Positions 1 through 64,000 of a stretch of DNA of 64,000 nt are shown piece after piece (within the stretch, counting starts at the first letter, position 1; the number at the start of each line of letters is the position of its first letter). The notes under the pieces were generated by a model that saw only the letters and a program-made list of their open reading frames with translations, was not told where the DNA came from and made no database searches. Origin of the DNA: Nostoc sp. DedSLP01 (GTDB lineage: Bacteria; Cyanobacteriota; Cyanobacteriia; Cyanobacteriales; Nostocaceae); NCBI GenBank assembly GCA_034530875.2, contig JAVRCJ020000009.1, forward strand, positions 1 through 64,000. The letters are read 5' to 3'. A program made the translations under genes and the position numbers.

Positions 1-140
1 TTGACCTATCTTTTTCTACCGTACAATCGTCACATCTTGATATACCAGTCCTTCCAGACTCCTTGTCACCCCGTCAGCCCAAATGTATTAATAAATGTTG
101 ATTTGATGAAAATTTAAAAATCAAAATTTACTAAATTCCC

Positions 141-166
141 TAGGCGCAGCCCGTCGCAGGCATCGC
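141..166 (+). repeat. Small dispersed repeat (SDR-like), 21-nt core ending on a HIP1 half-site
   Basis: TAGGCGCAGCCCGTCGCAGGC-ATCGC. An inverted copy at 6604-6627 differs at 3 of 24 positions. Confidence 0.6.
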
Positions 167-1013
167 CACGATAAAAAAATTAGAAAATATCTCAAGCTAT
201 TTCGGTATTTTATTTAAAATTTTATACTTCGCTCTATATATACTCAAAGATAACTTTGAAATAATTTTTCAGCTTATAAGAGCAATTAAAGGAAATCAGG
301 CAAAATATTTAATACTTAAAGAGAGATTTTTTAAGCAAATTTATATACATGGTATTTAGAGCTAATTATTTTATTGAGGTTGTTCACTCTCAAAAATTAA
401 TTAAATCTACAAAATTTATGAAAAATTTCTCATATATAGGGGAAATAGAATATAGTTTTCTTGCTAAGATGTGCAATTAAATTGCATAATTTTAGGCAAA
501 AAATTAATTTTGGTCGTTTTGCTCTTGGGCTAGCTTTTAAAGCATAGTGGATAAATTATGTCCTTCCGGAATAAGATACTCCAGATAGTATACTTTATAT
601 AAATTTGAAAAAAGATTTAGTTAACCCCAGATGGAACGATCTATAGAGTTTAGCGTCACTCAATTTTAGAGAAAGTCGATACAATGGCATTTATTATTTT
701 CAGGGTCAGAGAGCCTTTTCAGTGTTTGACAAGCTAAAAAATAGGCATCTACAGGATTCGGCAGTGAATAGCAAAGTAAAATTGACAAAAACACAACTTT
801 AGCACAGTCAATTAGTAAAGGCGATATTATAACAATCCTAAATAGTTGGGATTATTTTAGTTTGGTCACTGACTTTTAACACGCAACTGACATCATAAGT
901 TGTTTACAAATAAATTTTCACAACTAAAATAGATTGCTATATAACTGAAGCTAGTTGGTGCTGTGTAAATCCAACCGTTTACTTTAATTGTCTTATTGAT
1001 GCGAGGAACAATC

Positions 1014-1832
1014 ATGAAATCATTCGTTCGTTGGGGCGCAACATTGGGTATAGCTGGGAGTGTTTTTTTAGGGGGGCTTTCAGGAATAGGCAATCTACCA
1101 GGGCTAGGTAATCTAGAGGCGATCGCTTTACCACAAGATCAGGTAGTGAAAAAGCTACAGGAAGTACCCGTATTCACCCTCACAAATCCTAAAGGCGAAT
1201 TCGTAGTTCTTTCAAGGAATAACCAATCGAAAACCGTCTCTCAAGTGGGATTTTTTATTAGCAAGCAAGATGCCCAAAAATTCCTTGATAATCGCTTGAA
1301 AAAAGAAAATCCTCAACTGGCAAGCACGCTACAAGTAAGACCTTTGTCTTTGGCTGACTATTACAAGATAGTGTTAGAAAGCAAAAAGAAGTCGGATTCA
1401 GTAATTTATACTTTAGTACCGACACAACAACAAGTACAGTCAGCAACAAGTATGCTGAATGCAAGTGGTAAAAAAGTTGAGCAATTCAACGGTATTCCCT
1501 TGTTTGTGCCCAAATTTAAAAAAGATAATAGCTATTTAACCATTCCTGTCGCAAAAAGTAACGAGCGTTATATTCCTTTCTTTTTTGAGAAAGAGCAAGC
1601 AGTAGCTCTGTTAGACGAGTTTAAAAAAGCTGTGCCAAAGGAAGCAGACAACACTGAAATTCAGGTAGTGGATTTGTATGGTGTTATGGAAGCTTTGAAT
1701 ACTAGTAACGATCCAAGTATCAATAAAATTGTTTTATATCCATCGCGGGAGTCCATCAATTTTATTCGATCGCTTGCCCCGAATCAGTCAGCACCTGCCA
1801 AGCCTGCGGCTGCACCGGCTCCAAAAAAATAG
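1014..1832 (+). CDS. Tic22-like periplasmic chaperone
   Basis: Signal peptide, then ALPQDQVVKKLQEVPVFTLTN, FNGIPLF and IPFFFEKEQ motifs typical of cyanobacterial Tic22. ATG at 1014 follows GAGGA. Confidence 0.85.
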   Translation: MKSFVRWGATLGIAGSVFLGGLSGIGNLPGLGNLEAIALPQDQVVKKLQEVPVFTLTNPKGEFVVLSRNNQSKTVSQVGFFISKQDAQKFLDNRLKKENPQLASTLQVRPLSLADYYKIVLESKKKSDSVIYTLVPTQQQVQSATSMLNASGKKVEQFNGIPLFVPKFKKDNSYLTIPVAKSNERYIPFFFEKEQAVALLDEFKKAVPKEADNTEIQVVDLYGVMEALNTSNDPSINKIVLYPSRESINFIRSLAPNQSAPAKPAAAPAPKK

Positions 1833-1855
1833 CTGATACTCTCCAAGGTTGAGGG

Positions 1856-2764
1856 ATGGGGGAGAAACATCTGATAGTTTCTGGTTTACAACTTTGGCAG
1901 TGGCGCAATGCAGCAACTCAAGCAGCGATCGCTGCTGATGTTCCTCCAATGGAGGTAGATTGGCTACTTCAAGAAGTGGCTGGTTTAGATAGATTGGCGC
2001 TGCGTTTGGAGTCTTTTAAAAATTGGCCTCAAATTCAGATGCAATTGTCTCTGGTAGAGTTAGAGCAACTGTGGCAGAGGCGATTAAATGACCGCTTACC
2101 AGTGCAGTACATTGCTGGAACTACACCTTGGCGTCAGTTTAAAATCGCCGTATCGAATGCGGTTTTGATTCCTCGACCAGAAACAGAGTGCTTAATTGAT
2201 TTAGCTGTAGCAGCTGCTAGGAATGCTTCAGGAAACTGGGCAGATTTGGGTACCGGCAGTGGAGCGATCGCTATCGGACTCGCAGATGGCTTGCCAAACG
2301 CAACAATTCATGCTGTAGATTACAGTCCGGAAGCTTTGGCGATCGCTCAAACCAACGCCAATAATTTAGGTCTGGCTGACCGCATTCGATTTTATCAAGG
2401 TTCCTGGTGGGAGCCACTGAAATTTCTCAAAGGGCAATTCAGTGGTATGGTGTCGAATCCCCCTTACATACCCACCAGTACTTTACCTAGTTTGCAACCA
2501 GAAGTAGTTAAGCACGAACCACATCTAGCTTTAGATGGCGGTGCTGATGGTTTAGATTGCATTCGCCATTTGATAGAAAGTTCTCCTCACTATTTGCAAC
2601 CTGGTGGTGTCTGGCTGATTGAAATGATGGCAGGACAGGCAGATGCAGTGCGAGAACTTTTGCAAAATCAAGGAAGCTATTGCAATATTCAAATTCACAG
2701 CGATTTAGCTGGAATTGAACGCTTTGCCCTAGCTTATAGAAGTGGGGAAAAGGGTAAGGGGTAA
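1856..2764 (+). CDS. prmC: Release factor glutamine methyltransferase PrmC/HemK
   Basis: VLIPRPETE, DLGTGSG, SNPPY and ALDGG motifs. Confidence 0.95.
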   Translation: MGEKHLIVSGLQLWQWRNAATQAAIAADVPPMEVDWLLQEVAGLDRLALRLESFKNWPQIQMQLSLVELEQLWQRRLNDRLPVQYIAGTTPWRQFKIAVSNAVLIPRPETECLIDLAVAAARNASGNWADLGTGSGAIAIGLADGLPNATIHAVDYSPEALAIAQTNANNLGLADRIRFYQGSWWEPLKFLKGQFSGMVSNPPYIPTSTLPSLQPEVVKHEPHLALDGGADGLDCIRHLIESSPHYLQPGGVWLIEMMAGQADAVRELLQNQGSYCNIQIHSDLAGIERFALAYRSGEKGKG

Positions 2765-2822
2765 AGGGGAAAGGACTAATAGCAATTCAAAATTCACGCA
2801 TTAAGATTGATAACTGCGCTTT

Positions 2823-3308
2823 CTAGCGTTGGGTTGCTGGTGGTTTTGAACGTTCTTGTTGGTAAAAGCGGACAACTTTTTGCAGATAGTCAGCAGTGAA
2901 GCCTTGATTGCAGCCTGTATAGTTACCAGTCATCCACCAACAAGCGACACCACGCACAGATGCAATTTCATTATTGTTGGTAGCGGCGAACTGATTGGTT
3001 AATTCACGGCGGGTAATACAGAATACAACCGAACGAACAAGCACGGGGCTGCTTTCAAATTGTGTCGGTGTTAGTTCTCGTTTGAGACAAGTTCTTGACC
3101 AGCCTTTGAGGGTTTCCGGTTTCACTTGCCACTCGCTGTAAAGTCCATCGTTGGGATTTTTGGTTTGTGGTGAAGCTTGTCGCAATGCTTCTACCATTGC
3201 TGCAACTTGGGCACTAGAAACCGACTGCTGTGCTTGAGCTAATGATGATAATAGTCCTAAGCTGACAATAACTCCACTCAGTAGTAATTGTATGGGATTT
3301 TTTTTCAT
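2823..3308 (-). CDS. Hypothetical secreted protein
   Basis: 161-aa ORF with a signal peptide (AQA cleavage site) and four Cys. Confidence 0.7.
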   Translation of the reverse strand: MKKNPIQLLLSGVIVSLGLLSSLAQAQQSVSSAQVAAMVEALRQASPQTKNPNDGLYSEWQVKPETLKGWSRTCLKRELTPTQFESSPVLVRSVVFCITRRELTNQFAATNNNEIASVRGVACWWMTGNYTGCNQGFTADYLQKVVRFYQQERSKPPATQR

Positions 3309-3331
3309 GAAGAATGCAATTTCGCATGGAA

Positions 3332-4714
3332 TCAGATATTAACTAGATTTTCTACAGTATCGGCATCATTCGGTAAGGCAACTGTTAAAACTTCGCTACC
3401 TTCTGTAGTCACTAAAATATCATCTTCGATGCGGATTCCGCGGACATCAGCAAATTCTGATAACCGCTGCCAATTGACGACATTTTGATATTTTGAGCGT
3501 ACACTGGTATCATTTAAAATTGCTGGCACTTGGTAAAAACCAGGCTCAATTGTAACTAGCATTCCTGGACGCAAAGGACGGTTTAAACGTAAGTAACCTA
3601 AACCAAAGCGATCGCTCCTAGTTCTCCCTTCTTCATATCCTGCTAAATCGCCTAAATCTTCCATATCATGGACATCTAAACCCAATAGATGACCGATACC
3701 GTGGGGAAAAAACAGCGCGTGAGCATCCATTGCGACTAAATCTTCGGAATTTCCTTTTAGGATTCCTAAATCCACTAAACCTTCAGCTATGACTGTGGCA
3801 GCGAGTAAATGAATATCCCCATACTCTACACCAGGAGATATTTTCGCAATGCAAGCATCATGGGCTGCCAAGACAACATTATAAATATCTCTTTGGGTGG
3901 ATGAAAACTTGCCAGAAACCGGCAAGGTGCGAGTTACATCAGCAGCCCAACCAGTTCCGGTTTCAGCACCGACATCAGCAAGCAGTAAATCACCCGATCG
4001 CAAATTATGGTGATATTGTTCGTTATGCAATACTTCGCCGCAAACGGTGACAATGCTGTTATAGGAAGTGGTCATATTGTGAGCAATAATTACCCCTTCC
4101 ATTGCGGCCCGAACTTCTGCTTCCAATTTGGCTTGGGGTGTTGCAGCCATACCAGCTTTGTGTGCTTCGACAGTGACAGCCGCAGCTTTTCGCAACTCGA
4201 CTAGTGCAGCTTCATCGTGGGTAAGACGTAGAGAAACGATCGCCTTAACTAACTCGAAATCGATTCCTTGGGCGGGACTTTGGGGTAAAATCCATCTATT
4301 CAATAGCTGTGATTGCTGCGTCCAAGTAGCAGCATCTTGTACGGCGATGGTGGCCGCACCTTCTAACCAAGACCCTAATTCTGTCATTGGTCGAGCCACA
4401 TCTGCCCCAATTTTCTCGGCTATTTCCTCCCGCGTTGGCATTTCTCCATGCCAAAGGGCGCTGCTGGGTGAAGGATCTTCCATGAATAATTCTAGTTTGC
4501 CCGCTTCTAGACGAATTGCCGCATTTGATAATGGCAGTCCTGCAAAGTAGAGGAAATGGCTGCTAGCCCGAAAAGGAAAATGATTTGCTGGGAAGTTACG
4601 CGGGCTGTTGCTACCTGACCATAGAATTGCGGGAAAATTAATCAGGTTGGCTAGTTTTTGCCGTCGCTGGCGTAAAGTATCAACCAGAGAAGTAGAAATT
4701 TGTTGAATAAGCAT
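3332..4714 (-). CDS. pepP: Xaa-Pro aminopeptidase (M24B, aminopeptidase P family)
   Basis: DVG..ADVTRT, FPHGIGHLLGLDVHD, TIEPGFY and GIRIEDD metal-ligand motifs. Confidence 0.92.
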   Translation of the reverse strand: MLIQQISTSLVDTLRQRRQKLANLINFPAILWSGSNSPRNFPANHFPFRASSHFLYFAGLPLSNAAIRLEAGKLELFMEDPSPSSALWHGEMPTREEIAEKIGADVARPMTELGSWLEGAATIAVQDAATWTQQSQLLNRWILPQSPAQGIDFELVKAIVSLRLTHDEAALVELRKAAAVTVEAHKAGMAATPQAKLEAEVRAAMEGVIIAHNMTTSYNSIVTVCGEVLHNEQYHHNLRSGDLLLADVGAETGTGWAADVTRTLPVSGKFSSTQRDIYNVVLAAHDACIAKISPGVEYGDIHLLAATVIAEGLVDLGILKGNSEDLVAMDAHALFFPHGIGHLLGLDVHDMEDLGDLAGYEEGRTRSDRFGLGYLRLNRPLRPGMLVTIEPGFYQVPAILNDTSVRSKYQNVVNWQRLSEFADVRGIRIEDDILVTTEGSEVLTVALPNDADTVENLVNI

Positions 4715-4746
4715 AAATAAAAACTCAAAAAAAAGATAAAGGTTAT

Positions 4747-5013
4747 TTAGTCTTTATCATCACCGTCTTTCTCACCACCATCTTTATCGTTATTGTCTGC
4801 ATCGTCGTTATCATCTAGTTTATCGTCGTTATCCTTGTCATTTGAGTTTGGCCGATCGGGTTGCAGGACTGGTTTTTGTTGTTCAATTGGAGTAAGTGGC
4901 TTCGGTGCTTGGACAACACAGCTAACTAATCCTCCACAAATTAGCACTAAGTTGACACTAGCAAAAATAACTTTGAAGATTTTTAGCTTCATGCTTACAT
5001 TTGATGCTTTCAT
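4747..5013 (-). CDS. Small putative lipoprotein with an Asp/Asn/Lys-rich tail
   Basis: Basic N-terminus, hydrophobic stretch, LVSC lipobox and D-rich C-terminus. The start is uncertain (5013 or 4992). Confidence 0.55.
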   Translation of the reverse strand: MKASNVSMKLKIFKVIFASVNLVLICGGLVSCVVQAPKPLTPIEQQKPVLQPDRPNSNDKDNDDKLDDNDDADNNDKDGGEKDGDDKD

Positions 5014-5239
5014 GAATACATCCTTTGCAGATAATACTATTATTGATTCGGAATTGAGAGGTGAAAGTGTATTATGACGTAAGCCTTCGCGTTTTTCTCC
5101 CAAACAAGTAATCATTCAAAAATGTACATTGTTTAAATAGACCCGATTGAATATATCAGTAAAAGTTATCTAGAATCTATCTTTTAAAAGACTAAATTTT
5201 GTTTTCCATAGAGATTGATACTACCTAGAGATAAATTTT

Positions 5240-6040
5240 ATGGTGCAAATCATTACTCAGGTTGATGCTTTCACAAATACACCGTTTACAGGTAATCCTG
5301 CTGGTGTTTGCGTTTTGTCTAACTCCCAAGATGATATTTGGATGCAAAATGTGGCGCAGGAAATGAATTTATCTGAAACAGCTTTTTTAGTCAAACAAGA
5401 TGATGGCTTTAATTTGCGGTGGTTTACGCCGGCGGTGGAAGTACCGCTTTGCGGTCATGCAACTTTAGCTAGCGCTCATGTACTTTGGTCAGAAGGACAT
5501 TTGCCACCAAACGAAGTTGCACGTTTTTATACCAAAAGTGGAGTACTTATTGCTAAGTTACAAGGTGAGTGGATTGAGTTAGATTTTCCCGTGAATCGCT
5601 CAAAAACAACGATCGCTCCTCCAGAACTCAGCCAAGCTTTGGGCGTACCATACAAATCTGTATTGCAAAATTCGCTAGGCTATTTAGTGGAACTAGAATC
5701 TGAAGAATTGGTGCGGCAAATACAGCCTAATTTTCAGCTACTAAAAACATTGCCTGTAGCTGATGTTATTGTTACCAGTATTGCTAATTCTAATTCCGAA
5801 TATGATTTCGTTTCGCGCTTTTTTGCACCAGGATTAGGTATTAATGAAGACCCAGTGACGGGGGCGGCTCATTGTTGTCTTGCTTCCTTCTGGCGCGATC
5901 GCCTGCATAAAGATCGCTTTTTAGCTTATCAAGCTTCGAGTCGCGGTGGCGTGGTGAAAGTATATTATGATGGGGGCGATCGCGTTTTACTTGGCGGACA
6001 AGCGGTAACTGTTTTGCGAGGTGAATTAATTACTGCTTAA
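5240..6040 (+). CDS. PhzF-family isomerase
   Basis: QVDAFT..GNPA, NLSETAF, EVPLCGHAT and EDPVTG motifs. Confidence 0.93.
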   Translation: MVQIITQVDAFTNTPFTGNPAGVCVLSNSQDDIWMQNVAQEMNLSETAFLVKQDDGFNLRWFTPAVEVPLCGHATLASAHVLWSEGHLPPNEVARFYTKSGVLIAKLQGEWIELDFPVNRSKTTIAPPELSQALGVPYKSVLQNSLGYLVELESEELVRQIQPNFQLLKTLPVADVIVTSIANSNSEYDFVSRFFAPGLGINEDPVTGAAHCCLASFWRDRLHKDRFLAYQASSRGGVVKVYYDGGDRVLLGGQAVTVLRGELITA

Positions 6041-6047
6041 ATTTAGC

Positions 6048-6512
6048 CTAGAAATTAATCGCATCGGGCAAAAATTCAGCATCAAGAATTTGGGCAATAG
6101 AATAAGGACATTCTGCTGGGAAGGTAGCTATTGATAATTTAGTTTCATTGCTAGCAGCTTTTAAACCGCGGTGGTAGCACTGGGCTAAAACTTCTTCTGG
6201 ATATGACTTGAGGCTGGGACTCTCTTGCAGCAAATCTGTAATTCGGTTGCGTTGTTCGTCAATCGTATTTTGCCAGGAACCACTTTGCAAATTAGATTGA
6301 TATTGCCACTTGAGTAAATGTTGTAATAATACCTCCAAGTGGCTTTTCAACTCCCGCCGTTCTAACCGTCCCAAGCTTTCAATCTCCTCAATCACAGCAT
6401 CCCAGTCTACCCGATCGAATTGTCCGTCACGAATTAGTTGCACAGTCTGTTCTGTCCAGGCTACAAAATCTGTTTCATACAACTGGGCTGCGGTTTTGGG
6501 AATTGGGGTCAT
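6048..6512 (-). CDS. DUF29 family protein
   Basis: LYETDFVAW, IEEIESLG, LLQHLLKWQYQ, SWQNTI and FPAECPYS motifs. Confidence 0.9.
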   Translation of the reverse strand: MTPIPKTAAQLYETDFVAWTEQTVQLIRDGQFDRVDWDAVIEEIESLGRLERRELKSHLEVLLQHLLKWQYQSNLQSGSWQNTIDEQRNRITDLLQESPSLKSYPEEVLAQCYHRGLKAASNETKLSIATFPAECPYSIAQILDAEFLPDAINF

Positions 6513-6603
6513 GAACTTCCTGCAATTTACAGTGGACAAGCTCAATTTGAGATATTTTATCTTATGTTAACGCTAAGGTAGGTAAGCAACGGTTACACAA
6601 GGG

Positions 6604-6627
6604 GATGTCTACGACGGGCTACGCCTA
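6604..6627 (-). repeat. SDR-like small dispersed repeat (second copy)
   Basis: Reverse complement TAGGCGTAGCCCGTCGTAGACATC matches 141-164. Confidence 0.6.
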
Positions 6628-6750
6628 CGGGTTTTGTTTGCCAAACAAGCAGTTGTAGAATTTACTTAACTTTCTAGTTGAACAATATTAATATACTGGC
6701 TTTGGTGTAGCGTAGACTTGCCTTTAGGTATAATTTCGCTGGGTTTATTT

Positions 6751-6860
6751 TTGCAGGGTGATGCATTAACAATGCGAGGCAATGCATTAACATTGCAGGG
6801 CGATGCATTAACATTGCAGGGCGATGCATTAACAGTGCGAGGCGATGCATTAACATTGCA
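6751..6860. repeat. 21-bp tandem repeat, about 5.2 copies
   Basis: Unit TTGCAGGGCGATGCATTAACA with variants, and no unique spacers. Confidence 0.95.
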
Positions 6861-6947
6861 ACAGGTTGTTTTAAAATTGCACGCCAGTACAAAACGCTAA
6901 AAGCGGCTGTCACAATATTTAAATGAGCATATATTTTAGTTTTACAA

Positions 6948-7394
6948 ATGTCCGCTAAACAGAAAAATAATCAAAGCTTTGTCACATCTAGTGACTGGCC
7001 GATTGAGCAATTACCCGGACTCAGCCAAGAAGAACGATCGCAACTGCAAAATTGTGGAATCAATACTACAGTAGCGCTAGCCAAACAAGGAAAAACTCTA
7101 GAAGCAAGGCTAGCGTTAGCCAATAAACTTCAAATCCATGTTCAATACGTGAATAAATGGATGGCTTTAGCTGACTTAGCACGTATTCCCAGCGTGGGAA
7201 CGCAATATTGCGGTTTATTGCTCCATGCGGGTATTGGTTCTGTGGCACAGTTAACTCAGACTCCCACTCACAGATTACACAAACAAATTATGCGCTTGCA
7301 GGTGGCAACAATGCAGCGACGAGATTTGTGTCCAGCGATTGAGTTAGTAGAACGGTGGAGTCAGGAAGCGAGGATGGTGGGGAGTGGGGAGTAG
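6948..7394 (+). CDS. DUF4332 (helix-hairpin-helix) protein
   Basis: IEQLPGL, WMALADLARIPSVG and LLLHAGIGSVAQL motifs. Confidence 0.8.
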   Translation: MSAKQKNNQSFVTSSDWPIEQLPGLSQEERSQLQNCGINTTVALAKQGKTLEARLALANKLQIHVQYVNKWMALADLARIPSVGTQYCGLLLHAGIGSVAQLTQTPTHRLHKQIMRLQVATMQRRDLCPAIELVERWSQEARMVGSGE

Positions 7395-7455
7395 GGAATG
7401 GGGAGATGGGGGGAGAATAACTAATGCCCAGCCCCCAGTGCCCAGCCCCCAGTCA
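7378..7455. repeat. STRR heptamer arrays (GGGGAGT / CCCCAGT-type) between convergent genes
   Basis: A G-rich heptamer run followed by a complementary C-rich run. Confidence 0.8.
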
Positions 7456-8070
7456 CTAATCCTTTGCCAAGACTCCATTGAGGAAGATATCAGCCAGCCC
7501 TTCTGCCATTTGTTGCATTTCTTGGGGTGAGGCGTCTGGTTCCATGAGAGTGTTGTTGGAAAAACCAGCGATCGCAAACATTCCTAAGAAAACTTTGGCG
7601 ACTAGATTGGCATCCATTTGGCGATAAATACCTTTATCCATCGCTGTTTGAAAGAAGGCTTCGGCAACATCGGTCATTTTATTAATGACTTCTAATTGAA
7701 TGCGATCGCGCAAGTCTGGGTGAAATTGGACTTCCATAAAACAAACGCGCATTAAATCGGCATTTTTTTGGAAATTCCACATCCGCCGCCGCATCACTTG
7801 AGCGACTGCTTTATAGCTGCCCATTTCACTTAACTCTGTCAGCAGATCCGTCAAAATCTCCACCCACCCACTTGTGGCTACTTCTACCAAAATTGCTTTT
7901 TTATTGGGAAAATGACGGAACAAAGTGCCTTCAGCCACACCTGCTGCTTGTGCTAAATCGCGGGTGGTAGTGCCATCAAAACCTTGCGAGGCAAACAAAC
8001 GTTGTGCTGCCTGTAAAATCCGGGTGCGCGTCTGAGCCTCTGATGGTGGGGGAGAATTAAAAACTCGCAT
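7456..8070 (-). CDS. TetR/AcrR family transcriptional regulator
   Basis: ILQAAQRLFASQGFDGTTTRDLAQAAGVAEGTLFRHF helix-turn-helix. Confidence 0.93.
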   Translation of the reverse strand: MRVFNSPPPSEAQTRTRILQAAQRLFASQGFDGTTTRDLAQAAGVAEGTLFRHFPNKKAILVEVATSGWVEILTDLLTELSEMGSYKAVAQVMRRRMWNFQKNADLMRVCFMEVQFHPDLRDRIQLEVINKMTDVAEAFFQTAMDKGIYRQMDANLVAKVFLGMFAIAGFSNNTLMEPDASPQEMQQMAEGLADIFLNGVLAKD

Positions 8071-8223
8071 AAATTAGTTATGGTGAAATATCCGGAACAG
8101 GACTTGTAGCATTATTGTCTAACGTCAAGTACAAAAAGCCAAAAAAGCTTAATACAACATTAACGCCCTATTTGCTTAGTAGTGTATTTCTTCGGTAGTG
8201 TAACTTTATCTTAATTTTGGCTT

Positions 8224-9891
8224 ATGAACAAACTCAGCCAATCAGTTTTGAATTTTAGACCGCACTTTTGGTGCGCTAGAAACGTAACATTGATTTTGCA
8301 TTCCTTCACAAAAGTATCGATCGCATTTCGTCGGCTATTTATTTGTCTGTTGGCTGCGATCGCGTTTTTTGGAGGATTGCAGCCAGAAATTGCTCTGGCT
8401 CAAACTCAAACAATAACTCCACCAGCCAAAACTCAAATTCCAGCAGCAAGTTCGATTCAACCTTATTTGGATCGAGTCATGAACCAGTTAACGGAGTTTC
8501 GCCTAGATAATGGTTTGAAATTCATTGTTTTAGAACGACATCAAGCACCTGTAGTTTCTTTTCTTACTTATGCTGATGTCGGTGGTGTAGATGAGCCGGA
8601 TGGAAAAACTGGCGTAGCACACTTTCTAGAACATTTGGCGTTTAAAGGTACGACGCGCATTGGAACGGAAGATTACAAAGCAGAAAAACCGCTACTAGAA
8701 CGCTTGGAACAGTTGGACGCCCAAATTAAAGCTGCAAAAGCTGATGGCAAAAAAGATGAAGTAGCGCGGCTAGAAGCTGAGTTTAAACAAGTGGAATCCC
8801 AAGCGGGTAAGTTAGTCAGGCAAAACGAAATGGGGCGAATTGTAGAACAAGCCGGAGGTGTGGGTTTAAACGCCACCACTTCAACTGAAGCTACACAATA
8901 CTTTTACAGTTTCCCTGCCAATAAGTTAGAACTTTGGATGTCGCTGGAATCGGAACGATTTCTCGACCCTGTAATTCGTCGTGAGTTTTATAAAGAGAAA
9001 GATGTCATTTTAGAGGAGCGACGGATGCGGGTGGATAATTCACCCATTGGCTTGATGGTAGAGAAATTTATCGATACTGCTTATAAAGTCCATCCTTACA
9101 GGCGTCCGGTGATTGGGTACGACAAAGATATCCGCAACTTGACGCCAGAAGATGTGCAAAAGTTTTTTGACGCTTATTATGTACCAAATAATTTAGCGAT
9201 CGCCATTGTTGGAGATGTCAATCCTGCCGAAGTGAAAAAACTGGCACAAACTTATTTTGGACGCTATCAAGCCAAAGCTAAAGGCACTCAAAAAATTTCT
9301 GTGGAACCCCAACAAAAAGAAACAAGGGAAGTTACTTTAGAACTAACTGCCCAACCTTTGTACTTAGAAGGCTATCACCGTCCTGCAATTACTCATCCAG
9401 ATAACGCAGTCTATGAAATCATTGGCAGTTTATTAAGTGATGGGCGCACATCACGGCTGTATAAATCCTTAGTAGAAAAACAGCGTTTGGCGCTCAATGC
9501 CCAAGGTTTCAGCGGTTTTCCTGGAGATAAATACGCGAATTTGATGTTATTTTATGCTCTAACTGCCCCCGGACATACGGTTGATGAATTGGCGATCGCT
9601 TTACGTCAGGAAATTGAAAAATTAAAAACTGAACCTGTAGCGGCGGCTGAGTTAGAACGCGTGAAAACTCAAGCAAGGGCTGATTTATTACGTACTTTGA
9701 AGTCTAATACGGGAATGGCTCAACAATTGTTGGAATATGAAGTCAAAACCGGCTCATGGCGGAACTTATTTAAAGAATTGGATGAAATTGCGGCGGTAAC
9801 TCCTGGTGATATTCAGCGCGTGGCAAAGGCGACGTTTACGCCGGAAAATCGCACGATTGGTAAATTATTGTCGAAGGCGTCAGAGAAATGA
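8224..9891 (+). CDS. M16 zinc peptidase, catalytic subunit
   Basis: HFLEH inverted zinc motif, NATT, EKDVILEERR and an N-terminal signal-like segment. Confidence 0.93.
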   Translation: MNKLSQSVLNFRPHFWCARNVTLILHSFTKVSIAFRRLFICLLAAIAFFGGLQPEIALAQTQTITPPAKTQIPAASSIQPYLDRVMNQLTEFRLDNGLKFIVLERHQAPVVSFLTYADVGGVDEPDGKTGVAHFLEHLAFKGTTRIGTEDYKAEKPLLERLEQLDAQIKAAKADGKKDEVARLEAEFKQVESQAGKLVRQNEMGRIVEQAGGVGLNATTSTEATQYFYSFPANKLELWMSLESERFLDPVIRREFYKEKDVILEERRMRVDNSPIGLMVEKFIDTAYKVHPYRRPVIGYDKDIRNLTPEDVQKFFDAYYVPNNLAIAIVGDVNPAEVKKLAQTYFGRYQAKAKGTQKISVEPQQKETREVTLELTAQPLYLEGYHRPAITHPDNAVYEIIGSLLSDGRTSRLYKSLVEKQRLALNAQGFSGFPGDKYANLMLFYALTAPGHTVDELAIALRQEIEKLKTEPVAAAELERVKTQARADLLRTLKSNTGMAQQLLEYEVKTGSWRNLFKELDEIAAVTPGDIQRVAKATFTPENRTIGKLLSKASEK

Positions 9892-11444
9892 ACCGCAGAG
9901 GCGTAAAAGCACACAGGAACAGAGATATGGAAAGGTATAAGGGAAAGGGTAAAAGGAAGATGGCTTGGAAAATCCCAAATGGGAAGAAACTTGTTTATGC
10001 GTTATTTGTCGCTTTTGCCTTTTTACTTTTCACTTTTAACTTTTCTCTGGCGGCGACAGCCCAAGCGAAGCATTACACTGAGTTACAATTACCACCGCTA
10101 TCAGAGATTAAGTTACCCAAGTACGAGCGATTTGTGCTGCAAAACGGCTTGGTTGTTTATTTGATGCAGGATCGCGAGTTACCTTTGGTGAAAGGTACGG
10201 CGTTGATAAGAACTGGCAATCGTTTGGAACCCTTGGAGAAAGTTGGATTAGCCGGTTTTACAGGCGCAGTCATGCGGACTGGAGGAACTACAAAGCATTC
10301 GCCAGACGAACTAAATGAGATGTTGGAGCAACGGGCGGCGTCAGTGGAAACTAGTATTAGTGAAACTGTTGGTACTGCTAGCTTTGATGCCCTGAGTGAA
10401 GATTTAGAAACGGTGTTTGGGTTGTTTGCTGAGGTATTGCGATCGCCTGTATTTGCTCAAGAAAAGCTAGATTTGTCGAAAACCCAAGCTAGAGGCGCGA
10501 TTGCGCGGCGCAATGACGATCCAAATGGAATCGCTAATCGAGAATTTCGCAAGTTGCTATATGGCAAAGAAAATCCTTATGGGCGTACCACAGAGTACGC
10601 AACAGTAGATTTAGTTTCCCGTGAGGATTTGCTCAATTTTTATCAGCAATACTTCCACCCGAATAATATGATTTTGGGGATTGTGGGGGATTTCGATCCG
10701 AAAAAAATGCGATCGCTCATTCAAGCAAAGTTTGGTGACTGGAAACCGAACCCCAAAATTGCCAAACCCCAATTACCAGAGGTTGAAGCAGCGAATACTG
10801 GCGGAGTGTTCTTTGTAAATCAGCCGCAACTAACGCAAAGTAGCGTGTTAATTGGACATTTAGGCGGACAGTTCAACAGTCCAGATTATCCAGCGTTGAA
10901 TGTGTTGAACGAGGTGTTAAATGGATTTGGCGGACGCTTATTTAACGAAGTGCGATCGCGTCAAGGTTTAGCTTATTCTGTATACGGCATCTGGAGTCCC
11001 CGTTACGATTATCCAGGAATGTTCATTGCTGGCGGGCAAACGCGATCGGATGCTACAGTGCAGTTTGTCAAAGCCTTACAAGCTGAAATTAAACGCATCC
11101 AAGCTCAAAAAGTAACACCAAAAGAGCTAACTTTCGCCAAAGAATCTACCCTCAACTCCTTTGTATTTAACTTTCAAGACCCCGCCCAAACCTTATCGCG
11201 GTTGATGCAGTACGAATATTACGGTTATCCTGCTGATTTTCTGTTTCGCTATCAAAAAGCCGTCGCCGCCACCACAGCCGCCGACGTGCAACGCGTAGCA
11301 CAAAAATACCTCAAACCAGAAAATATCGTCACCTTAGTAGTGGGTAATCAAACCGCCATCCAACCACCCCTAACACAACTTGCTGCACAGGTAACACCAA
11401 TAGATGTGACAATTCCTAACCCACAATCGCAGGCGAATAAATAA
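9888..11444 (+). CDS. M16 peptidase family, non-catalytic partner subunit
   Basis: RLFNEVRSRQGLAYS M16_C motif and no HxxEH. ATGA overlap with the upstream gene, but the true start may be further downstream. Confidence 0.9.
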   Translation: MNRRGVKAHRNRDMERYKGKGKRKMAWKIPNGKKLVYALFVAFAFLLFTFNFSLAATAQAKHYTELQLPPLSEIKLPKYERFVLQNGLVVYLMQDRELPLVKGTALIRTGNRLEPLEKVGLAGFTGAVMRTGGTTKHSPDELNEMLEQRAASVETSISETVGTASFDALSEDLETVFGLFAEVLRSPVFAQEKLDLSKTQARGAIARRNDDPNGIANREFRKLLYGKENPYGRTTEYATVDLVSREDLLNFYQQYFHPNNMILGIVGDFDPKKMRSLIQAKFGDWKPNPKIAKPQLPEVEAANTGGVFFVNQPQLTQSSVLIGHLGGQFNSPDYPALNVLNEVLNGFGGRLFNEVRSRQGLAYSVYGIWSPRYDYPGMFIAGGQTRSDATVQFVKALQAEIKRIQAQKVTPKELTFAKESTLNSFVFNFQDPAQTLSRLMQYEYYGYPADFLFRYQKAVAATTAADVQRVAQKYLKPENIVTLVVGNQTAIQPPLTQLAAQVTPIDVTIPNPQSQANK

Positions 11445-11530
11445 TACTAATTAGCAAGGCACAAATGTCAGCAGCACTAGTTTATTGCAGACATGATTGG
11501 GGATTACCAATAATATAAATTTCCTAACCT

Positions 11531-11556
11531 TGTAGGGTGGACATTCTGTCCGCCCT
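11531..11556. repeat. GTAG-tagged REP-like palindrome
   Basis: TGTAGGGTGGACA-TTC-TGTCCGCCCT. Confidence 0.55.
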
Positions 11557-12012
11557 TCCTTTGCCTTTATTAATAAAACTATCAAAATTACGATTAACTA
11601 TATCTAATACTTATGCATCTATCTTGAGAGTGAAAATAATTTAAATAACTCATCATGGTAATTAATTGACAAAAATGAAATATGAACTAGTCAAGTTAGA
11701 CTCAAATTAACTCATTCCATAGCTAGGAAAACAACGATCGCACTGATTTTGTTGAATTAGTGTAGAATTTTCAGTCATCAATTATTTGTACTAATGTCTC
11801 AACACTCAAAATATTTAATTCATTCGCGTTACAAAATAACCTGTTATTTATATACTTTACGTAATAGTACATAAATTACATAACTACCTCGATTGCCAGA
11901 GGGTGGTGCGATCGCTTATAAAAGAAAATAGTTAATAAACTTTTTTCAATTGCTTTTTAATGTCAATTGATTTAATAAAAAAAATTCAATATTTTCGAGG
12001 AGAGCATGAAAT

Positions 12013-12306
12013 ATGGATATGCAAGTCCTGAGAGAACGTGCTGGTCTTAGCCGTGCGGAGGTTGCCTTCAGGCTTGCAATCAGTGAAACCAGCGTTCGCA
12101 ACTGGGAAGCTGGGCGTACTGAACCTACAATGACACCAAAAAAATATTTAGATGCTTTGCGTCTGTTTAAATGTACACCTGAAGAGTTAGCAACGGCAAG
12201 TGAAAAGTCAATTAATCAGCGACATAAACGTAAACCAGGTAGACCCAGGCGGTTTGCAGATACTCAAGTAGCTCAAGTAGCCGATTCCGCAGTTTTTAGC
12301 GGATGA
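12013..12306 (+). CDS. XRE-family HTH transcriptional regulator
   Basis: LRERAGLSRAEVA..SVRNWEAGRTEP, with a C-terminal KPGRPRR. Confidence 0.9.
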   Translation: MDMQVLRERAGLSRAEVAFRLAISETSVRNWEAGRTEPTMTPKKYLDALRLFKCTPEELATASEKSINQRHKRKPGRPRRFADTQVAQVADSAVFSG

Positions 12307-12990
12307 CTTAAACTCTGTGAAAGGTCTGTATAAGTAAAACTAGGGTGTAGGGTGTGGGGTGTAGCGAGAAGAAAACATAATTATTTCTCTAGACTGTGCC
12401 GCAAAATTAATAAAATTAGAGGCCTCAGCCAAAATCTACTATTTGTTGAGGCAAGGACAGGGTATGCAGAGGGTTTCCCCACCACCGAATGGTGGAAGCG
12501 TAGCGCGGTCTTTAATAAATGAGGCATTCAACCCTTTAACAATTATCCAATACCCATGAATTTGAGCTTTGATTTTGCTCCTGTGAAGATAAATTTGCCT
12601 CTACCACTGCTGTAAAGAAAGGGATTTTAATCTTGCTTGACAAACTTTCTCATGCCCAATGAAGAAAAAACCAGTAATCTTGTCCGAACTATTTAATGGT
12701 TACTTTTGAGACATGTACTAGAGTATATTTACTGGAATTATTGAATTGGGCAACAACTTTGATTATAGTTGTCTGGCGATTAGTTTCTGCTTGGGAGGAA
12801 AATAGCAATTAAATAGACAGCACAGGAGAAGAGAAATCACAAACAATCAACAAAGAAACTTTTTAGCAATCCTTAAGGTTGATGCCTGGGGCGGTTCGTT
12901 TAAATCTAACTCTAACTAGTGCGATCGCTCACGGTATTTGCCACAGCCACACGATAAAATTCTAAAACCATAATCGTACTAAAGGTCTAA

Positions 12991-13974
12991 ATGGCAGAAA
13001 CACTATTCTTCAACGCCTTGCGTGAAGCCATTGATGAAGAAATGGCGCGTGACTCCAGCGTATTTGTTCTCGGTGAAGACGTAGGACACTACGGCGGCTC
13101 CTACAAAGTTACCAAAGACCTGTACCAAAAGTATGGCGAACTCCGGATTCTAGACACCCCCATCGCTGAAAACAGCTTTACTGGCTTGGCAGTGGGAGCA
13201 GCAATGACTGGGTTGCGCCCCATCATCGAAGGTATGAATATGGGCTTCTTGCTCCTAGCGTTCAACCAAATATCCAACAACGCTGGGATGCTGCGCTATA
13301 CTTCTGGCGGTAACTTCAAAATTCCAATGGTAATTCGCGGCCCTGGAGGTGTAGGACGGCAGCTAGGTGCAGAACATTCCCAACGGCTAGAAACTTACTT
13401 CCAAGCCGTGCCAGGGTTGAAGATTGTTGCCTGTTCCACACCCAGAAACGCCAAAGGACTATTAAAATCCGCTATCCGCGACGATAACCCGGTGTTATTC
13501 TTTGAACACGTTCTGCTTTACAACTTGAAAGAAGACTTACCAGAAGAAGAATACCTGCTCCCCTTAGATAAAGCAGAACTTGTGCGTCAAGGTAAAGATG
13601 TCACAATTATCACTTATTCGCGGATGCGGCATCATGTGCTGCAAGCGGTAAAAACTCTTGAAAAACAAGGATACGATCCAGAAGTTATCGATTTAATATC
13701 TCTCAAACCATTAGATTTTGATACCATTGGTGCATCAGTAAGAAAAACCCATAAAGTCATTGTTGTGGAAGAATCCATGCGTACTGCGGGTATAGGAGCA
13801 GAAGTCATCGCTTCAATTAACGATCGCCTATTCGATGAATTGGATGCACCAGTACTGCGCCTTTCTTCCCAAGATATCCCCACACCTTACAACGGCAATT
13901 TAGAAAGACTAACAATTGTCCAACCAGAGCAAATAGTCGAAGCTGTGGAAAAAATGGTGGCTTTGCGAGTGTAG
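12991..13974 (+). CDS. pdhB: Pyruvate dehydrogenase E1 beta subunit
   Basis: [20 protein letters not shown] and GAEHSQ motifs. Confidence 0.97.
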
Positions 13975-14105
13975 GGAGTAGGGAATAGGGAGTGGGGAGT
14001 AGGGAGGTTGCGAGGTGTGGCAAGGGTAGTAAGTTTTTTATAATTTCCCCATCTTCACTCATACCCTATTTCCCCACTCCCCACTCCCCATTCATAATTC
14101 ATAAC
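13972..14105. repeat. STRR heptamer inverted arrays
   Basis: TAGGGAG/GGGGAGT units followed by complementary CCCCACT units. Confidence 0.75.
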
Positions 14106-14152
14106 TCCACAAAAGAGCGCTATTATAGCCTTTGTCAGTTGCGAGTTATGGT

Positions 14153-15565
14153 ATGCAAAGACAGCGATCGGTATTAATTTTGATTTTAGTTCTGGTAATC
14201 GCCGCGATCGCGGTGATTGCTACGATTCCGATACCTCTTGGACTTGACTTGCGGGGAGGTTCGCAGCTCACAATTCAGGTGAAACCATCAGCGGAAATTC
14301 CCCAAATTACAGAACGAGAATTAGAGGGTGTAAAGAAAGTTGTCGAAGGACGGATTAATGGTTTGGGTGTTTCTGAACCAGTAATTCAAACAGTCGGCGC
14401 AGATAAAATATTAGTACAACTGCCAGGAGTCAACGACCCAGAGCAGGCCGAACGGGTGCTAGGTGGTACGGCACAGTTAGAATTTAAGACGCAAAAACCA
14501 AATACAGAAACTCAACTTTTAGCTTTCCAAACATCGCGAGCTGAATTGAAGCTCAAACAACAAGGGTTAAGAAAAAGCAACGATAAAGCAGCAGTAGCTA
14601 AAAATCAAGAAGATTTACAGAAAAATAATGAAGCGATCGCGGAATTGTTTGAAAGCACCAACCCGCCCTTAATTGGCAAATATCTCAAGGATGCTTATGG
14701 CGAACCCACTCAAGGTAACAATTGGAATGTTGCCATTCGTTTCGACCAAAAGGGTGGTGAATTGTTTGCTCAACTGACAAAAAATCTTGCTGGAACTGGG
14801 CGTAGTATTGGTGTTTTTCTCGACAATGAACTGATCAGCGCTCCTACCGTCGGTATAGAATTTGCCTCTACTGGGATTACTGGAGGTTCAGCCGTGATTA
14901 CCGGTCGCTTTACCGCCCAAGAAGCTAATGATTTAGGCGTACAGCTACGCGGTGGTGCATTACCCGTACCAGTAGAAATTGCAGAGATTCGCACTGTTGG
15001 GGCAACTTTAGGTAAAGACAGTATCACTAGCAGTATTTATGCTGGTATCGGTGGACTGATTTTAGTATTAATTTTTATGGTGGTGTACTATAGACTACCA
15101 GGAGTGATTGCGGACATAGCACTATTGATTTACGCCTTATTGACCTGGGCTACCTTTGCTTTGTTGGGTGTTACCTTGACTCTGCCAGGAATTGCCGGTT
15201 TTATTCTCAGTATTGGGATGGCGGTGGATGCCAACGTACTGATTTTTGAACGGACGCGGGAAGAATTGCAAGCAGGTAAATCCCTTTATCGTTCTGTAGA
15301 ATCTGGTTTTTATCGTGCCTTTTCCAGTATTTTGGACGGCAACGTAACTACAGTCATCGCCTGTGCTGCGCTATTCTGGCTAGGAGCCGGTTTAGTCAAA
15401 GGTTTTGCTCTCACCTTGGCTTTGGGCGTAGCGGTGAGTATGTTTACAGCAATTACCTGTAGTCGCACCTTCATGTTTTTGGCAATTACAATTCCCGCAC
15501 TCAAAAAACCAGAATATTTTTCTCCAAACCTGCCAACATCGAATAAGGCAGAGGTGTCTCAATGA
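14153..15565 (+). CDS. secD: Protein translocase subunit SecD
   Basis: [18 protein letters not shown] and [13 protein letters not shown] motifs. Confidence 0.97.
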
Positions 15566-16548
15566 AACTGAGTATTAACAAATCGCGATCGCTTTGGTGG
15601 GCAATTTCCAGCGCCATCATCCTAGCTGGTATCATCTCAATGGTGATTTCTTGGCAAAACCCCAACATCAAAGCACCCTTACGTCCCAGTTTGGATTTTG
15701 TCGGTGGTACGCGATTGCAATTTGAACGAGATTGTACTAAACCCAGTAACTGCGATCGGCCAATTGATATCAACGTCGTTCGAGAAGTAGCAAAAGCCCA
15801 GGGACTAGGCGATAGCAGCATCCAAATTGTCGCTGATAAAACCACTCGTGCAGAAAACGGTATATTAATTCGCACAAAAAATTTGGATCGCGAACAGCGT
15901 ACCAACTTGCAAAATGCCTTAACCGAAAAAATCGGTGCTTTTGACGACCAAAAAAATCAATTTGACACTGTTGGCCCGACTTTAGGAGGAGAACTCTTTA
16001 GATCTGGGATAATAGCTCTGATCGTTTCCTTTGCAGGTATTATTATTTACTTGAGTTTCCGGTTCCAGCTGGATTATGCGGTGTTTGCCGTCGTTGCGCT
16101 ATTTCATGATGTTTTGATTACCGCAGGGATTTTTTCGATTTTAGGTTTAGTATTAGGCACTGAAGTCGATAGCTTATTTATCGTTGCTTTGCTGACGATT
16201 ACAGGTTTCTCAGTCAACGATACAGTGGTAATTTACGATCGCATTCGAGAAACCCTGAAAATAAATCCCGACGCAGCGATCGCTGATATTGTGGATGATG
16301 CTGTCAACCAAACCCTAGCAAGGTCTATCAACACGACTTTGACAACATTGCTAACATTATCAGCAATCTTTCTGTTTGGCGGAGAAACACTCAAGAATTT
16401 TGCCCTAGCTTTAATTATTGGCTTTACGATGGGAGCTTATTCAAGTATTTTCATCGCCAGTACTCTTTTAACTTTATGGCGAGAACGCACCGAAAAATCT
16501 CAGCCACTAGTTAATACTGGGTCAATTGATACATCTGCTGGTAATTAG
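15562..16548 (+). CDS. secF: Protein translocase subunit SecF
   Basis: LDFVGGT and [16 protein letters not shown] motifs, with an ATGA overlap with secD. Confidence 0.97.
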
Positions 16549-16597
16549 TTATTAGGCAGGGAATAGAGAAAAACTAATGACCAATGACAAATAACTA

Positions 16598-16990
16598 ATG
16601 ACTAATGACAAAGAACAAATCACAACAGACCAATCATTTGCTCAACAAGTAGAAAGGCTATACCAGCTGACAGTATATGGCAGATGGTTATTTGTTAGCT
16701 TTCTATGGCTTACCATTGCGCCTATTTGCTTGTGGGATTTACGTACAGAGATTGCTTTGTGGCAACAATATTTTACTTGGGTAGCAGTGCGATATGGACT
16801 TTTTTATCATCCACTGTCTACCTTTGGTTTAGCCTTTTGTATTGGAATGACCGCTGCTGTATTAGTTTGGCAAAGTCGGAATATCCTACTGGGATTACCA
16901 GAACCAGAAAAACAACGTTTAGAAAAACAAGTTTATCGCATACGTCAGCAAGGCCCGACTCATCCTTTATGGAAATGGGTTTGTAATTAA
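16598..16990 (+). CDS. Conserved cyanobacterial membrane protein
   Basis: 130 aa with two hydrophobic segments and a C-terminal IRQQGPTHPLW. Confidence 0.7.
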   Translation: MTNDKEQITTDQSFAQQVERLYQLTVYGRWLFVSFLWLTIAPICLWDLRTEIALWQQYFTWVAVRYGLFYHPLSTFGLAFCIGMTAAVLVWQSRNILLGLPEPEKQRLEKQVYRIRQQGPTHPLWKWVCN

Positions 16991-17107
16991 ATACTGACGT
17001 AGCTGAATAAATTTGAAAATTGTTGCACATTATGTATACACTTTCAGTAATTTCTAGGAAAATCCGAACTAGAAATAGCTAAAATCCAGCGAATGTGAGT
17101 GCCATAC

Positions 17108-17575
17108 ATGAACAATCCTCAAATTCAATTTAGCGATCGCAAATCTGAAATTGACCTTTATCAACTCCAAGAACTGTTAAACATTTCAGCTTTCTGGGCA
17201 AAAGGCCGTAGTATTGAGGATTTAAGTATAGCCATTGCCAATAGCGAGCCAGTGATTTCTGTCTGGGATAACAACCAGCTCGTTGGCTTTGCTAGAGCAA
17301 CATCTGATGGCATTTATCGCGCTACGATTTGGGATGTTGTGATTCATCCAGAGTATCGAAATAGTGGCTTGGGAACCAATTTAGTGAAAACCGTTTTGAA
17401 TCATCCCCGCATGAGATTAGTTGAACGCGTTTACCTGATGACTACTCACCAAGAGGAATTCTACAAAAAGATTGGTTTCCAGCCCAACAATACGACTACG
17501 ATGGTGTTGCATAACTTAGCTAACCTAAGTTACCTGCCAGATACAGAAGTTGAACTTCAAGAATCTCCGCAATAA
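17108..17575 (+). CDS. GNAT acetyltransferase (Ycf52-like)
   Basis: LVGFARATSDG..ATIWDVVIHPEYRNSGLG and FYKKIGF motifs. Confidence 0.9.
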   Translation: MNNPQIQFSDRKSEIDLYQLQELLNISAFWAKGRSIEDLSIAIANSEPVISVWDNNQLVGFARATSDGIYRATIWDVVIHPEYRNSGLGTNLVKTVLNHPRMRLVERVYLMTTHQEEFYKKIGFQPNNTTTMVLHNLANLSYLPDTEVELQESPQ

Positions 17576-17616
17576 TTTCGATCCCATAGATGAGATTTAC
17601 CAAGTTGGACGTGCGA

Positions 17617-18396
17617 TTATGTACCTCGAATCGAAGCGAGTAAATCATCTACCCACTGTCGATCTGCTTGGGATAGTTTTGGAGAGGGAACGGGCTGGTT
17701 ATAATCAATGCGGAGGTCGTAGCTGCCGCGATCGTAAACACCCAAGACAATAGCTTGTAAATCAACTTCTAATTCCGGCTCGTCTGCTTTCAGGGGTAAC
17801 AAAAAGTTGGGAATTGGCTGAGGCAATTGAAATTCATATAAATCTGCCATTGGGCGAATGGCGGCTCGACTTACTACAATACGATAGTCGCTTGTTTCTT
17901 TCACTCCAATCATCGGCATGGGCGGGTTTTCTCGGAGTAAATCAATTTCAACTAGGTGAGATAAACTGCCCAATACCCGCTGCCGCTTCTTCTGATATGC
18001 AGTTCGCCCTTCGCCTTGGCGCTTATTCTTCGGTGATAACACCTCAATGACGGTAATCACATTATGGGTTCCAACTTCACGCACTTCTAGATAGCGTTCT
18101 TTAACTTCAACTGGTATGGGTAGCTGGATTTGTTTGGGACGAGTTTGGGTAGCGATCGCCACAGATTCTACTGTAGAATTTTTCGAGGTTGTTAGCACAA
18201 TCGCATCTGGAATCCCCACCAGCAATTCCGGGTTGTCATCATCCAGGTAAGTGCGGGTTTCAACAGCAACGTAGTATTTGGGCTGCAAATAAGGGGTAAG
18301 CGCATCAGAAATTGCCACAATCAATCGGTTATGAAACTCGTGCCATAGAGCAGGCAATTCCAGATAGGGGTTCATGCCAGGAAAAGGAGATGGCAT
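17617..18396 (-). CDS. DUF4058 family predicted PD-(D/E)xK nuclease
   Basis: MPSPFPGMNPYLE, IPD, VITVIEVLSPKNK and HLVEIDLLR motifs. Confidence 0.88.
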   Translation of the reverse strand: MPSPFPGMNPYLELPALWHEFHNRLIVAISDALTPYLQPKYYVAVETRTYLDDDNPELLVGIPDAIVLTTSKNSTVESVAIATQTRPKQIQLPIPVEVKERYLEVREVGTHNVITVIEVLSPKNKRQGEGRTAYQKKRQRVLGSLSHLVEIDLLRENPPMPMIGVKETSDYRIVVSRAAIRPMADLYEFQLPQPIPNFLLPLKADEPELEVDLQAIVLGVYDRGSYDLRIDYNQPVPSPKLSQADRQWVDDLLASIRGT

Positions 18397-18476
18397 CCAT
18401 GAAACTCCCACAGTGCAAGGATTTTCATTCAGTATATCCCAATCACCGTCAATCTAGCCTACAACAATTGTGGTTT

Positions 18477-19391
18477 TCAGCACTCAGCAGTAGTAAATAG
18501 AGGAAGAGAAATTTGTATTCTGTTCAGTTCCTGGGATGGTTTATTAGTAATTGGAAAAGGTAGGATTTCTAATTTTCCTTTCATAACTTCCACCAGAGTT
18601 TGATTGATTAATAGCCTCATTCCTGGAGAAAGAGTAGCGTTCTCTAAGTTAGCTAGATTTGCCCCATCTTCAGATTTAATCGAGTCGATTGGCTCACTCC
18701 GATGTATGGCATGGGTTGGTACATCTAACCAAATATTAACAAAATCATTTGTAGAAACAATGCTAGTAGAAATATATATGCTGCCTTCCTCCATCTGACT
18801 AATAGCAATGTCTATTAAACTAACTAATATTTGCCGCAACCAGAGATGATCTGCCAAAACATAAATTTCTGGGTCTGCTGGTAATAATTGCAACTTAAAA
18901 TTGCGATTTGCTGCCAGCATATAAGTTAATTTATGAACCTCTTCCAAAATAGTGGCTAAAGGTCTGGGCTGCATATCTAATTTATTAGTACCATGCTCGG
19001 CTCTGGCAACGTTGAGAATTTCATCCATGAGCTTCAGCAGTTTCAGGGTTCGCTCGTGAGCTTGGACAATAAATTCTCGTTCTTCTTCTGGACTTTCACA
19101 CAGATCTGACAAAATTAACTGATGTAAGCCAATTAAACCATTCAGGGGCGATCGCAATTCATGGGTCGTCCGCGCCAAAAAACCAGCTTTAAACTGGCTC
19201 ATTTCCTTTGCCATCAGGTATGCCAGTTGGGCTTGCTGCATCTGTTGCGATATTGATGGCGTCTGCTGTTGGTCTAAGGGTGCTACTGGGGATAAGCTAG
19301 ATGAAGTGTTTGACGGGCGCACAAATAGCTGACGAATACCCAGACCTAATGCTATTCCTACTCCTAAATATATCCAGTTACTCCAATTCAT
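18477..19391 (-). CDS. Membrane-anchored histidine-kinase-like protein (intact H-box, degenerate ATPase domain)
   Basis: N-terminal TM helix and FLARTTHELRSPLNGLIG H-box. N, G1 and G2 boxes are not recognisable. Confidence 0.8.
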   Translation of the reverse strand: MNWSNWIYLGVGIALGLGIRQLFVRPSNTSSSLSPVAPLDQQQTPSISQQMQQAQLAYLMAKEMSQFKAGFLARTTHELRSPLNGLIGLHQLILSDLCESPEEEREFIVQAHERTLKLLKLMDEILNVARAEHGTNKLDMQPRPLATILEEVHKLTYMLAANRNFKLQLLPADPEIYVLADHLWLRQILVSLIDIAISQMEEGSIYISTSIVSTNDFVNIWLDVPTHAIHRSEPIDSIKSEDGANLANLENATLSPGMRLLINQTLVEVMKGKLEILPFPITNKPSQELNRIQISLPLFTTAEC

Positions 19392-19589
19392 ATTTTGGCA
19401 ATTATTTTAGCTTGTTAATCGATCGCGGCAGCCCAAATCAAAGTTCCTGATTTCTCAGGTGCTGAAACCAGCGAAACAACATTATAACTATCTCAAACTC
19501 GTTCAAGTTGAGAAAGGGAATTTTTCAAAAGGAAACAGGGAATAGCTAAGAGTATAAAATTTGGGAATACAACCTGATTCTGAATAAAC

Positions 19590-19677
19590 TAGTAGCGCTT
19601 CGCGTAATTCGTAATTCCTGTTACGTAACGGTTTTAGACATTTCAAATGGTATGTTTATTTCCGCCGTGCTGTACTA
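19590..19677. mobile_element. MITE-like remnant
   Basis: Bounded by TAGTA...TACTA with internal CGTAATT heptamers. The end TTTATTTCCGCCGTGCTGTACTA resembles dispersed Nostoc MITE ends (recalled, not searched). Confidence 0.4.
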
Positions 19678-19841
19678 AGGGTTTCAAAGTAGAGGCGGTT
19701 TATATCCAGTTATTATCGAAACAATCGGCTATAAAACCTGGCCTTAAAAGGCGAAAAGTTTTTGGAATGGGGTATAAATCCTCGTTACAAAAACGGCCTC
19801 CTGCCTCTTGCCCCCTGCCTCCTGCCTTCGTTATCATTCGA

Positions 19842-20429
19842 TTAATCTAACTCGATCGCACCTTGGCGTAAAATCTGCCAATTAATCCCTGTCCATTTGG
19901 CAACGGTGGAAGGTATACCCAGTCCCAGCATTTCCTCTTGGGATTCTGTCGTTGCTAGAGCGAGAACGTCAGGGAACTGAGCCGCAATTTCAGCCATTGT
20001 TTGCAGAGGCGGCTGACCGGATAAATTAGCGCTAGTGGTAGCAAGAGGGCCTGTTTGTGCCAAAATACTGCGAGCGATCGCGCTGTTTGGTACTCGAATC
20101 CCGATAGTTGTAGGATCGATAGGGTTCATCACTTTTGGTAAACGCTGACTTGCTGGTAATACTAGTGTCAGCGCTCCCGGCCAATATTTATCAGTTAATT
20201 CTTGCCAAACTTTATACTCGTGTTCGCTAGCTTTGACATAAGGCCACAAATCCTCAGCACTCGCAGCCATCAAAATTAAAGGTTTATCCTGACTGCGTTG
20301 CTTCGCCGCAAAAATTAATTCGGCTTTTTCTGGTATCGCCGCCAGCGCAGGAACCGTGTCTGTGGGAAAACTTACCAATAAACCAGTGCGTGCGCCAGCT
20401 ATCAGTTCTTCTAAAGAAACTTGGGTCAT
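19842..20429 (-). CDS. tsaC: Threonylcarbamoyl-AMP synthase (TsaC/YrdC)
   Basis: FPTDT, K.R..DKPL, WPGALTLVL, GIRVP and TSANLSG motifs. Confidence 0.92.
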   Translation of the reverse strand: MTQVSLEELIAGARTGLLVSFPTDTVPALAAIPEKAELIFAAKQRSQDKPLILMAASAEDLWPYVKASEHEYKVWQELTDKYWPGALTLVLPASQRLPKVMNPIDPTTIGIRVPNSAIARSILAQTGPLATTSANLSGQPPLQTMAEIAAQFPDVLALATTESQEEMLGLGIPSTVAKWTGINWQILRQGAIELD

Positions 20430-20453
20430 ATTTTGGAAATTAAAAGTGAGAAA

Positions 20454-21082
20454 TTAAGAGTTAAGGCGTATCCATTGGCGAAATTGTTTAACTAATTCCA
20501 AATAATCTTTTTCCTCCACCTGCTCTAAAAAATGAGAAATCTCTGTTAGTGACAGATTGGGAAATGCTAAACTCTGTGCAACAGATATATATTCCTGATT
20601 TTGTAAAACGTTAATAGTAAAAGTACTGCCATCATATCGCCAGATTTCAGGTACACCCATGTCAGCGTAGACTTGAAAGCGATTCTTAGAGCTGCTAGTA
20701 ATATCAATTTCTACTACTAAATCTGGTGGTGGATCTTGCGTTAAATCTATTCTTTTTTGCCTTTTATGGCATTAATATTTTTAATGTAAAAGCATTCGTC
20801 TGGTTCTGCACCACTCAGTTCTGGACGTTTAAAAGTGGTACAACCAAGGCACTCAATTCTAACTTCTAGTTCTTCTGCGAGAGTTTCGACAAATCGACCT
20901 GCAACTCGTTTGTATCGTTCGTGTTCGGGTGAAGGAACCATGATTTCTAGAGTACCTCGATTGTATGTCAGCCGGAGGCGGCGATTAACACTAAGTTCAG
21001 TCAGCAAATTTTGATATGTTTGCCAACTGATACCCGATAGGTGGATGATTTCTGTAGGTTCAAGCAGTGTGTTGCTAGGCAT
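20454..21082 (-). pseudogene. Uma2 (DUF820) endonuclease, split by a 1-nt frameshift
   Basis: The N-half (ISWQTY..LEIMVPSPEHE..AEPDECFY) stops at KGKKE*. RIDLTQDPPPDLVVEIDITS..MGVPEIWRYDG continues in another frame. One extra A in the A6 run at 20753-20758 restores a 209-aa ORF. Confidence 0.88.
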
Positions 21083-21297
21083 AGCGATATCTGAGTGTGT
21101 CCTCGCCGTACAATAGCTATTTTTAACTTTTACTGTACTTTAAGTTCAATCTTCTATAAACGTAGGTATCCAGTTGCTACAGTCGGGGTGAAAACTACTA
21201 AGCTGGTAAATAGCACGTTTAAACTTTAGCGGAAACTCTGAATCGCATCGATCGGCGGTTCCGACTTACCCATTGGCGAACTACCTGTAATTACATT

Positions 21298-22761
21298 ATG
21301 TTTGATGCTCTATCTGACCGTTTAGAAGCCGCCTGGAAAAAACTGCGGGGACAGGACAAAATTTCTCAATCCAACATTCAAGAGGCTTTGCGGGAAGTAC
21401 GCCGCGCTTTGTTGGAAGCAGATGTCAATCTCCAGGTAGTCAAAGATTTTATTAGCGAAGTCGAAGCCAAAGCACAGGGAGCCGAGGTCATCTCTGGCGT
21501 GCGACCCGACCAACAGTTCATCAAAGTTGTTTATGATGAACTAGTACAGGTGATGGGAGATGAGAATGTTCCCCTAGCAGAAGCCCAACAGCAACCCACC
21601 ATTGTGTTAATGGCTGGGTTGCAAGGTACTGGTAAAACCACGGCTACTGCCAAGTTAGCTTTACATCTGAGAAAATTAGACCGTAGTTGCTTGTTGGTGG
21701 CGACAGACGTATATCGCCCAGCAGCGATCGACCAACTGATAACCTTGGGTAAGCAAATTGACGTACCAGTTTTTGAACTTGGCAGCGATGCCGATCCTGT
21801 AGAAATCGCGCGGCAAGGTGTAGAACGAGCCAGGGCAGAAGGTGTAAATACAGTAATTATTGATACTGCCGGACGTCTGCAAATTGACGCAGATATGATG
21901 GCCGAATTAGCCCGCATCAAAGAAACTGTCCAACCCGACGAAACTCTCTTGGTCGTGGATGCGATGACTGGTCAAGAGGCAGCCAATTTGACCCGCACCT
22001 TCCACGACGAAATCGGAATTACTGGGGCGATTCTCACCAAACTCGATGGTGATAGCCGGGGTGGTGCGGCGCTTTCAGTCCGACGGATTTCAGGTGCGCC
22101 AATTAAGTTTGTCGGTGTGGGTGAAAAAGTCGAGGCACTCCAACCCTTTTATCCCGATCGCATGGCATCGCGCATTTTGGGTATGGGCGATGTTCTGACT
22201 TTAGTCGAAAAAGCCCAGGAAGAAATTGATTTGGCAGATGCCGAGAAAATGCAGGAGAAAATCCTGACGGCAAAGTTTGACTTTACCGACTTTCTCAAAC
22301 AGTTGCGCCTGTTGAAAAACATGGGTTCCCTGGGAGGCATCATGAAGCTGATTCCGGGGATGAACAAACTCTCAGACGACCAGCTAAAACATGGAGAAAC
22401 CCAACTCAAGCGCTGTGAAGCGATGATTAACTCCATGACCCGCCAAGAACGCCAAGACCCCGATTTATTAGCCAGTTCTCCCAGCCGACGGCGACGGATT
22501 GCTACCGGTTCCGGCTACAAAGAAGCCGATGTCAGCAAACTAGTAGCTGACTTCCAAAAAATGCGATCGCTCATGCAACAAATGGGCCAAGGAGGCTTGC
22601 CTGGAATGCCAGGAATGTTCGGCGGCGGTGGCGGTATGGGCAACCCATTTGGCGGAGGCAATCGTCCCCCAGCTCCCGGATGGCGCGGTTACAATGCTGG
22701 CGCCCCAGCTGCGAAAAAGAAAAAGAAAGATAAAAAGAAAAAAGGATTCGGTAATCTTTAG
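21298..22761 (+). CDS. ffh: Signal recognition particle protein Ffh
   Basis: GLQGTGKTT, DTAGR, TKLDGDSRGG and an M domain. Confidence 0.98.
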   Translation: MFDALSDRLEAAWKKLRGQDKISQSNIQEALREVRRALLEADVNLQVVKDFISEVEAKAQGAEVISGVRPDQQFIKVVYDELVQVMGDENVPLAEAQQQPTIVLMAGLQGTGKTTATAKLALHLRKLDRSCLLVATDVYRPAAIDQLITLGKQIDVPVFELGSDADPVEIARQGVERARAEGVNTVIIDTAGRLQIDADMMAELARIKETVQPDETLLVVDAMTGQEAANLTRTFHDEIGITGAILTKLDGDSRGGAALSVRRISGAPIKFVGVGEKVEALQPFYPDRMASRILGMGDVLTLVEKAQEEIDLADAEKMQEKILTAKFDFTDFLKQLRLLKNMGSLGGIMKLIPGMNKLSDDQLKHGETQLKRCEAMINSMTRQERQDPDLLASSPSRRRRIATGSGYKEADVSKLVADFQKMRSLMQQMGQGGLPGMPGMFGGGGGMGNPFGGGNRPPAPGWRGYNAGAPAAKKKKKDKKKKGFGNL

Positions 22762-22911
22762 GGACTGGGGATTGGCGATTGGCGACTGGGAAAATGGGAA
22801 GGTGCAATAGTGTGGTGAAAGAGAGGAGAAAAATTTCTTCCCACACCTCCCACACTCCCTGCTTGCCCAATGCCCAGTCCCCAGTCCCCAGTCCCCAATC
22901 CCCAGTCCCCA
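22760..22911. repeat. STRR/composite inverted repeat
   Basis: GGGACTG/GGCGATT heptamers followed by CCCCAGT x5. Confidence 0.85.
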
Positions 22912-22994
22912 ATAACAAATAGCATCAAACACTAGACGAGTGCTAGAATTAGCATTTCAGCATACTTAACTAACAGGAGAATGATTCTTCAACC

Positions 22995-23255
22995 ATGATC
23001 AAACTGCGCTTGAAGCGATACGGTAAAAAGCGGGAAGCAAGTTACCGCATTGTCGCAATTAACAGCCTCGCTCGTCGCGATGGTCGTCCCCTAGAAGAAT
23101 TGGGATTCTACAATCCCAGAACCGATGAAGTGCGACTAGATGTTCCCGGCATCGTCAAGCGACTACAACAAGGCGCTCAACCCACTGACACGGTACGTCG
23201 CATCCTAGTAAAAGCCAATGTTTTTGAACAGGTCAGTGCCACAGCCTCATCATAA
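22995..23255 (+). CDS. rpsP: 30S ribosomal protein S16
   Basis: [38 protein letters not shown]. Confidence 0.98.
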
Positions 23256-23652
23256 TTTCGGAACAAAATCCCCAAAAGCTAGTCCCGATTATGTTGGGCT
23301 GGTTAAATTTTTGGTGCAACCGTTTTTAGAATCTCCAGAGACTTTAAGCGTCGATAGTGAAATATCTGTGACCCTAAATCGGGTTTGGATTCGCATCGCC
23401 TTTGACAGCACAGATAAAGGCAAAGTGTTTGGTCGAGGAGGACGCAATATTCAGGCGATTCGTACAGTTATTGCCGCAGCCGCAGCCGCAGCTGGGCAAT
23501 CAGTATACCTGGATATTTACGGCAGTACTACTCCAGGCCGGGAGGGTATGTCTTTTGATGAAGACACAGAAGAGCGATCGCCGTCACTGCCAAAAACAAG
23601 AGAACCGCGGACAAACGGGCCTAAACCCATTGTTAAACCCCGCATCCGCTAG
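23218..23652 (+). CDS. khpA: KH-domain RNA-binding protein (KhpA/YlqC family)
   Basis: [19 protein letters not shown]xxG loop, in the conserved position after rpsP. The start is uncertain. Confidence 0.88.
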
Positions 23653-23813
23653 ATTAAAACTAGAAAAAAATCTGGGCGGTTGTGGTTACCTCCGCTCAGA
23701 ATTTTTGTGAAGATGAAAAGGCCGCAAAAAGATTTTTATGTCTTTTAAGCCTGAAAATAAGCGATATTCATATATAAACTCTGATAATCCCTGTAAGGAG
23801 GTGAAACCGGGGA

Positions 23814-23987
23814 GTGGCTGAAATTCGTTTGGGTGAAAATGAGTCCATTGACTCAGCATTAAGACGCTTTAAAAAGAAAATTCAAAAAGCGGGAATTTTA
23901 TCCGAAGTCAAACGTCGTGAAAGATACGAGAAACCAAGTTTACGGCGGAAGCGCAAAGCGGAACTCGCACGTAAAGGTGGTCGTTAA
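23814..23987 (+). CDS. rpsU: 30S ribosomal protein S21 (57 aa, absent from the ORF track)
   Basis: GTG start. Translates [57 protein letters not shown], with AAGGAGGTGA upstream. Confidence 0.95.
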
Positions 23988-24069
23988 TAGATCGAAGTAA
24001 TGTCAATCAATTTTGGATTTGAGATTGACTGTACCCTCTGTTAGATTGCAGGTTAGAAATTTGACATTT

Positions 24070-24118
24070 GCTAAGCGTAGCTGCTGCCGATTATTTTCTG
24101 CAACAAGCTACGCTTAGC
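24070..24118. other. Long intergenic hairpin between rpsU and phoH
   Basis: Perfect 13-bp arms GCTAAGCGTAGCT / AGCTACGCTTAGC. Confidence 0.6.
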
Positions 24119-24234
24119 TTACTTATATCCTAGAGATATGAGTGTCTTGAAGATTTGTGCCATCCATAAAACTTTGAGAGTAAGGGTACTAAAAAAACCA
24201 TTCCAAAATCCAAAACCCCAAATATAAAATTGCT

Positions 24235-25188
24235 ATGGTAGGTGCTTTAACAATTCAGTTGCCGAATATTCCCAGTGCGATCGCTCTAGCAGGAGATGGA
24301 GAAGAAAATCTCAAATTCCTATCTCGGCAAACAGGAGCTAGTTTGGTGTTGCGCGGACAGGATTTACTGATTTCTGGTACAGATAAGCAAATCGATCTGG
24401 CTGCGAAATTAGTGCGATCGCTCGAAGAAATCTGGACTAAAGGCAACATGATTTCCAGTGCCGATATTTTAACAGCTCGCCAAGCCATAGATAGCGATCG
24501 GCAAGGGGAACTGCAAGATTTACAGCGAGATGTCCTTGCTAGAAGTCGCCGAGGCGAAGAAATCCGCGCTAAAACCTTTCGCCAACGTCAATATGTCGAT
24601 GCAATACGCAAGCGCGACCTTACTTTTGGTATCGGCCCTGCTGGTACTGGTAAGACTTATCTCGCTGTAGTTGTCGCCGTCCAAGCACTCCTAGCCAACC
24701 AGTTTGAAAAGCTGATTTTAACTCGCCCTGCGGTGGAAGCAGGGGAACGCCTCGGCTTTTTACCTGGAGACTTGCAGCAGAAAGTCAACCCCTACCTCCG
24801 CCCACTTTATGATGCTATTTATGAATTTATCGACCCCGAAAAAGTACCCAATTTAATGGAACGCGGCGTGATTGAAGTTGCACCACTCGCCTACATGCGA
24901 GGACGTACTCTCAATAACGCCTTTGTAATTGTGGACGAAGCCCAAAATACTACACCAGGTCAAATGAAAATGGTTTTGACTCGTTTAGGCTTTCGTTCCA
25001 AAATGGTAATTACAGGTGATATTACACAAACCGACTTACCACTCAACCAACCATCAGGTTTAACAATAGCATTGCAAATTTTAAAACACGTCGAAGGCAT
25101 TACCTTTTGTGAATTTTCCCAAAAAGATGTTGTTCGCCATCCTTTAGTTCAGCGAATTGTCAACGCTTACGAACAACATGAGAAATAG
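24235..25188 (+). CDS. phoH: PhoH-family ATPase (YbeZ-like)
   Basis: GPAGTGKT, RPAVEAGERLGFLPG, LAYMRGRT and DEAQN motifs. Confidence 0.96.
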   Translation: MVGALTIQLPNIPSAIALAGDGEENLKFLSRQTGASLVLRGQDLLISGTDKQIDLAAKLVRSLEEIWTKGNMISSADILTARQAIDSDRQGELQDLQRDVLARSRRGEEIRAKTFRQRQYVDAIRKRDLTFGIGPAGTGKTYLAVVVAVQALLANQFEKLILTRPAVEAGERLGFLPGDLQQKVNPYLRPLYDAIYEFIDPEKVPNLMERGVIEVAPLAYMRGRTLNNAFVIVDEAQNTTPGQMKMVLTRLGFRSKMVITGDITQTDLPLNQPSGLTIALQILKHVEGITFCEFSQKDVVRHPLVQRIVNAYEQHEK

Positions 25189-25271
25189 GGATTGGGGATT
25201 GGGGACTGGGGACTGGGGGAGATGAATTAATAACCAATGACTAATGACTAATGACTAAGGACTAATCACAA

Positions 25272-25676
25272 ATGACCACAACATTAAAAGAATTTTTAGC
25301 AGCTTGTGAAAATCTCGGAACTTTGCGTTTAATTGTTACTAGTAGTGCTGCTGTTTTAGAAGCAAGAGGTAAATTAGAAAAGCTATTTTATGCAGAATTG
25401 CCTAAAGGTAAATACGCAAATATGCACACTGAAGGTTTTGAATTTCACTTGAATATGGATAAAATTACTCAAGTAAAATTTGAAACTGGTGAAGCGAAAA
25501 GAGGAAATTTTACAACCTATGCGATTCGGTTTTTAGATGATAAACAAGAACCAGCTTTAAGCTTGTTTTTGCAATGGGGTAAGCCCGGAGAATACGAACC
25601 AGGTCAAGTAGAAAATTGGCAGGATTTGAAAGAAAAATATGGAGAAATTTGGCAACCTTTACCAGCAGAAATTTAA
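25272..25676 (+). CDS. ChuX/HutX-like heme-binding fold protein
   Basis: LGTLRLIVTSSAAVLEARG, FEFHL and IRFLD..LSLFL pattern. Confidence 0.7.
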   Translation: MTTTLKEFLAACENLGTLRLIVTSSAAVLEARGKLEKLFYAELPKGKYANMHTEGFEFHLNMDKITQVKFETGEAKRGNFTTYAIRFLDDKQEPALSLFLQWGKPGEYEPGQVENWQDLKEKYGEIWQPLPAEI

Positions 25677-25717
25677 TTAGACATTGATGAAATTAATTCT
25701 GGGTTATGCGGAACCCT

Positions 25718-25748
25718 TGTAGAGACGTAGCAATGCTACGTCTCTACA
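25718..25748. repeat. Perfect GTAG-type REP-like palindrome
   Basis: TGTAGAGACGTAGCA-A-TGCTACGTCTCTACA. It contains the stop codon of the adjacent BMC gene. Confidence 0.85.
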
Positions 25749-26082
25749 CAGATAGTGGTGGAGGAAATCGGATATCTGCGCTAAATTCTTCGACATTAGC
25801 ACTGCGATAAATCGGTAAAACATATTCTAAATTTTCGTGGGGGCGAGGAATAATATGATGAGAAAGTACCTCGCCGCCGTTGACTCGCAGTGCTGCCTTT
25901 AGTCCCGCTGTTATCGCCACATTTACCTCGCCCACAACCCCGCGAATTAATACCGTAATTCGCCCCAAATCAGTATTTTCATAACCTACAAGAGTAACGC
26001 GGGCAGCTTTACACATGGCATCTCCCGCTTCCACTGCTGTGGGAACGCCGTAAACTTCAATCATACCTAGCGCGAATGTCAT
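25744..26082 (-). CDS. ccmK: BMC-H carboxysome shell protein, divergent CcmK paralogue
   Basis: ALGMIEV..AVEAGDAMCKAARV, RG..GEV and GGEVLSHHIIPRPHENLEYVLPI. Confidence 0.88.
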   Translation of the reverse strand: MTFALGMIEVYGVPTAVEAGDAMCKAARVTLVGYENTDLGRITVLIRGVVGEVNVAITAGLKAALRVNGGEVLSHHIIPRPHENLEYVLPIYRSANVEEFSADIRFPPPLSV

Positions 26083-26284
26083 GCTTGTACCAGAATTTTC
26101 AGATGATGTATTGGTAGGGGCATAGAGCGAATTTATTTTGTTGCAAAGATTTTTCTAAACGGTATAAAGTTAGTTACTAAGCCATATTCGCTATTGGGAT
26201 AATACGCAATATCTCTAAGTGATTTATTATCCCATAAATTTATTTTTAATCAATAAATAACGAACCTTTAATACAAAACGGCTC

Positions 26285-27082
26285 ATGCTTATAATTAGGA
26301 TAATTTGGAGTTTTTGCTTACTGATTTTATTGCTATTAGGAAGTGGTGAAGCTGTTGCTGGAGAGTTATCTCAAAGGTTAGCTAATTTTCCTGAGTGGGA
26401 AAAATTAACTTCAGTACAACCCGCTTCGGGCGATCTAGTTTACCCTGAATGGATGGCTGGTACTTGGCAGGTGACAAGTACGTTGGTAGATTTAGCTGCA
26501 CCTTTAGCACCAGATATAGTTACGCCAGGGTTTGAAGGTAATAGGCGACAATTAAACCAACCTGTAAGCTTTCTAGTAAGATTTGTAAAACAACAACCAC
26601 AGAATACTGGATTAAAAATATTACCTTGGATAGATAATAAACCACCAATTTTAGTAGCAGATAGAGCGTTTAATAGCTTAAATTTGGCACGGGCTTCTTT
26701 GGGAAATGAAGCGGTATTAGCAGTTAAAGTAGATCCAGATTCACCTAATCGTCAAATTACTTTCTTGCGTAACAGCCAGCAATTAGTTTCTATTGTTACT
26801 GCACGAGCTACAGAAACTACTGGTGATGAAAAATTTATTACTACAGAGGTATTTCAACAACTATTTAAAGGCAGTTCGCGCCCTTATTTAAACTCTGTAG
26901 AATCTACTACGGCTTACCAGAAACTAGAAGGAAACCCTGCGATCGCAGCAGATCAAGTGACTGCGGTTTATCTTTCACCGCAAGATCCCAATTATTTTAC
27001 CGCAGGTTCTCGCCCAGTTGCTCTTTATCGCTATCGCCTGGAATTTTTAAGAGCCAAAATACTTACTGATTCAAATGAGTAA
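26285..27082 (+). CDS. Conserved exported protein (DUF6816-like)
   Basis: Signal peptide, GDLVYPEWMAGTW, ADRAFN and AVYLSPQDP. Confidence 0.65.
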   Translation: MLIIRIIWSFCLLILLLLGSGEAVAGELSQRLANFPEWEKLTSVQPASGDLVYPEWMAGTWQVTSTLVDLAAPLAPDIVTPGFEGNRRQLNQPVSFLVRFVKQQPQNTGLKILPWIDNKPPILVADRAFNSLNLARASLGNEAVLAVKVDPDSPNRQITFLRNSQQLVSIVTARATETTGDEKFITTEVFQQLFKGSSRPYLNSVESTTAYQKLEGNPAIAADQVTAVYLSPQDPNYFTAGSRPVALYRYRLEFLRAKILTDSNE

Positions 27083-27171
27083 TTTCAACTTTTAATCGTT
27101 CGAGATTTTTGTAGTATACTTGTAGTTTGTAAGTTCCAAGTTAACGATCGCGCTCTTGGAAGGTGTGCATC

Positions 27172-28992
27172 ATGGCAAAATTTCGAGATATTGTCAATTA
27201 TTTTCGTCCTAGCTGGAAGTGGAGTATTTTCAGTATTGCTGCATCTAGTATTTACGAAGTTATTGATTTAGTTGTACCTTATGCGATTGGGCAGATTTTA
27301 AATGTTCTGTCGAATCAACCTTTGGATAAACCACTTGAAAGTGCGGTCGCAACTATTTCTAACATCATCAATTACCCAGTAAATAAACCTTTATCTTTAG
27401 GAGTATTACTAGGTTTAATTTTTGTTGTCAGTGTAGTCAGAGCGCCAACACAGCCTTGGTTAACTAGTTGGTTTCATTGGGATATAGCTTTTAGGTCGCG
27501 GCGAGATAACAATCAAGAAGCCATCGCTAAAATTCTGACTCTTCCGTTGGAATTTTATGATGAAAATAACCCTGGGCGCATAGCCGGCAGAGTAGCTAGA
27601 GGTGTTAGTAACCACACTTGGGTTTATCCTGAAATTGCCGGACAGTTAATTCCTAAATTGGTTCGCGTATTGGGAATTTTTGCGTTTATTTTGGTAATTG
27701 AATGGCGAATCGCGATTTTATATCTAATTTCGTTTGTAATTATTCTCGGCTTGAGCTTGAAGGATTTACAGCAATTGATTAGGTACGAAAGTCGCCTAGA
27801 TAAATATATGGAAGATACCGAAAGCCGGACTTCCGAACTGATTACCAATATCAAAACTGTAAAAGCATTTGCTACAGAAGCAAGGGAATTCAAGCGACAA
27901 AAGCAACGTTTAGCTCGGGAACTAACAGTGCTTGATTATCGCATTCATATGGGTTATGTGAAACTGAATACTTGGCAAAGAACTGTAATTCAGTTTTGCG
28001 TGTTTATTATCTTGGGGTTAACTTTAGCAGCAACAGTGAATGGGAGAATTTCTCTCGGTCACTTTATTATGACTTTAACTCTTTCTAGCATGGCTTATGC
28101 CGAATTAGAACCTATTAACAATTTGGCAGAAGTGTTTGCCCGTCGTTATTCTTCGATGTTACGGTTTCACGAATTGCTTCAAGAACCAACTGCATCAGAT
28201 GCAGCTGGTCTTTTAGAAGAGAGTACTCAAACAGAATCGCCTTATAAATTTACTGGAAAAGTTGAGTTTTCTCATGTCAGTTTTGGATACGATACCAATC
28301 GCAAGGTTTTGCAAGATATTAACTTGATGATTGAGCCATATCAAACAGTGGCATTAGTGGGACGTTCTGGTTCTGGAAAGTCTACTTTAGTAAAATTGCT
28401 ATTGCGATATTTTGAACCTCAATCAGGTCAAATTTTGATTGATGGTCAAGATATTCGCACTTTAGACCTGGGTAAATATAGACGAAGATTAGCGATCGTT
28501 CATCAAGAAGTAGACGTTTTTAACGGTACCGTATTGGATAATCTCACCTACGGTAGGCCGGATGCAAGTTTTGAAGAGGTTGAAGAAGCTTGTAGAATTG
28601 CCAGAGTCGATGAAGTCGTGCAGCACTTAGCCCAAGGTTATTACACCATTGTCGGGGAAAGAGGCGTTCGCTTATCTGGAGGACAAAGACAACGTTTAGG
28701 AATTGCCAGAGCATTGTTAGTCAAACCAGACGTGCTGGTTTTTGACGAAGCCACCTCTAGCTTAGATTATGAGTCGGAACGTTCAATTCAGCTAGCAATG
28801 CGATCGATTCAAGGTACTTGCACCACCATTGTTATCGCCCACCGTCTGAGTACAGTACGGGAAGCAGATAAGATTGTAGTTCTAGATCGAGGAAGGATTG
28901 TAGAAGCGGGTAGCCACGATGAACTTTTACGTCACGAGGGTATTTATCGTCGCTTGCATTCCCTACAAGAAACTGGAGAACTTTTAAGTTAG
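27172..28992 (+). CDS. ABC exporter, fused permease/ATPase
   Basis: TM domain plus GRSGSGKST, LSGGQRQR, FDEATSSLD and IAHRLST. Confidence 0.95.
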   Translation: MAKFRDIVNYFRPSWKWSIFSIAASSIYEVIDLVVPYAIGQILNVLSNQPLDKPLESAVATISNIINYPVNKPLSLGVLLGLIFVVSVVRAPTQPWLTSWFHWDIAFRSRRDNNQEAIAKILTLPLEFYDENNPGRIAGRVARGVSNHTWVYPEIAGQLIPKLVRVLGIFAFILVIEWRIAILYLISFVIILGLSLKDLQQLIRYESRLDKYMEDTESRTSELITNIKTVKAFATEAREFKRQKQRLARELTVLDYRIHMGYVKLNTWQRTVIQFCVFIILGLTLAATVNGRISLGHFIMTLTLSSMAYAELEPINNLAEVFARRYSSMLRFHELLQEPTASDAAGLLEESTQTESPYKFTGKVEFSHVSFGYDTNRKVLQDINLMIEPYQTVALVGRSGSGKSTLVKLLLRYFEPQSGQILIDGQDIRTLDLGKYRRRLAIVHQEVDVFNGTVLDNLTYGRPDASFEEVEEACRIARVDEVVQHLAQGYYTIVGERGVRLSGGQRQRLGIARALLVKPDVLVFDEATSSLDYESERSIQLAMRSIQGTCTTIVIAHRLSTVREADKIVVLDRGRIVEAGSHDELLRHEGIYRRLHSLQETGELLS

Positions 28993-29012
28993 GCCACGAC
29001 TAGGGTAAAGAA

Positions 29013-29221
29013 TAGACCTGCCTTGAAAATAGGAAGTAGGGAATGGGGAACTCGGGGCCCCCACGAAGTGGGGATTAGGGGCATGGGGAATAGGGAAAAG
29101 AAATTTTCATTGTTCCTTGTGAGCACAACTCATGGAGTAAGAATGCAAAAATAGTTTTACACTTTTGGGGGAAAGGGTTTTTTTATCCTTTACCCTTTTC
29201 CCCACTTTTGTAAGAAGTCTA
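29013..29221. mobile_element. MITE-like element, TAGAC...GTCTA family
   Basis: Colinear with the reverse complement of 52661-52868 (TAGACCTRCCTTRAAAATAGG; ATTGTTCCTTGTGAG..ACTCATG). Confidence 0.7.
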
Positions 29222-29227
29222 ATATGT

Positions 29228-29254
29228 TAGGGGCGCACAGTTGTGCGCCCCTAC
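29228..29254. repeat. GTAG-type REP-like palindrome
   Basis: TAGGGGCGCACA-GT-TGTGCGCCCCTAC. Confidence 0.8.
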
Positions 29255-29393
29255 AGAAAATCGTTGCTTAAATTGATGAGAAAGGCTGTAAGATAAATAA
29301 CTAATTAAATTGGGCAAGATTTTGGTTTCCTTTGTACTTAAATTTTGCTACCTAAAGCATTTAAAAACGTTAGGATTTTACACAAAACTGTAC

Positions 29394-30350
29394 TTAAGAT
29401 TTACTCTTATGCGCTTCTTTTTGTGCAGATTCACTATATTTCTTATATAGTTGAGTCCGAATCTTAGCTTCTTGATAACGGGTATGTTTTGATGATACTG
29501 TACTCATTAAATCTGAAGCGCGTTGCCATTTAGCAGCTATCTCTAACCACTCAGTTGAAGTTGTAGCTACTTTACCAGCAGCAGAAGCATCGTTAGCAAT
29601 TCGCACCGCTGTTCCAAATGGGTCATCAGATGATTCGAGAACACTATTATTCGGAGTAATAGTTGTTGTTGGAATTTTATTTTCTTTAGGACTTTGAGTT
29701 GTTAAAGATTTGGAATTATCTACTTGAATTAGGTTTTTAATTTTATCGCCTAATTTGGCATAGGTAACCCAACCAATCAACAACAGCGAACATAGACTAG
29801 CCGCTGCAAATATCTTTGTTTTACTTTTATTTTTGTGTTTGTCTTGATTAAGCAGTACTAAAGGACGAGAAACTGGAGTTTTAGGGAAACTTGGTTTTCC
29901 GATTTCAGCTTGGGCTTGTGCGAAATCATTAATTAGTTGTTTGATGACATTAGGTTGAATTAGGGTAATTTCCTGCGACCACAGTAATTGATTTTCGCGA
30001 TCGCTAGATATTTCTTTTAACCAAAGTAATTGCTGTTCGCGTACTATTCTACTGTTGATATTGACCCGCCGGATGTTACGCGGGGCAATGGACTCCAGAA
30101 TTTCCTGGATTTGTTCTACTAGGGAAGCTTGCTCGAGCTGTTCTACCTTAGGCGCTTCACATAAAAGTTGTAAGACACCATCGGAAAAAATGGCTCTGGT
30201 TCTAACGCCTGACTGAGCTAGCTTTTCATTCAATAGCTGAATGATAGCTGCAACGCTACCTTGGTGAGCTTGCCAAGCGATATCGTTTATTCGATCTATC
30301 ATTTGGGGTTTATTGATAGCTCTTGCACCCTGAGTTACTGACGGATTCAT
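29394..30350 (-). CDS. Hypothetical single-pass membrane protein
   Basis: N-terminal AHQGSVAAIIQLL..GVLQLLCEA domain, a TM helix and a helical C-terminus (W..A..LM..V). The start is uncertain. Confidence 0.7.
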   Translation of the reverse strand: MNPSVTQGARAINKPQMIDRINDIAWQAHQGSVAAIIQLLNEKLAQSGVRTRAIFSDGVLQLLCEAPKVEQLEQASLVEQIQEILESIAPRNIRRVNINSRIVREQQLLWLKEISSDRENQLLWSQEITLIQPNVIKQLINDFAQAQAEIGKPSFPKTPVSRPLVLLNQDKHKNKSKTKIFAAASLCSLLLIGWVTYAKLGDKIKNLIQVDNSKSLTTQSPKENKIPTTTITPNNSVLESSDDPFGTAVRIANDASAAGKVATTSTEWLEIAAKWQRASDLMSTVSSKHTRYQEAKIRTQLYKKYSESAQKEAHKSKS

Positions 30351-30659
30351 TAATTTTAGGAACTCTTTTCTACTGACCTTTACCTTGTCTTCGATTTTAC
30401 GAGTAAAAACATGAGTTGCCAAATAAAATCACAAATTAAACTTATCCCATCCCTAAAAGGGTATGAGATTTGACGTTAACTGTTGACAGGTGGCTGTTGA
30501 CGGATAAAGCCTGCTTTTGAGTTTGGCAAGGAGACTCTATCACCATTAGTTAGGTTAATTTAGTTCTGTAACAAAATGTATTATTTTTGGGATTGGGTAT
30601 ACCATCACCAGGAAAAGACCAAACAGGAATTTGTAGCATCAGGTAACCTTTAGCCACAA

Positions 30660-31787
30660 TTACTCATGAGGGAAAATTTTATCTCCACTTTTAGGATCGA
30701 ACACAAATAATTCATTTAAATTTAATTCGAGAGATAGGCGATCGCCTGAACGCGGACGTACATCTTTACTAGTCTGAATATTTAGCACCGTTGTCGAGCC
30801 AGGTAAACCCCCACGAATCAAAGTTTCCCTGCCCAAGGGTTCTACTAACTTGACCTCAACTTGCAACAGTGCTAAGTTCTGAATTCTGACTTCTGAATTC
30901 TGACTTCTGAATTCTGACTCAGTATTAATTTTGAGATGTTCTGGTCTAATCCCCAGATTTAAACTTTGACCTTGGCGTAACCGCAATCTTTCTTGCACAA
31001 TTGCTGGAATAGGCAACAATTGCCCGCTGACATCAAAACTATCATTTTGATAGGTTGCAGGCAAAATATTCATTGGCGGATTACCTAAAAAAGTTGCCAC
31101 CATCTGATTAGCAGGATGAGCGTAAATACTTTGAGGATCGCCAATTTGTTGAATGCGTCCGCGATTTAGCACCACGATTTTATCAGCCAAAGTCATTGCC
31201 TCGACTTGATCGTGGGTTACATAAACTGTGGTAATTCCTAATTCTTGATGTAGTTGTTTTAACTCTGCTCTAGTATCATCTCGCAACTGAGCGTCTAAAT
31301 TAGACAAAGGCTCATCCAATAAAAACACTTGTGGTTCGCGGGCGATCGCTCTTCCTAAGGCTACACGTTGTTGCTGTCCTCCAGAAAGCTGTTTGGGTTT
31401 GCGATCTAGGAGATTTTCTAAAGAAAGCGATCGCGCTACATTCACGACTCTCTCTTGAATGAGCTTCGAGTCAACCTTCCGCATCTGCAACCCAAAGGCG
31501 ATGTTTTGGGCTACCGTCATGTGAGGATAAAGAGCGTAGTTTTGGAATACCATCGCCACATCCCGCTGTCTAGCTGGGATATTATTCACTAAGCGATCGC
31601 CAATAAACAGTTTGCCAGAAGTCGCGGTTTCCAAGCCGGCGATGGTTCGCAAAATTGTAGACTTACCACAACCCGACGGCCCGACTAAAACCCAAAATTC
31701 TCCATCGGGAATTTCAAAGCTAATATCCTCGATGGCGGTGACATTATTAAATCTACGCTTAATGTCTTCTAAACGAACGTTTGCCAT
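30660..31787 (-). CDS. Sugar ABC transporter ATPase (MalK/MsiK family)
   Basis: GPSGCGKST, MVFQNYALYPH, LSGGQQQR and the TOBE-domain GIRPEH. Confidence 0.95.
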   Translation of the reverse strand: MANVRLEDIKRRFNNVTAIEDISFEIPDGEFWVLVGPSGCGKSTILRTIAGLETATSGKLFIGDRLVNNIPARQRDVAMVFQNYALYPHMTVAQNIAFGLQMRKVDSKLIQERVVNVARSLSLENLLDRKPKQLSGGQQQRVALGRAIAREPQVFLLDEPLSNLDAQLRDDTRAELKQLHQELGITTVYVTHDQVEAMTLADKIVVLNRGRIQQIGDPQSIYAHPANQMVATFLGNPPMNILPATYQNDSFDVSGQLLPIPAIVQERLRLRQGQSLNLGIRPEHLKINTESEFRSQNSEVRIQNLALLQVEVKLVEPLGRETLIRGGLPGSTTVLNIQTSKDVRPRSGDRLSLELNLNELFVFDPKSGDKIFPHE

Positions 31788-31884
31788 TATTAGATTCAAG
31801 TTAATAGTTAGGAGTTAGGAGTTAGGAACTTTAAGTTTTGAGTTTTGAGTTTTAAATTTAAAATCTCTTCAACTCATAACTCTT

Positions 31885-31939
31885 GTACAGACGCGTAGAC
31901 GCTCAAAGAGCGTCTTCTCGTAAGAGTATAATCGCGTCT
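31885..31939. repeat. Nested REP-like palindrome with an inserted hairpin
   Basis: Outer arms AGACGCG/CGCGTCT and inner hairpin AGACGCTC-AAA-GAGCGTCT, embedded in AACTCAT heptamers. Confidence 0.6.
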
Positions 31940-31943
31940 TGAC

Positions 31944-32663
31944 TCATAACTTTGTCCAAGCAGGATGAGATAATAAAGAAGCAAAAACTCGCACTCCCCG
32001 CAGTTGATTCGAGAGGGGCAAATGGCCTTTAGGGGCGCTTAAATCCCAAGTAAATTCATGGGGATAGCGAGTCCAATTATTACCTTTTTTCCAGCCAATT
32101 TTCGGCCAGAAATTCTCCCAATTTTTGCCTAAACTCAACCAAATTTCTCGCTGCACTGAAAAGCCAAATTTGCCCTCGGAGTGGACTAACCAGAGATTGT
32201 TAATAGTTTGTAAGTCAACAGCCGGGGCATTTTCTACTTCAGTAAAATACAACCATTTTCGTTGTACGGCCGCTGGCCCTGATACTTCGCACATTTTTTC
32301 TATAGTCATGCGATCGGCGGCTTGAAATTCTTGGGCGGCGAGTAGCTGTTGCAAAGGATTGTAATTAATCCCGCCCTCTGATTTTAGAGGTACAATTCCC
32401 TCAGGAAACCACGAGAGCAGAAATTCTTTGGCTTGAGGTGCATCAGATTTGTAGAGTACTTGGTAGGCTTTGCCATCAACCCAAGTTGCTGGGTTATCGC
32501 GCCGTTTCTGTAAAAATTCCATCAACACATCTAATCCCCCATCGCCCAACTCAGCTAACTGTGAGATGATTTGTTGTTGGATTTGAGGAGACCCAGCGAT
32601 TAATGTTTGTCGGAGGGAGTCGATGTCACTAGCAGGGCCTGATAAAATCATTGGGTCTGTCAT
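31944..32663 (-). CDS. gun4: GUN4 (Ycf53) Mg-chelatase regulator
   Basis: QEFQAADRMT, DLQTINNLWLVHSEGKFGFSVQREIW and APKGHLP. Confidence 0.9.
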   Translation of the reverse strand: MTDPMILSGPASDIDSLRQTLIAGSPQIQQQIISQLAELGDGGLDVLMEFLQKRRDNPATWVDGKAYQVLYKSDAPQAKEFLLSWFPEGIVPLKSEGGINYNPLQQLLAAQEFQAADRMTIEKMCEVSGPAAVQRKWLYFTEVENAPAVDLQTINNLWLVHSEGKFGFSVQREIWLSLGKNWENFWPKIGWKKGNNWTRYPHEFTWDLSAPKGHLPLSNQLRGVRVFASLLSHPAWTKL

Positions 32664-32980
32664 GCCATTACTCGTATTAGCTCTAGCGTAGAAAAAGCGG
32701 TCAGCTATCGAGGATTCTTTAAGGTGAAGCAAAGATAGCGAAAAGTAGTTTACTATTTTTGATCGTACAAAATTGCGATCGCTTCACCCAATCCCACACT
32801 TAAATCCCCAAATAATGTACAAGGAAAATAGGGGGAAAATCTGCGCCTCAGGGAGATGGGGAGATGGGGAGATGGGGAGATGGAGAGAAATGACAATAGT
32901 ATTTCCCCTCTGCCCCTTTGCTCACCTGCCTCTTCCCATGCCCTATGCCCAACAGCATATTTTTTAGGAGTGTTTGAAGT

Positions 32981-34402
32981 ATGTACGAGAAGATTACCCC
33001 CCCCACAACTGGATCGAAAATTACCTTCAAAAATGGCGAACCGATCGTACCTGATAACCCAATTATCCCTTTTATTCGAGGCGACGGTACAGGCATAGAT
33101 ATCTGGCCTGCTACCCAAAAGGTGCTAGATGCTGCTGTAGCTAAAGCATACAAAGGTAAACGTCAAATTAGCTGGTTCAAGGTTTACGCTGGGGATGAAG
33201 CTTGCGATTTATACGGAACTTATCAGTATTTACCTCAGGACACTCTCACAGCAATTGAAGAATATGGTGTAGCTATTAAAGGGCCTTTAACTACCCCCGT
33301 GGGTGGCGGTATTCGTTCTTTAAATGTGGCACTACGACAAATTTTTGACTTGTATGCTTGCGTGCGTCCTTGTCGCTATTATGCGGGTACGCCGTCACCC
33401 CACAAAAATCCAGAAAAGCTGGATGTAATTGTTTATCGAGAGAATACAGAAGATATTTATTTGGGTATTGAGTGGCGGCAAGGTAGCGAAATTGGCGATC
33501 GCTTAATTAAAATTCTCAACGAGGAACTTATCCCCGCTACTCCAGAACATGGGAAAAAACAAATTCCCCTCGATGCCGGTATCGGTATTAAACCCATCAG
33601 TAAAACTGGTTCCCAACGCCTAATTAGACGCGCCATCAAACACGCCTTACAATTGCCCAAACACAAGCAACAAGTGACTTTGGTGCATAAAGGCAACATC
33701 ATGAAATACACCGAAGGTGCTTTCCGCGATTGGGGTTACGAATTAGCAACGACGGAGTTTCGCCAAGAAACTGTCACCGAAAGGGAATCTTGGATTTTGA
33801 GCAATAAGGAAAAAAATCCCAATATTTCCCTAGAAGAAAATGCTCGTCAGATCGATCCAGGGTTTGATGCTCTCACCGATGAGAAAAAAGCACAAATTGT
33901 CAAGGAAGTTGAAACAGTTCTTAATTCAATTTGGGCAACCCACGGCGATGGCAAATGGAAAGATAAAGTTTTAGTGAACGACCGGATTGCTGACAGTATT
34001 TTTCAACAAATCCAAACCAGACCAGATGAGTATTCGATTTTGGCGACAATGAACTTGAACGGCGATTACTTGTCTGATGCTGCTGCGGCGATCGTTGGTG
34101 GATTGGGAATGGGCCCAGGGGCAAACATTGGCGATAACAGTGCCATATTTGAAGCCACCCACGGCACTGCGCCCAAACACGCCGGGTTAGATAAGATTAA
34201 TCCTGGTTCAGTGATTTTGTCCGGTGTGATGATGTTGGAATATCTCGGTTGGCAAGAAGCCGCAGACCTAATCAAGAAAGGTTTAGGAGATGCGATCGCC
34301 AACAGTCAAGTCACTTATGATTTAGCACGTTTGCTAGAACCAGCAGTTGAACCCTTAAAATGTTCTGAATTTGCCGAAGCCATAATTCAGCATTTTGATT
34401 AA
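32981..34402 (+). CDS. icd: NADP-dependent isocitrate dehydrogenase
   Basis: [37 protein letters not shown] and EATHGTAPK. Confidence 0.98.
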
Positions 34403-34428
34403 TTGGTAATAGTGCATAGGGCATAGGG

Positions 34429-34528
34429 CAATACGGTTCAGTTAAGGAATTTATCTGTTAAGGCAGGCAGAGGGAACAGAGGAAGCAGAGGAAGCAGGGG
34501 GAGAAAAAAGCTTAACTGAACGGTATTG
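34429..34528. mobile_element. 100-bp MITE with 18-bp terminal inverted repeats and a 10-bp target-site duplication
   Basis: CAATACGGTTCAGTTAAG / CTTAACTGAACGGTATTG (1 mismatch), with flanks GGGCATAGGG / GGGCATTGGG. Confidence 0.85.
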
Positions 34529-34563
34529 GGGCATTGGGCATTGGGCAAGCAGGAGGTGTGGGG

Positions 34564-34597
34564 GGTGTGGGAGGATGGGGAAGAAATCTTTCCCCCC
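34564..34597. repeat. Dispersed 34-bp repeat core (copies at 38590-38623 and, inverted, 51022-51055)
   Basis: GGTGTGGGAGGATGGGGAAGAAATCTTTCCCCCC. Confidence 0.85.
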
Positions 34598-34719
34598 ACA
34601 CTCTCCACACTCCCCTGCTCCTCTGCTCCTCTGCTCCCCATTCCCTAATTTTTTGCAACCACAATCTAAGAAAATGAGAACGACCAAGTAATTGACATAA
34701 GTTCGCTGCAAAAACTTCT

Positions 34720-35481
34720 ATGACTGTTAATCGACGCTATTTCTTGTTTTTACTCACATCAACTGCAAGTGCTTTGGCGGTAAATGCTTGTGCATCTTCA
34801 GAAAATTCTTCTGTAGGAAATACTCCAACTCCCGACACAACACCAAACACAACAGGCGCTATTCAACTACCACCTTTACCTTACGCTTATGAAGCGCTCG
34901 AACCACACATCGATGCCAAAACAATGCAGTTTCATCACGATAAGCACCACGCAACTTATGTGAAAAACCTGAATGCGGCATTAGAGAAATATCCAAAACT
35001 GAAAAGTAGAAGTGTTGAAGAACTGTTGCAAAAACTTGACACAGTGCCAAAAGATATCCGCAAAACAGTACTAAATAATGGCGGCGGTCATGTGAATCAC
35101 TCAATGTTTTGGGAAATCATGAAGCCCAAAGGTGGTGGAGAACCTACAGGAGATATAGCCTCGGCTATTAATCAAAACTTTGGTAGTTTTGCGGCTTTCA
35201 AAAAACAGTTTAACCAAGCTGGTGCTGCTCGTTTTGGTAGTGGCTGGGTGTGGCTAGTGCGTAACAAAGATGGCAAGTTAGAAGTAACCTCTACAGCTAA
35301 TCAAGATAATCCCCTCAGCAAAGGTCAATATCCCATCCTGGGCAATGATGTATGGGAACACGCATATTATCTCAACTACCAAAACCGTCGCGCCGATTAC
35401 TTAGAGGCTTGGTGGAACGTGGTTAACTGGGATGAGATAAACACGCGGTTTGCAGATGCTCAAAAATTTAAATTTGCTTAG
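34720..35481 (+). CDS. sodA: Mn superoxide dismutase with a Tat-lipoprotein signal
   Basis: [15 protein letters not shown] and NQD (Mn-type), DVWEHAYY. N-terminus RRYFL...VNAC. Confidence 0.93.
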
Positions 35482-35628
35482 ATAGCAAGAATGGGGACAA
35501 AATATATAAATTTTAAATTTTATGTAGAGTGTCTTGAGGTGAATTTTTGCAAGAAAGGGGAAAGGGAAAAGGCAAGAAAAAGGGATCTTCCCCTTCCCCT
35601 TTTCTCCACTTTTGCGAGAAGCTTATTG

Positions 35629-36366
35629 TCAAAGAGGTTTTTGATTAGGTACACCAGTAGTACGGGGAAACTGAATTGGTGTCGTGGCTACCTTACGCAA
35701 ATACACACAATGGCGGACGCTTTGGCTCAACGGTGTTGTAAATTTTTCGATCGCTTCAATAACACCACCCAACTGCTTAACAGCATTTTGCAAAACAGTG
35801 GTTTCATCCTCTGTCCAATTACCACGATAAATTATTGCTAAACCTCCCTGTTTGAGCAGTGGTAATGTATATTCTGCACAGACTGAGGCTGTTCCTACAG
35901 CACGAATTAGGGCAATATCGTAAGTTTGTCGGTGTTGGAGTTGCTGACCAATTTCTTCAGCCCTGCCAACGAGAGTTTTAGCATTAGTCAGGGCAAGTTC
36001 AGTTAAGATTTTTTCAATAAAAGTAATTTTTTTGCGGGTTGAATCCATCAAAGTAATTGTGCAATTAGGTGCAGCAATTTTTACTGGAATACCCGGAAAG
36101 CCCGCACCTGTACCAATATCAATTACAGATACACCTTCTTTAAGAGAGGCTATAAATTCTCCCTGCGGTGCAATTCCTTGTAGTGAATCCCAAAGATGTT
36201 TTTCCCAAAACTCTTGCGATTCAGTGATGCGAGTCAAATTTAGTTGGCGGTTACCTTCTAGGATTAATTCATAAAGCCTTTGGAATTGCACCTGCTGTTG
36301 GACACTTGGTTGCCAATTCAGGGTTTGCTGCCAAATTTCCGCCATTTCAGGCAATGAGTTAGTCAT
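35629..36366 (-). CDS. rsmG: 16S rRNA m7G527 methyltransferase
   Basis: NLTRI, KHLWDSL, DIGTGAGFPG, RAE and RAV motifs. Confidence 0.96.
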   Translation of the reverse strand: MTNSLPEMAEIWQQTLNWQPSVQQQVQFQRLYELILEGNRQLNLTRITESQEFWEKHLWDSLQGIAPQGEFIASLKEGVSVIDIGTGAGFPGIPVKIAAPNCTITLMDSTRKKITFIEKILTELALTNAKTLVGRAEEIGQQLQHRQTYDIALIRAVGTASVCAEYTLPLLKQGGLAIIYRGNWTEDETTVLQNAVKQLGGVIEAIEKFTTPLSQSVRHCVYLRKVATTPIQFPRTTGVPNQKPL

Positions 36367-36534
36367 TAGTCATTAGTCATTAGTCATTGGTTATGGGGCA
36401 TGGGGCATTAGAGATATGGGAGGTGTAGGAGGTGTGGGAACAGAGGAGGGCATAAATTCTCTTTCTCCCCACACTCCCCACACTCCCCACACTCCCCACA
36501 CTTCCCTATCTCCCCATCTCCCTATCTCCCCAAC

Positions 36535-37209
36535 TCATACCGCCGGTAAAGGTTCTTTAACTTTGCCTTCTAGTGTCTTTGGGTCAACTGATTCTAGTAC
36601 GCCGTGGTTGAGTGTCCAGCAACGATCTGCGATCGCTAATAAATCTCCAGCATCGTGTGTCACTACTAACAATGTCCAATCTTGCTTGAGTTTTGCTAAT
36701 AAATTTACCAGCTGTCGCCGCATTGACCAATCTAATCCAGCTGTAGGTTCATCCAATAACAGTACATTTGGCTGGCGAATTAATTGCACTGCTAAAGCTA
36801 AACGTCTTTGCTGACCGCCACTCAAAGCATGGGGTGCAATGGAAAGCGATAAATGATCTAATCCCACCTCACTTAGCGCGTGTCTGACTCGATCTGACCC
36901 TAATTCAGGGTGTCCTAAACGCAATTCTTCTAAAATCGAACTACCACAAAAATGTCGCTCTGGAAACTGAAATACCAACCCAGCCAATTGTTGTAGCTGT
37001 TCGGGAATCAGTTCTTGTTCGCGCCAAAATAGTGCGCCAGAAGTCGGTTCAGCTAATCCAGATAAAATTTCTAGTAACGTACTTTTACCAGAACCACTCG
37101 GGCCAATAATCAGACCTAGCTGCTGGGGTGCTAATTCTAAGTCGATCGATTTGAGAATTGCTGTTGGGCAGGCTGTGGGGTGATAAATTAGATTTCGGAG
37201 ATAGAGCAT
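36535..37209 (-). CDS. ABC ATPase, EcfA/CbiO-like
   Basis: GPSGSGKST, LVFQFPE, LSGGQQRR and DEPTAGLD. Confidence 0.9.
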   Translation of the reverse strand: MLYLRNLIYHPTACPTAILKSIDLELAPQQLGLIIGPSGSGKSTLLEILSGLAEPTSGALFWREQELIPEQLQQLAGLVFQFPERHFCGSSILEELRLGHPELGSDRVRHALSEVGLDHLSLSIAPHALSGGQQRRLALAVQLIRQPNVLLLDEPTAGLDWSMRRQLVNLLAKLKQDWTLLVVTHDAGDLLAIADRCWTLNHGVLESVDPKTLEGKVKEPLPAV

Positions 37210-37370
37210 TTGTTAAGATTACCAAAAAGTCAGCAAATTACTGATTAACTACACCAAGAGCAACTGGAAAATTCTAAAAAACTGATACTACATTACTTGC
37301 GTTAACACCCTAATTTAGCAGCAAGAATTATCCACCTTTTCTCCATTGTGGCAGAATCACCCTTAAACAA

Positions 37371-37491
37371 TAGACTTCTTGCAGAAGTACACAAAAGGCT
37401 AACCGATAAAGGCAGCCTCCGGCTGTTAAAAGGGCAAGGGATAAAGGGAAAAGTCACAATCCCTCCTATAAGCTTTCCCCTCTCTGGTCTA
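37371..37491. mobile_element. Short MITE-like element, TAGAC...GTCTA family
   Basis: Begins TAGACTTCTTGCAGAAGT, identical to 52661-52678, and ends GGTCTA. Confidence 0.55.
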
Positions 37492-37624
37492 ATGGCACTA
37501 ACATACTTGGGAACATGAAACAATTACCCAAGTCAACCTTGATAGAAAATTTTACCTATAATTATTTTTTGCATTCTAAGTAACACATACAACTATTTCA
37601 ACCGCAATTATTCTGAGGCTTAAA

Positions 37625-38557
37625 ATGACTAAAAGGTTTTCTGCTTCTCAATTAGTCGGATTTGCCAGACTCAAGTTAGTTGCTCGGGTGGTTTTTGGGA
37701 GTGCGATCGCACTTAATCTGTCGATAAATCCCTCGCTAGCTGGCGATCCCTTTCGGACTGACAAACCTCATGAAATTGGCAACGAAACTCAAGCAGCTTT
37801 TGAAGCAATTTTTCAACAAGGTAACTATCCAGCAGCAGAACGTCATCTCAAACAAGCGCTAGACAAAGAGCCAAATGAACCTCTAGCTTATGCGATGAAG
37901 GCATCTTTGGCTTATGGAAATAAAGATTGGGCTAAACTAAACACCTACAGCCAGAAAACCTTAGAAACCGCCCAAAAGCTGATTGCTACCGATCCATTAC
38001 GCGGAAATTTATACACTGCTGTTGGACATTTTTTACAGGGTTCTGTAATTCTCATCCGTGAAGGTACAGCCAGCGGTGTACCAGAAGCTTTTGGTCGCTT
38101 GCGGCAAGTTTATCAATATTTAGACAAGGCCGAAGCGATTTCTGCCAACGATCCAGAACTAAATTTAATCAAGGGTTATATGGATTTATTGTTGGCGGTT
38201 AATTTGCCTTTCGCTAGTCCAGATCAAGCAATTGGGCGCTTACAAGAAAATGCTGCTCCTAACTATCTCGTATATCGGGGCATTGCCCTTGCCTATCGGG
38301 ATTTAAAACGGTATCCTCAGGCTCTAGATTATGTTAATCGTGCCATTGAGAACGCCCGCGATAATCCAGAAATTTACTATCTCAAAGCCCAAATTCTGAG
38401 ACGACTAGGAGAAAAAGAAAAAAGTCAGCAATTTATTCAGGAAGCGATCGCTAATTTTGACAAAGCATTAACTAAAAAATCTCAACTCCCAAATACTTTA
38501 GTCAAACAAATCGAGAGCGAACGTAAAAATACTCTTAGCCTAAATAATTCAAGGTAA
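37625..38557 (+). CDS. TPR-repeat protein (Sll0314/Alr1548-like)
   Basis: Signal peptide, AGDPFR, IFQQGNY, DPELNLIKGYMDL and TPR helices. Confidence 0.8.
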   Translation: MTKRFSASQLVGFARLKLVARVVFGSAIALNLSINPSLAGDPFRTDKPHEIGNETQAAFEAIFQQGNYPAAERHLKQALDKEPNEPLAYAMKASLAYGNKDWAKLNTYSQKTLETAQKLIATDPLRGNLYTAVGHFLQGSVILIREGTASGVPEAFGRLRQVYQYLDKAEAISANDPELNLIKGYMDLLLAVNLPFASPDQAIGRLQENAAPNYLVYRGIALAYRDLKRYPQALDYVNRAIENARDNPEIYYLKAQILRRLGEKEKSQQFIQEAIANFDKALTKKSQLPNTLVKQIESERKNTLSLNNSR

Positions 38558-38704
38558 TGGGGTAAGCAGGAAGTGTGGGAGGTGTGGGAGGTGTGGGAAG
38601 ATGGGGAAGAAATCTTTCCCCCCTCTCCCCACACTTCTCCATCTCCCTATTCCCCACTCTGATATGCTTGTCTTCAGTAAAAATAATTGAAATATCTAAC
38701 TAAA

Positions 38705-39166
38705 ATGCAAATTCAATTCCGCGAATTTAATCCTTTTGATGTGTGGATTTGGGTAAAATTCACCACTATTCCTTCTGAGCGTGAAAAGCAGTATGTAGAA
38801 GAGGCTTTTGATTCCTGGTTTTATTTAGGAAAATTGGGCGCGTTTAATGCAGAAAATCTCCAGGTACAGGAAACTGGACTCGATATTAGCTATATGAATT
38901 ACGATTCCCAAGGGTACGACAAAAGCTTACTGGCGCTGATGCACAATATGGGTGAATTTGAATATCAAGGACAGTGGGGGCGTTGTTGGTTTGACTTAGG
39001 AACTAGTGATGCGATCGCTCTCGATGTTTTAATCAATGCTCTTACACAACTAAGTGAAGAATATGTAACTATTGAAGACTTATATATCGGCGGCGAAAAT
39101 GAAGATTGGCCTGTTGAAGATAGCGAAAGCCGTCCTCACTCTATTTACGATAATTACGATAATTAA
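38705..39166 (+). CDS. DUF3531 family protein
   Basis: IQFREFNPFD, SWFYLGKLGAFNAENLQV and WFDLGTSD. Confidence 0.85.
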   Translation: MQIQFREFNPFDVWIWVKFTTIPSEREKQYVEEAFDSWFYLGKLGAFNAENLQVQETGLDISYMNYDSQGYDKSLLALMHNMGEFEYQGQWGRCWFDLGTSDAIALDVLINALTQLSEEYVTIEDLYIGGENEDWPVEDSESRPHSIYDNYDN

Positions 39167-39174
39167 TTACCACA

Positions 39175-39606
39175 ATGAGGAAAGCGGGCGAAATTCGGGT
39201 ATTAGCTTTAGGATTAATTCGAGACGGCGAACGCATTTTTGTTTCTGAAGGTTACGACCCTGCAAAGCAAGAAATATTTTATCGGGCTTTAGGTGGCGGT
39301 GTTGAGTTTGGTGAAACTAGCTCCGAAGCGCTAAAACGTGAGTTTCAAGAGGAAATTCAGGCAGAGTTAACGAATATTCGCTATTTGGGTTGTATCGAAA
39401 ATTTGTTTATCTTCAACGGTAGGCAAGGTCACGAAATTATTCAACTTTATCAATGTGATTTTGCCGATCCTAAGTTTTATAAATTAGAAAGTTTAGTTTT
39501 TTCTGAATCAGGAAAACATAAACATAGGGCTTTATGGATTGAAATTTCACGCTTTGTTTCTCGAGAGCTAAAATTAGTCCCAGAAGTCTTTTTTCAATAT
39601 TTATAA
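39175..39606 (+). CDS. NUDIX hydrolase
   Basis: GGGVEFGETSSEALKREFQEE Nudix box. Confidence 0.92.
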   Translation: MRKAGEIRVLALGLIRDGERIFVSEGYDPAKQEIFYRALGGGVEFGETSSEALKREFQEEIQAELTNIRYLGCIENLFIFNGRQGHEIIQLYQCDFADPKFYKLESLVFSESGKHKHRALWIEISRFVSRELKLVPEVFFQYL

Positions 39607-39650
39607 ATTTACTATCTACAGATTTTCATATAAATATCCCATATTTTTCA

Positions 39651-39983
39651 CTAATCATACCTATTCTTTTTGGATTTAATTACTTCTATCGCGTCATCAT
39701 GTCTGTGACCTTCGATGATATCTTTTAAATGAATTTTCCCTTCAATATACTGGAGATGGATGCGCCATCCAGATATTTTGTCTATATCTGCACGATATAT
39801 TGCTTGTTTAATACCTTTTACTTTATGCAGTCTTGTTTTCGGAAAAGTTCTGGTTCTATGGCATTCATTATCTTCTAGTTCAGCCAAAGCTTCTAAAAAT
39901 TCAATTTTCAGGTCTTTTGGTAAAATCTTCATCGCTTCATAAATAACACCATATTCATCTAAAAGAGGCTTAATCTGTGACAT
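39651..39983 (-). CDS. Putative RelE/ParE-superfamily protein
   Basis: RLHKVKG..IYRADI..GWRI..IHLKDI..HDD resembles RelE-family mRNases. AT-rich. Confidence 0.5.
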   Translation of the reverse strand: MSQIKPLLDEYGVIYEAMKILPKDLKIEFLEALAELEDNECHRTRTFPKTRLHKVKGIKQAIYRADIDKISGWRIHLQYIEGKIHLKDIIEGHRHDDAIEVIKSKKNRYD

Positions 39984-40369
39984 TAGCTTGAATGAACCCC
40001 AATTTCTTGATGTTCGATGCTAAAGTCTTCATAAAGAGAATCTGCAACTGAAATATATGCGGCTAATGCATCTTCAGCCTTTACAGTTCTAAATAAGGTT
40101 ATTACCGTTCTATCAAAAATTGGATCGTCATCAATAGTCAGTATTATTCTGATATCTTTATCAATTTTCAAAGAATAAAGAGAGGAATCATAATTAGTAT
40201 TAAGTTTAATATTGTTAAATTTTACAGCATAACGATCTAAGATTTTTTTATTTTTAGACATTAATTCAATATATTGATTTAACTTTTTAATAATATTAAA
40301 CTTTTGTTTATTATTAAAATATTCTAAATCTTGTTCAAATTCTTTTGTGGATTCAATAAGTATTTCCAT
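39983..40369 (-). CDS. Putative divergent RelE/ParE-superfamily protein
   Basis: MEILIESTKEFEQDL and LYSLKIDKDIRIIL..VITLFR. TAATG overlap with the downstream gene. AT-rich. Confidence 0.5.
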   Translation of the reverse strand: MEILIESTKEFEQDLEYFNNKQKFNIIKKLNQYIELMSKNKKILDRYAVKFNNIKLNTNYDSSLYSLKIDKDIRIILTIDDDPIFDRTVITLFRTVKAEDALAAYISVADSLYEDFSIEHQEIGVHSS

Positions 40370-40605
40370 TCACTGGCTCCTAAATCGAAAATCCAACTTA
40401 CTTCAATTTAGCTTACAGCTATAGATAATTGAAGTATCCGAAGTACGGTTATTGCGAAAAAATAAATTATAGCAATATAGTGGTAAGTCAAGTATATAAA
40501 TTGGTCGCTGGAAGGAAAGCGATCGCTATTCAGAAATCTGTTGAAAAGAACTTGTAGTAATCAGCGATCGTCTTTAACATCACAACTGATTTGAAAGTAA
40601 AATCT

Positions 40606-42042
40606 ATGCCAGCTAAATTATCGTCATCTATATTCATAGTTCTATGCGGATTAGCTATAACTCAAACCCTTGGATGCACAAACCGTAACGATAATTCAGC
40701 GATCGCTCAAACTTCACCCCAGCCAACTGCCCAAGAAATTGTTCAATCAGGCGAAGTTCGGGCTTTACCAGGCAAATTAGACACAATACCCGTCTTTAAC
40801 AGCAATAGCCCAGAATGGATTAAAACGGAGGGTATTTTACTTTCTACCTTTCCCAGCAAAGGAAAAAAATTTCCAGCAGCGCACCTCAATTTCCCTTTCC
40901 AAGGACGCTTTGACTTATTCGCTCATCACTACACCCACACTCCCAAGGACTTAAAAACGCTATACCTGGGCGTAATTGTGCATAATCCTGGTAAAAAAGC
41001 TGTAGCAGTAGATGTATTGCAAGCTGCGAGTTATTTAATGCAGGATGCGCCCTTTATCACTTTACCTCCTTACATTGACAATAACGATGGTAAGACTTAC
41101 TCAGGCCCGGGTGCCCGCACTGTTGCTGATGTACTCCGAGGCGTCCGACAAGCCGATTTTCCCGCGACACTGATAATTCCCCCAGGACAAAGCCGGATGT
41201 TGCTAAATCATCCTATCCCTGTAAGAAATCTAGAAAAACCAGTGAATGGTCGGTCTACCTTTATGCGGCTGCGTAGTAGCGATGCAGTTTATGCAGCAAG
41301 TTTGGCGATGTTTGCCAAGAAAAATCCTGATGGAAGCGAGATGCCGTCCGGCACGCTTCGCGAACGCGCACCGACTCTCACAGAATGGCAAGCTTTACTA
41401 GATAATGGTAACTTTGCTGGCCCGCGAGATAAAACACCAACTCCTCCAAACGCTACCGGTGGCGCGCTGATTTACGGACGGGTTGCTGGCGTATCTCAAG
41501 GTTCCCAATGGCAAGCCAAACTGGTCGATAATCCCCAAGCTTCAAATCTGACTATTCCCCAGCGCGGCAAAGCTATTTCTTATCCTATAGTTACACTGCG
41601 GGGTGGGCGATTGGGTACTGACCAAATCCAAACAGCCAAGATGCTGGTACGCTATCCCGATACAGCATACGAAGCACACGGCAATTACGGTATCGAATAT
41701 AAGCTGACTTTACCTTTAAGTAATAACACTGTCCAAAATCAAACCGTCGCTGTTACCTTAGAAACACCTTTAAAAGAAGATAAATTATCCCAAGGAGGTC
41801 TGCGTTTCCGCAAACCATCCCTAGCTTTTCCCTTCTTCCGTGGTACAGTGCGGCTACGTTATTTCGATGACCAAGGCGAACAAAAAATCCGCTACGTGCA
41901 TTTATGGCACAGAACTGGGCAGGTATTAGAACCATTAGTGCAACTTACACTTCTACCCTCGACTAAGCGTATAGTACACGTAGATGTGATTTATCCGCCA
42001 GATTCAACGCCACCACACGTGTTGAGCGTGAAAACTCTGTAA
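40606..42042 (+). CDS. DUF3370 family exported lipoprotein
   Basis: TLGC lipobox, VRALPGKLD..FNSNSPE..GILLSTFP, YGRVAGVS, AHGNYG and YPPDSTPP. Confidence 0.82.
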   Translation: MPAKLSSSIFIVLCGLAITQTLGCTNRNDNSAIAQTSPQPTAQEIVQSGEVRALPGKLDTIPVFNSNSPEWIKTEGILLSTFPSKGKKFPAAHLNFPFQGRFDLFAHHYTHTPKDLKTLYLGVIVHNPGKKAVAVDVLQAASYLMQDAPFITLPPYIDNNDGKTYSGPGARTVADVLRGVRQADFPATLIIPPGQSRMLLNHPIPVRNLEKPVNGRSTFMRLRSSDAVYAASLAMFAKKNPDGSEMPSGTLRERAPTLTEWQALLDNGNFAGPRDKTPTPPNATGGALIYGRVAGVSQGSQWQAKLVDNPQASNLTIPQRGKAISYPIVTLRGGRLGTDQIQTAKMLVRYPDTAYEAHGNYGIEYKLTLPLSNNTVQNQTVAVTLETPLKEDKLSQGGLRFRKPSLAFPFFRGTVRLRYFDDQGEQKIRYVHLWHRTGQVLEPLVQLTLLPSTKRIVHVDVIYPPDSTPPHVLSVKTL

Positions 42043-42200
42043 GTTCAAATTAATTGAAATTGATGTAGGTACAAAGTATGGTTTGCTATTTTTATAGCAA
42101 ACTTTTGTTTAAACGAGTTAGTAAAGAATATCTGTAAAATATTACAAGCGATCTCGCCTACCCTCGTTACACATTAAAATTGCGATCGCATTTTCTACAT

Positions 42201-43052
42201 TTAATTAATTCGCGCCTGCAACCAAGCCTGTAAATCAGCCACACTCGTAAAATCCAGCAATGCTTCGCCCAATGTTTCCAACATTGGTAATGGCAAACCT
42301 GCAACCGGAGAACGCACCTCTTGGGGAATTTCCCCTAACCGCTTTGTCAACTGTCGAATAATAATATTAGCCGTCGCTTCTCGTCCTTCTTCTCGTCCTT
42401 CTTCTTTAATTTCTCGATAAACTCTTGTTTCTTTTAGTGTGATGTCTAACATCAACTCCACCTCCCTTCGACTCAGTTGCTCAAACCGATACGTCATGAT
42501 GGTCGTGATGATTTCAATTATGGCATGGCTTACTGGTGAAGAAGCTTCTTGACGACTTCTCTTTAATAAATACCTAGCTTCTGCGGGGGCTTGTTCCTCT
42601 TCTATAGTAGTTAATACCATCACTGCCACCCACAAAGGTAAGGAACGAATATCTCCCAACTCATCCAAATATACCCGATGCACTTGGTTGCCGTTGAGAA
42701 GTGTTCTATGAGGATGAGTATCAGTTTGCTCAATACTACGTGATGGATAAATTATCACTGCTTGCCAATCACTAAATCTATCACGGTTGCGGTAGAAATA
42801 CAGTGAAGATTCCGCAAATACCCTTTCATATAACTTTTCGTCTTTTTGGAATTGCACCTGACAGAAATACACAATACCTGGACTTTGATTTTCTGGTGGT
42901 AAAAATACCCCATCAATTTCAAACTTAGGTTCTTTGACAGCTACCGAATCAAATTTATATTCATCTGCATTTGCTGGAGGATTTGTCAATAATTCAAATA
43001 ATAAAGTAGGAGATTGTTGGAATAGTTTATAAAAAATTGAATCTCGACGCAT
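42201..43052 (-). CDS. Rpn-like PD-(D/E)xK nuclease (DUF2887) with C-terminal DUF4351
   Basis: MRRDSIFYKLF, SVAVKE..IDGVF, VQFQ, EEGREEGRE and LETLGEALLDF. Confidence 0.88.
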   Translation of the reverse strand: MRRDSIFYKLFQQSPTLLFELLTNPPANADEYKFDSVAVKEPKFEIDGVFLPPENQSPGIVYFCQVQFQKDEKLYERVFAESSLYFYRNRDRFSDWQAVIIYPSRSIEQTDTHPHRTLLNGNQVHRVYLDELGDIRSLPLWVAVMVLTTIEEEQAPAEARYLLKRSRQEASSPVSHAIIEIITTIMTYRFEQLSRREVELMLDITLKETRVYREIKEEGREEGREATANIIIRQLTKRLGEIPQEVRSPVAGLPLPMLETLGEALLDFTSVADLQAWLQARIN

Positions 43053-43110
43053 GAAGAATTGGCATGGAAATATATCTCAAATGATGCGTAGGCATTGCCT
43101 ACGCTCAAAA

Positions 43111-43416
43111 TTATTTGCCGCCGTAATAAAAGGCAATTTCTTTTTCTTTCAAAGGTGCGAAATCAGCATCTTTAAGCAATTGGTCGAGTTCAGCTTGGGG
43201 AATGTGTTTGGCACCGATGCGGACAATACGCGATCGCATAGTATTAGATACACCACTGCGCTGTCTATTGCCCTCTAGCCCCATCACTTTGCGATAAAGT
43301 TCTAATTTGGCAGGTGGAATCGGAGAACCATCAAAATCAATTCCTCGTGCGATCGCTTCATCAACAGCATCAGCACCTGTAGTCGTTGGATTACCCGGGT
43401 TAGTTTCAGTAGTCAT
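43111..43416 (-). CDS. DUF4090 (Ssr1528-like) protein
   Basis: GADAVDEAIARGIDFDGSPIP and RQRSGVSNTMRSRIVRIGAKH. Confidence 0.85.
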   Translation of the reverse strand: MTTETNPGNPTTTGADAVDEAIARGIDFDGSPIPPAKLELYRKVMGLEGNRQRSGVSNTMRSRIVRIGAKHIPQAELDQLLKDADFAPLKEKEIAFYYGGK

Positions 43417-43497
43417 GGTGTTCGCTCTTGTTCACTACGGGTAAATTTTACCAGTCTTGCTGACACCAACGCTGCTGACGAGAAATTTATCCATTAT

Positions 43498-43752
43498 TTA
43501 ATTTTGAGTTTCCCGCGTCACCAAACCACCAACAAACGCGCCTAGAACTGTACCTGTCCATAGTCCTGTTGTGCTACCTTGCCACATTCCTCCGACTGTA
43601 GCCCCAGTGTTACATATTACCTTCAAACCCCAGTATTGGTTTTGACACTTCTGGTTATGCAACATAGTGGTAATTTGTCCAGTGGTATAAGCAGTAAAAA
43701 AACCTGACGATAGTGCTAAAAATGTGCAAATTAAAATTTTGTTTTTAGTCAT
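43498..43752 (-). CDS. Small hypothetical membrane protein
   Basis: Two hydrophobic segments, a Cys pair and a glycine-zipper C-terminus (GSTTGLWTGTVLGAFVGG). Confidence 0.6.
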   Translation of the reverse strand: MTKNKILICTFLALSSGFFTAYTTGQITTMLHNQKCQNQYWGLKVICNTGATVGGMWQGSTTGLWTGTVLGAFVGGLVTRETQN

Positions 43753-43815
43753 TAGTCATTAGTCATTAGTCATTGGGTATGGGGCATGGGGCATGAGGCA
43801 TTGGGGATTTGAGAT

Positions 43816-43920
43816 GAATCTTTGATATTCGCCGACGAGTCTTTGATACTCGTGAATGAGTCTTTAATACTCGCCGACGAGTCTTTGATACTCGTGAATG
43901 AGTCTTTGATACTCGCCGAC
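43816..43920. repeat. 21-bp tandem repeat x5 with alternating units
   Basis: GAGTCTTTGATACTCG-CCGAC and -TGAAT units alternate, giving a 42-bp higher-order period. Confidence 0.95.
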
Positions 43921-43988
43921 AAGTATTTTAACTCCATTGTTTTGCTCCCTCATCTCCCCATGCCCCATTCACCATTCCCCATTCCCGA

Positions 43989-46900
43989 TCAACCTGTATT
44001 TCTCATACCCGCAGCAATACCATTAATGGTTAATAATGCTCCTCGCAATAATTCACCTTTGCTATAACGGGAGTGGATGACTCCAGAAGTGGCAGTAGTA
44101 TTCAAGGACTGGCGTAAACGCTTGAGCAGGGAAACTTGGATAAATCCCAAGGGTACAATTGTGCCGTTGCGTAACTGTACAGATCTTTGCAATATCGGAT
44201 CGCCATCTAAAAGTTTATTGTGATTGGTAATTTTGAGAACCAAATCTCTTGTGAGATTAAATTCACTAGCTATTTGGTCAAAAACTTTCACAAAGCGCTC
44301 TTTATCTTCTGGTTTTGACAATTCTTGAACGTAGTGTTGTGCCATTTGCATGTCTACTTTTGCCAAGGTCATTTCTGCTTTAGAAATCACCATTTTGAAG
44401 AAAGGCCACTTAATGTAAAAATAGCGGAGTAATTTTAAGTGTTCTTCTGGTTCTTCGTTCAAGAATTCTTGCAAAGCAGTGCCGACACCGTACCAAGAAG
44501 GTAGTAAAAAGCGAGTTTGCGTCCAGCTAAATACCCAAGGAATAGCTCGCAAACTGCTTAAATCTTTTTTCCCGGAGGGACGCCGCGCTGGACGAGAACT
44601 AATTTGCAGTTGGCTGATTTCTTCAATTGGGGTGACTTGATGGAAGAAGTCGATAAAATCAGGTTGCTCGTAAATTAGAGCGCGATAATGTTGCCGCGAT
44701 CGCGCCGCTAGTTCTTCCATAATGTCATTCCAAGGTTGAATATCATCAAACCCTGTCCGCAGCAAACTAGCTTGAATCACAGCGGTGGTGATGGTTTCCA
44801 TGTGGTACAAAGCTAAGTCCAACAAGGAATATTTGGAAGCTAAAACTTCCCCTTGTTCGGTAATCTTAATTCGTCCATTGATGCTGTGACCTGGCTGAGC
44901 CAAAATCGCTTCGTAAGCCGGGCCCCCTCCCCGCCCCACAGAACCGCCGCGTCCGTGGAAAATGCGCAAATTCACGCCATACCCTTCTGCTATTTTTTGC
45001 AGCGATTTTTGGGCTTTATGAATTTCCCAGTTGCTGCTTAAAAAACCAGAGTCTTTGTTGCTGTCAGAATAGCCCAGCATCACTTCTTGCAGGTTAGGAG
45101 TGAGGGGACTGGGGACTGGGGACTGGGGACTGGGGACTGGGGACGCGGTGAATTCTTTCCCCGCGTTCCCCTGTGCCGGTGTTCCCGTGTCCTCTTCCTC
45201 CTTTTGTGCTGCGTAGCCGCCAGCTAACAAAGCGCGATACAAGGGAAGTTCAAATAATTCTCGCATGACGCTTCTGGAGCGTTGCAAGTCTTCTACTGTT
45301 TCAAATAAGGGGACGACTTGAATTGTGCCAACAGCGATCGCGGGGTCAAAAAGTCTGGCTTCTTTGGCTAAGAGCAATACTTCCAAGACGTCGCTGACTT
45401 GGCGACACATGCTGATAATGTAAGTTTGACAAATGTTGACGCCAAATTCTTGTTGCAGCGATCGCACGATGCGAAAGGTTTCGATCGCATCGTTGGTTTT
45501 TTCCGAAAACGGCAATTCTGCTGGAATTAATGGGCGGCGAGTTTGCAATTCTTGGGTTAACCAAGCGACTCTTTCTGACTCGGAAAGTTCGTTATAAGGT
45601 TGGGGTAGTATTTGCAGGTACTCTAGAATTTCATTGAGCGCATCGGAATGGCGCGATGATTCTTGGCGGATATCTAGCCGTGTCAAGTTAAAGCCAAAAA
45701 TTTCTACTTGACAAATTAGGTCTTCTAGCGCTCTACAGCTTAAACCGGTTTCTGTCAAGTTGCGCTGAATTAACCGCAGTTCTGTTAAAAACTCGGCTTC
45801 AGAACGGTATAGGGGGCTATCTTGATTTTTTGGCGTTTCTCGATTGTATAAAGCTAGATTGCGATCGCGGGTATTTTCCAGCCGTTTGAGGACATAAGCC
45901 AGTTTCAATCGATAAGGCTCTTGTCGATAACGTAGCGCTAAGGCGTCATATACCTCACTCAACTGGGATTGATCCAATTCTAGAGATTCCAGCAAGTCTG
46001 GCAAGACATCGCTCCAGTGCATCGATACGCTCAATAATTCAATCAGTTGTTTCACTGACTCGATATATCTTCCCAGCACCATTTTGCGCTGATAGCAAGC
46101 TGTTTGCCAGGTAATTTCTGGCGTGACTGATGGGTTACCATCTCTGTCCGAACCCACCCAAGAACCAAACGAGCAGAAATTTTTACTCGGTGGTTCTAGC
46201 CAAGGAAAAGTATCCGCTAGTGTATATTTGAACCGTTTATAGAGTTGGGGAATACCATCAAATAAAACTTCTTGGAAGTAGTGTAGAGCGTAATCAACTT
46301 CATCCAGTACCGTGGGTTTGAACTGGTGGAGTTCGTCTGTGCGCCACCACAAACGGATTTCTTCGAGCAATTGTTCGCGAATATCTACTGCTTCCCAAGG
46401 GTATCCCACCCCGGTGCTACCTAAGCCATTTTCCAAAGCATCGAGTTTTTGCAACAGTTGTACCACTTGTCGCTGCTTATCGCGGATGGTGTGACGCACA
46501 ATTTCTGTTGGGTGTGCTGTAAACACCAAGCGCACATCGAGCTGGGAAATTAGACGTTGAATTTGCTGTGGTGGGACATTCTGTTTAAATAAATGGGGAA
46601 ATAAAGCCGCAAAAGTTCCTTTTAGTTTGGGTTGCGTTTTTTGAACGTAACTCTTGCTCAACAAATCTGCTGCTAGTCCGCCGGTAACAGGTGCATCGTC
46701 TTCACCTTGATTGGAGGAATAATCAGCATTTGGTGGCGTTTCCGGCTCTAGTGCTTCCGTATCTGCGTCAAAGCGGCTCAATTGCTGCCGCTGTTCGTAT
46801 TCCTGCTCAATGATGTTGATTAACTGAAAATACAGAGCAAAAGCACGAGCCGCGCGAATTGCTTCGTTGATATTTAGTTGCTCGATTAACTTAACCGCTG

Positions 46901-47105
46901 AGGAAGCTTGGTCATTGGTTGTTTGTCCTTCTGGCGAACACAAATCGCGCAATTGGCGCAACAAATCTACCATGTTTTGGCCGCATTCTTGCCTCAGAAC
47001 TGACTCCCACAATTCTTCTACTACCTGTAGACGATGACGCAAAAATAATTCCGACACCGGGTATATATTCGCAGTTGGCGATGAAGAGTATAAAAGGGAA
47101 CTCAT
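43989..47105 (-). CDS. ppc: Phosphoenolpyruvate carboxylase
   Basis: [42 protein letters not shown] and C-terminal MRNTG. Confidence 0.98.
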
Positions 47106-47207
47106 ATTCTCAATGATTGTAAAGGCAATTAATGTTTACACTTGTAGGCTTTGTACTTAATGCTCGTGATGTTCTTCCTGAGCAAATAATTGTTCGCTGT
47201 ATATTTT

Positions 47208-47444
47208 CTAAGTTCGTTTAGTTTCGCTATCGTTGGGAAACTCAAGGATGGGTAAGCGATCGCCTCGAAATAATTCTTCACTGGCTTCCCCTATAGCTTC
47301 TAGTGCTTTTACTGTACTTTTTCCGGTAATCAGCAGCAGTACTATAGACGCTGTACCTATTTGTAAGAGCAACGATTGGGGAATGCTAAGAAAATCCAGG
47401 TTGGATGGGGGGTTATCTGAGGATTGGTGTTTGTCTGCTGTCAT
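47208..47444 (-). CDS. Small conserved cyanobacterial protein
   Basis: Hydrophobic helix followed by IGEASEELFRGDRLPIL. Confidence 0.65.
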   Translation of the reverse strand: MTADKHQSSDNPPSNLDFLSIPQSLLLQIGTASIVLLLITGKSTVKALEAIGEASEELFRGDRLPILEFPNDSETKRT

Positions 47445-47945
47445 TGTTAGTTGTTGGTTGGGGAAAGATGAGTCAAAAAAAGTCAGGAGTCAGAATTCCG
47501 GAGTCAGAATTCAGAATTCAGAAGTCAGAATCAGTAAATTTACAAGTTACAAGTCACGATGACTTCACATATCAACAGAAGGAGTTTAAATTGGATAAGA
47601 TTTGGTATTTGTTTAGTTCACAAGGAGGGTTTGCTCTATCACAGGCAAGTTTGACTTAAAAGGCAAGTTATCAGCTAGTCACATAAAAATATTCTGACTC
47701 CTGAATTCTCAATTGTGACTCCTAAATTATGCATTCTGAATTCTGACCCCTTGTGAGTAAAATAAACGCAAAACTCAACATTAGCCAGACTTGCAACCGT
47801 ACAAGACTATCTTTGCTGATTTTGTAAGCTACAAAGGTAACAAAATTGTTAAAAAAAAACGTCAAAGTGTGATAAACCTATGGTTCTAGTTTACAAGTGC
47901 AGGCACTATCCCCCAACAATCGCTGACTTTCAAAGTTAATTTCCC

Positions 47946-50900
47946 ATGAAAACAGTATTACCAGATCGCCAGCAATCCTTAGTGCAATGGATCAGCCAAG
48001 CAACAGGGATTAACACTTTCGGGGTGAAAATCCGATTACGGGGAAATGACCTTCATATTCTTTGTGAAGGAACAGAATGTCCGCAGCGTTGGCGTACTTT
48101 ATCTGATTTGCTGCAAGCGCTACAGCAAACAGATTTGGATAGCCTCACAAGCAACGAACAACCCTCAATATACCAAGTATTTGTATATGGTCGAAGAAAA
48201 GGGGAACAGCGCCCTAAATGGTGCCATAAAGTTTACTTGAACCAAATCGACAAGCATATAGAGCAGGTAGAGCAAGCTTTACTGGCAGATTCGGGAAAAT
48301 CGAAACCAGTAGGTGGGGCGCTAATTGTCTCGAATGAAAGTTTGGCACGCCAAGGTAACCCAGATGCCATTGCTCGGTATTTGAGCGAAACTCTAAGTAC
48401 GTTGGGCGTATCGGTACAGGCAAAAATTAAGCTACACAAGTCTAAGAATTCTCAAGTTGAAGAAAATCGCCTGTGGATATTTTGCCATTCGAGCTATAGT
48501 CCCGATGCTTCGTTGCTCGCGGAACCAATAGCCCAGAAGTTGCGTTATCTCAAGCTTTCTGGCTACGAAGATGCAGTCATTGTTTCTCAAGTTACTGGTG
48601 AAACTGCACCTGATTGGCTGCTGCGGGTGGATTTAACGCCGCCAGAGGTGATGCTCAAGGAGTGGGCGCGTTGGGGGGATGTGCAAGCGATCGCCAGATT
48701 GCTAACTGAGGTATTGTCAGGGTTAAATGTTGCTGTCCAAGCTTCTCTCAAAGAATCAACGCTGCATATTTTTTGTACGCCAGCTTTTGACCCCTTAGGA
48801 AATGCCCCAATTCCAGATAAAACAGTGTGCTTGGAGGCAATTGTACCCCAGCTAGAAGCGATCGCCCCCCAAGGCATCCTCGGCGTCACAATATACGGAG
48901 AAAAAGCAGGCGACCACCAACCTGGTTGGATTGATTGGCTGGCTTTACCCGCTTCTGAGCATTCGGTTTTTGCGACAACGCCACTGGATTTGGCAAATAC
49001 TGGCGATGAAGAAGCGATCGTTTTTTTATTGGAGCGTTTACTCAATCCTGACTTAGATTGGCGTCTTTTAACTGGTGGAATTCGCGTACTGCTGCTAAAT
49101 AAAGGCGATTTACTGCACATCATGTGTGATGCGCCTGTTTGTCCGTCCCGAGGGCAAGTAGCCAACAAAGTTACACAGTTTATCCGCCAATTAAGAATTT
49201 CCGGTATTAAAGGAGTGCGCGTCTACGGACGGCGTGCAGGTAATAAAGAACCTTTTTGGCATCATGGTATCGATTTAGAACATCGCCAACGTTTAGTCCC
49301 AGAAGCAACCCCAGAATTTGCTGCTACTTCTAAATACGTTAACGATTTAGTAACCTCTGACACCAGCGAACCAATTTTACGCCCAGACTTAACTACAGAA
49401 GAAGTTCAAAGCTTTGTTACAGAAGCAGCGCTCGATTGGCTGGGAACGGTGAATGCAACAGTGAAAAAATTCCTGTTGGCAACTCAGCTATTTACCGAAA
49501 CTGACCAATTACAGGAGCTAAACCATGATGATGGTCAAGGAATTAAGATTGCTTTGGTTTGGGGGACGTTGGGATTATTGCTCACCCTTCAAAGTGATTG
49601 GGTATTGGGTCAGATTATCGCCCGCACTACGCCCAGTTCTCCAACAGTGGCTAATGTCTCGCCTTCATCATCTCCTGAGCCAAAAGTATCCTTAACATCT
49701 GGGAAAAATCCCAGCGAACAAACGAAATTTTTTGCCAGCGCTGGTAAAGCCAAAACTTCTGATAGTGATAGTTCCGTATTCAATGCTTCTCAATTTACCC
49801 AAACTGACGACGCCCAGAATGGAAGTTTAGCAGCCGCACCGCTGAAAGAAAAGGCAACCGCTACTGCTATTCTTTTAGCAGCGCGATCGCAAATCCCAAG
49901 TTTCAACGTTAGACAGTTAGACGAACAGCTAGCCCTGTATAAACAACGTCTTGCTAGAACTGGTACCCCACCAGATGTATTAATTATTGGCTCATCCCGC
50001 GCCCTCAGAGGAGTAGACCCAGCAGCACTTTCTAAAGCTTTGGCAACTCAGGGTTATCCGAATATTGACGTATTCAACTTTGGAATTAATGGTGCTACCG
50101 CACAAGTTGTAGACTTTGTACTGCGGCATGTTTTAGAACCATCAGAACTGCCAAAACTAATTATTTGGGCAGATGGCGCCCGTGCTTTCAACAGCGGACG
50201 CGAAGATATGACCTTTAAATCAATTGCTGCATCAGCTGGCTATAAACAAGCCTTTCAGAAATCGCCTCAAGCTGCAACTAACAGTGACTTGTCGGAAAAT
50301 CCAAAACAAGAAAAAACAAAACAAGAAAATCCAAAAGAAGAAAAGCAAGAAGTTAGCGGTTATCAAGCCGTCAATGATTGGTTAAATCAGACTCTAGCAT
50401 CTGTTTCTGTAAGCTATCAAAACCGCGATAAGATTAAAAGCTTAGTGCAAAAACAACTGCTTATTTTTGGTAACGAGCCGACAACTACATCCCAAAAACA
50501 GCTAACAGATAGTAATTCCGAAGATACTTACCAACAAGCAGTTGATTTTGATGGATTTTTAGCTTTATCTATTCGCTTTAATCCTGCTAGATACTATCAA
50601 AAACATTCTAGAGTTCCGGGAAATTATGACAACGACTATAAAACCTTTCAAGTAGGAGGAGAGCAAGATGCTGCCTTCCAAGAAGTGCTTGAGTTTACGC
50701 AGTCTCAGAAAATTCCTTTGGTCTTTGTCAATATGCCTCTGACAGCAGACTATTTAGATCCGGTGCGTAAAAAATACGAGCAAGAATTCCAGCAATATAT
50801 GTTGCGTTTAGCAGCTAATCCCAACTTTATTTACCGCGATTTGAGTCAACAGTGGCCTAAAGTAAATGATTACTTTTCCGATCCCAGCCACCTCAACCGC

Positions 50901-50966
50901 TTTGGAGCTTATGAAGTCTCGAAAAAATTGGCTTACGATCCGATGATTCCTTGGCCAGTGAAATAG
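47946..50966 (+). CDS. Large membrane protein with a C-terminal SGNH-like (DUF1574) domain
   Basis: LIIGSSR, FNFGING and DPSHLN SGNH-type motifs after a TM helix, plus repeated N-terminal domains. Confidence 0.75.
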   Translation: MKTVLPDRQQSLVQWISQATGINTFGVKIRLRGNDLHILCEGTECPQRWRTLSDLLQALQQTDLDSLTSNEQPSIYQVFVYGRRKGEQRPKWCHKVYLNQIDKHIEQVEQALLADSGKSKPVGGALIVSNESLARQGNPDAIARYLSETLSTLGVSVQAKIKLHKSKNSQVEENRLWIFCHSSYSPDASLLAEPIAQKLRYLKLSGYEDAVIVSQVTGETAPDWLLRVDLTPPEVMLKEWARWGDVQAIARLLTEVLSGLNVAVQASLKESTLHIFCTPAFDPLGNAPIPDKTVCLEAIVPQLEAIAPQGILGVTIYGEKAGDHQPGWIDWLALPASEHSVFATTPLDLANTGDEEAIVFLLERLLNPDLDWRLLTGGIRVLLLNKGDLLHIMCDAPVCPSRGQVANKVTQFIRQLRISGIKGVRVYGRRAGNKEPFWHHGIDLEHRQRLVPEATPEFAATSKYVNDLVTSDTSEPILRPDLTTEEVQSFVTEAALDWLGTVNATVKKFLLATQLFTETDQLQELNHDDGQGIKIALVWGTLGLLLTLQSDWVLGQIIARTTPSSPTVANVSPSSSPEPKVSLTSGKNPSEQTKFFASAGKAKTSDSDSSVFNASQFTQTDDAQNGSLAAAPLKEKATATAILLAARSQIPSFNVRQLDEQLALYKQRLARTGTPPDVLIIGSSRALRGVDPAALSKALATQGYPNIDVFNFGINGATAQVVDFVLRHVLEPSELPKLIIWADGARAFNSGREDMTFKSIAASAGYKQAFQKSPQAATNSDLSENPKQEKTKQENPKEEKQEVSGYQAVNDWLNQTLASVSVSYQNRDKIKSLVQKQLLIFGNEPTTTSQKQLTDSNSEDTYQQAVDFDGFLALSIRFNPARYYQKHSRVPGNYDNDYKTFQVGGEQDAAFQEVLEFTQSQKIPLVFVNMPLTADYLDPVRKKYEQEFQQYMLRLAANPNFIYRDLSQQWPKVNDYFSDPSHLNRFGAYEVSKKLAYDPMIPWPVK

Positions 50967-51130
50967 AAAGATGGAGAGGAGAGCAGGGGAGGCAGGGGAG
51001 AGATGGGGAGTGTGGGGACTAGGGGGGAAAGATTTCTTCCCCATCCTCCCACACCTCCTGCTTACCCAATGCCCCATGCCCTGTTTGACCAATGACTAAT
51101 GACTAATGACTAATAACTAATGACTAAAAA

Positions 51131-52630
51131 ATGAATTTTATATCAATTTTCTATGGGCTGTTCTTATTAAGCGTACTGGGAATTTACTGGTCTTTAGCAC
51201 AAGAAAAATGGCGTTTGTGGACAATGCTAATTGCCAGTTTAGTTTTTTATGCGTCTTTACATATCCAGTACGTACCATTGCTCTTAGCATTGACTTTTAT
51301 TAATTTCCGCTTGGGAGTAGAAATTGGCAAGAATACTTCACATGGAAAGCATTCTCTTGACTGGCGAATTTCTAATGAAGAATGGCAATTTGCAGAAGGA
51401 GACTGGAATTTACGCCGTTTAAAGCTTTTGTGGCTGGGTATAATTCTTAATATTTTAATTTTGTTCGGTTTTAAGTATATTACTCCTTTATATAAATTTA
51501 TTTTTCACGTGCAAACAAATTCACCAGATAACTCTTTTAAATTGATTGCACCTTTAGGAATTTCATTTTTTACCTTTGAGTGTATTGCCTATTTAATAGA
51601 TGTCTATCGCGGTGCCCCTGCTACAGATAGATTTCTTAAATTTGCTTCGTATAAATTATTTTTTGCAAAGCTGATTTCTGGGCCAATTACGCGTTACCAC
51701 AACCTAGCAAAACAATTTAATACACTACATTTACTTACTACCAATAGAGTTGTAGAAGGATTGTGGTTAATTGCTAGAGGTGCAGTCAAAAAAGGTATTT
51801 TGGCAGATCATTTGGGAATTTTCGTCGATTTATGTTTTGGTAACTTACAACGTGCGGGTAGTACAGATCTTTGGTTAGCTACCATTGCCTACGGTTTGCA
51901 GTTATATCTAGATTTCAACGGCTATGTAGACATTGCTCGTGGTAGTGCTTTACTTTTCGGCTTAGTTTTGCCTGAGAATTTTGATTTTCCTTATTTCAGC
52001 ACCAGTATTGCGGACTTTTGGCGGCGCTGGCACATGACTCTGGGTGATTGGCTGCGTAACTATGTTTATTTTCCTTTAGGTGGTTCGCGTCAGGGTTTGA
52101 CTCGCACCTGTTGGAATTTATTTCTTGTAATGCTAATTGCTGGTATTTGGCACGGAGCTGCTTTAGGTTATGTAGTTTGGGGCATACTTCACGGATTGGG
52201 ATTAGTAGTTCATCGACTGACGGATGCTGTTAGCGATCGCTTTGAAAAACTAGAACAATTCTGGCAAAATCCTTTAGGTATATTTATAGCTTGGCTGTTA
52301 ACCCAACTGATGGTTTTTACGTCTTGGATTTGGTTCCGCTTGCCTAACCTCCAAGATTCTTTTTTAGTAACTCGCCATCTTTGGGGTTATCCCGCAGACG
52401 CCCAGTTTGCTCAAAAGGTTTATGTAGAAGCTTTAAATATGAACCAAGAACAACTCGCTTGGGTACTGGCAACGTTAGCGACTCTCATGGCTATAGTCTA
52501 TGCCTTTAACCGGATGTTCAAGTTAGAGTTTAACTGGCCTATAAAGCTTGTTTTCGTCCCCTTATGCTTCTACGCAGTTTGGTTATTAGCTCCTGAAGGT
52601 AGCCTGCCCTATATATACTTTGATTTTTAA
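51131..52630 (+). CDS. MBOAT O-acyltransferase (AlgI/PatA/DltB-like)
   Basis: PLGISFFTF, LISGPI, LYLDFNGYVDIA, FWRRWHMTL, GIWHG and FDF C-terminus. Confidence 0.93.
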   Translation: MNFISIFYGLFLLSVLGIYWSLAQEKWRLWTMLIASLVFYASLHIQYVPLLLALTFINFRLGVEIGKNTSHGKHSLDWRISNEEWQFAEGDWNLRRLKLLWLGIILNILILFGFKYITPLYKFIFHVQTNSPDNSFKLIAPLGISFFTFECIAYLIDVYRGAPATDRFLKFASYKLFFAKLISGPITRYHNLAKQFNTLHLLTTNRVVEGLWLIARGAVKKGILADHLGIFVDLCFGNLQRAGSTDLWLATIAYGLQLYLDFNGYVDIARGSALLFGLVLPENFDFPYFSTSIADFWRRWHMTLGDWLRNYVYFPLGGSRQGLTRTCWNLFLVMLIAGIWHGAALGYVVWGILHGLGLVVHRLTDAVSDRFEKLEQFWQNPLGIFIAWLLTQLMVFTSWIWFRLPNLQDSFLVTRHLWGYPADAQFAQKVYVEALNMNQEQLAWVLATLATLMAIVYAFNRMFKLEFNWPIKLVFVPLCFYAVWLLAPEGSLPYIYFDF

Positions 52631-52660
52631 TCTACTTTTTTGGTAAACAAGCAACTGCAA

Positions 52661-52868
52661 TAGACTTCTTGCAGAAGTCGGGAAAAGGGGAAAGGTAAAG
52701 GGGGAAAGGTTTGGTATTTTCCTTTCCCCAATAAAGATGCATCCCTTTGACCACAAGAGTGCAAAAAAGACTTTTGCAAGAGACTTCATGAGTGGAACTC
52801 ACAAGGAACAATAAAAATATCTCTTCCCCAGTTCCCAGTCCCCAGTCCCTATTTTTAAGGTAGGTCTA
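52661..52868. mobile_element. MITE-like element, TAGAC...GTCTA family
   Basis: Left end shared with 37371. The whole element is homologous (inverted) to 29013-29221. Confidence 0.7.
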
Positions 52869-53018
52869 ATTAATACCAATTTATTAGGTAAACGGTAGGG
52901 TAGCACGGCTAGCTGGACTACCCTATTAATTCTTCGTATTCCATACAGTTAGAAGCCCTTATAAATCCTAGATTGCTGATTCTTACGTCATGTTTTTTAT
53001 TAAAGAGTTTTCAATCGT

Positions 53019-53036
53019 TTTGTAAACAAATGTAAA
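53019..53036 (-). promoter_or_regulatory. HLR1 (RpaB-binding) direct repeat upstream of psbA
   Basis: TTTACATT-TG-TTTACAAA on the minus strand matches (G/T)TTACA(T/A)(T/A)-N2-repeat. Confidence 0.55.
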
Positions 53037-53297
53037 GCTAGATAACTAGGCGATCGCCTGACTGAAATTGATTTACTGTTGAAATCAGTTAAATTCAATG
53101 AAACCAAGGCTTTTGCTGCTGTCGAGCGACGCTATAAATCCGAGCCAAAACTTTACATTGCTGTGAGTTTATTCAACAAAAACATTACAGAATATTAAGC
53201 AAAACATCGTATCAAAGTAAATTCATGTAGACTTGTTTCAACAGGCAATAAAAGTTTGTCTGTCTCATATTTAACAAAAAATAGCACTCATAAAACA

Positions 53298-54380
53298 ATG
53301 ACAACTACCTTACAACGGCGTTCAAACGCTAACGTATGGGATCGGTTTTGCGAGTGGATCACCAGCACTGACAACCGCATTTATGTAGGTTGGTTCGGTG
53401 TATTGATGATCCCCACCTTGCTAGCCGCTACCGTTTGCTTCACAATCGCTTTCATCGCTGCTCCTCCAGTAGACATCGATGGTATCCGCGAGCCTGTTGC
53501 AGGTTCTTTGATCTACGGAAACAACATCATCTCAGGTGCAGTTGTTCCTTCTTCTAACGCGATCGGTTTGCACTTCTACCCAATCTGGGAAGCTGCTTCC
53601 TTAGATGAGTGGTTGTACAACGGTGGTCCTTACCAGCTGGTAATTTTCCACTTCTTGCTCGGTTGCGCTTGCTACATGGGCCGTCAGTGGGAACTTTCTT
53701 ACCGCTTAGGTATGCGTCCTTGGATCTGCGTAGCTTACAGCGCACCTCTAGCTTCCGCTACCGCAGTATTCTTGATCTACCCAATCGGTCAAGGTTCTTT
53801 CTCTGATGGTATGCCTCTGGGTATCTCCGGAACCTTCAACTTCATGATCGTGTTCCAAGCAGAGCACAACATCCTCATGCACCCCTTCCACATGTTAGGT
53901 GTGGCTGGTGTATTCGGCGGTTCCTTGTTCTCCGCAATGCACGGTTCTCTAGTAACCTCTTCCTTGGTTCGTGAAACCACCGAAACCGAATCTCAAAACT
54001 ACGGTTACAAGTTCGGTCAAGAAGAAGAAACCTACAACATCGTTGCAGCACACGGTTACTTCGGTCGCTTGATTTTCCAATACGCTTCCTTCAACAACAG
54101 CCGTTCCTTGCACTTCTTCTTAGCTGCTTGGCCTGTTGTGGGTATCTGGTTCACCGCTTTGGGTGTAAGCACAATGGCTTTCAACCTCAACGGTTTCAAC
54201 TTCAACCAGTCCATCATTGACTCTCAAGGTCGCGTCATCAGCACTTGGGCAGACGTAATCAACCGCGCTAACTTGGGTATGGAAGTAATGCACGAGCGTA
54301 ACGCTCACAACTTCCCCTTAGACTTAGCTGCTAGTGATGTTACTCCAGTAGCTTTGACTGCTCCTGCTATCAACGGTTAA
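53298..54380 (+). CDS. psbA: Photosystem II D1 protein, Q130 (D1:1-type) form
   Basis: 360-aa D1 starting MTTTLQRR, with YMGRQWE (Gln130) and a canonical HNFPLDLA C-terminus. Confidence 0.99.
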
Positions 54381-54399
54381 TACTCAGTAATAGCTAAAT

Positions 54400-54433
54400 A
54401 AAAAAGCGCCCTCTGAAAAGAGGGCGCTTTTTT
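54400..54433 (+). terminator. Rho-independent terminator after psbA
   Basis: AAAAAAGCGCCCTCT-GAAA-AGAGGGCGCTTTTTT. Confidence 0.92.
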
Positions 54434-54519
54434 ATTTATTGGAATTGTGATATTAAAAAGAAGAACTAAGAATGGGTTTCGCCATCCATTAGTGGGGGAT
54501 TTGGAATAAAAGTCACCGT

Positions 54520-55500
54520 ATGCTAATTCTTCTTACCTTTTCTCAGAATCAGGTAGATTTATTTTCCAATAAGAATCTTGATACGGTACTCCAAAGAATT
54601 GATGGTTCTCAGAATATTTGGTTGCGCTGTGTTAATTTTCGCGATCGCACTGGAACTGCTAAAATTCTCAATCACTTTCGACTCAATTCATCTCGTGTGA
54701 ATATGGTTTTCAACCATATCCCTACAGGAATGGATGAAGACACAGAAGATTGTTTATTTGACAACTATGAAATTTTAACTCCTCAACTAAAAAATCGGGA
54801 GTTTGAAGTAGCGCGTGGCAGTATTTTGTTGGGGAAGAATTTTATTATCACCTTTGAAATTACTGAAGTCAAAATATTTAGCGTATTAACTAATAATCTT
54901 CAAAAGCGAAAAATAGACTTACAAAAATGGGGAATTGATTATCTTTTATATCTGATTTTTAAAGATGTTTTAAATAATTACCATACAGTCTTTGAATATA
55001 TTTCTAGACGACTTGATGATTTAGAAGATGAAGTTCTAGGAAATTTTGGCGATGAATCAACGTACCATAAAATTGCTAGCATGAGACAATCTACTCGTGT
55101 TGGGCGTCGTAATTTTCAAAGCTTTAAGTCTCTTTTAGCGATGATGGATTACGAAGATTTTCAATGGATTTCAGAGCCAGTAAAGACATTATTCAATCAA
55201 GAATTTGTTCATCATATCGATAATCTCTGGCAAGAGTATCAAAGCCTGAGACTCTGGATGTCAGAATTAATGGAAATTCAACGCGATAATATTGCCAGCG
55301 AAACTAGCGATCGAATTAACCGCTTAACTATTTTATCGGCGGTCTTCTTACCAATCACCTTCATTGCTGGTCTTTATGGTATGAACTTCAAGTATATGCC
55401 AGAGTTAGAGCAACCTTTGGGTTATCCTGTTGCGATCGCTGTTATGGCTTTAATCGTCATTGGTAGTATTGTCTATGCTAAAAAACAACGTTGGTTGTAG
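54520..55500 (+). CDS. CorA-family divalent cation transporter
   Basis: LTILSAVFLPITFIAGLYGMNFKYMPEL (GMN motif). Confidence 0.92.
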   Translation: MLILLTFSQNQVDLFSNKNLDTVLQRIDGSQNIWLRCVNFRDRTGTAKILNHFRLNSSRVNMVFNHIPTGMDEDTEDCLFDNYEILTPQLKNREFEVARGSILLGKNFIITFEITEVKIFSVLTNNLQKRKIDLQKWGIDYLLYLIFKDVLNNYHTVFEYISRRLDDLEDEVLGNFGDESTYHKIASMRQSTRVGRRNFQSFKSLLAMMDYEDFQWISEPVKTLFNQEFVHHIDNLWQEYQSLRLWMSELMEIQRDNIASETSDRINRLTILSAVFLPITFIAGLYGMNFKYMPELEQPLGYPVAIAVMALIVIGSIVYAKKQRWL

Positions 55501-55519
55501 GATTTGGTTGAATAGCCAT

Positions 55520-57235
55520 CTAAAACAAAAAGTACCTCTGGGTCATTGGTAAAACTGTTGCAGGTTCGCAAATCAGTAAATTACCATCTGCCCTGACTTC
55601 GTAGGTTTCCGGGTCAACTTCAATTTGGGGTAGCGCATCATTCAGCTTCATATCCTGCTTACTCAATTGGCGCGTTCTGGAAACTGCGATCGCTGTTTTT
55701 CGTAAACCTAACTGTGCAGGAATTTCCCTTTCTAAAGCTGCCTGGGAAACAAAAGTAAATGATGTGGCGTTCTTAGCACCAGCAAAACTTCCAAACATCG
55801 GCCGCGCATGTACTGGTTGGGGTGTGGGAATACTGGCGTTAGCATCGCCCATTTGCGACCATGCAATCATTCCGCCTTTTATGACTATTTCTGGCTTGAC
55901 GCCAAAAAATGCCGGACGCCACAAGCACAAATCTGCTAATTTTCCCTCTTCCACTGAACCCACATGTTCAGCAATTCCGTGAGCGATCGCTGGATTAATA
56001 GTATATTTAGCAACATATCTTTTCGCCCGAAAATTATCTGCTGCTTCTTCAGTTCCTTGTGGGTTAAGAATTCCTCGTTGCACCTTCATTTTGTGAGATG
56101 TCTGCCAGGTGCGAATTATCACTTCGCCCACCCTTCCCATTGCTTGGGAATCAGAAGAAATCATGCTAAATGCGCCCAAGTCGTGCAAAATGTCTTCAGC
56201 AGCAATGGTTTCTCGGCGGATGCGGGACTCAGCAAAAGCAACATCTTCTGCAATCGCCGGATCGAGGTGATGGCATACCATCAACATATCCAGGTGTTCG
56301 TCTAAAGTGTTGAGGGTGTAAGGACGCGTGGGGTTGGTAGAAGATGGTAAAACGTTGGCTTGACCGCAAACTTTGATGATATCTGGTGCGTGTCCGCCGC
56401 CTGCGCCTTCGGTGTGGTAAGTGTGGATGACACGATTCTTAAACGCAGCGATGGTATCTTCCACAAATCCGGCTTCGTTCAGCGTATCGGTATGAATAGC
56501 CACTTGGATATCGTATTCATCGGCAACGCTGAGGCAAGTATCGATTGCTGCGGGGGTAGTTCCCCAGTCCTCATGTAACTTTAACCCCATTGCACCGGCG
56601 GCTACTTGTTCTACAAGTCCTTGGGGTTGACTGGCGTTACCTTTACCCAAAAATCCTAAGTTGACAGGAAAAGCATCAGCAGCTTGCAACATCCGATAAA
56701 TATTCCAGGGGCCTGGGGTGCAGGTAGTGGCGTTTGTGCCGGTAGCGGGGCCAGTACCCCCGCCAATCATGGTGGTGATACCAGAAGCGATCGCCACTTC
56801 AATTTGTTGGGGACAAATAAAGTGAATATGGGCATCAATACCGCCAGCAGTGAGAATCATTCCTTCCCCTGCTAAGGCTTCAGTTCCGGGGCCAATAATA
56901 ATATCTATATTATTTTGAATATAAGGATTTCCGGCTTTACCAATTTTGAAAATCTTACCATCTTTAATGCCGATATCTGCTTTGACAATACCCCACCAAT
57001 CGAGGATTAAAGCATTAGTAATTACTAAATCTACAGCGCCATCAGCATTAGAAATGGGGGATTGTCCCATGCCATCTCTGATGACTTTACCGCCGCCGAA
57101 TTTCACTTCATCACCGTAGGTAGTTAAGTCTTGTTCGACTTCGATGAACAATTCTGTGTCTGCAAGTCGGACTTTATCTCCGATGGTGGGGCCGAAAGTT
57201 TCGGCGTAGGCGCGGCGGGACATTCTGTAAGGCAT
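55520..57235 (-). CDS. ureC: Urease subunit alpha
   Basis: [21 protein letters not shown] and SSDSQAMGR. Confidence 0.98.
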
Positions 57236-57264
57236 AACTTTTGGTAATGGAGGTTAAGATTGAG

Positions 57265-57733
57265 TTTAAACGCAAAGGATCGCAAAGTCAGCGCAAAGGT
57301 TCGCAGAGGATGGATGAGAATAGTTTGAGTGGGGTGATAATTGGTTGTGGGATGCGAGTGCATACAGCGTTGGGGCCGGGTTTGTTAGAGTCAGCTTATG
57401 AGGAGTGTTTGTATTATGAATTGAGGAAAAAGGGGTTAAATGTTGGTAAGCAAGTTCCATTACCGCTTATTTACGAAGAGGTGAAATTAGACTGTGTTTA
57501 TCGATTAGATTTAATAGTTGAAAATCAAGTAATTATTGAAGTCAAATCTGTAGAATCCATCAACCCAATTCACTCCGTACAACTTTTAACTTATCTCAAA
57601 CTAACTAATTGCAAACTTGGTCTTATTCTCAACTTTAACGTTCTCCACCTCAAAGAAGGCATTAAACGTGTAGCAAACAAACTCTAACTCCGCGTACCTC
57701 TGCGTTTACCTTTGCGTCCCTTTGCGTTAAAAA
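57265..57733. mobile_element. Cassette around the GxxExxY gene, bounded by inverted repeats
   Basis: Four CGCA(A/G)AG units on the left and four complementary CT(T/C)TGCG-type units on the right. Confidence 0.5.
57310..57687 (+). CDS. GxxExxY (PD-(D/E)xK-like) protein
   Basis: VHTALGPGLLESAYEECL, RLDLIVE, IEVKS, QLLTYLK and GLILNF. Confidence 0.93.
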   Translation: MDENSLSGVIIGCGMRVHTALGPGLLESAYEECLYYELRKKGLNVGKQVPLPLIYEEVKLDCVYRLDLIVENQVIIEVKSVESINPIHSVQLLTYLKLTNCKLGLILNFNVLHLKEGIKRVANKL

Positions 57734-57763
57734 ATAAATATACCGTACTGAAGCTCAAGGTTT

Positions 57764-58069
57764 TCAGAGGTTTCCGTTAATTTTACCGTTGAAACCGTAG
57801 ACTTGGCGGCTACCAACCAAAGGCACTAATGTGACTTCTTTTTCATCACCTGGTTCAAAGCGAACTGCCGTGCCTGCGGGGATATCGAGACGCATTCCTC
57901 GTGCTTGTTCTCTGTCAAAAATTAAAGCAGCGTTAACTTCATAAAAGTGAAAATGAGAACCAACTTGTATGGGGCGATCGCCTGTATTTGACACCTGCAA
58001 TTTAAGAGTAGGACGACCAGCATTTAATTCAATTTCACCTTCTGGCGTAATAATTTCCCCAGGAATCAT
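57764..58069 (-). CDS. ureB: Urease subunit beta
   Basis: [15 protein letters not shown] and [10 protein letters not shown]. Confidence 0.98.
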
Positions 58070-58087
58070 AATAAATTTATTTGAATA

Positions 58088-58390
58088 TTAACGAATTGGA
58101 TTATGTACTGTAACTAACTTTGTGCCATCAGGAAAAGTTGCTTCTACTTGCACTTCATGTACCATTTCTGGTATTCCTTCCATCACATCATCCCGCGTTA
58201 ATAAAGTTGTGCCATAACTCATTAATTCAGCTACAGTTTGCCCATCTCTTGCACCTTCTAAAATAGCAGCAGAAATATAGGCAACAGCTTCGGGATAATT
58301 AAGTTTCAAACCTCTTTCTTTACGTCTTTCTGCTAATAAAGCAGCAGTAAAAATCAATAGCTTATCTTTTTCCTGCGGCGTCAATTGCAT
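58088..58390 (-). CDS. ureA: Urease subunit gamma
   Basis: [17 protein letters not shown] and [14 protein letters not shown]. Confidence 0.98.
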
Positions 58391-58411
58391 TCTTCTCTCC
58401 CTCTTGGCGGT

Positions 58412-59251
58412 TCAAACCTGCCACACTCTTGGTATACAGTTACCACGATTTAAAAAAGAAACTCGTAGCAACTGCCAAATATCAATAAACCAGTTTCTCA
58501 CCTCAGATGTAGAATCACCGCGATATCGACACAATAATCCATGTTCTAATCTGGTAACACCTGTTTCACCAATACCATTTCCTAAAACTCGTATTTTTTC
58601 TACGATTTCTGGTGAAACTGCATCACCAAGCCAAACTAGACTACCTGTGATTGGCTTTCCAGCCAACCCGTGAAAACTGTGAAAAACTTCTTCACTAGCT
58701 GGTAAATATTGCCGATCTATCCACAAGGGAACGCCTTGTTGCCAAATTTCAGTATGCGATCGCCATTCTCCTTTATCGAATTTCTCTCCTCTAGCACTGC
58801 GGCCAAAGCGGGTAATTTCCCAGCCTAAAAAGCTAGCCCCGGTTGCTAATTCTACCCGTAAATCTTGCTGATAAATCGCACTTTTAAATAAAATTGTTTC
58901 TTGCGGTAACCATTCTAAACAAGCACCTGCGTCAACTTGTATCTGGATGTTTTGCCTAGCTTGTAAACCATTACTGCGATATATCTTACTAGCTGCTGCT
59001 GTAGTGATTAATGCGTGTGTATGGGGTTGGAGGTGGATATGAGAGGATAAGCGATCGCCCCCCACAACTCCGCCAGCCGTGTGTAAAATTACGCTATGAC
59101 AAACTTTTTGCCCTTCTGGATAAAATGGGCGTTGCACCTTCAAGGGTGCTTGTTGGTGAGTGTAAATTAATTGCGTTGTGTTGTGGCGATCGGCGTAAAC
59201 TAAATTCAGTTTGCCATGCCAACCCTCTGTAATTTGTGAGTTGGAAGTCAT
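58412..59251 (-). CDS. ureD: Urease accessory protein UreD
   Basis: APLKVQRPFY, HTAGGVVGGD, LEWLPQETI and PRVW. Confidence 0.96.
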   Translation of the reverse strand: MTSNSQITEGWHGKLNLVYADRHNTTQLIYTHQQAPLKVQRPFYPEGQKVCHSVILHTAGGVVGGDRLSSHIHLQPHTHALITTAAASKIYRSNGLQARQNIQIQVDAGACLEWLPQETILFKSAIYQQDLRVELATGASFLGWEITRFGRSARGEKFDKGEWRSHTEIWQQGVPLWIDRQYLPASEEVFHSFHGLAGKPITGSLVWLGDAVSPEIVEKIRVLGNGIGETGVTRLEHGLLCRYRGDSTSEVRNWFIDIWQLLRVSFLNRGNCIPRVWQV

Positions 59252-60034
59252 TTAATTAATTGCTTCGCCAAGGTGTACGCTAGTTCGATAGACCAGATAC
59301 ACAAAACCATTTTCATCACGAAAACACTGATAAATTTCTTGAAAACTATCAATAAGTTTGTTATCTGCCAAACTTTCATTAGGTAGATAAGAAACACTTT
59401 TTGCTCGTCCAATAAGTCCAGTTAAATCTAACTGTTGTCTATAAGTAAAAGTATATTCGCGGATGTTGATAAAATGAGGAGTTGCTAACAGTGGCTCTAC
59501 TGATTGCATCCTTGATTCTGCTGGATGATTGTTAGATGCTTCGCGGACTATTCGGCTATATTCTGCGGTGAAAGCATCTTCTTTATCGCGGTTATTCCAC
59601 ACTACCGCTAAGCGTCCTGAAGGTTTTAAAATCCGATGAAATTCTGATAATGCTGGTTCTGGATTGAACCAATGAAAAGCTTGAAAACAAGTAACTAAAT
59701 CAACAGATTCATCCGCGAGTTTGGTCAATTCTGCTGTTCCATCACGAAACTCTACTAAAGTATGCGGTTCGGCGGCTTCTCTCATCGCCGCATTTGGTTC
59801 TATGGCTATGACATTAACTCCACGTTCAGCTAATAGTCTTGAACTAATTCCTGTACCCGCACCAATATCTGCTACTAGAATTTGTGAATTTTTATCTAAT
59901 CCTTCCAAAATAATATCAATTGCATCTGCGGGGTAGCTTGGTCGGTATTTTACATAATCTTCTGCTCTATCAGAAAATCGGTTGAGTGGATTTAGGTTAT
60001 GTAGGGGAGTTGTTTCAGAATGACTTTGGCTCAT
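59252..60034 (-). CDS. Class I SAM-dependent methyltransferase
   Basis: YVKYRPSYP, DIGAGTG, QAFHWF and RILKPSG. Confidence 0.92.
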   Translation of the reverse strand: MSQSHSETTPLHNLNPLNRFSDRAEDYVKYRPSYPADAIDIILEGLDKNSQILVADIGAGTGISSRLLAERGVNVIAIEPNAAMREAAEPHTLVEFRDGTAELTKLADESVDLVTCFQAFHWFNPEPALSEFHRILKPSGRLAVVWNNRDKEDAFTAEYSRIVREASNNHPAESRMQSVEPLLATPHFINIREYTFTYRQQLDLTGLIGRAKSVSYLPNESLADNKLIDSFQEIYQCFRDENGFVYLVYRTSVHLGEAIN

Positions 60035-60133
60035 AGATTTTTAGGCAAAAGAAAAAATTAACCTGTTACTTAGGCATATTTCCAGGGAAACATAGAACTG
60101 TAGCCCATGAAATGTGTGAGTCTACCAGAAATT

Positions 60134-60994
60134 ATGACAGCTAAAGTGATAAGTATTTGCAACCTCAAGGGTGGAGTTGGCAAAACTACCATCGTCATGG
60201 CATTAGCGGAATATTTAGCAGGGGATACCATGTATGGTAAACATGTACTGGTTATTGACCTCGATCCTCAAAGTAATTTGACCAGTGCCTTAATGTCAGA
60301 AGAGGTTTGGGAAAAGGAATTTAACAATAGAGGATTGACATTACCTTTGTTATTTAAAGATCCTGAATATTTTTTAGAAAATGCTAAAAATGAGAATTTT
60401 ATAGCTAAAAAAAATATTTCAAATGTGAGAAATAAAAATTCTTTTTCTCGCTTACATCTTATACCCAGTAGCCCTAAATTATTTGAAATTCAGGAAGAAT
60501 TGCCACCAGGTTATTATTTTTCAAACTTAAAACCTGTTCACCTTCTTCGTACTCTTATAAAACCATTGTTGAACAATTATGACTACATTTTAATAGACTG
60601 TCCTCCAAATATTAACACAGTGATTAAAAGCGCATTTCTAGCTAGTCATGCTTTTGTAATACCCTGCGTACCAAACCGAATGTCAATTCACGGTTTAGGA
60701 ATACTAATAGACTATATTGAAAAGTTTAACAAAGATTTGGAACACAACCTAAAACCAGTAGGAACCCTAATTTCTCGTTATAACGGAACTCTAGCCCAAA
60801 TGGAGAATCTAAATTTTATTATCGGGAATCCTTTCTTTCCTAGCATTTTTCAAACAAAAATTCCAGAAAGAGCAAAAATTGCCGAAAGCTTAGATTTGAG
60901 TATTCAATTAACATATAAACAAAAATATGGTGGCGATGCTCACGAATCGATGGTGAAGTTAGCTCAAGAATTTATTCAAAGAGTAGGTAGATAA
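60134..60994 (+). CDS. Orphan ParA/Soj-family ATPase
   Basis: NLKGGVGKTT deviant Walker A, VIDLDPQSN and ILIDCPP. Confidence 0.92.
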   Translation: MTAKVISICNLKGGVGKTTIVMALAEYLAGDTMYGKHVLVIDLDPQSNLTSALMSEEVWEKEFNNRGLTLPLLFKDPEYFLENAKNENFIAKKNISNVRNKNSFSRLHLIPSSPKLFEIQEELPPGYYFSNLKPVHLLRTLIKPLLNNYDYILIDCPPNINTVIKSAFLASHAFVIPCVPNRMSIHGLGILIDYIEKFNKDLEHNLKPVGTLISRYNGTLAQMENLNFIIGNPFFPSIFQTKIPERAKIAESLDLSIQLTYKQKYGGDAHESMVKLAQEFIQRVGR

Positions 60995-61413
60995 TGGAAG
61001 GATCAGAAATTGCAAACTTATTAAGGGCGATCGCAGAAGTTATAGAATCAGATCCTAAACTTGCCAAGGCTATAGAAAAATGTCTAACTCACAGTTTAAA
61101 TGCTCAAAGAAGTAAAGATTCATCCGAGGCAACGCCAAAGCAGTCAGACGCTAGTAAAACTCTAGAAAATGGAGATATTATCCTAACTGAATGTCGGCAA
61201 GTTTTACGCGAACAGGGTGAAGAAGAGTTGAGGCTTTACTTAACTAAGCTAGGAGAACAGGTTAGAGAATTATTGAAACATGGTCAACTTGACCCAAAAC
61301 GCTCTATACGTCGCAGGAAAGATTTGAATAGTATTATTGAGCATATTATTCAAAAATTGCAAGCTCAAGATAAAAGCGGAAAACTACTTGCAGCCTCAAT
61401 CTCGAAAACATGA
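60994..61413 (+). CDS. Hypothetical helical protein coupled to ParA
   Basis: 139 aa with a TAATG overlap with the parA-like gene. Confidence 0.7.
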   Translation: MEGSEIANLLRAIAEVIESDPKLAKAIEKCLTHSLNAQRSKDSSEATPKQSDASKTLENGDIILTECRQVLREQGEEELRLYLTKLGEQVRELLKHGQLDPKRSIRRRKDLNSIIEHIIQKLQAQDKSGKLLAASISKT

Positions 61414-61440
61414 TGTATCTTGAAAAGTAAATCGTTTTTA

Positions 61441-62253
61441 TTAATTCTTCTCTTGCTGCTCTACCCAAGCTACCAAATCAGCAATTTCGGAAAAATCAAG
61501 CAGTTCTTCTCCCAAATTCTCTAATTGTTCAGCAGATAAATTACGAATCTGCTCAACTAATGATGCATCAATATCACCAAAGCGCCGTTTAAGCTGACGA
61601 CTAATCAATTTAAAGGCTTCCTTTTGAACGATATCTTGATAAATTACAGATTCTTTCATAATATCCTCCCGTAAAAATTGACGAACTAAATCCTTGTCAA
61701 ATCGCAAACCGGCCAAAATTTCTACACAACCTGCAATATTTTGCCGTTGCTCTCTATCTGGAATTGTAGCGACTTGTTCAGCTACTTGTGCCAGTAAAGC
61801 TTGTGGCGAGTTTGTTCGTGTCAAACTTGCTAGAGGTAACAGTGCAGGATTTTCCAAAAATAGCTGTGAATCTTGTTCCCACAAGCGAATCACCAGTATC
61901 GGGTGATTCGTTGTTTCGTCTCGATATTCTTCTGTGAAAGCCACCTCGTTATTAGTTTCCTGCAAAAAGATTAATACTTGATTTACAGGACATCGGTATT
62001 GACGTTTCAACCTCACCGAATAATCAAGCATTCGGAAATTCAGCGGTGGGTTAGATTTCGCTAAAGTTTGAAATTCAATATGCAAAATTTCGTTAGCTGC
62101 TTGCAGAAATGTCACAGAATCTGCACGAATTGGTTCAAGTGTCAGTTCAGTTTTTAATACTTCAATTTTTTGCACTTCCACCCCCAACAACCAACGTACA
62201 AACTCACCTGGATATTGTTCAGCTAAATATTTACAAGCATTGTCGAAACTCAC
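61441..62253 (-). CDS. Rpn-like PD-(D/E)xK nuclease with C-terminal DUF4351
   Basis: GTG start after a purine-rich GAGGAGGAAGAGG. FDNACKYL, RADS, LHIEFQ, FRMLDY and LENLGEELLDF. Confidence 0.88.
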   Translation of the reverse strand: MSFDNACKYLAEQYPGEFVRWLLGVEVQKIEVLKTELTLEPIRADSVTFLQAANEILHIEFQTLAKSNPPLNFRMLDYSVRLKRQYRCPVNQVLIFLQETNNEVAFTEEYRDETTNHPILVIRLWEQDSQLFLENPALLPLASLTRTNSPQALLAQVAEQVATIPDREQRQNIAGCVEILAGLRFDKDLVRQFLREDIMKESVIYQDIVQKEAFKLISRQLKRRFGDIDASLVEQIRNLSAEQLENLGEELLDFSEIADLVAWVEQQEKN

Positions 62254-62342
62254 CCTCTTCCTCCTCTCTGCACCTCTGCGCGACGCCAGTTGCTTCAAGT
62301 CGGGCATTGCCCGCCCAACGCACTAGCTCCTCTGCGTGACAC

Positions 62343-62381
62343 AAAAAAACAGCCGCCTCCACAACGGAAGCAGCTGTTTTT
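62343..62381 (-). terminator. Terminator hairpin downstream of groEL
   Basis: Minus strand AAAAACAGCTGCTTCC-loop-GGAGGCGGCTGTTTTTTT. Confidence 0.8.
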
Positions 62382-62403
62382 ATAAATAACCGACTACAGA
62401 GTA

Positions 62404-64000
62404 TTAGTAATCGAAGTCGCCACCAGCACCAGCACCAGCAGCAGGAGCCGCGTCTTTAGGCTCAGGCTTGTCAACTACAATACATTCGGTTGTCAACACC
62501 ATACCAGCGATAGAAGCAGCGTTTTGCAGAGCAGAACGAGTTACTTTCGCAGGGTCAACAATACCAGCACTTAACAAATCTACAAATTCGTTAGTTGCAG
62601 CATTGTAGCCAACGCTGAATTCCTTCTCTTTGACGCGTTCAGCAATGACAGCACCATTTTGACCAGCGTTTTCTGCAATTCTCTTTAGAGGTGCAGGTAA
62701 AGCACGAGCAACAATCAACGCACCAATCAACTCTTCACCAGTGAGGTTGCTGTTAGCCCAAGTTTCTAAATCAGGAGCTAGGTGAGCGAGGGTTGTACCG
62801 CCACCAGGAACGATACCTTCTTCTACAGCAGCTTTGGTAGCGTTGATAGCGTCTTCTAGGCGTAGTTTCTTGTCTTTCATTTCGGTTTCGGTGGCTGCAC
62901 CCACTTTCACCACGGCGACACCGCCGGAAAGTTTAGCAAGACGCTCTTGCAGCTTTTCTTTGTCGTAGGAAGATTCGGTTTCTTCGATTTGACGACGGAT
63001 TTGTTCTACACGAGCTTTAACTCCAGCTTCGTTACCTTCGGCAACAATTGTGGTGTTGTCTTTAGTGATGGTGATGCGGCGAGCTTTACCCAAGCTATCT
63101 AACTTGGTGTTATCTAGCTTCAAACCAGCATCTTCAGTGACTAGTTGACCGCCGGTCAACACGGCAATATCTTCTAGCATAGCTTTGCGGCGATCGCCAA
63201 AGCCAGGAGCCTTGACAGCAGCAACATTCAGTACACCGCGCAAACGGTTAACTACCAAGGTTGCCAAAGCTTCTTTTTCGATATCTTCAGCAATAATTAC
63301 CAAAGGACGACCAGCACGAGCTACTTGCTCTAAAACTGGTACGAGGTCTTGTACCAGAGCAATTTTCTTATCGGTCAGCAGGAGGAAAGGCTCATCAAAA
63401 ACCGCTTCCATCCGTTCAGCATCGGTGGCAAAATAAGGAGAGATATAGCCCTTATCAAAGCGCATCCCTTCAGTAATTTCCAACTCGGTGGTCATGGATT
63501 TCCCTTCTTCTAGGGAAATTACGCCTTCCTTGCCCACCTTGTCCATAGCTTGGGCAATCATCTGGCCAACTTCTTCGTCGTTACCAGCCGAGATTGCACC
63601 AACTTGGGCAATAGCTTTGGAATCTTCTACCGGACGCGCATGTTCAGCAATTTTATCTACGAGGAAGGCGGTAGCTTTATCAATACCGCGCTTCAACAAA
63701 ATCGCATTAGCACCTGCTGCAACGTTCCGCAAGCCTTCTTTGACAATCGCATGAGCTAAAACGGTAGCAGTGGTGGTGCCATCGCCCGCAGCATCGTTGG
63801 TCTTAGAAGCAGCTTGACGAATCAGAGCTACACCAGTGTTTTCAATGTGGTCTTCTAATTCGATTTCTTTGGCGATGGTTACACCGTCGTTAACAATTTG
63901 TGGTGCGCCAAATTTCTTTTCTAGGACTACGTTACGACCCTTAGGACCAAGGGTAACAGCTACAGCCTCAGCCAGGATATCAATACCTCGCTCTAAGGCG
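62404..64000 (-). CDS. groEL: Chaperonin GroEL (5' end beyond the window)
   Basis: The frame is open to the window edge (..[30 protein letters not shown]). The GGDFDY C-terminus is typical of cyanobacterial GroEL1. Confidence 0.97.

Follow-up and report, generated by a model that had tools for sequence, protein, structure and literature searches.

The RelE/ParE proteins are among the largest superfamilies of toxins; they act by ribosome-dependent cleavage of mRNA or, in the case of ParE, by inhibiting gyrase, and their known antitoxins are DNA-binding proteins of unrelated folds. YeeU (CbeA) is a type IV antitoxin, and its toxin, CbtA, is not known to have the RelE fold or to be bound by YeeU. 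In the VapWD system, VapW, an inactive homologue of VapD, is a proven antitoxin which leaves the catalytic cleft open; its authors call the system unique and mention YeeU and HigA-HigB (Gilep et al. 2025, PMC11980593).

The window considered here, a stretch of 64,000 nucleotides from Nostoc sp. DedSLP01 (contig JAVRCJ020000009.1, positions 1 to 64,000), carries two adjacent genes, A and B, for which we put the probability at about 0.65 that they form a type II toxin-antitoxin (TA) pair, the antitoxin A being a degenerate RelE-fold protein and the toxin B being of the RelE type. Like VapW, A combines a toxin fold with an apparent loss of catalytic residues (R74 and R94 are kept). The fold is however that of RelE and not that of VapD/Cas2, and while VapW is detectably homologous to VapD, A and B share no detectable sequence homology. 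VapW moreover mimics a contact of the VapD oligomer, whereas the predicted A-B interface is not symmetric. Unlike YeeU, the RelE-fold A is predicted to bind the RelE-fold toxin directly. The pair resembles RelBE, YefM-YoeB, DinJ-YafQ, HigBA and ParDE in that B has the toxin fold with conserved basic and histidine residues in what appears to be the expected region, and in that the genes form a small coupled operon with an antitoxin-first order. It differs from these systems by having no RHH, HTH, Phd/YefM or AbrB antitoxin and no conserved operator, by scores below every Pfam and NCBIfam cut-off for both proteins, and by the partner of B having itself the RelE fold, and it is not a member of any of them. 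Our literature searches did not turn up a pair of this RelE-RelE kind, and none appears in the text covered of a survey of RelE/ParE toxins (PMC11980606), a 2026 preprint on BECR classification (10.64898/2026.08.28.747851) and a 2009 census (PMC2701414), whose supplements could list these families. A and B are a real, conserved two-gene family, which is apparently undescribed.

Organisation, linkage and genomic setting

Both genes are on the reverse strand. Gene A (39983..40369, 128 aa) is followed by gene B (39651..39983, 110 aa) through a TAATG stop/start overlap for translational coupling (39981..39985, reverse strand), base 39983 being common to both frames, as had been described in the first-pass annotation. 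This one-base overlap is found in 20 of 83 non-redundant relatives, and the spacing in the others is mostly between -26 and +36. Each gene is present in a single copy in this genome. The pair is flanked by a NUDIX gene (39175-39606, PF00293) and a DUF3370 gene (40591-42042, PF11850), and the only other open reading frames of at least 45 aa in this interval are two antisense frames inside B (49 and 60 aa), which are not conserved (of 84 relatives, 32 have the one and 12 the other open over at least 45 aa). The AT-richness noted earlier corresponds to a GC content of 28.7% for the pair, against 40.9% for the genome, and an equally low value is reached by 0.6% of 11,852 segments of 719 bp. The unit is also free of HIP1 sites, as stated, but this is uninformative on its own, since 52% of the 719-bp segments have none; a depletion becomes apparent over 30-odd non-redundant cyanobacterial loci, with 0.17 sites per kb in the DNA of the pair (4 sites in 23.7 kb) and 0.92 per kb in the flanks.

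The homologues of the two genes do co-occur. A search with B gave 139 genome loci in GTDB, and in 79 of the best 80 an intact A directly precedes B. The same holds for 76 of the best 80 of 270 metagenome loci; of the four misses, two fall at the end of a contig, and A is broken or deleted in the other two. The pair is thus a conserved, translationally coupled two-gene operon, as in type II TA systems, and no third gene is conserved among the 80 genome loci or among the metagenome loci. A gene family of about 186 aa, which looks to us like Uma2, is seen at 17 of the 80 genome loci (within L003-L082), mostly right downstream of B and on the opposite strand. At six metagenome loci with a GC content of 52-63% (L151, L164, L168, L172, L174 and L177), A carries a conserved N-terminal extension, of about 200 aa in complete copies (about 330 aa in total), for which Pfam, PHROG and PADLOC gave no match. 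In these proteins, the RelE part is further degenerate, the D-E-D-P-x-F motif is kept, and B follows directly.

The first-pass annotation had described the unit as inserted between the NUDIX and DUF3370 genes. The flanks are correct, but a recent insertion is not supported by the flanking genes that relatives have in common: 50 of the 80 genome loci have at least one of NUDIX, DUF3531 and DUF3370 next to the pair, and 17 match on both sides. The pair has therefore long occupied this site in the Nostocaceae. In whole-genome samples from the phylum of the window, of which the order and family samples overlap, the spread of B is patchy (30 of 301 phylum genomes, 57 of 401 order genomes and 109 of 291 family genomes). 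Anabaena PCC 7120 carries the pair as BAB72393.1 and BAB72392.1.

Copies are also found on mobile elements. A conjugative plasmid of Anaerococcus, pAPRE01, carries the pair within its transfer region (L114:4995-8339), between virD4 and ssb and just after a 77-aa frame resembling part of VirD4, the position of this frame suggesting that the pair was inserted as cargo. An IMG/VR contig (L112:1-8177) has it in a prophage cargo region, between Lamassu LmuB, an amidase and AbiH; two overlapping reverse-strand frames of 309 and 273 aa adjoin the pair there, with no match in Pfam or PADLOC. A search with B in 50,697 phage records gave no match.

These settings bear on the earlier proposal of a phage-triggered ribonuclease or defence module. 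If the pair served mainly in anti-phage abortive infection, a phage factor releasing or activating B, the mechanism would be compatible with the TA reading, but a location in defence islands would be predicted. The patchy distribution (30/301 cyanobacterial genomes), the cargo position in a conjugative element, the prophage copy amid LmuB, lysis genes and AbiH, and two copies of which one adjoins HEC-02 and the other is near McrBC are in favour of such a role, and RelE-family toxins have been argued to act in defence (PMC11980606). However, neither PADLOC nor PHROG gives a real match, the Nostocaceae pair sits stably among housekeeping genes, and the neighbours are mostly housekeeping genes also at the 28 loci that were scanned, which are the more divergent or unusual ones. 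Only the three copies with LmuB and AbiH, HEC-02 or McrBC are near defence genes, and the remaining 25 have none, which does not support an enrichment in defence islands. With neither a defence-model match nor an island context, the pair does not have the marks of a known anti-phage system, and we consider a mainly anti-phage role quite improbable.

Fold, family assignment and conserved residues

The AlphaFold2 models of A (pLDDT 81) and B (pLDDT 84) both have the RelE topology. In the VIA structural search (48,161 chains), the best match of A was RelE from T. thermophilus (Z 9.9, rmsd 2.7, 89 aligned residues) and that of B was a toxin from S. pneumoniae which we take to be HigB (Z 10.3, rmsd 2.6, 97 aligned residues). 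RelE, YoeB, YafQ, HigB and ParE toxins head the match lists of both proteins, and the top 22 rows for B are all RelE/HigB/YafQ/YoeB/ParE-type toxins or Cami1. Foldseek is in line with this, with an E-value of 3.9e-4 for B (archaeal RelE) and of 1.0e-3 for A, just beyond the 0.001 mark of the tool, and the ESM Atlas concurs with a RelE-like fold for both, with a TM-score of 0.85 between A and a ParE cluster. The RelE-like character which had been read from the two sequences is confirmed by these matches, and both proteins belong by fold to the RelE/ParE (BECR, RelE-like) superfamily.

Sequence comparison is less telling, as neither protein matches a family above cut-off in searches of Pfam, NCBIfam, PADLOC, PHROG and the PDB sequences. 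For A, there are matches below the cut-off to YafQ (17 bits, cut-off 30) and YoeB (13 bits, cut-off 27), at E-values of 0.007-0.09, while for the 84 B members, a limit as loose as E 0.05 still gives no toxin family. Matches of B to PP2A and to restriction enzymes were discarded as short helical chance matches, the PADLOC restriction enzyme reaching only 15 bits against a model of 1136 positions. When the profiles of A and B (trimmed alignments) were compared with each other, hhalign gave a probability of 0.1%, below that of column-shuffled controls, and the best E-value in the HMM cross-search was 0.16. Since the profiles align no better than shuffled controls, they give no backing to an origin of the pair by duplication, and two RelE subfamilies may instead have come together.

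The two proteins are conserved to different degrees. Over 83 non-redundant pairs, identity to the query is 63-91% for B (40% for one degenerate copy) and 17-70% for A, and over 137 close pairs dN/dS is 0.07 for B against 0.21 for A, indicating purifying selection on both. Near-invariant residues in B are R64 (81/84), R74 (83/84), K87 (78/84), D88 (84/84), H95 (83/84) and D96 (83/84), together with K69. R64 and R74 presumably correspond to K52 and R61 of RelE. Toxins of this superfamily have catalytic basic, histidine and acidic residues on strands 2-4 and in the C-terminal segment; those conserved in B correspond exactly to none of the known active-site types, and it is only the end offset of an alignment that places H95 close to the general acid. 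The equivalences between A or B and the toxins are indeed end offsets of three structural alignments, and not superpositions. The general acids known for these toxins are R81 in RelE, H83 in YoeB and H87 in YafQ (PMC5027501). Their position falls on residue 98 of A in all three alignments and on residues 92-95 of B. Residue 98 of A is an alanine here and a histidine in 29 of 84 members, whereas H95 of B is kept in 83 of 84. Position 98 is thus variable in A, as are positions 66 and 68, where the commonest residue is found in 23 and 34 members, respectively, while R74 (68/84) and R94 (80/84) are retained. Judging from these alignments, A appears degenerate rather than stripped, and with R74 and R94 kept and a histidine at position 98 in a third of the members, it may not be dead everywhere.

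The net charge of the core is negative in 65 of 84 A members and positive in 66 of 84 B members. A has neither the conserved acid/base residues nor the basic ribosome-binding surface that would be looked for in an active RelE-type RNase. This bears on whether the roles could be reversed, with A as the toxin, encoded first like the toxin of higBA, and B as its antitoxin, and on whether the two could be unrelated solo toxins. The weak YafQ/YoeB matches belong to A and not to B, and some JGI records label A as YoeB, YafQ or RelE, as would suit such an assignment. The catalytic positions are however fixed in B and vary in A, and the mostly negative cores of A contrast with the ribosome-dependent RelE toxins, which are basic (PMC7180214).

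Predicted complex and natural gene loss

The prediction of an A-B complex, as had been proposed for checking the pair, gave a score of 0.76, while the best of three controls scored 0.01. From run to run, at least 88% of the contacts are the same, out of about 100, and the pLDDT of the partners is at least 82. Of 157 solved complexes, 116 reach the mark applied, as do 2 of 215 mismatched pairs, counts which are only rough for custom alignments. The model supports, as a prediction, direct binding of A to B, and this predicted binding also speaks against reversed roles or unrelated toxins. The predicted interface consists of residues 2-12, 59-64, 78-93 and 111-116 of A and residues 52-63 and 98-110 of B. 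It is negatively charged on A in all 84 members and positively charged on B in 83 of 84. Conservation in A is 0.67 at the interface and 0.46 elsewhere, and of the 15 residues that are best conserved in it, 10 belong to the interface, although the complex model was given the same alignments and the two observations are not independent. In B, conservation is not biased toward the interface, and R64, K69, R74, K87, D88, H95 and D96 are all outside it, so that the catalytic-type residues are left uncovered. Residues 54-63 of B form the loop that precedes the first core strand, and this loop corresponds to the one that carries K43 and L44 in RelE, which contact the decoding centre (PMC11980606).

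Natural losses of one gene or the other were counted in the order and family samples. In the order sample (401 genomes), A is found in 67 genomes and B in 57, all of which also have A. An intact A is accompanied by an absent, truncated, nonsense or frameshifted B in 11 places of 10 genomes, one of these A copies having an altered motif, while the reverse, an intact B with an interrupted A, is seen in one genome (G091). In the family sample (291 genomes), A is found in 107 and B in 109, the surplus B matches being fragments, and two more places with an intact A and a broken B are added, as well as one case of B without a whole A (G621). In total, an intact A without a working B is found in 13 places of 12 genomes, against a near-intact B with a broken A in 2 genomes, an asymmetry with a two-sided binomial probability of 0.007, which is overstated since the genomes include related kin. 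With the L120 lineage added, it becomes 13 to 3 (p 0.02). In three genomes (G056, G543, G583), the apparent stop in A is simply where a protein of 124 aa ends, and these copies were counted as intact. The count leaves aside places where both genes are broken, single-gene fragments, G848 (where the pair is probably split over two contig ends and B has a late stop), G229, G558 and G597 (intact A, open but degenerate B), and the metagenome loci L117 and L120, which were found by a B-only search. At the loci of the three genomes last named before these (L110 in G229, L215 in G597 and L218 in G558), the strongly diverged B beside the intact A lacks R64, R74 and H95. Three related genomes have in common a B match which ends at residue 26, with stops in A that differ between them, from which it follows that B was lost first.

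The persistence of an intact A without B in 13 places indicates that A alone is tolerated, which counts against A as a toxin. Taken together with the residues, the charges and the predicted binding, this leaves reversed roles or two solo toxins very improbable. The rarity of B alone is as expected of a toxin, although three lineages count against its strict lethality. In G091 (L232), B is intact, and a tandem repeat with a period of about 70 bases breaks up A, whose last 95 codons, which include the predicted binding motifs, stay open. In the G621/L060/L117 lineage, A is interrupted and B has the changes P48S and H53Y at conserved sites, with a short truncation in G621. In L120, A is deleted and the stop of B is lost.

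These lineages, in which B seems intact without a whole A, would also suit an obligate heterodimeric ribonuclease that stress or phage would activate, with A as a scaffold or gating subunit needed for the folding or activity of B, like the second subunit of YoeB. The large predicted interface of about 100 contacts with the catalytic-type residues of B left free, the near-perfect linkage of the two genes and the N-terminal extension of A at six metagenome loci agree with this possibility, and YoeB is called an obligate dimer in the title of Pavelich 2019 (cited in PMC7180214). Two genes that were each of no use alone should however decay equally often, and the observed 13 to 2 counts against A as a required activator, including in the two-subunit phage-triggered ribonuclease envisaged in the first-pass annotation. 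The acidic face of A moreover covers the basic surface of B. We regard the heterodimer as unlikely.

Regulation, proposed mode of action and significance

None of the open reading frames in the window encodes an RHH, HTH, Phd/YefM or AbrB antitoxin, and the 84 A members have no Pfam match to one. With no conserved third gene at the 80 genome loci either, the earlier observation that no HTH/RHH antitoxin adjoins the pair holds. An RNA antitoxin was also considered and rejected, Rfam giving only a 16-bit snoRNA match (E 0.6) and the antisense frames not being conserved. Upstream of A, a candidate -10 hexamer, TAAGCT, is located 46 nt before the start (40410..40415, reverse strand), and of 73 upstream regions, 30 have a hexamer of the form TA[ACT]G[CT]T, a pattern picked by eye post hoc, at -35 to -62, compared with 6.6% of shuffled sequences. 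The candidate promoter is surrounded by a perfect 10-bp inverted repeat (40399..40436, arms 40399-40408 and 40427-40436), recognisable in only four of the 73 upstream regions, three close relatives among them, and it was rejected as a general operator. An unconserved repeat is consistent with there being no autorepression.

The TA reading, in which a degenerate RelE fold neutralises an active one as had first been suggested, is supported indirectly by the folds, the co-occurrence, the predicted complex, the charges, the conservation and the asymmetric loss, from which we infer that A is likely the antitoxin and B likely the toxin. B, by its fold and conserved residues, likely cleaves mRNA as a RelE-type toxin. 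A, which is likely catalytically degenerate, is predicted to bind B and would neutralise it. In the predicted 1:1 complex, the acidic strand 1 of A, its S62-S63 loop, the hairpin with the DDPIF motif (D80-x-D82-P83-x-F85) and Y113 grip the basic loop 54-63 and the C-terminal helix 98-110 of B. Because this loop corresponds to the decoding-centre loop of RelE and the catalytic-type residues stay uncovered, A would bar B from the ribosome sterically rather than plug its active site. Such blocking in the model, which would not cover the active site, resembles what has been proposed for HigA-HigB (PMC11980593). With no DNA-binding domain in either protein, there would be no autorepression of the classical kind, and the module would fire by the loss or displacement of A.

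A more speculative reading, which we consider doubtful, is that A is a decoy sensor as well as an antitoxin: whatever attacks or sequesters RelE-fold toxins, be it a phage inhibitor or a protease, would strike A and thereby free B, and the helical extension of A at the six metagenome loci would be an added sensing module. If this were true, the pair would be a guard/decoy circuit that uses one toxin fold twice and works without transcriptional autoregulation.

If the TA reading is true, the pair would follow VapWD as a second case in which a toxin fold also serves as the antidote, and would be the first that we found in the RelE/ParE superfamily. It would also mean that automatic annotation gives the name of a YoeB/YafQ toxin to the likely antitoxin and leaves the likely toxin as a hypothetical protein. 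Since Anabaena PCC 7120 has the pair, the predicted toxicity of B, its rescue by A and the trigger of the module are directly testable.
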